Virus genome (UHGV): UHGV-1341775 | From: a virus | Length of the DNA: 15,929 nucleotides | Direction: 5' to 3' (one strand) | Shown: piece by piece, positions 1-15,929 of the stretch | Layout of the letters: the number at the start of each line of letters is the position of its first letter | Position numbering within the stretch: position 1 is the stretch's first letter | The notes under the pieces: generated by a model | The model's input: only the letters and a program-made list of their open reading frames with translations | The model's database searches: none | What the model was told of the DNA's origin: nothing | Position numbers and translations under genes: made by a program

Positions 1-330
1 TTGGTTGCGCTCATGTGAATACCAGCCACACGACCATCTGCATTAACTGCCAGATTATATTTGCTGTTAATGGTTCCCTTCAAAGCATCGATCTTAACGT
101 CCGCTTCTTGGTTAACACCAGCAATCTTGCCATCCATTTCTACCCGAACTTGATCAATCTTGCTTGCGCTTGCCGCCTCACTGGTAGCAATTGCTTGTTT
201 CAGCGTAGTAGCAGATGCGCTAACTTCCGACGTAATATCGCCTTTCAGTTCAGCTTTAACCTGATCAATCTTAGTAGAGCTTGCTTGCTCACTGGTAGCA
301 ATCAGACTCTTGAGAGTATCGGCTGAGGCT
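1..330 (-). repeat. In-frame tandem coding repeats (about 111 nt / 37 aa period) inside the J-like fibre gene
   Basis: Minus-strand translation shows consecutive similar units SADTLKSLIATSEQASSTKIDQVKAEL... and SATTLKQAIATSEAASASKIDQVRVEM...; the plus strand shows matching repeated blocks (cctgatcaatctt...gctcactggtagcaat). Confidence 0.55.
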
Positions 331-2882
331 TGGACCGTCTTTCCGGTTTCGGTAGTAATCTGTTTATGCATTGCATCAATCTTAGCATCGGCATTAGCGC
401 CAGCTTGAGCAATAGCATCCGCGATGGTTTCATCTAAGCGATCTTGTAAACCAATCAGGTCTTCCAGTGCTTCTTTGTCCTGATCGTCCCAGCTAATGGT
501 AGATTTCATTTGCATGAAATACGGTTCAGACCAAACAGCATCACCCATACCGAAAATATCGTAGTGAGCACCACGGATATAATAATCACCGTCAGCCAAA
601 TCAAAGGAAGTATGACTAACGCTATTGGTAGTCACTGCCCTTGCATCGGAGAAAGTGTTATCGGTTGCATACTGAATGATTGACCCTGCATAGTCATGTT
701 CTACGTCATCCGCCCAGCTAACAAACGCAGTATTAAAGCCACCACGCGCACTAAAACCTTTCATCGGCTTATGTTGTGGGTTGATAGCCACTAAACGCGC
801 TGGGGCGCTCTCTGAGTTGTTATAGCCCTTAGCCGATACTTCTACCGTCAATTCACGGGAAAGGCCGTTAAACTGGTTCATATCAAGCGTATAGGTCCAT
901 GATTCAGGATCGCGGGTACGGTACTGAATAGACTTACCAGCCTTGTTAGTCACCTTGATAATGTAGGCTTCAAACAGGTCGCTAAACTTGTTAGCTTCGC
1001 CGTTGATCATCACATCTAATTGTTGCTGATTTTCCCATTCGATAATCAGATCATTGCCTTCGAAAGTACCAGGTGAACTACCCTGATTTTTGATGCGGAT
1101 CACTGGAGTCGGCAATTCATAGGTAACTTCTGGATTCTGGTTAACCAGTTCCACCCATTCGGAACGAGCAATAATACCGAAAGCACAAACGCGATAATCG
1201 TAGGAGCGATCTTTTGCCAGTGCATTGATATTGAAAATTTGCTGTGAAGTCTGTCCCAGCTTAATCCAGTTAGGTGATCCACTCACACGATAATCAATCT
1301 GGAAACCGTAGCGGTTAAAATCTTCCGGTGCGTCCCATGTCAAAGTTACGTTTTTACCGTGGATTGTCTCACCAGTTGCCTTAATTCTGAAATTAGTCGG
1401 TTTCTGTACTGTCATTGAATCCGGTAAACCGGTAGGTCTATTGTCTGGAGTCGCCGCATAGTTCAGGTCAGTATAAACCTGAGAATTATATTCTGTGGCG
1501 GTGATAGTCATCATCCCAGCAATACCAGAATCAATCGAGCGATCAATTGCAGTAATGCGCCAAAGTGAATTATTCAGTTTCAATTCATCATAGGTAACGC
1601 TAATAACATCCCACACTTCGGCAGTGAATGCGTCAGTAGTCATGAAGCTGATAACCTGAGTGATACGAGATTTATTTCGCTCAATGCTCGCGAGTTTATC
1701 AATCTGGGCTTTAGACTTAACAAAACGATATTCAATATCTTTAGCGATAATTCGACCATCTTGACGAATAGTAGCATCGTTTTCAGCATCAGCCGGATAA
1801 CGCAGCATTTGCTCTGAATAGTCAATTGATGGTTCTTGATACATCGCGTTAATGGTATTGAAATAACCGTTAGTGCCACCTGTTTTCAGTGATACTTTAC
1901 CCATCATAATATTGTCTTCATTGAAGGTATGCTTAACAATATCAGGAGCATCCAGTTTCAGGGTAATTCTTCCAAAGGATTCGAACATCACCCCGCCGAA
2001 AGTCTGCATAAGGCTAGTCAAGTTCTCTTTAAAGCTGGCGTTCGGATCACATGCACCGTTTGAATGTAGGTCCATCTGACGTACTTGCTTACGTACTTTC
2101 AGGAATGAATCAACGTTAATGTTTTCAATCGGTACTGATAAACCATATTTTTCATTTGTTAGGTAATGGAAAATCTGGTCCACGCCGTTAGTGCTAGCCT
2201 CAATAGCATTGGTTTCAAGGTTACGGATTTTTAAGCCCATAACATCGACCGCTACCTGGCTATTTGGTTGAAGGATATCAACACCAGCAGCCAAAGATTT
2301 ATCGTCACGACGTAACACAATACACATGGTCGCAATGCCGTTACCCTGATACCGATCATCCCAATCTGCGCCCAAATGATGTTTAGCCAGATCCAATGCA
2401 GTGTTAGGATTCTTACCCGTGCGGAACTCAACTTCTAAGACTTTCCGGTATTCTTCTTTAATGTTTCCTTTATCGAGAATACCATCACGAATTGTCATAT
2501 TCTGACTAATGAGAACATTTTTATTATCGATGTGCAGTGCTTTAAAGTGATCGATCTCACCTTCGGCAATAGCAAAAATTTGTACTAGTTTGTTATTTTC
2601 ACGCTGTGAAATTGCTTTGTAAACGCAGATTGCACCAGTTCGGGTAGTACCGAAAAGAACGGGTAATACTGTCTTAGGATCGTTTGATGTTCCTAGTGTC
2701 ACCGCATTATCTGGGCTTTGTACTTTCGGTGTTTTTGGTGCGCCTACAGTGGAAGCGATCAAGGTCATTGCACCAGCAGCCATACCGATAGCGACTGCGG
2801 TCATAACAGAAAATGTTGCAGCAGCAGCCATCCCAGCAGACGCACCAGCAATAACCGCGCCTACCAATATTTCAAATCCCAT
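1..2882 (-). CDS. Central tail fibre / host-specificity protein (lambda J-like); N-terminus complete, C-terminus beyond window start
   Basis: The minus frame is open from the ATG at 2882..2880 to the window edge (at least 960 codons). It is absent from the ORF track because no stop lies in the window, and no competing ORF is listed in that frame. The start overlaps the upstream stop as TAATG and is preceded by GGTGA. Translation begins MGFEILVGAVIAGASAGMAAAATF... and contains a J-like block (IFAIAEGEIDHFKALHIDNKNV), fibronectin-III-like repeats (NVTLTWDAPEDF...YDYRVCAFG; FNTAFVSWADDVEHDYAGSIIQYATDNTF) and C-terminal coiled repeats. Spot-checked codon by codon at the window edge (...GRVAGIHMSAT). 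Confidence 0.7.
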   Translation of the reverse strand, partial: MGFEILVGAVIAGASAGMAAAATFSVMTAVAIGMAAGAMTLIASTVGAPKTPKVQSPDNAVTLGTSNDPKTVLPVLFGTTRTGAICVYKAISQRENNKLVQIFAIAEGEIDHFKALHIDNKNVLISQNMTIRDGILDKGNIKEEYRKVLEVEFRTGKNPNTALDLAKHHLGADWDDRYQGNGIATMCIVLRRDDKSLAAGVDILQPNSQVAVDVMGLKIRNLETNAIEASTNGVDQIFHYLTNEKYGLSVPIENINVDSFLKVRKQVRQMDLHSNGACDPNASFKENLTSLMQTFGGVMFESFGRITLKLDAPDIVKHTFNEDNIMMGKVSLKTGGTNGYFNTINAMYQEPSIDYSEQMLRYPADAENDATIRQDGRIIAKDIEYRFVKSKAQIDKLASIERNKSRITQVISFMTTDAFTAEVWDVISVTYDELKLNNSLWRITAIDRSIDSGIAGMMTITATEYNSQVYTDLNYAATPDNRPTGLPDSMTVQKPTNFRIKATGETIHGKNVTLTWDAPEDFNRYGFQIDYRVSGSPNWIKLGQTSQQIFNINALAKDRSYDYRVCAFGIIARSEWVELVNQNPEVTYELPTPVIRIKNQGSSPGTFEGNDLIIEWENQQQLDVMINGEANKFSDLFEAYIIKVTNKAGKSIQYRTRDPESWTYTLDMNQFNGLSRELTVEVSAKGYNNSESAPARLVAINPQHKPMKGFSARGGFNTAFVSWADDVEHDYAGSIIQYATDNTFSDARAVTTNSVSHTSFDLADGDYYIRGAHYDIFGMGDAVWSEPYFMQMKSTISWDDQDKEALEDLIGLQDRLDETIADAIAQAGANADAKIDAMHKQITTETGKTVQASADTLKSLIATSEQASSTKIDQVKAELKGDITSEVSASATTLKQAIATSEAASASKIDQVRVEMDGKIAGVNQEADVKIDALKGTINSKYNLAVNADGRVAGIHMSAT

Positions 2883-3301
2883 TATTCACCCCCGAATCTA
2901 TAAACTTGTTCATAGTCAATGTCTGAAACAGGAATGGTCATCCAGATACCATCTTCTTCAACGAGGCCATAACCGGAATAATGAGGAACTACGGAATAAT
3001 ATTTGCGGTTTCCTAATTTGTGGGCTGTGACCAGTAAGTCGCCGTCCTGTAAATCATCAGTGACTAATTTGAAATGTTTCTTAATTGGTTGAAGGATATT
3101 TGAATACCCGCTTAATTCTTTGCAGATTTTCAAGCCTTCTTCTTTAGTTGAATATTTTTTATAAAGAGAATTATATAGGTCAGTACCAGCGAGAATATCG
3201 ATGATCTTACATGCAATTAGATTGCAATCATTCTCGCCTTGAACGAACTCCTGACCTATTAAAGAATTGATGTAATCGGTGATAAGCCTAGTTTTTAGCA
3301 T
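2882..3301 (-). CDS. Tail-tip assembly protein, NlpC/P60-like cysteine peptidase domain (lambda gpK-like, C-terminal half only)
   Basis: ORF 2882..3457 trimmed to the ATG at 3301, which has a perfect GGAGG 8 nt upstream (ATGGAGGTATTCAACATG). The longer start would overlap the upstream gene by about 110 nt. The 139-aa product MLKTRLITDYINSLIGQEFVQGENDCNLIACK... has a Cys in a GxxDC context and downstream His residues (LLVTAHKLG...VVPHYSGYG) matching the NlpC/P60 pattern. Stop overlaps the next start (TAATG). Confidence 0.55.
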   Translation of the reverse strand: MLKTRLITDYINSLIGQEFVQGENDCNLIACKIIDILAGTDLYNSLYKKYSTKEEGLKICKELSGYSNILQPIKKHFKLVTDDLQDGDLLVTAHKLGNRKYYSVVPHYSGYGLVEEDGIWMTIPVSDIDYEQVYRFGGE

Positions 3302-3347
3302 GTTGAATACCTCCATGCTGTTATTTACTAGGCTTAGGGAGAAGGGA

Positions 3348-4001
3348 TTATTTCTTCGATGAATGCCACTTACTTTCGCTATTCCACTTCCCGGCACGAG
3401 AGAAGAATAGATCGTTCTCGTTTCCAACATAGGATCGGTGGATACCATCGGAGGCATGACTTCGAGCGTTTTTATCTAGAACTTCCCAGATACTATTAAG
3501 CTGAAATTCTGATTCGTTTTTACACTCATCATCTTCATGTTCGATGTTAATACCGATGGAATCGACTACCCCACGGAAAACAGGGTAAGTGGTTTCAACC
3601 TTGCCCGTGTTGGGGTTAAGGAAAACCATCTCGATTTTCACATCAGATTTATCGAATTGCTTGTTTCGAATGAGAGTAATGTATTCTTCGCGAACGTTAG
3701 AAACGGTTACGTTAATCCCGTTGTTGTTGATCTCCTTCTCTTCGGTATTCGATGAGATTTGAAGGAAATCGCCCGTTGCGAGATACGTAAATCCGTTATA
3801 GTCCAAATCGAAATACCCATCTGTAAGCCGTAGAACATCCCCTGACGCGGTAATCACTTCGATAATGTGAAACATCGATCCAGTAGAGAAAAGCTGCGGT
3901 AGCGTCAATCTAGACACGTTCTGACCTGTCTGGTCGTTGTATACCTCAATGAAGTCAAGATTAGTGCATAGTTTGCTGAATGATTCCTGAATAGTTGCCA
4001 T
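3348..4001 (-). CDS. Minor tail / tail-tip protein (position of lambda gpL; family not confirmed)
   Basis: ORF 3348..4055 trimmed to the ATG at 4001..3999, which overlaps the upstream stop (TAATG) and has GGAG about 8 nt upstream. The 217-aa product begins MATIQESFSKLCTNLDFIEVYNDQ.... The call rests on position in the tail-tip cluster after the tape measure gene. Confidence 0.5.
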   Translation of the reverse strand: MATIQESFSKLCTNLDFIEVYNDQTGQNVSRLTLPQLFSTGSMFHIIEVITASGDVLRLTDGYFDLDYNGFTYLATGDFLQISSNTEEKEINNNGINVTVSNVREEYITLIRNKQFDKSDVKIEMVFLNPNTGKVETTYPVFRGVVDSIGINIEHEDDECKNESEFQLNSIWEVLDKNARSHASDGIHRSYVGNENDLFFSRAGKWNSESKWHSSKK

Positions 4002-4576
4002 TATACATTCTCCACTAATTCGAATTTCATCTTGCCAATCTGGGCGATCTTCCAATCGATATTTTCAGTTTTGAGAACAAATTCACCTTCTACGTTCTGA
4101 TACTTGATCACCTCACCCGCCAGGACGTTCTGACGCAAGTTAGGGAAGAGTTTCATTTCACCGCCTGATTTCACGTCTTCGGTGATCGTGTAGATTTTCT
4201 TGTGGTTCTCAAACTGGATGACAGTTCCCGCTTTCAGTGTTCCGGTGAAGTTGGAGATTCTCACCTTACGCCCACCGCGAGCAGTACCAGCAGCAGCCGT
4301 TACCATCTGGCGTACATCACCTGTATATTTTGAAAAGTAAGACAGTGGCACACTAAAAGGACGACCAAAAAGGTGACGTGCTACAAATTCTTTTACTTCG
4401 TTAATATCCTGAGCCATGTAATTCGCGGTAAATTCTGCTTCGTAAAAATGGATGCCAGTAAAGCGACGCTGGAACTTACCGGAGATAGATTGCGCCTTGA
4501 AGAAAGGTTGTTTTGATTTAAGAGTAAAATCTGTGATTTTAATATTCTTGGATTTGAACATAGAAAAAGCCCCCAT
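4001..4576 (-). CDS. Minor tail protein immediately after tape measure (distal tail protein / gpM-position candidate)
   Basis: ORF 4001..4597 (GTG start in the track) trimmed to the first ATG at 4576..4574, giving MGAFSMFKSKNIKITDF... (191 aa). An alternative ATG at 4561 lies just after a U-tract. The call rests on position between the tape measure and tip proteins; I do not recognise the family from the sequence. Confidence 0.45.
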   Translation of the reverse strand: MGAFSMFKSKNIKITDFTLKSKQPFFKAQSISGKFQRRFTGIHFYEAEFTANYMAQDINEVKEFVARHLFGRPFSVPLSYFSKYTGDVRQMVTAAAGTARGGRKVRISNFTGTLKAGTVIQFENHKKIYTITEDVKSGGEMKLFPNLRQNVLAGEVIKYQNVEGEFVLKTENIDWKIAQIGKMKFELVENV

Positions 4577-4607
4577 AGTTTTATGATTATTTATCACTAT
4601 GAGGGCT
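4564..4607 (-). terminator. Stem-loop with U-tract between the tape measure and the next gene (possible intrinsic terminator or attenuator, or a start-codon-sequestering hairpin)
   Basis: Minus-strand RNA reads AAAAGCCCUCAUAG-(18-nt AU-rich loop)-CUAUGGGGGCUUUUU. This gives a 10-11 bp stem with one G-U pair, flanked by an A-run 5' and a U5 run 3'. The 3' arm contains the ATG at 4576. Confidence 0.4.
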
Positions 4608-4612
4608 TTTAA

Positions 4613-7042
4613 TTACATCTTACGACGCTGTGCGTCTTCTACCGCCTGAGCAACTAACTTAGCGTGACGTTTGATAGCATCCATGACCATCTTGTCTGAG
4701 CTATTAACGTTGCCGTTAATGTTCAAAGGCGCATTAACTTCAATCGGCTGAGAGTTACCACCGCCTGATTTTTGAGCAGATAAGAAGTCTTTCAAATCAC
4801 CGTTAGTACGCTGATCAACTACTCGTTCACCCTTATCAAGCAACCATGTACCCTCACGAGGGATGTTATCAATACCATCATGAGCCATACCGCTAACGTT
4901 AGTAGACTTGATGTTTGCGATGTTCCCCATGTTCTGAGAAACAGCCAATGCAGCAGCAGCGATTTTTTGACCTGTGGTTACGTTGGTCGGATCGTTCCAT
5001 GCATCGGTAGCAGCCGTCCACATGTTCACCGTCGCTTGTCCGATAGAGAATGCTTTATGAGCATTGAAAGCCATCTGCATAGCTTTAGTGTTTTCCTGCC
5101 CGAAGAGAGTCATTGCAGCAGCAAAACCGCCGTACATATCATCGGCTATTGACTGGCGAGCATCAGCATATTTCTTCTCAATTGCAGCCATTCGTTTTTG
5201 ATGGTTTTCATTGAGTTTTTCTAATGCTTCCATCCGTTTAGCCGGATCGGTGATCCCATCAATCTTGAGTTTATCGGTTTTATAATCTTGTTCGGCTTCC
5301 GATTTCTCTTTATCGATTGCATTAAATTTAGCAAACGGGTTATTTGAGTCTTGATAGTCTAAGCTATTGGTCAACTGATTGGTTTTAAAACCATCCATTC
5401 CATGCAAAGAATCTTCAATCTGTGAATAACTTTGTTCGGTATCATTCACACGACGCATATATTCTTCGTAGGAGATAGCCTTACCATCAAGTAACCGTTT
5501 ATGGCTTTCTAACTCATTGTCCCTGATTTGTTGCAATTGTGTTAAGGCATTCAAAGCATCAACCGGATCAGCACCTAAAACCATTTTGTATACGTTTTCA
5601 GTATTCTGATCGATTAATGATTGGCGTTTCGCGGCTGCGTCTTGCTGAGAGATTAAGCCCAGATCTAAAGCAGTGTCCAAATCTTTCAAACTGGATTCTA
5701 ATTGCTTGTTTTGAGAAGCAATAGACGCGGCGACTTGCCCTTGCAATTTAACATCAAGTGCATTCAGTCGCTTGATTGCATCCTCGCGTGCTTTCTGTGC
5801 TTTTTCTGCGGCTTCCTTAGCCTTTTTAGCTGCCTCTTCCGCTTTCTTTTTGGCTTCTTCCTCGGCTTTCTTCTCGTTGCCAGACTTACCCAATGAAGCT
5901 GGTCGAGTTGGTGTAGTCGGGATAGTCAAATCACGGTTAGGATCTGCCTTGCGGGTTAGATGTTCCCCGTTATCGACAACAATCAGAGAGCCATTTTTCT
6001 TATAAGAATCACCAAAACGTTTCTTAAATCCTTCTACATCAAAGCCAGCAGTACGAGGATCGACACCAGCACCACGGATCGCGGCCTTTTCCCAATCTGC
6101 CAGATTATTCCAACGCTTTTCTTTATTGTACTTGTCAATAATTTTTTGAGCGTCTTTATGGTTGGCGTTAAGAATACCACCAGTTGCGGTCTTGCCTTCT
6201 TTATTCAGTCGATCTAATGCCCTGAATAGAGAACTCTTTTCCCAATCAATATTAAACCAGTCAAATAACCAGTTTAAGCTATCAACCAAAGGACCAGTAA
6301 TGGTCATGCCGACACCTTTCAGGTTATTTTCCAGCTTATTAATATTTTGAGAAAATTTATCATATTTTTTAGCGTTTTCTTCGGTGACGCTAACAGATTG
6401 ATTCTGAATAGCGATCATCGCCTCTTGAGCACTATTATATTTCTCAAGCTGGCTGGTCATATGGCTTGAATCACTGGCTAAAGATTCCATCATGAACTTG
6501 ATTTCAGCCATTGATTTTCCGGCTTTCTTCATGTCATAGAACACTTGGATCGCCGCTTTCATACCACCTTGCGGATCAGTCATGAAGTGAGCATAGTTTT
6601 CTAACTTAAGGCCAACCGATTCTAAGTCATCAGCAATACCACCACCGTTAGCCCACGCATCACCCATCTTATCTAAGGTGTCTTTGTTGATATCACCGAA
6701 TTTTTCAACTGTTAGGCCAGTACCAGAAAATTCCTTTTCCAGTCTTTGAAGGGATTCAATCGAGAGTCCGGTCGCCTTAGATACTTCTGAATATTGTTTA
6801 ACGTATTCCGCGCCAGCTTTAGCGGCTGCAACCACTGCGGTCGCAACTAAGCCGATACCACCAGCAGCCAAACCAGCAGAGCCAGCGATCCCACGAAGAG
6901 ATCCAGTCAGACCAGATAAGCCACCACCAAAATCAATATTACTTGCCTTTTCAGACAAACTATCGAGAAGGTCGGCGGCTTCATTGGTACTTCTCCTTAG
7001 ACCTTTATTATCCCCTTCTATTGTTACTATATGTCTTGTCAT
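4613..7042 (-). CDS. Tail tape measure protein
   Basis: The 809-aa ORF is the second-longest gene in the tail module and sits directly after two small chaperone ORFs. It has a long Lys/Glu/Ala-rich coiled-coil region (KKAEEEAKKKAEEAAKKAKEAAEKAQKAREDAIKRL) and Gly/Ala-rich hydrophobic stretches near both ends (GIAGSAGLAAGGIGLVATAVVAAAKAG; GQKIAAAALAV). The ATG at 7042 is preceded by GGGG. Confidence 0.8.
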   Translation of the reverse strand: MTRHIVTIEGDNKGLRRSTNEAADLLDSLSEKASNIDFGGGLSGLTGSLRGIAGSAGLAAGGIGLVATAVVAAAKAGAEYVKQYSEVSKATGLSIESLQRLEKEFSGTGLTVEKFGDINKDTLDKMGDAWANGGGIADDLESVGLKLENYAHFMTDPQGGMKAAIQVFYDMKKAGKSMAEIKFMMESLASDSSHMTSQLEKYNSAQEAMIAIQNQSVSVTEENAKKYDKFSQNINKLENNLKGVGMTITGPLVDSLNWLFDWFNIDWEKSSLFRALDRLNKEGKTATGGILNANHKDAQKIIDKYNKEKRWNNLADWEKAAIRGAGVDPRTAGFDVEGFKKRFGDSYKKNGSLIVVDNGEHLTRKADPNRDLTIPTTPTRPASLGKSGNEKKAEEEAKKKAEEAAKKAKEAAEKAQKAREDAIKRLNALDVKLQGQVAASIASQNKQLESSLKDLDTALDLGLISQQDAAAKRQSLIDQNTENVYKMVLGADPVDALNALTQLQQIRDNELESHKRLLDGKAISYEEYMRRVNDTEQSYSQIEDSLHGMDGFKTNQLTNSLDYQDSNNPFAKFNAIDKEKSEAEQDYKTDKLKIDGITDPAKRMEALEKLNENHQKRMAAIEKKYADARQSIADDMYGGFAAAMTLFGQENTKAMQMAFNAHKAFSIGQATVNMWTAATDAWNDPTNVTTGQKIAAAALAVSQNMGNIANIKSTNVSGMAHDGIDNIPREGTWLLDKGERVVDQRTNGDLKDFLSAQKSGGGNSQPIEVNAPLNINGNVNSSDKMVMDAIKRHAKLVAQAVEDAQRRKM

Positions 7043-7045
7043 AAA

Positions 7046-7396
7046 TTACCCCGTTTGTGCGCTTCTGAGTTTCTCAAGCAAAGATGGATCGAACATGCTC
7101 AATGTTGCAGCTTTACGTTCTTCTTCTTTCTTGCGTGCAAGTTCTTCCAGTTCTTCTTTAGTTTTAAAGAGTTTTTCTTCTCTAATTAATTGGAATTGGC
7201 TAGGCTTGAGTTTACGTGCAGTTTCACGAGTCATTCCTTGTGACGTCATATACATGGAATATTGCAACATCGCATTCTGCATATCATGAAACGCGGGGCT
7301 TTGTGGTTCTAAGTAGGTGTCGAAAATGTATAATTTCCAAAACAGAGTGATTGGCATATTATCCATTTCATCTTTACTAAGCCCCGATCGCATCAT
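7046..7396 (-). CDS. Tail assembly chaperone, second ORF of the pair (lambda gpT-position; possibly made as a frameshift fusion)
   Basis: 116-aa ORF between the first chaperone and the tape measure gene. It lacks a recognisable Shine-Dalgarno motif. Its frame is the -1 frame of the upstream ORF and is open for 15 nt before that ORF's stop. Confidence 0.5.
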   Translation of the reverse strand: MMRSGLSKDEMDNMPITLFWKLYIFDTYLEPQSPAFHDMQNAMLQYSMYMTSQGMTRETARKLKPSQFQLIREEKLFKTKEELEELARKKEEERKAATLSMFDPSLLEKLRSAQTG

Positions 7397-7425
7397 TTGC
7401 CGAAAATAGAAATTCAGAAGCGGGT

Positions 7426-7734
7426 TTACTTTACCTCGTTTTCAATTACTGCCGGATCTTGCATCAATGATGCTTGAGCAACCAAACCGATTAATTCACT
7501 TCGAACGTTAGTATACAGTGCCTTAACTTGTTCCATAGATTCAAATACTGGCTTACCGTCTTCATCTTCAATACAACGAAGAATAGAGCGTTCATCACGG
7601 TCTTCTTTATCAGTATTGAAAACATGTTCATTAAATTCTTTTACTGACATAGGGCGAGCATAGAAAGTGAATCCACCGATGGTCAAAGATTCGCGTTTCG
7701 GAGAGAGTGCGGCTAACATTTCGTTAATATTCAT
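7426..7734 (-). CDS. Tail assembly chaperone, first ORF of the pair (lambda gpG-position)
   Basis: 102-aa acidic ORF directly downstream of the tube protein gene and its terminator. It has a strong Shine-Dalgarno motif (AAGAGGAAA) and ends ...GTA AAG TAA. Confidence 0.55.
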   Translation of the reverse strand: MNINEMLAALSPKRESLTIGGFTFYARPMSVKEFNEHVFNTDKEDRDERSILRCIEDEDGKPVFESMEQVKALYTNVRSELIGLVAQASLMQDPAVIENEVK

Positions 7735-7779
7735 TATTGTTTCCTCTTAAGTTAATTCGATATGTTTATTTAGAATTGG

Positions 7780-7808
7780 AAACAAAAAAGCCACCCCGAA
7801 GGATGGCT
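7780..7808 (-). terminator. Rho-independent terminator after tube protein A
   Basis: Minus-strand RNA reads AGCCAUCC-UUCG-GGGUGGCU followed by UUUUUUGUUU. This is an 8-bp GC-rich stem with a UUCG tetraloop and a U-tract, 9 nt after the stop of the 7817..8287 gene. Confidence 0.75.
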
Positions 7809-7816
7809 AGAGAATA

Positions 7817-8287
7817 TTAGAGAGTCTGGAAAACAGCTTGTTTAACCGGAGCACCATCTACTACAAAGGTGAAGGTACGGCCTACTACCGCATCCTCACC
7901 ACCAGTCATGGTAGTTTTAGACAGGAAGCCGTTATAAGCGATATGTACACCAGATTTTTTCGTAGCATCGATGTAGTAAGCAATTTTAAGCTGTACGCGC
8001 TTACCGTCTTCGGTTGCTTTAATCAGTTTTTCGTGTACTTCGTTACCCGGCATGTAGTTGATCGAAAGTTCGATATCCGGTACAGACATACGACCAACCA
8101 GCTTGCGGTTATAAGCACCAGAGAAGTTTGGAACATCGATAGTAGAACGTTCCACACCAGTTTCCGGGAAAGCCGCACATTCTGGAATTTCCAGATAGGT
8201 TTCAGCATCAAGGTCTTTATTGTTTACGTCTTCTTGCAGAAACAGACCAACGAGGCCACCAGAGAAAATATCAAATTTAGTAGTCAT
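7817..8287 (-). CDS. Tail tube (major tail) protein, short paralog A
   Basis: 156-aa ORF with AAGGA 8 nt upstream of the ATG, followed by a strong terminator and then the chaperone pair and tape measure gene, which is the canonical major-tail-protein position. It shares motifs with the 277-aa protein at 13056..13889 (FDIFSGG vs LDIFTGS; ECAAFPETGVERSTIDV vs ENIAAFPTITESTDIQT; KATEDGKRVQLKIAYY vs KAVEDKTPLRFRMFYV). Confidence 0.55.
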   Translation of the reverse strand: MTTKFDIFSGGLVGLFLQEDVNNKDLDAETYLEIPECAAFPETGVERSTIDVPNFSGAYNRKLVGRMSVPDIELSINYMPGNEVHEKLIKATEDGKRVQLKIAYYIDATKKSGVHIAYNGFLSKTTMTGGEDAVVGRTFTFVVDGAPVKQAVFQTL

Positions 8288-8341
8288 TATTCTTTTCCTT
8301 CTATTTTAAACAATAGGGCACATACCCGTAATTCTATTTAT

Positions 8342-8644
8342 TTAGCGGTTGCTCAAACGTCTATAACGAAGATGAGCGACCCCCCTATTTGTGCTAACGG
8401 TAATTACCGCCCCTTGCGGTGCAATACAAGAATGGATCTGTCCCCAATCATAACCCTTATGACTTCCAGACACACAAAAGCCATGCAAAAGCAATTCTGA
8501 GTCACCACCACCACCACCAGAAGAATGAGCACCAAATGAAACCGTACCGAAAGCGTCGGCTGTCCAACCGTTAGGAATATCAAACCATCCCTGATTCGCT
8601 TTACCGGCTTTATTGTCTAAAACGCCATACACCCAATATCCCAT
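8342..8644 (-). CDS. Glycine-rich small protein, paralog 3 of a tandem triplet (function unknown)
   Basis: 100-aa ORF MGYWVYGVLDNKAGKANQGWFDIPNGWTADAFGTVSF...GGGGGD...AVITVS.... Its ATG overlaps the upstream stop (TAATG) and AGGAG lies about 9 nt upstream. Confidence 0.6.
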   Translation of the reverse strand: MGYWVYGVLDNKAGKANQGWFDIPNGWTADAFGTVSFGAHSSGGGGGDSELLLHGFCVSGSHKGYDWGQIHSCIAPQGAVITVSTNRGVAHLRYRRLSNR

Positions 8645-8949
8645 TAATGCATTCTCCTAAATTGGAAGTGGTTTAAACTTCCTTTACCAATGCTAAAACT
8701 GACAGTAGCGCCAACACCAACTAAAGAACTAGCTCCCCAACTTCCGGCTTTACCAGCGTGATGACCTGATTCGAGAGTACCGTTTACATATAATTCGGCG
8801 TCCAAGTCACCTCCACCGCCAACGGCTTCGGCATGAACAGACACAATACCGCATGAATCAGTAACCCAACCATTAGGGATACCAAACCAGCCGCCATTAG
8901 CATAAATGCTAATAGCATTAGCCATTCTTCCAGCAACCCAACCAGCCAT
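8644..8949 (-). CDS. Glycine-rich small protein, paralog 2 of a tandem triplet (function unknown)
   Basis: 101-aa ORF MAGWVAGRMANAISIYANGGWFGIPNGWVTDSCGIVSVH...GGGGD...ATVSFS.... It starts 2 nt after the upstream stop, with GGAG upstream. Confidence 0.6.
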   Translation of the reverse strand: MAGWVAGRMANAISIYANGGWFGIPNGWVTDSCGIVSVHAEAVGGGGDLDAELYVNGTLESGHHAGKAGSWGASSLVGVGATVSFSIGKGSLNHFQFRRMH

Positions 8950-8951
8950 AA

Positions 8952-9248
8952 TTAAAACTCCATAAATTTAAAGTATTCAATACCACCGACACCCCCATGA
9001 CCAAAGGTGACAGTACATCCAGCAGGAACAAACGCATTAACCGTAAATCCCCAATCCCCACCACCACGACGACGCGCGGCGACCACACCGTCAACGGAAA
9101 TATGCATATCGCCCCAACCATCATTAGCAGTATGCCGCAAAACGGCAACACCAGCACGTCCGGGAACATATCCATTAGGAATATCAAAAACATGCCATTT
9201 TACAGCATCTATTTTAGTGCCTTGTTCATTACTTACCCAATAGCCCAT
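8952..9248 (-). CDS. Glycine-rich small protein, paralog 1 of a tandem triplet (function unknown)
   Basis: 98-aa ORF MGYWVSNEQGTKIDAVKWHVFDIPNGYVPGRAGVAVLRH...RRGGGDWG...CTVTFGHGGVGG.... AAGGA lies 7 nt upstream of the ATG, and the gene sits 38 nt downstream of the fibre gene. Confidence 0.6.
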   Translation of the reverse strand: MGYWVSNEQGTKIDAVKWHVFDIPNGYVPGRAGVAVLRHTANDGWGDMHISVDGVVAARRRGGGDWGFTVNAFVPAGCTVTFGHGGVGGIEYFKFMEF

Positions 9249-9260
9249 TTAAAATCCTTA

Positions 9261-9278
9261 GCGGGGATTTCTCCCCGC
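9261..9278 (-). other. Short GNRA-loop hairpin between the fibre gene and the first glycine-rich paralog
   Basis: Minus-strand RNA reads GCGGGGA-GAAA-UCCCCGC, a 7-bp stem with a GAAA tetraloop, followed by UAAGGAUUUUAAAUG. The U-tract is weak, so this is more likely an RNA-stability or processing element than an efficient terminator. Confidence 0.35.
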
Positions 9279-9286
9279 CATTTAAA

Positions 9287-12200
9287 TTAACCAAATAATT
9301 TTGCTTCAATTGCAGCAAGACGATCGTGAAGAATTTTATTTTCTTCTTTCAGACGGTTATTTTCTTCTTTAAGAAGTGCAATTTCTTCGGTGTGTTCGTT
9401 GATTGCCGCAGTATTTAAACCAATAACACCGTTATAGTTCAAACGAAGAAGGTTTTCGCTATCTGGATCGCCTTCAACCAATTCCGGCAAAATAGCTTGA
9501 ACTTCCTGAGCAATCAAACCAGCATTAGGCTCCCACCGTTCGCTACCGTCTTCATTTAATCCTCGCTTTTGAAGGTACATATATCCGTTAATTTTTGAAA
9601 GTGTCTGTGATGCATTTTCAAATTTAACTAAATCCTTCTTCACGCGAATATCAGAACGGATATAAATGTCACGAACATATGTCGAATAGTTGTCATTCGC
9701 CTGGACTAGATGACCATGAGAGATAATAGCTTTATCAACTTCTGTCCATAAAGCACCGTGAGTTCCCCATAGTCCAGGATGTTCTTGATACATCGCACTC
9801 CATGATGCAATATGCTGTCCGTTTGCCATCAAGTTAATACGTCCATCACCACCATGAGCTAAACCAGTATCATTATCACCAATAGCAATTGATGCACCTC
9901 CCCAAACAGGAACCGTACCAACACCAAGTCTAGGAGTTTGAATAAAAGGGCTATAAAACATTCCGCTAGCATGAAACTCAAATACCCCTTGTGGATGGTT
10001 TTCGCCTGGTGTAGCTTCCGCAGAACCAACACGAATAACAGCTTGTCCCCATGCTCCCGGAGTACGACGTAAGCCAAAGTCAGCCTTAGTAGAATAACCT
10101 TGACCTGCGATCTGGCTATGTCCTTTAATAAGTGGATAATAGCTATCTTCTCCAACACTACCCTGATCAATAAAGATAGGTGCTTCTTCGCGCCACTGTC
10201 CATCCCATGCACCGGAATGATTAGCAACCCACTGTGTAGCGTTGATATAGATACGGTCTTTGCTAATACTAACATTATTAAAATTTTGTGGCGCAAGTGC
10301 TATCTCACCATTATCTGTGAGATGAACAGCCGCATTAGTCTTATAACTACAAAAAACTAATCCATTACCAGCACCACCTTTACCGATATACCAGTTATCT
10401 ACATCGTTACAAGTACCTTTCACATAAACAGCATCAGAATCAGTAGGAGCATTAACGGTAATAACGTTAGATTCACCATTGACTTTAAATCTTCCGAAGA
10501 ATGTATTTTGAATGGTGTTATCACCTTTACGCTCAAATTCTGCTAAAAATCCTTTTGAGTCACGAAGACTTAAAACGTTATTTCGACCTACATTGCTTGC
10601 CCCCCAATGAACAAATTCTAAGTAGTCCATTGATTGACGAGAACCAGCTTTAAAGAAAAGATTGTCCTCAAGACGAGTGCTACCATCAATTCCAAGATGC
10701 AAACAACGAGCGGTTTCAGTACCACCCAAATATAATCCACCGTCCGCAAAATCATAACTGAATGGTCTGCGATTATTCCAAGTACCAAAAGAATCTTTTA
10801 AATCGGTAGTAAGAATGTGGAAGCTAGAACCATCATTGCGTAATATCAAACCATAGTTACCGCCTCTAACAGCCAAACGAGCATTTTCAGATAATGCAAC
10901 TTCGCTATTCATTACAATTTTCTGGCCTCTACCGCCAGAAATCTGTAATTCACCGTTTTCGACCAAGTTTATCGAGTTTTGACCGTTATCGTTCCACCAA
11001 ATAAAATCTTTGGTCTGACCATCACCGAAACCAAACCAGCCATTACGAACATCTTGACCAGTGCGATAATCCATAAAATTAAAATGGCTTGATTCGTTTG
11101 GTCCTCGACGAATATCAATACCAGAATTTCCAGTGACACCGCCATCCAATGTTAATTTCTTGACATGTAACCCGGATGTTGCTGTCAGCAATAATTCCTG
11201 ATTTGTATCTTCGTATCCAGTAGCAAGACGATACTGGTTATCATCAACTGTCTCATGCCAGATAGTGGCAGGACCAGAACTACGGAAGCGACGCAACATC
11301 TTTTTGCTGTTAGTTTGTTGCACGTTCAAATGCTCAATGTCATATTGGCCTTGAGGGTTTCCAGCAAAATTTAACGTTCCACGGTTACTGAAACTGTTAA
11401 AGGAGTATATTGTATATGCATCATAGATATGATCAGCTACAGGTTTTTCGCCGACATATTCAGGTCGATCAAGTACAGTTAAATTAACATCGCTGGACGC
11501 TTGATATTCAACTAAAACAAGTGAAGTATGTTGGGAATATTGAGCATATATATCATAATTATCGCCGCTTGTATTAATGGCACAAAATTGGTTGTCATAT
11601 CCAGATATATGATGATATGCGACAATATTAATTCCTTTAGGGGCATTGTTGCCAGTCCTTATAACAAGTTCAATAATATTACATTGTCCCGTTTGGCCTA
11701 CGTTCCACCCATTACCACCAACCAATCTAATTTTAGCACTACGACCGTAGTTTTGTGGTAGATATACTGTAGCGATTTTAAACCATCCACTTTCAGAACC
11801 AAAATCGATGGTCTTCTGGAACATCCGGTCAATTTCTGCTTTCGAATATGCGCCAATTTCAGCCGGAGTAGGTTTATCACCTTCATGATACATGCGGTGA
11901 GAATATGCCAAATGTCCCAATTCATCATAGCCGTATGTTTTTACAGTCGGAACAACATTAGAACCATATGTAAAATCAAAACCGCGAGAATGATTTAGAC
12001 CGCTAGGATGTGGCACATGCAAAGCTAATGCCAAATGACCCGCCAGGTCATTCATGCGGAATGCACCAAAGTAGTCAAGATTGCGCGCATTTGGATCATC
12101 AAAATAGTTTGCGGTCTTAGATAGCAAATAGCCATCAGTGTAAGTGTTTACGTGCTTTTTGATGTACTTACCATCACTTGATCCATCGGCTGCATCAATA

Positions 12201-12982
12201 CGGCTTTCTAAGCGTGCCAATTCAGAATCAGTGTAAGACTTGTTATTGTCAACTTTGCTATGAATTGCTGTATTTTTGGCTTCAACATCACGGGTTAATG
12301 CTGCGACGTTATCCGCTGCCTCTTGCTTATTGGCTGCAATCACACCAGTAAGGTTATTGTAGGTGTCAGTTAACTGATTTTCCGCATAGGCTTTATTTGC
12401 TGCGATAGTCCGATCAGTTTCTGCCTTAATCAAATCAACCTTGTCATTGATTGCTTTGTCATTGCTTGCGATGGTTGCATCGGTACGGGATTTAATATCA
12501 TCAACTTTTTTATTGATGCGGGTGTCCAGTTCCTGAGTTGCTACAGCAGCCGCATTTTTATTAGCGTTGATGGTATCCGACAATTCAGCTTTAACACCAG
12601 CAAGATCGGAAGCAGCTTTATTTTTATTGGCCTCGATTGTCGCGTCGGTTTCGCGTTTAATTACATCAACTTTATTGTTAATTTCTGCGTGATTTGCTGC
12701 GATGGTTGCATCAGTAGTTTGTTTAATTTCATCTACTTTAGCGTGAATATTGCGGTCATTTACTGCAATTGTGCTATCCAGTTCTTGTTTGTTAGCATCA
12801 ACTTTAGATTCTAGTGCCGCGTGAGTTTCAGGAGAAACAGAGATTTGAACTACTTCATGATCTCGGTCTTTGGTAAAAATAACATGGTCTTTAAGGTTGA
12901 TTGCTACCTCACCGACCTGTAATTGTTCCGGCGTTGGTTTTTTGCCAGAAACATTAGTTCGTTTAAATTGGATCGACTGCAT
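9287..12982 (-). CDS. Side tail fibre / tailspike-like protein with C-terminal intramolecular chaperone (peptidase S74-type) domain
   Basis: 1231-aa ORF with GAGGTGA upstream of the ATG at 12982. Residues 60-255 form a repeat array (KVDxIKxxTDATIAAN units). The central region is rich in Gly/Trp/Asn, consistent with a beta-rich domain. The last 121 aa (about 9290..9652) match the self-cleaving chaperone domain pattern: predicted cleavage Ser|Asp in ...IYIRS|DIRVKKDL..., then AGLIAQEVQAILPELV, LNYNGVIGLNTAAINE and a terminal coiled coil (EENNRLKEENKILHDRLAAIEAKL). Confidence 0.75.
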   Translation of the reverse strand: MQSIQFKRTNVSGKKPTPEQLQVGEVAINLKDHVIFTKDRDHEVVQISVSPETHAALESKVDANKQELDSTIAVNDRNIHAKVDEIKQTTDATIAANHAEINNKVDVIKRETDATIEANKNKAASDLAGVKAELSDTINANKNAAAVATQELDTRINKKVDDIKSRTDATIASNDKAINDKVDLIKAETDRTIAANKAYAENQLTDTYNNLTGVIAANKQEAADNVAALTRDVEAKNTAIHSKVDNNKSYTDSELARLESRIDAADGSSDGKYIKKHVNTYTDGYLLSKTANYFDDPNARNLDYFGAFRMNDLAGHLALALHVPHPSGLNHSRGFDFTYGSNVVPTVKTYGYDELGHLAYSHRMYHEGDKPTPAEIGAYSKAEIDRMFQKTIDFGSESGWFKIATVYLPQNYGRSAKIRLVGGNGWNVGQTGQCNIIELVIRTGNNAPKGINIVAYHHISGYDNQFCAINTSGDNYDIYAQYSQHTSLVLVEYQASSDVNLTVLDRPEYVGEKPVADHIYDAYTIYSFNSFSNRGTLNFAGNPQGQYDIEHLNVQQTNSKKMLRRFRSSGPATIWHETVDDNQYRLATGYEDTNQELLLTATSGLHVKKLTLDGGVTGNSGIDIRRGPNESSHFNFMDYRTGQDVRNGWFGFGDGQTKDFIWWNDNGQNSINLVENGELQISGGRGQKIVMNSEVALSENARLAVRGGNYGLILRNDGSSFHILTTDLKDSFGTWNNRRPFSYDFADGGLYLGGTETARCLHLGIDGSTRLEDNLFFKAGSRQSMDYLEFVHWGASNVGRNNVLSLRDSKGFLAEFERKGDNTIQNTFFGRFKVNGESNVITVNAPTDSDAVYVKGTCNDVDNWYIGKGGAGNGLVFCSYKTNAAVHLTDNGEIALAPQNFNNVSISKDRIYINATQWVANHSGAWDGQWREEAPIFIDQGSVGEDSYYPLIKGHSQIAGQGYSTKADFGLRRTPGAWGQAVIRVGSAEATPGENHPQGVFEFHASGMFYSPFIQTPRLGVGTVPVWGGASIAIGDNDTGLAHGGDGRINLMANGQHIASWSAMYQEHPGLWGTHGALWTEVDKAIISHGHLVQANDNYSTYVRDIYIRSDIRVKKDLVKFENASQTLSKINGYMYLQKRGLNEDGSERWEPNAGLIAQEVQAILPELVEGDPDSENLLRLNYNGVIGLNTAAINEHTEEIALLKEENNRLKEENKILHDRLAAIEAKLFG
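12217..12805 (-). repeat. In-frame tandem coding repeats (about 21-aa units) in the N-terminal shaft of the side fibre
   Basis: Protein-level repeats TDATIAAN / TDATIEAN / SDTINAN / TDATIASN / TDRTIAAN spaced about 20-21 residues apart. Matching nucleotide repeats are visible, e.g. ttgcttgcgatggttgcatc at about 12463 and ttgctgcgatggttgcatc at about 12694. Confidence 0.55.
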
Positions 12983-12994
12983 CGAATCACCTCA

Positions 12995-13029
12995 CTATAA
13001 AACAGGAATAAGGGAGGCGTTAACCTCCC
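12995..13029 (-). terminator. Probable intrinsic terminator after tube-like gene B
   Basis: Minus-strand RNA reads GGGAGG-UUAACG-CCUCCC, a 6-bp GC stem, followed by the U-rich stretch UUAUUCCUGUUUUAU. It lies 27 nt after the stop of 13056..13889 and just before the fibre gene's Shine-Dalgarno motif. Confidence 0.5.
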
Positions 13030-13055
13030 GCGTCATGTTTTATTTAGAGAAGCAA

Positions 13056-13889
13056 TCAGTATTCCCCGAAGTCGATCCGGTCATGGATAGAAACGGCTTC
13101 AATCTCGGCTGGTGTCGGTTTTTCTTCCGTGGAATACACTTTCACCCATCCAGAATTACCATCTTTCTGGACTGTGCGAACTCGTAAACGAGGTGCACCG
13201 GAAGCGGTGCAAGTTAATTGCCATCCACCATCTTCATTAGGTTGAACGTGAATTAGTGAAGTATCAGCACTAAATGGATTAGATGCGCTCGATCCCTGAT
13301 AGGTCACAAAACGGTTGCCAGTCAGTGATTCACTATCAATCGGACCAGTGAATGGATGTACACCAGCACCCAAACCAAAATCACCTTGACGTAAGATCTT
13401 ACCTTCGGTTGCAATACCACGGTCGAGAATCCCACCATCAGGATCTAATTTAAATTCGATGGTAGTAACTTTGTTATCGCTACCACGGGTTTTGTGTGAT
13501 GTGACGTATGCATCAAAAATGACGTAGTATCCTGTGTTAGCAGCACTATAGCCAGAGTTCACAACATAGAACATACGGAAGCGTAAAGGTGTTTTATCCT
13601 CTACCGCTTTCATCAACATTGCTTGATGTTCATCATCCAGAACACGGTTTACTGTGAGTGTTGTTGATTCAAGTTTACGATAGCCAGCCAACTTACCAGT
13701 AACATCATGGTCATATTCTTCTAACGTCTGGATATCTGTAGATTCGGTTATCGTCGGGAATGCTGCGATGTTCTCGATAGGACTAAATGCAGGATCGAAA
13801 AAGTCCGGCTGGTTATCCACCATAGTAGACACGGAAACTTCAACATGCGACCCCGTGAAAATGTCTAAGTTATCTTGTGTAATATTCAT
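13056..13889 (-). CDS. Tail-tube-like protein B (major-tail-protein paralog) with C-terminal extension, possibly an Ig-like decoration domain
   Basis: 277-aa ORF with a strong Shine-Dalgarno motif (AAGGGG, TAAGGGGTAATAATG). The N-terminal 150 aa or so align by motif with the 156-aa tube protein at 7817..8287. The C-terminal extension of about 120 aa ends ...EEKPTPAEIEAVSIHDRIDFGEY, resembling a segment of the fibre (DKPTPAEIGAYSKAEIDRMFQKTIDFGSE). Confidence 0.5.
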   Translation of the reverse strand: MNITQDNLDIFTGSHVEVSVSTMVDNQPDFFDPAFSPIENIAAFPTITESTDIQTLEEYDHDVTGKLAGYRKLESTTLTVNRVLDDEHQAMLMKAVEDKTPLRFRMFYVVNSGYSAANTGYYVIFDAYVTSHKTRGSDNKVTTIEFKLDPDGGILDRGIATEGKILRQGDFGLGAGVHPFTGPIDSESLTGNRFVTYQGSSASNPFSADTSLIHVQPNEDGGWQLTCTASGAPRLRVRTVQKDGNSGWVKVYSTEEKPTPAEIEAVSIHDRIDFGEY

Positions 13890-13898
13890 TATTACCCC

Positions 13899-14321
13899 TT
13901 AAAAACGCGCTACATAAGAAAATTTAAGGCTAAGTGTCCCAACGATACCACCATCACTAGAATCATCGTCATAATCGGTATTAGAAGCTACTGGAGTGAT
14001 GTCTGAAATTGAGAAGCCCAAATCTTTAAAACGTGGGTTATCCGGCTGAATCTGGATTATCTGGCAAATACCCTCATGAATTTTGGTTTCATGAATCTGA
14101 GAATATAATTGCATTTCGATAACGCATTCAGCTTGCATTGCATTACCACCACGAACACGCGTGTAAGTCTCATTCATTCCGGTGATCCAACAAACCACGT
14201 CATCACTAAAGCCTTGCTGAGTTTGTTCTACGTTTAAAGCCAGACCTAAATCTTGTTCGATAATATCTTGCAAGGCGCGTTTGATTTTCAGTCTAGGCAT
14301 ATTATTAACGGTAGCGAGCAT
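13899..14321 (-). CDS. Head-tail joining / neck protein candidate (tail terminator or completion position)
   Basis: ORF 13899..14369 trimmed to the ATG at 14321, which is preceded by AGGGGG at 5-6 nt and overlaps the upstream gene's end by 17 nt. The 140-aa product lies between the capsid gene and the tube-like gene. Assignment is by position only. Confidence 0.4.
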   Translation of the reverse strand: MLATVNNMPRLKIKRALQDIIEQDLGLALNVEQTQQGFSDDVVCWITGMNETYTRVRGGNAMQAECVIEMQLYSQIHETKIHEGICQIIQIQPDNPRFKDLGFSISDITPVASNTDYDDDSSDGGIVGTLSLKFSYVARF

Positions 14322-14595
14322 GTGTACCCCCTGCCAGAGTGATAAAGCAATCAGTTGTATTGTCACCATTGCGCTTAACGTATTGAACTTTGAAACGCTG
14401 ATTTTCTACAATGACAACATCACCCTGATTTAAGTCTCCCTCACGACAGAATAGAAATTCTGTTTCTGTCATTACCCCTTGTTCGTCGGTAGTAGTAATT
14501 TCATGATAAGCACGAATTGATTTACCACCTTCCACCGAAAATACAGGAGCACTTCGGAACATTCTTGATAATTGTGATTCTGATAATTTGAACAT
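14305..14595 (-). CDS. Head-tail adaptor / head completion protein candidate
   Basis: 96-aa ORF MFKLSESQLSRMFRSAPVF... with AAGGGGG 7 nt upstream of the ATG. It is the first gene after the capsid gene terminator. Assignment is by position and size only. Confidence 0.4.
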   Translation of the reverse strand: MFKLSESQLSRMFRSAPVFSVEGGKSIRAYHEITTTDEQGVMTETEFLFCREGDLNQGDVVIVENQRFKVQYVKRNGDNTTDCFITLAGGTHARYR

Positions 14596-14623
14596 AGTTA
14601 CCCCCTTTATGGAGTATTTACAT

Positions 14624-14652
14624 ACAAAAAAGCCCCACCGTTAGGCAGGGCT
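14624..14652 (-). terminator. Rho-independent terminator downstream of the major capsid gene
   Basis: Minus-strand RNA reads AGCCCUGCC-UAAC-GGUGGGGCU followed by UUUUUUGUAUG. This is a 9-bp stem including two G-U pairs, with a U6 tract. Confidence 0.65.
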
Positions 14653-14744
14653 AATTATTATTTTGCTTTCGGTGGACGTCCCACCTTTTTAACTGTGGCT
14701 TTCGCCGTAACTACCGGAATTTCTTCCGGCAATTCTTCGTTATT

Positions 14745-15929
14745 TCACTCTTCGCCAATTTTCAGAACTTTCAGAGCTTCCGGCTGAGTAACAACATAAT
14801 CCAGATCTACCCAGATACGCGGAACGATAGCAGACTGTGCACGGTAGGTAGTGTCGTCCATATCCAGTTCCAGACCGCCCCACTCACCAATGGTGATGCC
14901 GGAGAAGTCACCCAGAACGATGTGATCTGCCGGAATAACACCAGAAGTAACTACTTCGTAACCAGCCAGTTTGCCGTTTTCGATAATATAACCGGAAACG
15001 CCGTTATCTTTCAGGGTAGATTCCAGTTCGGCAGCAGTTGCACCGCTCATCGCAAACTTGATCGCCTGAGCAGGAACGCCAGCGTCGGTCAGTTTAGCAA
15101 TTTCTTTCAGGAAATCTTTGTAAGAGAAAGCAGCTTTCTTCTCAACGCGACCACCGTCTACCAGTTGCTTAACCAGACCAGCCGGACCACGGTCGTTAGC
15201 TTTATCAGACAGAATCAGTTGTTCCAGTTTGATACGAACAGCTTTGTTAATGTGGTCAGTGATCAGGGTAGCGATGCCCGGAACAGTTTTCAGCGACTGA
15301 CGGCTGATCGGGTTGCCACCAGCAAAAGTTTTCGGAGACAGTTTCACGTTCGCAAATTCAGCTTTGCTTTCCGGCGCAGCACCGTTTTCATCAACGAAGC
15401 CGAAAGCATCAACGCTGGATTTAGTCATTTTTGGAATAGCGGTCGGAGCATTCAAGCCACTGTAAACAGTCACACCCAGACGACCCAGAACAGATTCCGG
15501 CATCAGCATTTCGATGTAGGATTCAGTCATCAGTTTTTCGTCGGTGATAGCAGTCAGATCGGCTTTGGTGTTACCAGCAGCAGCAGCACGCATAGCAGCA
15601 GCCGGAACGAATACAGAGCCACCGCGAGCAGCACGACCACGCTGCATAGTTGCAGTAGCAGCCATTGCGGAAAATTCAGCTTCGTTAGCACCCAGAGCTT
15701 CACCATCTACCAGAGAGCGAATTACGTTGTTCAGGTCAAAAGTTTTTTCCATGTTTTTTTCCTTATTAATTTGTTCGTTATTACGTTGAGCATTGGTAAT
15801 GTTATTTAGTGCCTTAGTGCGGAATGCTTCCGGCGTCATGTCTTTAATTGCCAATGCGCGTTTCAATTCTTCGTCGTCAATATTTAGTTCGCGTGCAATT
15901 TCGCGAATTTCTAATTCGTCTTCTTCGGA
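14745..15929 (-). CDS. Major capsid protein, HK97 fold, with probable N-terminal scaffolding (delta-like) region; 5' end outside window
   Basis: The track ORF 14745..15866 starts at a TTG, but the frame stays open to the window edge, so the true start is upstream. The translation is Ala-rich and carries HK97-like blocks (EFANVKLSPKTFAGGNPISRQSL; GYEVVTSGVIPADHIVLGDFSGITIGEWGGLELDMDD). The N-terminal region is helical and charged (EEDELEIREIARELNIDDEELKRALAIKD). A strong terminator follows. An internal ATG at 15752 with AAGGA upstream is an alternative start. Confidence 0.7.
   Translation of the reverse strand, partial: SEEDELEIREIARELNIDDEELKRALAIKDMTPEAFRTKALNNITNAQRNNEQINKEKNMEKTFDLNNVIRSLVDGEALGANEAEFSAMAATATMQRGRAARGGSVFVPAAAMRAAAAGNTKADLTAITDEKLMTESYIEMLMPESVLGRLGVTVYSGLNAPTAIPKMTKSSVDAFGFVDENGAAPESKAEFANVKLSPKTFAGGNPISRQSLKTVPGIATLITDHINKAVRIKLEQLILSDKANDRGPAGLVKQLVDGGRVEKKAAFSYKDFLKEIAKLTDAGVPAQAIKFAMSGATAAELESTLKDNGVSGYIIENGKLAGYEVVTSGVIPADHIVLGDFSGITIGEWGGLELDMDDTTYRAQSAIVPRIWVDLDYVVTQPEALKVLKIGEE

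Follow-up and report, generated by a model that had tools for sequence, protein, structure and literature searches.

The J-like central fibre protein of virus genome UHGV-1341775, an E. coli prophage, appears to open with a domain that phage lambda makes as part of a separate protein. In a stretch of 15,929 nucleotides from this genome (the window, whose numbering is used throughout), we put at roughly 80% the probability that residues 1 to ~95 of the J-like protein correspond to lambda gpI's C-terminal structural domain, translated here as the N-terminus of J. The initial annotation had pointed to a hydrophobic start of J and had suggested that it might be a fused I-like or membrane-active element. 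That suggestion survives in altered form. What J carries is the C-terminal structural half of gpI; the ubiquitin-like half is absent. Nor does the I-like part stop at the hydrophobic start, as first described: it runs on to residue ~95 (nucleotide ~2598).

Homology between the start of J and gpI

Three parts follow one another at the N-terminus of J, all read from the minus strand: a Gly/Ala-rich hydrophobic segment (residues 1-48, 2739..2882), a polar linker (residues 49-71, PKTPKVQSPDNAVTLGTSNDPKT, 2670..2738) and a set of beta strands (residues 72-95, VLPVLFGTTRTGAICVYKAISQRE, 2598..2669). The remainder of this baseplate-hub/central-fibre protein, residues 96-960, occupies 1..2597 and runs past the left end of the window. 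Lambda gpI (the 'insertion' protein, TAPI; PDB 8IYK, 8XCG and 9E7M; PHROG 32) has the same parts. As judged by alignment, they come in the same order: a Gly/Ala-rich ~50-mer, a polar linker and LPV(L/V)(F/Y)G strands. The hydrophobic segment takes the place of helices H1/H2 of gpI (residues ~101-156) and the linker that of the plug region, with its APKxxTPxxQxxDN motif; the strands match those at the C-terminus of gpI (VLPVLYGEMRVGSRVVSQEIS; VLPVL(F/Y)G...R.G) as well as residues 262-285 of T5 pb3. J has a counterpart of the gpI C-terminal domain (TAPI-C), both its plug linker and its LPVLYGExRVG strands.

The statistically significant similarity to gpI sits in the non-hydrophobic residues 45-100 of J. 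Searched against the PDB with phmmer, J residues 1-140 find gpI at E=0.04, with J 6-99 laid onto gpI 118-215. A profile of 25 diverse N-termini is more sensitive: against all PDB sequences it retrieves gpI at E=1.4e-6 (a construct of residues 134-223) and E=8.4e-5 (residues 108-214 of the full-length protein), and T5 pb3 262-313 at E=1.3e-6. Comparison with a gpI family alignment of 15 homologues by hhalign, a profile test of the kind proposed in the initial annotation, gives a probability of 96.7% (E=3.2e-10). The J protein of the window matches PHROG 32, the 203-position 'tail assembly protein' family, over positions 100-200 in its C-terminal half (E=0.0019), as do 10 of the 25 N-termini, the best at E=2.6e-10. 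In a Smith-Waterman shuffle test of J 45-100 against gpI 151-223 (z=10), none of 2000 shuffles reached the true score. The polar linker falls opposite gpI 156-187 in the phmmer, hmmsearch and hhalign alignments alike, and a single column, G78, is invariant across the 25 N-termini. On these alignments, J residues ~45-108 are homologous to gpI 156-223, which upholds the proposal of a fused I-like element. A Pfam scan of the first 110-140 residues of J returned noise only; it is uninformative because PF06805 (Lambda_tail_I) covers no part of gpI beyond its ubiquitin-like half.

Where does the I-like sequence give way to J proper? With an artificial splice of lambda I(1-212) and J(17-), the alignment to the profile is unbroken and reaches 33.4 bits; gpI on its own reaches 23.5. 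Lambda J residues 20-37 by themselves score only 2.9 bits, and hhalign carries the last strand of gpI over window residues 98-108, so the sequence comparison places the breakpoint no more exactly than somewhere in J residues ~93-108.

In an AF2 model the hub fold of J is predicted to begin directly after the I-like part. Residues 71-480 have block-mean pLDDT values of 69-95, mostly 85-95, and the modelled strands at 75-77, 79-83 and 85-91 (pLDDT 85-88) are packed into the hub. The model has the hdII-hdIII-hdIV fold, followed by FN3 domains, that is expected of the J/baseplate hub family. Foldseek matches the model of residues 1-480 to pb3 of T5 and DT57C (E=9e-27 to 1e-23, TMq 0.68-0.71), to lambda gpJ (1.6e-16) and to RcGTA (~1e-16); the RcGTA and R4C chains, 6tba_8A and 8gtc_M, match in the hub core only. 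Pfam scores on J lie below the cut-offs (PF13550, 20.5 bits against 23, E=4.6e-4; fn3, 20.2 against 25). T5 pb3 (PDB 7ZHJ, 7ZQP) is the best structural match for J 71-480, and its residues 263-312 align with J 72-121. It differs from the J-like protein in that its chain includes the gpL-equivalent hdI. The pb3 plug lies inside an hdII insertion and refolds into beta-hairpin legs, not a hydrophobic helical hairpin.

The hydrophobic segment

The J-like ATG lies at 2882-2880 on the minus strand, and translation of 1-2882 opens with MGFEILVGAVIAGASAGMAAAATFSVMTAVAIGMAAGAMTLIASTVGAPKTPK..., identical to the translation first given. The protein does begin with a Gly/Ala-rich hydrophobic segment, as the initial annotation held. 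G, A, S, T, V, I, L, M and F make up 47 of the first 48 residues (98%), compared with 56% in the remaining protein, and A plus G account for 46% compared with 15% elsewhere in J. The sole charge is E4; the first lysine is K50. The top ten Kyte-Doolittle windows of 19 residues, among the 960 residues of J seen, all fall inside residues 1-48 (maximum 1.88). Arithmetic from these figures puts the chance expectation for such a stretch anywhere in J at ~1e-8.

Residues 101-156 of gpI are similar in composition. By the additive Hessa scale, the best 19-mers of J have dG values of +0.9 to +2.0 kcal/mol, and those of gpI are comparable (+1.5 to +2.7). Given these slightly positive values, the predicted transmembrane character of the J segment is marginal, not classical. 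Small-residue packing motifs had also been noted, and a stripe with i,i+4 spacing is present (A9-G13-G17-A21-S25-A29-G33-G37). It barely exceeds what composition would give (745 of 20000 shuffles reach it, p ~0.04), and we set the small-xxx-small motif aside as evidence. The AF2 monomer has pLDDT <50 for residues 1-48, and residues 1-70 have no confident structure.

The start methionine of J aligns to G101 of gpI, in the invariant Gly-Gly that ends the ubiquitin-like domain, and F3-E4-I5-L6-V7-G8-A9 aligns to F103-Q104-I105-V106-L107-G108-A109. Over the hydrophobic stretch as a whole, similarity to H1/H2 is not above composition (shuffle z=0.1). We therefore liken the two by composition, position and flanking homology, and claim no residue-level homology for residues 1-44.

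Gene neighbourhood and related proteins

In lambda the genes run L, K, I, J, with I a separate gene between K and J; here the I-like part is covalently continuous with J. The only gene between the hub gene and J encodes a DUF6950 protein of 139 residues (2882..3301, minus strand) in the position of lambda K. Its TAA at 2884-2882 shares one base with the J start (TAATG), the direct overlap of stop and start that had been described. The absence of a separate gpI-like gene is likewise confirmed. We searched all stop-to-stop ORFs of at least 40 amino acids in six frames, in the window and in a 26-kb prophage locus (L001), with phmmer: lambda gpI matches only the J N-terminus (E=3e-4 and 5e-4), with no other gpI-like ORF in either, and the ubiquitin-like half (gpI 1-100) has no matching ORF in either. 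The prophage is carried, for example, by E. coli PE15 (NZ_CP041628), next to ydcR. PF06805, which describes this ubiquitin-like beta-grasp domain and matches lambda gpI at residues 14-97 (E=1e-28), has no match in the J-like protein; gpI thus differs from J in having a ubiquitin-like domain that ends in Gly-Gly.

Calling the upstream gene 'K-like' is apt for its position and not for its sequence. Lambda K has NLPC_P60 and Prok-JAB matches in Pfam, and its JAB/MPN domain is reported to remove gpI's ubiquitin-like domain. The DUF6950 protein matches PF22262 (E=3e-12) and nothing else in Pfam, with no detectable JAB or NLPC_P60 match; it has no BLASTP similarity to lambda K and no phmmer match in the PDB. 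Its single-sequence AF2 model is unusable (pLDDT 39). NCBIfam has no match for J, hub, DTP or DUF6950. Vibrio phages henriette and V6Aob also have a DUF6950 gene at this place.

Further upstream on the same strand lie the hub gene (3348..4001) and, by position and size, the tape measure gene (4613..7042). The hub protein resembles gpL and RcGTA g13: PF09931 (DUF2163) scores 26.2 bits against a cut-off of 26, a PHROG 'tail protein' family matches at E=2e-27, and PGAP names it 'DUF2163 domain-containing protein'. Such a DUF2163 hub upstream is expected of an RcGTA-type tip, and RcGTA and roseophage R4C (PDB 6TBA, 8GTC) share the gene context: DTP, DUF2163 hub, a small protein and a giant J-like protein. 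In RcGTA the small protein between hub and megatron is a peptidase, g14; here DUF6950 occupies that place. The megatron (g15) of RcGTA and R4C has an N-terminal iris/penetration domain (PMC7296036, PMC10276861). The channel is shut by a hydrophobic helix at the extreme N-terminus of the megatron, for which entry into the outer membrane has been proposed, and the N-terminus of J is likewise hydrophobic. The RcGTA iris domain, of 46 residues with one short iris helix, differs from the segment described here, and the profile of 25 J N-termini finds no RcGTA or R4C chain in the PDB at E<=10.

The fused layout recurs widely. An exhaustive search of 1.8 billion representatives gave 22 matches, nearly all of them long proteins aligned at residues 1-100. 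Two of its hits, P0017 and P0025, are spurious: they are repeat proteins in which only a short LPVVYG-like strand matches, over and over. The N-terminal ~90 residues of a further protein, P0028, were rejected as a ubiquitin-like domain, having no BLASTP or Pfam similarity to that of gpI. The layout is shared by J-like proteins from phages of Vibrio, Pseudomonas and Pelagibacter and by many metagenomic relatives; isolates that have it include henriette, V6Aob, Lebethron and HTVC202P. In relatives 17-35% identical to the window protein, the uncharged hydrophobic run is usually ~34-49 residues long (19-28 in 5 of 25). The initial annotation had taken the segment to be unusual and had counted its reading as refuted should the segment be a regular, conserved trait of J proteins. 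It is such a trait: many J-like proteins carry it, which removes the unusualness and leaves the I-like reading standing. A fused I-like N-terminus of J is not new, since the arrangement is known from many other phages, and it is no new kind of system. [quoted passage not shown] By their description, those fusions contain the whole of TAPI, including the ubiquitin-like domain, whereas J of the window has just what follows the Gly-Gly.

A likely role in the tail tip

What might this element do? In lambda, gpI is the virion plug and contacts gpH, and L, I and the N-terminal part of J together equal T5 pb3 (PMC10721106). The contact is with the C-terminus of gpH (PMC10721106, PMC12617516). The plug has been assigned to gpI residues 159-175 (PMC11101478). 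It lies with the helices inside the tip, and the helices are lost when the tip opens at LamB (PMC11101478, PMC10721106): H1/H2, predicted to be transmembrane helices, are resolved in the closed tip and gone from the open map (PMC11101478). In T5, the pb3 plug closes the tube, contacts the C-terminus of the tape measure protein and moves to the outer membrane on opening.

By analogy, we consider it likely that the N-terminus of J serves as a lumenal plug with a hydrophobic hairpin that opening of the tip sets free towards the outer membrane. On the model of the lambda, T5 and RcGTA structures, the cone of the tail tip would enclose three J N-termini, with their strands interlaced with the hub domains and the linker plugging the lumen. 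The hydrophobic hairpins would be hidden under the coiled coil at the C-terminus of the tape measure protein, whose C-terminal helix we infer to be the partner held by the plug. On receptor binding the cone would open, the plug disassemble and the hairpins be freed towards the outer membrane. There they would probably insert, helping to anchor the tip or to line the way out for tape measure protein and DNA. The expected stoichiometry of the I-like part and J is 3:3 in lambda and here; fusion would make the 1:1 ratio automatic and the ubiquitin-like/JAB assembly checkpoint of lambda unnecessary.

The last of these steps could be wrong. The helices might do no more than bind the tape measure coiled coil, seal and stabilise the metastable closed tip, and then be discarded outside the membrane, an account that otherwise overlaps with the one above and differs from it solely at the end. 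The marginal hydrophobicity of the segment speaks for it, as does the doubt of the T5 authors whether siphophages in general have an N-terminal helix that lines the pore; in lambda, membrane insertion of the gpI helices is hypothesised only, not directly seen (PMC11101478). Against it, a long uncharged run is usually kept among distant relatives, the shorter runs in 5 of 25 notwithstanding, and in the open state of lambda the residues after H1/H2 point towards the outer membrane (PMC11101478). We regard plugging without membrane entry as possible and on the whole doubtful.

Could the segment instead have no function, or not be made at all? Compared with diverged alleles in E. coli prophages, codons 1-48 have dN/dS values of 0.11 and 0.37, and one diverged allele has an in-frame insertion of three codons within the segment. 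A Shine-Dalgarno-like GGGGGT (2888..2893, minus strand), read from the sequence 5 nt 5' of the ATG, is kept in alleles that share 77-94% identity across this stretch, including those with another gene junction; the ATG and the upstream GGGGGTGA are conserved across alleles with different junctions. Because of these dN/dS values, the in-frame indel and the conserved start and ribosome-binding site, the segment can be taken as translated, and it is evidently under purifying selection.

Such selection argues against a functionless low-complexity remnant of the 'glycine-rich low-complexity linker' that Iyer et al. once described between the two gpI domains. The sequence is indeed variable and indel-rich within the gpI family. 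At the extreme N-terminus of J, however, the segment has nothing to link; its hydrophobic character and its length are maintained in distant phages, and its lambda counterpart forms resolved helices in the closed tip (PMC11101478). This explanation we judge very unlikely.

A role in exporting J or tethering it during assembly, as a Sec-type signal peptide or a permanent anchor in the inner membrane, is still less probable. The N-terminal position and hydrophobicity of the segment would suit either. Yet there is no basic n-region, with E4 the only charge and no K or R before residue 50, and the uncharged run of 45 residues compares with 7-15 for a signal peptide. Moreover, tailed-phage virions assemble in the cytoplasm. 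The homologous segment of lambda is internal to gpI (101-156) and is seen within the assembled tail tip (PMC11101478).

Equally improbable is a mis-called start, with initiation at one of the four in-frame methionines of the segment (M18, M27, M34 or M39) and the hydrophobic codons partly untranslated: the selection and conserved start context described above speak against it, homologues with identities as low as ~25% open at the corresponding Met and have the same hydrophobic run, and the ATG at 2882 is chosen by independent gene callers and by PGAP, which uses the same ATG in an E. coli prophage of 97% identity whose J has 1258 amino acids. An N-terminal J peptide beginning GFEILVGAVIAG... 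would distinguish a start at 2882 from one at a downstream Met.

If residues 1 to ~95 of J are indeed the gpI C-terminal domain, they explain the missing gpI here, and where RcGTA-like or DUF2163/DUF6950-type tail modules seem to lack gpI, the first ~95 residues of J are the place for annotators to search. The lambda gpI plug with H1/H2, the T5 pb3 plug and the RcGTA/R4C iris/penetration domain then appear to be variants of one element, located at a gene-fission/fusion hotspot of the siphophage hub; the literature largely treats the three separately. Processing of the gpI ubiquitin-like domain by gpK was predicted (PMC1779556) and has been reported in a meeting report (PMC12908700). That the start codon of J coincides with the Gly-Gly boundary of gpI fits this reported removal, and we offer it as a fit, not as independent experimental support. 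Tentatively, and with the odds against it, one may go further and see this widespread class of J as a naturally 'pre-cleaved' gpI that begins exactly where gpK reportedly cuts, so that a hydrophobic N-terminus left free and buried within the tip would be the functional need and the ubiquitin-like/JAB pair a dispensable, lineage-specific checkpoint. If the three hairpins, six Gly/Ala-rich helices in all, also form an outer-membrane conduit for tape measure protein and DNA, this E. coli prophage, with one gene and no processing step, would be a simpler setting than lambda in which to test how siphophage DNA crosses the outer membrane.

The hydrophobic start of the J-like protein

Retranslation from the ATG at 2882 (minus strand) reproduced exactly the N-terminus that the initial annotation had given for J, the central hub protein of the tail tip. 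This ATG (2882-2880) has one base in common with the upstream stop codon TAA (2884-2882), and GGGGGT lies 5 nt before it. Residues 1-48 consist almost wholly of G, A, S, T, V, I, L, M and F (98% vs 56% in the rest of the protein), Ala and Gly make up 46% vs 15% elsewhere, and the sole charge is E4. All ten of the protein's most hydrophobic 19-residue windows fall inside this segment. On the additive Hessa scale, the best J windows score +0.9 to +2.0 kcal/mol and those of lambda gpI, a separate tail-tip gene product, +1.5 to +2.7; the hydrophobicity of the segment is marginal, much as in gpI. Composition and hydropathy bear out the claim of a Gly/Ala-rich hydrophobic segment. The accompanying claim of small-residue packing motifs carries no weight here: the small-xxx-small stripe A9...G37 comprises eight residues, a length matched by 3.7% of composition-preserving shuffles.

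Is the segment translated at all? A start at a downstream Met, the alternative named in the initial annotation, is very unlikely on the comparative evidence. In two E. coli alleles that have diverged to 82% and 77% nucleotide identity, dN/dS over codons 1-48 is 0.138/0.375 and 0.071/0.623, and the hydrophobic segment in the allele of strain RMDEC332 is three codons longer through an in-frame insertion. The overlap between the upstream gene and the J start is 10 nt in these alleles (RMDEC332 and 266917_2) and 1 nt in the window; despite this different junction, the J ATG and the preceding Shine-Dalgarno-like GGGGGTGA are kept. Homologues 41-86% identical, from Salmonella, Citrobacter and metagenomes, have the same start Met and the same kind of segment.

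Homology to gpI and the search for a separate gene

The proposal that J begins with a fused I-like module found support in several homology searches. The Pfam scan gave no gpI signal for the J N-terminus because PF06805 models only gpI residues 14-97. In a phmmer search of PDB sequences, lambda gpI was among the few hits (J 6-99 to gpI 118-215, E=0.04). The signal lies outside the hydrophobic stretch: when J 45-100 is compared with gpI 151-223, the score is 10 standard deviations above that of shuffled sequences, with 0 of 2000 reaching it, and the similarity of the hydrophobic part is no better than composition predicts (z=0.1). A profile of 25 aligned J N-termini, among them those of the DCP80-like, henriette and V6Aob phages, matched lambda gpI in the PDB at E=1.4e-6 (134-223 construct) and 8.4e-5 (full length, residues 108-214), as well as T5 pb3 262-313 at E=1.3e-6. 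PHROG 32, 'tail assembly protein', matched the window protein over its positions 100-200 of 203 (E=0.0019) and 10 of the 25 N-termini, at best with E=2.6e-10. Finally, hhalign against an alignment of 15 gpI homologues gave a probability of 96.7% (E=3.2e-10, window 46-108 to gpI 156-223).

When 1.84 billion representative proteins were searched exhaustively by HMMER for a five-sequence profile of J residues 1-100, 22 scored E<=0.001. Nearly all of these are 800-2300 residues long, and the match covers residues 1-100 of their own sequence. Two protein hits, P0017 and P0025, were rejected as relatives. In these repeat proteins a unit of ~90 residues, with motifs like NAIPLAFGDSVMGTI, recurs 4-7 times; they meet the N-terminal profile, at E ~1e-6 to 1e-4, only through a short LPVVYG..R.G strand, repeatedly; they are a caution for automated searches using this motif.

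Where does the homology begin? In the gpI family an invariant G100-G101 closes the ubiquitin-like domain and is followed by F103, Q104, G108 and A109. M1-G2-F3-E4-I5-L6-V7-G8-A9 of the window protein aligns to gpI 101-109, and J therefore starts at the gpI domain boundary. An artificial splice, lambda I(1-212)+J(17-), aligns continuously to the profile at ~10 bits above gpI alone, which fits the reading that a single polypeptide here stands for two lambda proteins. The I/J breakpoint falls somewhere around J residues 93-108.

The lambda gene order is L, K, I, J; here only the DUF6950 gene lies between the hub gene and J. We searched every stop-to-stop ORF of 40 aa or more from a six-frame translation of the window and of 26 kb of the PE15 prophage. 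The J N-terminus was the only match to lambda gpI (E=3e-4 and 5e-4, in this small set), as expected from the claim that a separate gpI-like gene is absent; gpI residues 1-100, the ubiquitin-like domain, matched none of these ORFs. Domain and ORF searches of the window and prophage found both the ubiquitin-like and the JAB domain to be absent. Called mechanically, the DUF6950 ORF (2882-3457, minus) starts with an ATG at 3457 and shares 110 nt with the hub gene; Met 3301 (139 aa) is the start favoured by PGAP and the Pfam match. An 'ENDC...H' pattern in the protein recalls the catalytic residues of NlpC/P60, with no family or structure match in support of that identity.

Genomic setting and spread of the fusion

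The window is an E. coli prophage tail module whose genes all lie on the minus strand. Of 5426 complete E. coli genomes, 57 contain it at 80-99% identity, chromosomal in every case; the PE15 copy adjoins ydcR/hicB and encodes a serine-recombinase-type integrase. Gene order was assigned from ORFs, Pfam and PHROG matches and PGAP annotation: a 1231-aa tail fibre (9287-12982), three small paralogues (8952-9248, 8644-8949 and 8342-8644), the tail tube (7817-8287), G-like (7426-7734) and T-like (7046-7396) chaperones, the tape measure protein (4613-7042), the distal tail protein (4001-4561), a hub with a DUF2163/PF09931 domain (3348-4001), the 139-aa DUF6950 protein (2882-3301) and J, which runs past the window's left end (960 residues visible, 1258 in PE15). 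The tail tip is in the style of RcGTA/phiJL001, not lambda.

The fibre is encoded upstream of the tail tube gene instead of after J. It has a trimerisation domain like that of T4 gp34 (PF21446) and, at its C-terminus, an intramolecular chaperone domain of the Peptidase_S74 type (PF13884). Between these two genes sit the tandem ~100-aa paralogues, 26-44% identical to one another, with W4-V5, F.IPNG, a Gly-rich loop and DWG in common; a Pfam scan matched none of them. PGAP names the 102-aa protein at 7426-7734 (16425-16733, minus, in the PE15 locus) 'cytochrome'. Its position and weak Phage_TAC_13 match (E=2e-4) suggest that it is probably a gpG-like tail assembly chaperone and the name a misannotation; for the gene that follows, 7046-7396, Phage_tail_T is a weak match. 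Two ORFs in alternative frames of known genes, at 8918-9193 and 9859-10296 (minus), would give very hydrophobic peptides (KD19 >1.6 over most of their length); they are most likely non-coding frame artefacts.

The initial annotation had counted it against its claim if the segment were a standard feature of the J family, and so it proved, which takes away the oddity of the segment but leaves the I-like reading standing: fused N-termini are very common and widespread among distant phages. In Vibrio phages henriette and V6Aob the fused N-terminus has a single, shorter helix, and DUF6950 lies upstream of it. Fused N-termini also occur in Pseudomonas phage Lebethron, in Pelagibacter phage HTVC202P and in many metagenomic J-like proteins only 21-33% identical to the window protein. 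A soil contig (ENA ERZ1761204, 4001-5059 and neighbours) splits the hub at another point. Its 352-aa protein opens with a ~90-aa domain of no assigned family and continues through a hydrophobic stretch and gpI-like strands into the first J domains (FNIII-A_GpJ); a 78-aa gene and the 2091-aa rest of J with Phage-tail_3 follow, and the upstream K protein has an NlpC/P60 domain only. The hub region is a hotspot of fission and fusion, in agreement with the hypervariability remarked at the hub junction (PMC13243795).

The 141-kb record of Escherichia phage DCP80 (PQ671644.1, 12763-25884), classed as T4-like Straboviridae, contains a siphophage-type TMP, DUF2163 hub and J module, with a J 41% identical to that of the window. 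The module adjoins endonuclease VII and endolysin genes and may be a chimeric assembly or prophage contamination.

Structure and possible role in the tail tip

An AF2 model of J residues 1-480 (20 sequences, pTM 0.76) is confident over residues 71-480, where ten-residue block means are 69-95, mostly 85-95. In the model the gpI-like strands (75-91) pack against those with which J proper begins (98-118). For residues 1-70 pLDDT is <50, as would be expected for a segment ordered only within a trimeric tip. Foldseek placed T5/DT57C pb3 first (E=9e-27 to 1e-23, TMq 0.68-0.71), followed by phage Chi, JBD30, lambda gpJ, RcGTA, Sf11 and T1.

Lambda virions contain gpI as a trimeric 'insertion protein'; it blocks the lumen of the tip, props up the gpH C-terminal coiled coil and is joined to gpJ by beta-sheet augmentation; gpL, gpI and the gpJ N-terminal part were proposed to equal T5 pb3 (Xiao et al. 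2023, PMC10721106). The Ur-lambda study found the same gpI-gpH C-terminus contact (PMC12617516). In the closed tip gpI is resolved from residue 101: two helices predicted to be transmembrane (H1 and H2) are followed by a plug (159-175) and by strands that run through the hub domains of gpJ. Once the tip has opened on LamB, gpI is visible only from residue 167 onward, and H1/H2 were proposed to enter the outer membrane (Ge and Wang 2024, PMC11101478). Iyer et al. had noted in 2006 that gpI (TAPI) is fused to J (TAPJ) in some prophages (PMC1779556). In RcGTA and roseophage R4C, the first ~46 residues of the megatron form an 'iris/penetration domain' that shuts the channel and for which a role as an outer-membrane pore has been proposed (PMC7296036, PMC10276861); the generality of such a helix was questioned by the T5 authors. 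Gene order is common to RcGTA, R4C and this prophage, but the 25-sequence profile found no sequence similarity between their megatron N-termini in the PDB and that of J.

The analysis establishes the homology, the layout, that the segment is translated, its fold context and that the ubiquitin-like and JAB domains are missing; beyond this, we propose a mechanism. Three J N-termini would lie inside the cone, their strands woven into the hub and the linker acting as the plug, with the hydrophobic hairpins shielded under the tape measure C-terminus. Receptor-triggered opening would free the hairpins towards the outer membrane, where they might anchor the tip, line the exit or both. Fusion to J would give a 3:3 stoichiometry and remove the need for a cleavable ubiquitin-like handle. 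Membrane insertion is the weakest step, and the main rival is that the N-terminus serves only as a plug.

The observation of a hydrophobic J start without a gpI gene is confirmed, and its interpretation as an I-like module is supported. The feature is a standard, already explained element. Modestly useful here are the explicit sequence-level evidence that the J N-terminus corresponds to the gpI structural domain, and the coincidence of the J start codon with the gpI Gly-Gly boundary.

Follow-up and report, generated by a model that had tools for sequence, protein, structure and literature searches.

A tail tube paralogue as candidate side-fibre anchor in an E. coli prophage with a T4-type receptor-binding fibre

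Organisation of the tail genes

The window, by which we mean the whole 15,929-nucleotide stretch analysed here (UHGV virus genome UHGV-1341775), derives from an E. coli prophage carrying a T4-type receptor-binding fibre. All the features described below lie on the minus strand. The tail core (4001..7734) is composed of the distal tail protein (4001-4597), the tape measure (4613-7042), a gpT-like protein (7046-7396) and a chaperone (7426-7734), assigned through PHROG 344, PHROG 13674, PHROG 1302 (1.5e-16) and a weak match to Pfam Phage_tail_T. Upstream are found the gene for a 156 amino acid protein (7817..8287), three glycine-rich paralogues of about 100 amino acids each (8342..9248), the gene for a 1231 amino acid fibre (9287..12982), that for a 277 amino acid protein (13056..13889), here called the anchor, and that for a 140 amino acid tail terminator protein (13899..14321), whose stop codon is separated from the start of the anchor gene by 9 nt. 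A first-pass annotation of this DNA, which did not give the strand, had described the 156 and 277 amino acid proteins as products of separate paralogous genes of the tail tube type, about 4.8 kb apart and enclosing the fibre and the glycine-rich triplet; both open reading frames and the spacing were found as described.

The 140 amino acid protein has a terminator fold, and its family is recognised by no Pfam, PHROG or NCBIfam model. As the fold belongs to this protein and not to its 277 amino acid neighbour, the latter was rejected as tail terminator, and the terminator-like role that had been among the options for it is filled by the adjoining gene. A wider reading, in which the 277 amino acid protein is the terminator or another neck protein bearing an appendage such as collar whiskers, would suit the position of its gene, which comes after the head-completion genes and ahead of the tube gene, the usual place of a terminator, and the distant fold relationship of terminators to tube proteins; with the terminator role largely refuted we consider it extremely improbable. 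A ring directly under the terminator is conceivable and is counted within the side-fibre anchor interpretation. The predicted canonical tail set (terminator, tube, chaperones, tape measure, distal tail protein and hub) is complete without the 277 amino acid protein.

The tube protein and its paralogue

The 156 amino acid protein matches PHROG 158 "major tail protein" at 6e-20, has weak, sub-threshold matches to Pfam Phage_TTP_12/11, and its gene is annotated by PGAP as "phage tail tube protein". The tail assembly chaperones and the tape measure follow directly downstream. The anchor gene is placed differently, 4.8 kb upstream and adjoining the terminator gene, with neither chaperones nor tape measure immediately after it.

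The anchor comprises a tube-fold N-terminal domain (about residues 1-162, nt 13404-13889) and a fibre-type junction domain (about residues 163-277). In BLASTP the 156 and 277 amino acid proteins align over 153 residues with 20% identity (E=6e-9, single comparison), and the four motif pairs on which the paralogy had been proposed are matched up in this alignment. The anchor itself matches PHROG 158 at 6.7e-9, and a profile-profile comparison of its N-domain family with tube protein orthologues gives 99.7% probability and E=2e-25, the 154 aligned columns containing no large gaps. The similarity is thus well beyond chance and the paralogy is upheld. Pfam and NCBIfam scans of the whole anchor gave no match, the Pfam scan including the TTP models, PF03903, Ig and FN3, and its family profile found only chance matches among PDB sequences.

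In the structure prediction the anchor has the tube fold, a beta-sandwich with a long hairpin, and it is true tube proteins, rather than distal tail proteins or hubs, that match this domain best in structure. The last point argues against placing the domain outside the tube, either as a platform on the exterior of the tip or neck or as a scaffold or chaperone used in assembly only and absent from the virion. All known rings of the tube fold in long tails are moreover on the tail axis, and in most family members (see below) the domain is covalently joined to a complete fibre and would therefore have to remain with it in the virion. We regard a location outside the tube as unlikely.

Expression signals and codon adaptation

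Both tube-type genes had been credited with strong Shine-Dalgarno motifs and stem-loop terminators, taken as the signature of abundant structural proteins. Purine-rich stretches resembling Shine-Dalgarno motifs do precede both starts (AAGGAAAAG and AAGGGG), and stable hairpins follow both genes. After the 156 amino acid gene there is a canonical intrinsic terminator (7789..7808), with an 8-bp stem of -13.4 kcal/mol and then the clean U-tract UUUUUUGUUU. The hairpin 3' of the anchor gene (13012..13029) has a GGGAGG..CCUCCC stem and belongs to a 66-nt stretch that folds at -22.5 kcal/mol; what follows it is UUAUUCCUGUUUUAU, which is not a clean U-tract. The capsid and fibre genes likewise have hairpins on their 3' side, and among these four genes a clean U-tract is present only after the capsid and 156 amino acid hairpins. 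The terminators therefore stand as stem-loops for both genes, and as stem-loop plus U-tract for the 156 amino acid gene only.

The codon adaptation index (CAI), calculated with weights after the Sharp-Li table, is 0.62 for the 156 amino acid protein, 0.33 for the anchor, 0.68 for the capsid protein and 0.25-0.40 for all minor tail proteins. The top values in five relatives are again those of the tube and capsid proteins, with a narrower margin in the loci L008 and L009, and the anchor is always below the tube protein. The signature of abundance thus fits the 156 amino acid protein and not the anchor, whose poor codon adaptation is that of tail proteins present in six copies and which, with CAI as a proxy for amount, is probably made in low copy. 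The identity of the tube-forming copy had been considered beyond settling from sequence. Two features, the position of the 156 amino acid gene next to the chaperones and the tape measure, and codon adaptation, both here and in the five relatives, point to its product as the bona fide tube protein.

The C-terminal domain of the anchor and the proposed fibre joint

The extended form had been compared with tube proteins carrying an Ig-like C-terminus, a kind represented by lambda gpV and SPP1 gp17.1*. The extension resembles fibre segments instead and has no Ig or FN3 match in Pfam, and an Ig-like decoration was rejected. A weak Ig-like tail was observed in one relative (L003), on the canonical tube protein. 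The anchor extension is similar to residues 300-395 of the neighbouring fibre (E=3e-4), and the last 28 residues, KVYSTEEKPTPAEIEAVSIHDRIDFGEY-COOH (13059..13142), are 46% identical to the last 28 of a gp36-family protein of Krischvirus G37-3 (E=3e-5), in an alignment that reaches the final residue of both proteins. The common terminal motif is KPTPAE..IDFG.Y/F-COOH, and its end, [IVM]D[FL]G.[YFE], recurs in every split-type homologue, including those with 200-900 amino acids of fibre repeats before it. PF03903 (Phage_T4_gp36) is matched by the Krischvirus protein and by a long member of the anchor family (P0099). We propose this terminus as a "socket" for the next fibre segment; the gp36 likeness is a short 28-residue motif in a protein which itself has no Pfam match. 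Against PDB the junction domain profile gives a weak match (E 0.027) to the T4-type gp34 C-terminal motif W..V[FY]T..PTAA.IGA, and against Pfam nothing consistent. The AF2 model of the C-terminal domain has pLDDT below 50 and is unusable.

The 1231 amino acid fibre (Pfam Gp34_trimer, gp37_trimer and Peptidase_S74; PHROG 1699) begins with a gp37-type N-terminal "plug" (residues 1-45, nt 12848-12982), continues up to about residue 270 with a probably helical spacer rich in repeats and then with a gp37-like body, and ends with an S74 intramolecular chaperone. Its N-terminus aligns with gp37 of G37-3 and, in the relatives, with each fibre encoded after an anchor, and all these fibres start with the gp37-type motif IQFKRT..KPT..GE.AINL.D..IFTKD. 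Against PDB the fibre N-terminus gives only chance matches to designed trefoils, and no solved gp36-gp37 joint was found there. In Proteus the fibre is a chain of three pieces, of which the middle one carries both plug and socket.

Nucleotides 9287-12119 of the fibre are 82-88% identical to T-even phages. The three glycine-rich paralogues travel with the gp37-like cassette, and each has its own counterpart in Krischvirus G37-3, where three genes separate gp37 from the holin. As read from these comparisons, recent import from T-even phages is limited to the distal two thirds of the fibre and the glycine-rich triplet, at 84-88% nucleotide identity, a range that also holds for the fibre body against T-even gp37 genes.

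Relatives and family

The comparison of synteny that the first-pass annotation had suggested proved to be the appropriate test. Six relatives were examined (E. coli, DCP80, Proteus, Pantoea and two metagenome contigs), and each has the terminator gene first, then that of the tube-domain protein, one or more fibre genes and the tube gene, the anchor gene beginning 0-9 nt after the terminator gene in every locus and the fibre always lying between the two tube-type genes. Tube proteins and anchors are split with a bootstrap of 199/200, and on this tree the two go back to one old duplication, older than the six relatives. The alternative suggestion of the first-pass annotation, a fibre module inserted between duplicated tube genes, does not agree with the conserved order and the old split, and a recent insertion of the whole module between freshly duplicated genes was rejected.

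In L008 (885 amino acids) and L009 (1351 amino acids) the tube domain and the whole fibre form a single polypeptide with Phage_tail_C_2, gp37_trimer or S74 ends. The N-domain profile matches 149 clusters (50% identity), 110 of which are of at least 400 amino acids, and in these long members the match mostly starts within the first 40 residues. A tblastn search of 50,697 GenBank phage records with the anchor and with a fused-fibre N-terminus found DCP80 only; the record of this sole carrier looks chimeric. A pattern scan of genome contigs gave one locus only, in Buttiauxella.

These data bear on whether the anchor could be a second tube subunit, co-polymerising with the 156 amino acid protein all along the tail, with the extension decorating it or carrying fibres at many positions. 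From the tube protein the anchor has retained the fold, the DIF.G and AFP motifs and the long C-terminal hairpin, which suggests that tube-type contacts are still possible, and the stem-loop 3' of its gene also fits such a subunit. A codon adaptation at the level of minor proteins, below that of the tube protein in the five relatives, does not, nor does an extension that is fibre-like and not Ig-like. The complete fibres of 700-1400 amino acids fused to the domain in relatives would be hard to fit on every ring, and the anchor gene is tightly coupled to that of the six-copy terminator. Co-polymerisation along the tail is accordingly judged very unlikely.

Discussion

The interpretation we favour, with a probability of roughly 0.65, is that the 277 amino acid protein is a tube paralogue turned side-fibre anchor, which would form a ring and dock the fibre; ring, docking, copy number and position on the tail are predictions from sequence. 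The tube-fold N-domain would assemble as a low-copy ring or part-ring in line with the tube, and the C-terminal domain would be a fibre stub with a gp36-type joint at its end. On this end the gp37-type N-terminus of the 1231 amino acid fibre may dock, as gp37 does on gp36 in T-even phages. The fibre-docking subunit, one of the options raised in the first-pass annotation, agrees with this interpretation. With a joint common to both, the receptor-binding distal part of the fibre and its three glycine-rich companions would be swappable with virulent T-even phages. A six-fold ring has no simple match to trimeric fibres, which is a point against such an anchor.

The nearest analogue is p140 of T5, likewise a tube paralogue beside a bona fide tube protein. 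It is a duplicate of the tube protein, present as a single ring where the tube meets the distal tail protein, and bears the side-fibre collar (PMC10038345). While each chain of the p140 trimer has two tube domains and lacks an extension, the anchor has one domain with a covalent fibre stub or whole fibre. In T5 the L-shaped fibres (pb1) are held via a separate Ig-like dodecameric collar, p132; of the window proteins covered by the Pfam and PHROG scans, none matched a p132-like collar family. The p140 gene is found among the baseplate genes, whereas the anchor gene adjoins the terminator gene, which speaks against the interpretation favoured here. The T-even gp36-gp37 joint shares the gp36-type C-terminus with the anchor and the gp37-type N-terminus with the fibre, but gp36 hangs from gp35 and gp34 on the baseplate of a contractile tail, while here the tail is non-contractile and a tube-fold domain would bear the joint directly. 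Lambda gpV and SPP1 gp17.1* also combine a tube fold with an outward extension; there the Ig domain of gpV and the FN3 domain of gp17.1* (made by frameshift) belong to the major subunit or its variant, and the anchor is a separate paralogue of low expression with a fibre-type extension. None of the tube-initiator paralogues T4 gp54/gp48 and Pvc5-type proteins, nor Hcp with C-terminal effector extensions, is known to bear a receptor-binding fibre.

The way in which side fibres are fixed on flexible tails has been worked out for only a handful of phages, with a different answer each time. The modes compiled in one paper, three reported and a fourth added, are the galectin-domain loop of the monocin distal tail protein, the dodecamer that the Ig-like N-termini of Stf make around this protein in Ur-lambda, the collar of T5 and the central-fibre shaft of the F-pyocin (PMC13455828). 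All address the same problem of trimeric fibres on a six-fold tail, and none has a tube-fold domain belonging to the fibre protein. Our search for tube-fold or tube-paralogue fibres led to the papers on T5 p140 and F-pyocins and found no description of the present architecture; tube-like anchors are not mentioned in RBPseg (PMC12143355). We consider it somewhat more probable than improbable that the fibres of this enterobacterial prophage family are incorporated into the tail through a tube-fold N-domain of their own as a fifth mode, in which the ring might even be head-proximal beside the terminator, the 277 amino acid protein is a minimal adaptor exposing a gp36-type socket, and gp37-type cassettes are traded between temperate non-contractile and virulent contractile T-even phages.

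If this is true, a tube-fold domain within the fibre would be a simple solution to attachment, one that we did not find described, and would explain how a prophage lineage takes receptor-binding modules from unrelated lytic T-even phages. It would bear on host-range evolution and on fibre engineering by cassette swap at a defined joint. The analysis also provides a functional label for at least 110 clusters annotated as "hypothetical" or with the generic "tail fiber", as well as for the family of the 140 amino acid terminator.

Gene order in the window and in the host prophages

All genes concerned lie on the minus strand and are described here in the order of transcription. First comes a protease-capsid fusion, represented by its C-terminal part (15866-14745; Pfam Phage_capsid, 1e-27), then a 96 aa protein weakly similar to FII (14595-14305), the 140 aa tail terminator protein (14321-13899), the 277 aa protein (13889-13056), a 1231 aa fibre (12982-9287), a triplet of glycine-rich proteins (each about 100 aa; 9248-8342) and the 156 aa protein (8287-7817). 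Further downstream are found a tail assembly chaperone, a gpT-like protein, an 809 aa tape measure, the distal tail protein, a hub protein, a DUF6950 protein and the start only of a tail-tip protein. The distal tail protein (198 aa; 4001-4597, minus strand) weakly resembles the B (OB-fold) domain of T5 pb9, with a score below threshold. This adds a second faint likeness to T5 in a tail whose tip is otherwise of GTA or phiJL001 type (DUF6950, Phage_Tail_Tip).

Prophages with 93-96% identity to the window are present in 59 of 5426 complete E. coli genomes. The prophage of strain CUVET21-37 (NZ_CP115351.1, 2793322-2829390; about 36 kb) is flanked by truncated ycdX and ycdY-side genes and has a large recombinase-family gene at one end; a GIY-YIG nuclease is also found within it. 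The tail region is broken by IS elements in the prophages of other strains. PGAP labels the 156 aa protein as 'phage tail tube protein' and the 277 aa protein as 'hypothetical'.

Paralogy of the 156 aa and 277 aa proteins

The likeness of the two proteins claimed in the first-pass annotation is borne out by BLASTP, which pairs the 156 aa protein with residues 7-159 of the 277 aa protein (E = 6e-9) and keeps all four quoted motif pairs in register. Both proteins match PHROG 158 'major tail protein', and the profiles of the two orthologue groups, tube proteins and anchors (the 277 aa protein and its counterparts, after the function proposed below), align over 154 columns with 99.7% probability (E = 2e-25). 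When six anchor domains and six tube proteins were placed in one neighbour-joining tree, the two groups were split in 199 of 200 bootstraps. The duplication thus predates the spread of this phage lineage, which argues against a recent insertion of the fibre module between the copies of a freshly duplicated tube gene. Anchors evolve faster than tube proteins.

The tube maker is predicted to be the 156 aa protein, on the basis of gene position and codon adaptation. Its gene is located directly upstream of the chaperones and the tape measure, and its codon adaptation index (CAI) is 0.62, compared to 0.68 for the capsid and 0.25-0.40 for all other genes of the window, including the 277 aa gene (0.33), the terminator (0.35) and the distal tail protein (0.40); the weights approximate those of the Sharp-Li E. 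coli table, and the ranking alone is to be relied upon. Tube and capsid again have the top values in five relatives, with a small margin over the anchor domain in L008 and L009, two relatives' loci in which this domain is part of a longer fused gene. The gap between these two genes and the rest of the window represents a sharp expression-level signature within one operon. Stem-loop terminators had been reported after both paralogues; hairpins are indeed present after both, but a proper U-tract follows the 156 aa gene and not the 277 aa gene. The capsid and fibre genes also have downstream hairpins, and proper U-tracts are limited to those of the capsid and the 156 aa gene.

Two other identities considered for the 277 aa protein were rejected. 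A distal tail protein is already encoded after the tape measure (PHROG 1302, 1.5e-16), so that the 277 aa protein does not fill this role, and its extension is not Ig-like, since it yields no Ig or FN3 match. The weak Ig-like tail in L003, the locus of another relative, belongs to the true tube protein.

The C-terminal extension and the proposed fibre joint

Residues 163-277 carry the conserved series GDFG.GAG ... GN.F ... NP ... W.KVY..EKPT, terminate in IDFGEY and are similar to residues 300-395 of the neighbouring fibre (E = 3e-4). The last 28 residues, here called the socket, show 46% identity (E = 3e-5) to the last 28 of a 496 aa protein of the T-even phage Krischvirus G37-3, in an alignment running to the final residue of each sequence. 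The gene for the 496 aa protein is located just upstream of gp37, and the protein reaches the Pfam T4 gp36 model. The fibre downstream of the anchor starts with MQSIQFKRTNVSGKKPTPEQLQVGEVAINLKDHVIFTKD, and this N-terminal motif, the plug, is common to Krischvirus gp37 and to every fibre gene following an anchor in the relatives. Homology of the joint to gp36 is suggested by a short motif, though one that is strictly terminal and repeatedly conserved; the predicted model of the anchor's C-terminal domain is unreliable.

In the Proteus mirabilis prophage L005 (10001-13516) the fibre chain is composed of three genes: a 275 aa anchor ending in IDFGEF, a repeat-rich, probably helical spacer of 198 aa with a plug at its start and the socket MDFGTF at its end, and a 675 aa gp37-like fibre starting with a plug. 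The 1231 aa fibre of the window corresponds to the second and third of these fused. As spacer and fibre are separate in Proteus and fused in the E. coli window, the joints behave as modular connectors.

A wider family of tube-domain fibres

Comparison of the N-domain profile to 1.84 billion representative proteins, with a cut-off of E 1e-3 or better, gave 149 matching clusters, 110 of which are proteins of 400-1563 aa with the match mostly starting within the first 40 residues. The GDFG.G junction motif is found at about residue 155-175 in 83 of the 117 proteins that exceed 210 aa. Fibre domains (S74 intramolecular chaperone, gp37_trimer, T4 gp36 or Phage_tail_C_2) terminate seven of nine scanned members, while about 15 members end instead in an IDFG-type socket, as does the window protein. 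Named members, whose existing labels are 'hypothetical' or 'tail fiber', have as hosts E. coli, Salmonella, Shigella, Serratia, Pantoea, Rahnella, Leclercia, Yersinia, Providencia, Edwardsiella, Proteus and Buttiauxella. Reading of both contexts placed the fused genes of L008 (885 aa) and L009 (Pantoea, 1351 aa) exactly between the gene in terminator position and the tube gene, the same interval in which the anchor gene is found in phage DCP80, L003, L005 and the CUVET21-37 prophage.

Among GenBank phage records, the family is represented by Escherichia phage DCP80 alone (PQ671644.1), filed as a 141 kb Gaprivervirus. A complete module of lambda-like head and siphophage tail genes takes up its first 23 kb or so; T-even genes follow, and rIIA is present in two copies of opposite orientation. 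The record seems to be a chimera in which an induced prophage and a T-even phage were assembled together.

A fibre cassette shared with T-even phages

Positions 8326-12119 of the window (minus strand), comprising the distal two thirds of the fibre and the three glycine-rich genes, have 82-88% nucleotide identity to T-even phages of E. coli, Krischvirus among them, where the matching region is gp37 with three small downstream genes; outside this stretch, the phage collection gave no nucleotide match to the window. The confinement of the identity to this stretch points to a cassette that was recently exchanged between virulent myophages and a temperate siphophage. Its left junction is at about residue 288 of the fibre, inside a conserved fibre domain; for the fibre past this residue, taken with the glycine-rich genes, the identity is put at 84-88%. 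The glycine-rich proteins (8342-9248, minus strand; 98-101 aa) are tandem paralogues with 25-31% identity and the motifs GW.DIPNGW ... GGGGD, with no Pfam match and a single weak PHROG match. In Krischvirus G37-3 their one-to-one counterparts occupy the interval from gp37 to the holin, which in other T-even phages encodes gp38. The three proteins could be fibre-tip adhesins or assembly factors.

Proposed mode of fibre anchoring

The tube-fold domain of the anchor has kept the long hairpin of the tube protein together with its N-terminal motifs DIF.G and AFP, from which we infer that contacts of tube type and ring formation are preserved. Present in few copies, the domain would make up all or part of a ring on the tail axis, with the extension pointing outward and its C-terminal socket binding the plug of the gp37-like fibre. 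On the precedent of T5 (see below), a location adjoining the distal tail protein is favoured, at about 55% of the probability of the ring model; the ring may instead be head-proximal, given the tight coupling of the anchor gene to the terminator gene. With a ring, the six-fold tail would have to meet the three-fold symmetry of the fibre.

The nearest analogue is p140 of T5, a duplicate of the tube protein whose single ring lies between tube and distal tail protein and bears the fibre collar; the authors of that study remarked that fibre anchoring must differ in other siphophages (PMC10038345). To three established modes of anchoring, a paper of 2026 adds a fourth (PMC13455828). In none of the four does the fibre protein itself contain a tube-fold domain, and no description of this architecture was found in the literature searched. 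The first-pass interpretation of two tube-like paralogues was right in part, and should be replaced by that of a major tube protein and an old tube paralogue, the 277 aa protein, which would have become an anchor for the fibre by way of a gp36-type joint.

What the first reader, a model, noticed from the sequence alone, without database searches (positions are those of the whole stretch)
8342..9248. Tandem triplet of divergent glycine-rich ~100-aa paralogs wedged between the side-fibre gene and the tube gene
Three consecutive minus-strand ORFs of 98, 101 and 100 aa each have their own Shine-Dalgarno motif and are joined by a 2-nt gap and a TAATG overlap, which suggests coupled, roughly equimolar translation. 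They share an N-terminal M-[GA]-x-W-V, a G-W-[FH]-x-I-P-N-G-[WY] motif, a GGG(G)D run and a C-terminal T-V-[ST]-[FV]-S block, but are otherwise strongly diverged, so the duplication is old and all three copies are retained. There is no signal peptide or lipobox, which argues against a Cor/Llp-type exclusion lipoprotein. I do not recognise the family. Their position directly after a fibre that sheds its C-terminal chaperone suggests fibre-tip adhesins or accessory subunits, possibly a pseudo-threefold heterotrimer. Gly-rich motifs flanking variable segments recall T4-type gp38 adhesins, but this is analogy only. This is the best candidate for something undescribed in the window.
Basis: partly seen in the sequence, partly recalled or inferred. 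Interest (0 to 1): 0.75.

Follow-up and report, generated by a model that had tools for sequence, protein, structure and literature searches.

The report
Three-gene tail-fibre cap replacing gp38
Three small related genes that always follow a self-cleaving phage tail-fibre gene probably build a three-part knob on the fibre tip, taking the place of the known gp38 adhesin, and the module is swapped between very different phages.

Summary
Three minus-strand ORFs (9248-8952, 8949-8644, 8644-8342; 98, 101 and 100 aa) are significant paralogs. All are under purifying selection and are translationally linked.

They match no Pfam, PHROG-with-function, NCBIfam or PADLOC family. The family is tiny: 33 clusters among 5.8 billion proteins.

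Every copy found is a triplet in the same order, directly downstream of a tail fibre that ends in a self-cleaving Peptidase_S74 chaperone. This holds for:
- E. coli and Salmonella siphovirus prophages (the window is one);
- three T4-like Krischvirus phages;
- a T7-like podovirus fibre.

In Krischvirus the triplet sits exactly in the gp38 slot. Phage kvi has gp38 and no triplet. G2248 has the triplet and no gp38 anywhere. KFS-EC has a relocated gp38 and a decayed triplet. Identical mature fibre ends occur with either partner.

AlphaFold2 models of two paralogs give a short N-terminal helix plus a jelly-roll. Their best structural matches are mostly C1q/TNF trimers.

Best reading: a 1:1:1 heterotrimeric, C1q-like knob caps the processed fibre end and acts as the adhesin, as a non-homologous analogue of gp38. 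Virion incorporation, stoichiometry and receptor binding are inferred, not shown. I found no description of it in the literature searched.

The parts
9287..12982 (-). Side tail-fibre gene (1231 aa), the partner of the triplet. Residues 1-288 are specific to the prophage lineage. Residues ~289-860 resemble the Krischvirus gp37 shaft.
   Evidence: ORF. Pfam Gp34_trimer, gp37_trimer (weak) and Peptidase_S74. Nucleotides 8326-12119 are 82-88% identical to Krischvirus gp37 regions.
9653..9904 (-). Distal tip of the mature fibre (residues ~1027-1110), homologous to the phage S16 gp37 tip on which gp38 docks. It ends ...RDIYIRS, the predicted new C-terminus after autocleavage.
   Evidence: phmmer against PDB 6F45_A, E 3e-42, with a 12-residue insertion. 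The cleavage-type motif YIRS|DIRVKK is located.
9290..9652 (-). Intramolecular chaperone (Peptidase_S74) domain of the fibre, residues 1111-1231, predicted to be shed.
   Evidence: Pfam PF13884, E 2.5e-11, residues 1110-1169. Aligned with the S16 gp37 C-terminus. Every triplet-associated fibre has this domain.
9261..9278 (-). GC-rich hairpin (GCGGGGA-GAAA-TCCCCGC) between the fibre stop codon and the SD of gene A. Possibly an attenuator or an mRNA-stability element.
   Evidence: RNA fold -22.3 kcal/mol, z -4.5. Conserved in G2248, G37-3, L006 and L009. The loop is inverted in UPWr_E1. Hairpins of different sequence sit at the same place in L016 and L018, and before gp38 in kvi. Annotated as a terminator in G2248.
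8952..9248 (-). Gene A (98 aa), the position-1 paralog. It ends ...FKFMEF. It forms a monophyletic clade across all loci.
8644..8949 (-). Gene B (101 aa), the position-2 paralog. Distant orthologs carry an N-terminal extension and are 105-129 aa long.
8342..8644 (-). Gene C (100 aa), the position-3 paralog. Its start overlaps the B stop codon (TAATG).
7817..8287 (-). Tail-tube-like gene (156 aa) that closes the transcription unit. It is not part of the mobile module: homology to Krischvirus stops at 8341.
   Evidence: Pfam Phage_TTP_12/11, weak hits. Homology boundary. Terminator-like site at 7808-7789.

Best explanation
A, B and C are three anciently triplicated genes. Each encodes a ~100-aa protein with a short N-terminal helix and a compact jelly-roll of the C1q/TNF type.

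They form a portable 'cap' module for tail fibres that fold with a C-terminal intramolecular chaperone. The proposed mechanism is:
1. The fibre trimerises.
2. The chaperone cuts itself off at ...Y-I-R-S|D.
3. The three small proteins dock on the newly exposed trimeric end. Most likely there is one copy of each, forming a pseudo-threefold heterotrimer.
4. The heterotrimer forms the distal knob that contacts the host receptor.

This is the job done by the monomeric gp38 adhesin in T2/S16/RB49-type phages, but the protein family is unrelated.

**Shown here:** real paralogous genes; obligate linkage to S74 fibres; replacement of and exclusivity with gp38; the fold; and horizontal exchange between phage types.

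**Inferred:** incorporation into the virion; 1:1:1 stoichiometry; which surface docks (the N-terminal helices, or the invariant FDIPNGW segment); and receptor binding.
For: **1. Linkage to S74 fibres.** In every context recovered, the family occurs as exactly three genes in the same order (98 aa; 101-125 aa; 98-110 aa), immediately downstream of a fibre ending in Peptidase_S74.
- The window itself.
- Krischvirus G2248, G37-3 and UPWr_E1.
- Salmonella prophages.
- Nine IMG/VR prophage contigs.
- Metagenome contigs L016-L021.
- One of these fibres has a T7 gp17 N-terminal domain (Pfam E 5e-61) and is 60-63% identical to T3/T7 gp17.

**2. Orthology by position.** Identity averages 37-44% within a position and 23-30% between positions. 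Position 1 is monophyletic.

**3. The gp38 slot.** Phage kvi has a canonical 259-aa gp38 between gp37 and the holin region. G2248, G37-3 and UPWr_E1 have the triplet at that place.

**4. Either gp38 or the triplet.**
- The complete G2248 genome has no gp38 (tblastn, E<=1).
- The complete prophage has none.
- KFS-EC has a relocated gp38 (67% identical to kvi gp38). Its triplet is destroyed by a ~464-bp deletion that fuses A to C, plus a frameshift.

**5. Same docking platform.** The last ~45 mature residues of the L009 prophage fibre are identical to kvi gp37. L009 carries the triplet and kvi carries gp38. The window's own tip is homologous to the S16 gp37 tip that carries gp38 (E 3e-42).

**7. 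Host-range cassette behaviour.**
- In the prophage lineage the backbone is 92-100% identical, but A and B fall to 73-77% together with a swapped fibre tip and chaperone.
- dS of A and B is 0.65-1.3, against 0.04-0.2 for the adjacent tube gene.
- Each of the two A/B allele groups is shared at 99-100% identity between virulent Krischvirus phages and temperate prophages.

**8. Expression.** The genes are translationally coupled and lie in the late structural operon. A conserved hairpin separates the fibre from the cap genes, as it does before gp38 in kvi.

**9. Docking parallel.** S16 gp38 docks through three helices, each with an apical Trp, into three symmetry-equivalent pockets (PMC6851490). 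Here there are three proteins, each with a predicted N-terminal helix carrying Trp4 in all enterobacterial members.
Against: - There are no direct data on virion incorporation, complex formation or receptor binding.
- A multimer prediction was not possible with the tools.
- The N-terminal Trp is not conserved in distant members (M, L, Q or F instead). The most conserved element is FDIPNGW, not the helix. The docking surface is therefore undetermined.
- Variability is scattered rather than concentrated in obvious distal loops, and dN/dS is below 1.
- The same triplet allele occurs with different fibre tip domains (L007 versus the window). Any co-adaptation must therefore be limited to the last few residues.
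- The gp38-or-triplet pattern rests on few genomes: one complete triplet phage, one prophage, kvi and KFS-EC.
Confidence: 0.55

Rival explanations
1. Three alternative homotrimeric caps. Each paralog forms its own homotrimer (A3, B3, C3). Individual fibres then carry one of three knobs, giving the virion three receptor specificities as a bet-hedging strategy.
For: C1q/TNF-type domains commonly form homotrimers (my own knowledge of the superfamily). The three proteins share the invariant FDIPNGW segment, so each could use the same docking site. Roughly equimolar coupled translation is compatible with this reading.
Against: Independent alternative adhesins would be expected to vary in copy number. 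Instead, every intact locus across ~25-45% sequence identity and three phage morphotypes has exactly three genes in the same order, with position-specific features. A and B alleles always travel together. Adjacency alone could explain that last point.
Confidence: 0.15
2. Non-structural or transient assembly factors. The three proteins would help fold the fibre tip, shield it, or trigger or regulate release of the intramolecular chaperone, and would be absent from the mature virion. This resembles T4 gp38, Tfa proteins or 'transient chaperone caps'.
For: They are small proteins immediately downstream of a fibre gene, the classical position of fibre chaperones. T4 gp38, in the same slot, is a chaperone and not an adhesin (PMC6851490). 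Fibre chaperones shared across phage families are documented (abstract of PMC10579305). dN/dS is below 1 and there are no obvious hypervariable loops.
Against: The fibres already carry their own chaperone (S74). There is no similarity to any Tfa or gp38 chaperone family in Pfam, PHROGs or NCBIfam. The phages that lack the triplet carry the adhesin-type gp38, not a chaperone. The fold is that of terminal knobs on fibres and collagen-like stalks. A and B diverge like specificity determinants, with two allele groups against a near-identical backbone.
Confidence: 0.15
3. Unrelated cargo hitch-hiking next to the fibre gene, for example superinfection exclusion, receptor masking or an anti-defence function, with no physical link to the fibre.
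For: Fibre-adjacent positions in phage genomes often hold morons and exclusion genes (my own knowledge). The family has no annotated function.
Against: There is no signal peptide, lipobox or TM segment, and no PADLOC hit. The genes are present in strictly virulent T4-like and T7-like phages and lie inside late structural operons. The module boundary shared between sipho- and myoviruses is the fibre tip plus the triplet, ending exactly at the stop codon of C. The triplet is mutually exclusive with gp38.
Confidence: 0.05

Closest known systems
gp38 adhesin of T2/T6/S16/RB49-type T-even phages (PDB 6F45; Dunne et al. 2018, summarised in PMC6851490)
   Same: It is separately encoded and lies immediately downstream of gp37. 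Its partner is a fibre that sheds a C-terminal S74-type chaperone. It occupies the identical genomic slot in Krischvirus. A GC hairpin precedes its SD. It is mutually exclusive with the triplet. Identical mature fibre ends pair with either partner. Docking is threefold: three Trp-tipped helices in gp38, and three N-terminal helices with Trp4 here.
   Different: There is no sequence or profile similarity (hhalign probability 0.4%). gp38 is one ~260-aa monomer with a polyglycine-II sandwich and hypervariable segments. Here there are three ~100-aa jelly-roll proteins. gp38 is confined to T-even relatives, whereas this module also serves siphovirus and T7-like fibres.
Globular head of complement C1q (gC1q) and the wider C1q/TNF superfamily
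   Different: There is no sequence similarity and no Pfam C1q hit. The domain is shorter, ~85 residues against ~130. The stalk is a separate polypeptide rather than the same chain. Trimerisation here is inferred, not shown.
In-cis jelly-roll knobs of phage and virus fibres (phage C1q-domain and collagen-repeat tail-fibre proteins, BclA-like knobs, PRD1 P5)
   Different: Those knobs are the C-terminal domain of the fibre chain itself and are homotrimeric. Here the fibre's C-terminus is taken up by a chaperone that is cut off, so the knob must be supplied in trans, by three different genes.
Three consecutive paralogous tail proteins that form a heterotrimer in virophage DSLV2 (PMC12724248)
   Same: It is a precedent for three adjacent paralogous genes forming a heterotrimeric receptor-binding fibre structure (abstract).
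   Different: Those proteins are gp37-like fibre proteins that form the fibre itself. They are not ~100-aa caps on a homotrimeric fibre, and the family and host system are unrelated.
Tail-fibre assembly chaperones that stay or transiently sit on the tip (T4 gp38, Mu/P2 Tfa, Alteromonas 'transient chaperone caps', PMC10579305)
   Same: They are small genes downstream of the fibre gene, and the modules are shared across phage families.
   Different: No family match. The partner fibres here already have an intramolecular chaperone.

Membership tests
gp38 adhesin (T2/S16 type) | Gene immediately downstream of the distal long-tail-fibre gene whose product is C-terminally processed | tested here: met
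   The triplet lies in the gp38 slot in G2248, G37-3 and UPWr_E1. The partner fibres have S74 and a YIRS|D site.
gp38 adhesin (T2/S16 type) | Conserved N-terminal attachment domain homologous to gp38 (three helices, MAVVG.PGW... signature) | tested here: not met
   hhalign of the family profile against kvi gp38 gives probability 0.4%. tblastn with gp38 finds nothing in the window, the prophage or G2248. Only a short G-W-[IV] resemblance is visible by eye.
gp38 adhesin (T2/S16 type) | Glycine-rich motifs forming a polyglycine-II sandwich that frames hypervariable segments | tested here: not met
   The AF2 models are beta jelly-rolls with pLDDT 81-85. The glycine runs are single short loops, and in A the run is not positionally homologous.
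C1q/TNF superfamily | Compact jelly-roll beta-sandwich fold | tested here: met
C1q/TNF superfamily | Sequence signature (Pfam C1q/TNF models) | tested here: not met
   No Pfam hit at E<=1 for A or B. C has only a meaningless 0.17 hit.
C1q/TNF superfamily | Assembly into a trimer around a threefold axis (a heterotrimer in C1q) | not testable with these tools
   Only monomer prediction was available. The trimer is inferred from the fixed three-gene architecture.
Tail-fibre assembly chaperones (Tfa/Caudo_TAP, T4 gp38, gp57A) | Match to a chaperone family profile | tested here: not met
   No Pfam, PHROG or NCBIfam match.
Cor/Llp-type exclusion lipoproteins | Signal peptide with lipobox cysteine | tested here: not met
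   The N-termini are MGYWVSNEQ, MAGWVAGRM and MGYWVYGVL. The maximum KD19 is <=1.06.
Peptidase_S74 intramolecular-chaperone fibres (the partner protein) | C-terminal S74 domain preceded by a Ser cleavage motif | tested here: met
   PF13884 E 2.5e-11 at residues 1110-1169. YIRS|DIRVKK is located. The region is homologous to the S16 gp37 C-terminus at E 3e-42.

The most novel reading that the evidence does not exclude
This would be a previously undescribed class of phage receptor-binding device: a C1q-like heterotrimer made from three tandem paralogous genes. It plugs in trans onto the end of any homotrimeric fibre that has shed its intramolecular chaperone. It would solve the cap-on-trimer problem with three chains where gp38 uses one. 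It would be a plug-and-play host-range module, exchanged almost unchanged (99-100% protein identity) between temperate siphovirus prophages and virulent T4-like phages, and also used by T7-like phages.
Probability: 0.45. Interest if true: 0.8.

Novelty: new variant of a known kind. Interest (0 to 1): 0.7.

Why it matters
The fibre tip decides which bacteria a phage can attack. For T-even phages, host-range prediction and engineering currently revolve around gp37 and gp38.

This module would be a third solution, and annotation pipelines do not see it: every copy is labelled 'hypothetical protein'. It is already present in phages proposed for therapy or biocontrol, such as UPWr_E1 and G2248-type Krischviruses, whose adhesin would otherwise be mis-assigned to gp37.

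The module is small (~900 bp). It works with sipho-, myo- and podovirus fibres. It moves between prophages and lytic phages. That makes it a natural candidate cassette for retargeting fibres.

It would also be a bacterial-virus example of the C1q design principle, in which three paralogous chains form one head. Finally, it shows that prophages act as a reservoir of host-range alleles for virulent phages.

Tried and rejected
- **Profile libraries.** Pfam, PHROGs, NCBIfam and PADLOC gave nothing usable. A has one weak hit, to the C-terminal end of an unannotated 338-position PHROG (phrog_18834, E 3.5e-4). I did not follow it up.
- **PDB sequence search with the family profile.** It returned only 'Pizza' designer beta-propellers with no significant stretch.
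- **Exhaustive representative search.** It returned four giant proteins that turned out to be ankyrin or NHL repeat proteins. Both this and the Pizza hits are accumulated short-motif artefacts, and I rejected them.
- **Homology to gp38.** Rejected by hhalign.
- **S16-like tip as the universal partner.** I first thought so, because of the 6F45 match. I rejected it because Salmonella, L007/8/13 and L016-21 fibres lack that domain yet carry the triplet. The common element is only the terminal ...[ND]-[VI]-Y-I-R-S|D strand plus the chaperone.
- **'Invariant Trp4'.** This holds only for enterobacterial members.
- **Collection scans.** A genome-contig scan found no locus.
- **Composition.** The profile shows no foreign-DNA signature. 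The whole prophage is ~41-44% GC, so the direction of transfer cannot be read from it.
- **Literature.** Searches on Krischvirus/gp38, the BASEL collection, UPWr_E1, KFS-EC, C1q plus fibre, and heterotrimeric RBPs found no description of the triplet.
- **Multimer test.** I did not submit an artificial linked A-B-C chain to the structure predictor.
- **gp38 in UPWr_E1 and G37-3.** Neither appears among the 60 listed gp38 matches, but 298 records were not listed, so this is inconclusive.
Full report
**1. The observation**

The window contains three consecutive minus-strand ORFs at exactly the stated coordinates:
- A, 9248..8952, 98 aa;
- B, 8949..8644, 101 aa;
- C, 8644..8342, 100 aa.

Each has a Shine-Dalgarno-like motif (AAGGA, GGAG, AGGAG). 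A and B are 2 nt apart. B and C overlap in TAATG.

The three proteins are true paralogs.
- Pairwise BLASTP E-values are 7e-8, 2e-6 and 1e-12.
- Alignment z-scores are 10-20 against shuffles.
- Identity is 26-40%.

They have no hydrophobic segment or lipobox and are 18-20% glycine. Against 11 orthologous loci, dN/dS is 0.07-0.58 for each gene. All three are therefore maintained as protein-coding genes in these frames.

The shared core is F-[DG]-I-P-N-G-[WY]. The GGG(G)D run is positionally homologous only in B and C.

**2. Where the window comes from**

The window is part of a ~36-kb siphovirus-type prophage. It is inserted in ycdX of E. coli next to a serine recombinase. It is present in 59 of 5,426 complete E. 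coli genomes.

The gene order is: capsid, three small genes, fibre (1231 aa), A-B-C, tube-like protein, two tail chaperones, tape measure, distal tail and tip proteins. The prophage backbone has no close relative among 50,697 phage genomes. Nucleotides 8326-12119 (the fibre from residue ~289 onward, plus the triplet) are 82-92% identical to the distal long-tail-fibre region of T4-like Krischvirus phages. The shared stretch ends exactly at the stop codon of C.

**3. The family**

None of the three proteins matches Pfam, NCBIfam or PADLOC. The only PHROG hit is weak and is to a family of unknown function.
- A profile search of 5.8 billion protein clusters found 33 clusters. All are from E. coli, Shigella or Salmonella, and all are 'hypothetical'.
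- An exhaustive HMMER scan of 1.84 billion representatives found 19 hits. Four of them are ankyrin or NHL repeat giants and are artefacts.
- Among cultured phages, only G2248, G37-3 and UPWr_E1 carry the triplet. KFS-EC carries a remnant.

**4. Invariant architecture**

Every context I could recover has exactly three family members in the same order, directly downstream of a fibre gene that ends in a Peptidase_S74 intramolecular chaperone.
- The three Krischvirus phages.
- Two Salmonella prophages. In one, the third gene was simply not called.
- Nine IMG/VR prophage contigs.
- Five metagenome contigs with members only 25-45% identical.

One of the metagenome fibres has the T7 gp17 N-terminal domain (Pfam E 5e-61). 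It is 60-63% identical to T3/T7/phiA1122 gp17 over its first 350 residues. The module therefore serves sipho-, myo- and podovirus fibres.

Proteins are more similar within a position (37-44%) than between positions (23-30%). Position 1 is monophyletic in a neighbour-joining tree. The triplication therefore predates the known diversity of the family, and all three copies have been kept ever since.

**5. Relation to gp38**

In Krischvirus phage kvi, the gene between gp37 and the Dc5/holin genes is a canonical 259-aa gp38 'receptor-recognition protein'. In G2248, G37-3 and UPWr_E1, that slot holds the triplet.
- The complete G2248 genome contains no gp38 homolog (tblastn, E<=1). Neither does the complete prophage.
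- KFS-EC is the informative exception. Its triplet is wrecked by a ~464-bp deletion that fuses A to C, followed by a frameshift. It carries a gp38 gene elsewhere in its genome, 67% identical to kvi gp38. PMC12032242 notes such relocated gp38 genes in other Krischviruses.

So the pattern is gp38 or the triplet, never both intact.

The partner fibre ends are interchangeable. The last ~45 residues of the mature L009 prophage fibre are identical to those of kvi gp37. L009 has the triplet and kvi has gp38. All triplet-associated fibres share the terminal ...[ND]-[VI]-Y-I-R-S|D motif followed by the chaperone, while the domain just before it differs.

The window's own tip (residues 1027-1110) is homologous to the tip of Salmonella phage S16 gp37. 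That is the very fragment crystallised with gp38 bound (PDB 6F45_A, E 3e-42).

A GC-rich hairpin lies between the fibre stop codon and the SD of the first cap gene. This holds both for the triplet and for kvi gp38.

**6. Structure**

AlphaFold2 models of B (pLDDT 85) and A (pLDDT 81) agree. Each has a low-confidence helix at residues 2-12, a conserved extended segment (FDIPNGW), and a confident six-to-eight-strand beta-sandwich.
- Against predicted viral structures, the hits include phage 'C1q domain-containing', collagen-repeat and tail-fibre proteins.
- There is no detectable relationship to gp38, whose receptor-binding domain is a polyglycine-II sandwich (PMC6851490).

**7. Population behaviour**

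Within the E. coli prophage lineage, structural genes are 92-100% identical at the protein level. A and B fall to 73-77% and C to ~88%, and the fibre tip and chaperone are replaced. Synonymous divergence of A and B (0.65-1.3) far exceeds that of the adjacent tube gene (0.04-0.2).

There are two A/B allele groups, 73-78% identical to each other. Each is shared between virulent Krischviruses and temperate prophages:
- G37-3 A is 99% identical to the prophage L013 A;
- G2248 B is 100% identical to the prophage L007 B.

This is the mosaic behaviour expected of a host-range cassette. It documents recent exchange between temperate and virulent phages.

The same allele group occurs with different tip domains (L007 against the window). 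Any fit between cap and fibre must therefore involve only the conserved terminal strand.

**8. Most likely mechanism**

The fibre trimerises with the help of its C-terminal chaperone, which then cleaves itself off after Ser1110. A, B and C then assemble on the exposed end as a distal knob that binds the receptor.

I favour one copy of each, forming a pseudo-threefold C1q-like heterotrimer. The reasons are the strict three-gene architecture, the position-specific conservation, the translational coupling and the co-inheritance of A and B alleles.

A suggestive parallel exists. S16 gp38 attaches through three helices, each presenting a tryptophan to one of three symmetry-equivalent pockets of gp37 (PMC6851490). 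Here, three separate proteins each have an N-terminal helix with Trp4.

That Trp is replaced by M, L, Q or F in distant members. The invariant FDIPNGW segment is an equally good candidate docking surface. I therefore leave the contact surface open.

I put ~0.65-0.7 on 'virion-bound fibre-tip cap or adhesin'. I put ~0.45-0.5 on the specific 1:1:1 heterotrimer.

**9. Rivals**

- Three alternative homotrimeric caps, as bet-hedging. This is disfavoured by the invariant copy number and order.
- Transient assembly factors or chaperones. This is disfavoured because the fibres already carry their own chaperone, because the alternative gene in sister phages is the adhesin-type gp38, and because the fold is that of terminal knobs.
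- Unrelated cargo such as exclusion or anti-defence genes. This is disfavoured by the lack of export signals, the presence in virulent phages, the location in a late operon and the module boundaries.

**10. Novelty**

The general kind is known from gp38: a separately encoded adhesin that caps a processed fibre. A heterotrimer from three consecutive paralogous tail genes has a precedent in a virophage (PMC12724248).

This family, its fold, its three-chain design and its cross-morphotype distribution are not described in any library or paper I could search. I class it as a new variant of a known kind. The function is inferred from comparative evidence only.

Noticed in passing
window 9261-9278 (also L001 6021-6042, L030, L031, L009, L006, L016, L018, L004 ~4527-4545): A stable GC hairpin sits between the fibre stop codon and the SD of the first cap gene. 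The stem is conserved. The loop is inverted in UPWr_E1. Hairpins of different sequence occupy the same place in distant loci, and one precedes gp38 in kvi. It could attenuate transcription or stabilise mRNA to set the fibre:cap ratio.
   Followed up: partly
L024 48142-48918 (KFS-EC record 153141-153917) and L002 6049-6540: Krischvirus KFS-EC carries a gp38 gene, annotated 'hypothetical', far from the fibre operon. In the normal slot it has a decayed A-C fusion remnant of the triplet. This looks like a natural replacement event.
   Followed up: yes
window 8326-12119 versus the rest of the window: Only the fibre (from residue ~289) plus the triplet is shared with T4-like phages. The fibre's first 288 residues are a coiled-coil region with apolipoprotein-like repeats and are specific to the prophage lineage. 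The fibre is therefore a sipho-anchor / myovirus-shaft / variable-tip chimera.
   Followed up: partly
window 13056-13889 and 7817-8287: There are two tube-like genes. The 277-aa ORF upstream of the fibre has a very weak Phage_tail_2 hit (E 0.15). The 156-aa ORF downstream has weak lambda-TTP hits. The fibre-plus-triplet cassette lies between them, an unusual place for a side-fibre gene.
   Followed up: no
L003 (E. coli CUVET21-37, 2793322-2829390): The prophage (~36 kb, ~41-44% GC, well below E. coli) is integrated in ycdX beside a serine recombinase. It encodes a 669-aa protease-capsid fusion. It is present in 59 of 5,426 complete E. coli genomes and has no close relative among sequenced phages.
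   Followed up: partly
window 8952-9248 (protein A residues 39-91): There is a weak match (E 3.5e-4) to the C-terminal end (positions 281-332 of 338) of PHROG 18834, a family of unknown function. It may be a fibre-like protein carrying the same knob in cis.
   Followed up: no
window 9653-9904 (fibre residues ~1060-1072): Compared with the S16 gp37 tip, the window fibre has a 12-residue insertion (MYQEHPGLWGTH) in the domain that carries gp38 in S16. G2248 and UPWr_E1 have the same insertion.
   Followed up: no
P0027, P0032 (E. coli assemblies): Some database proteins fuse the first 9 residues of the Krischvirus Dc5-like ORF (MVYNIVIGA) to the middle of protein C. This suggests further rearranged or decayed copies of the module in E. 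coli-associated sequences.
   Followed up: no
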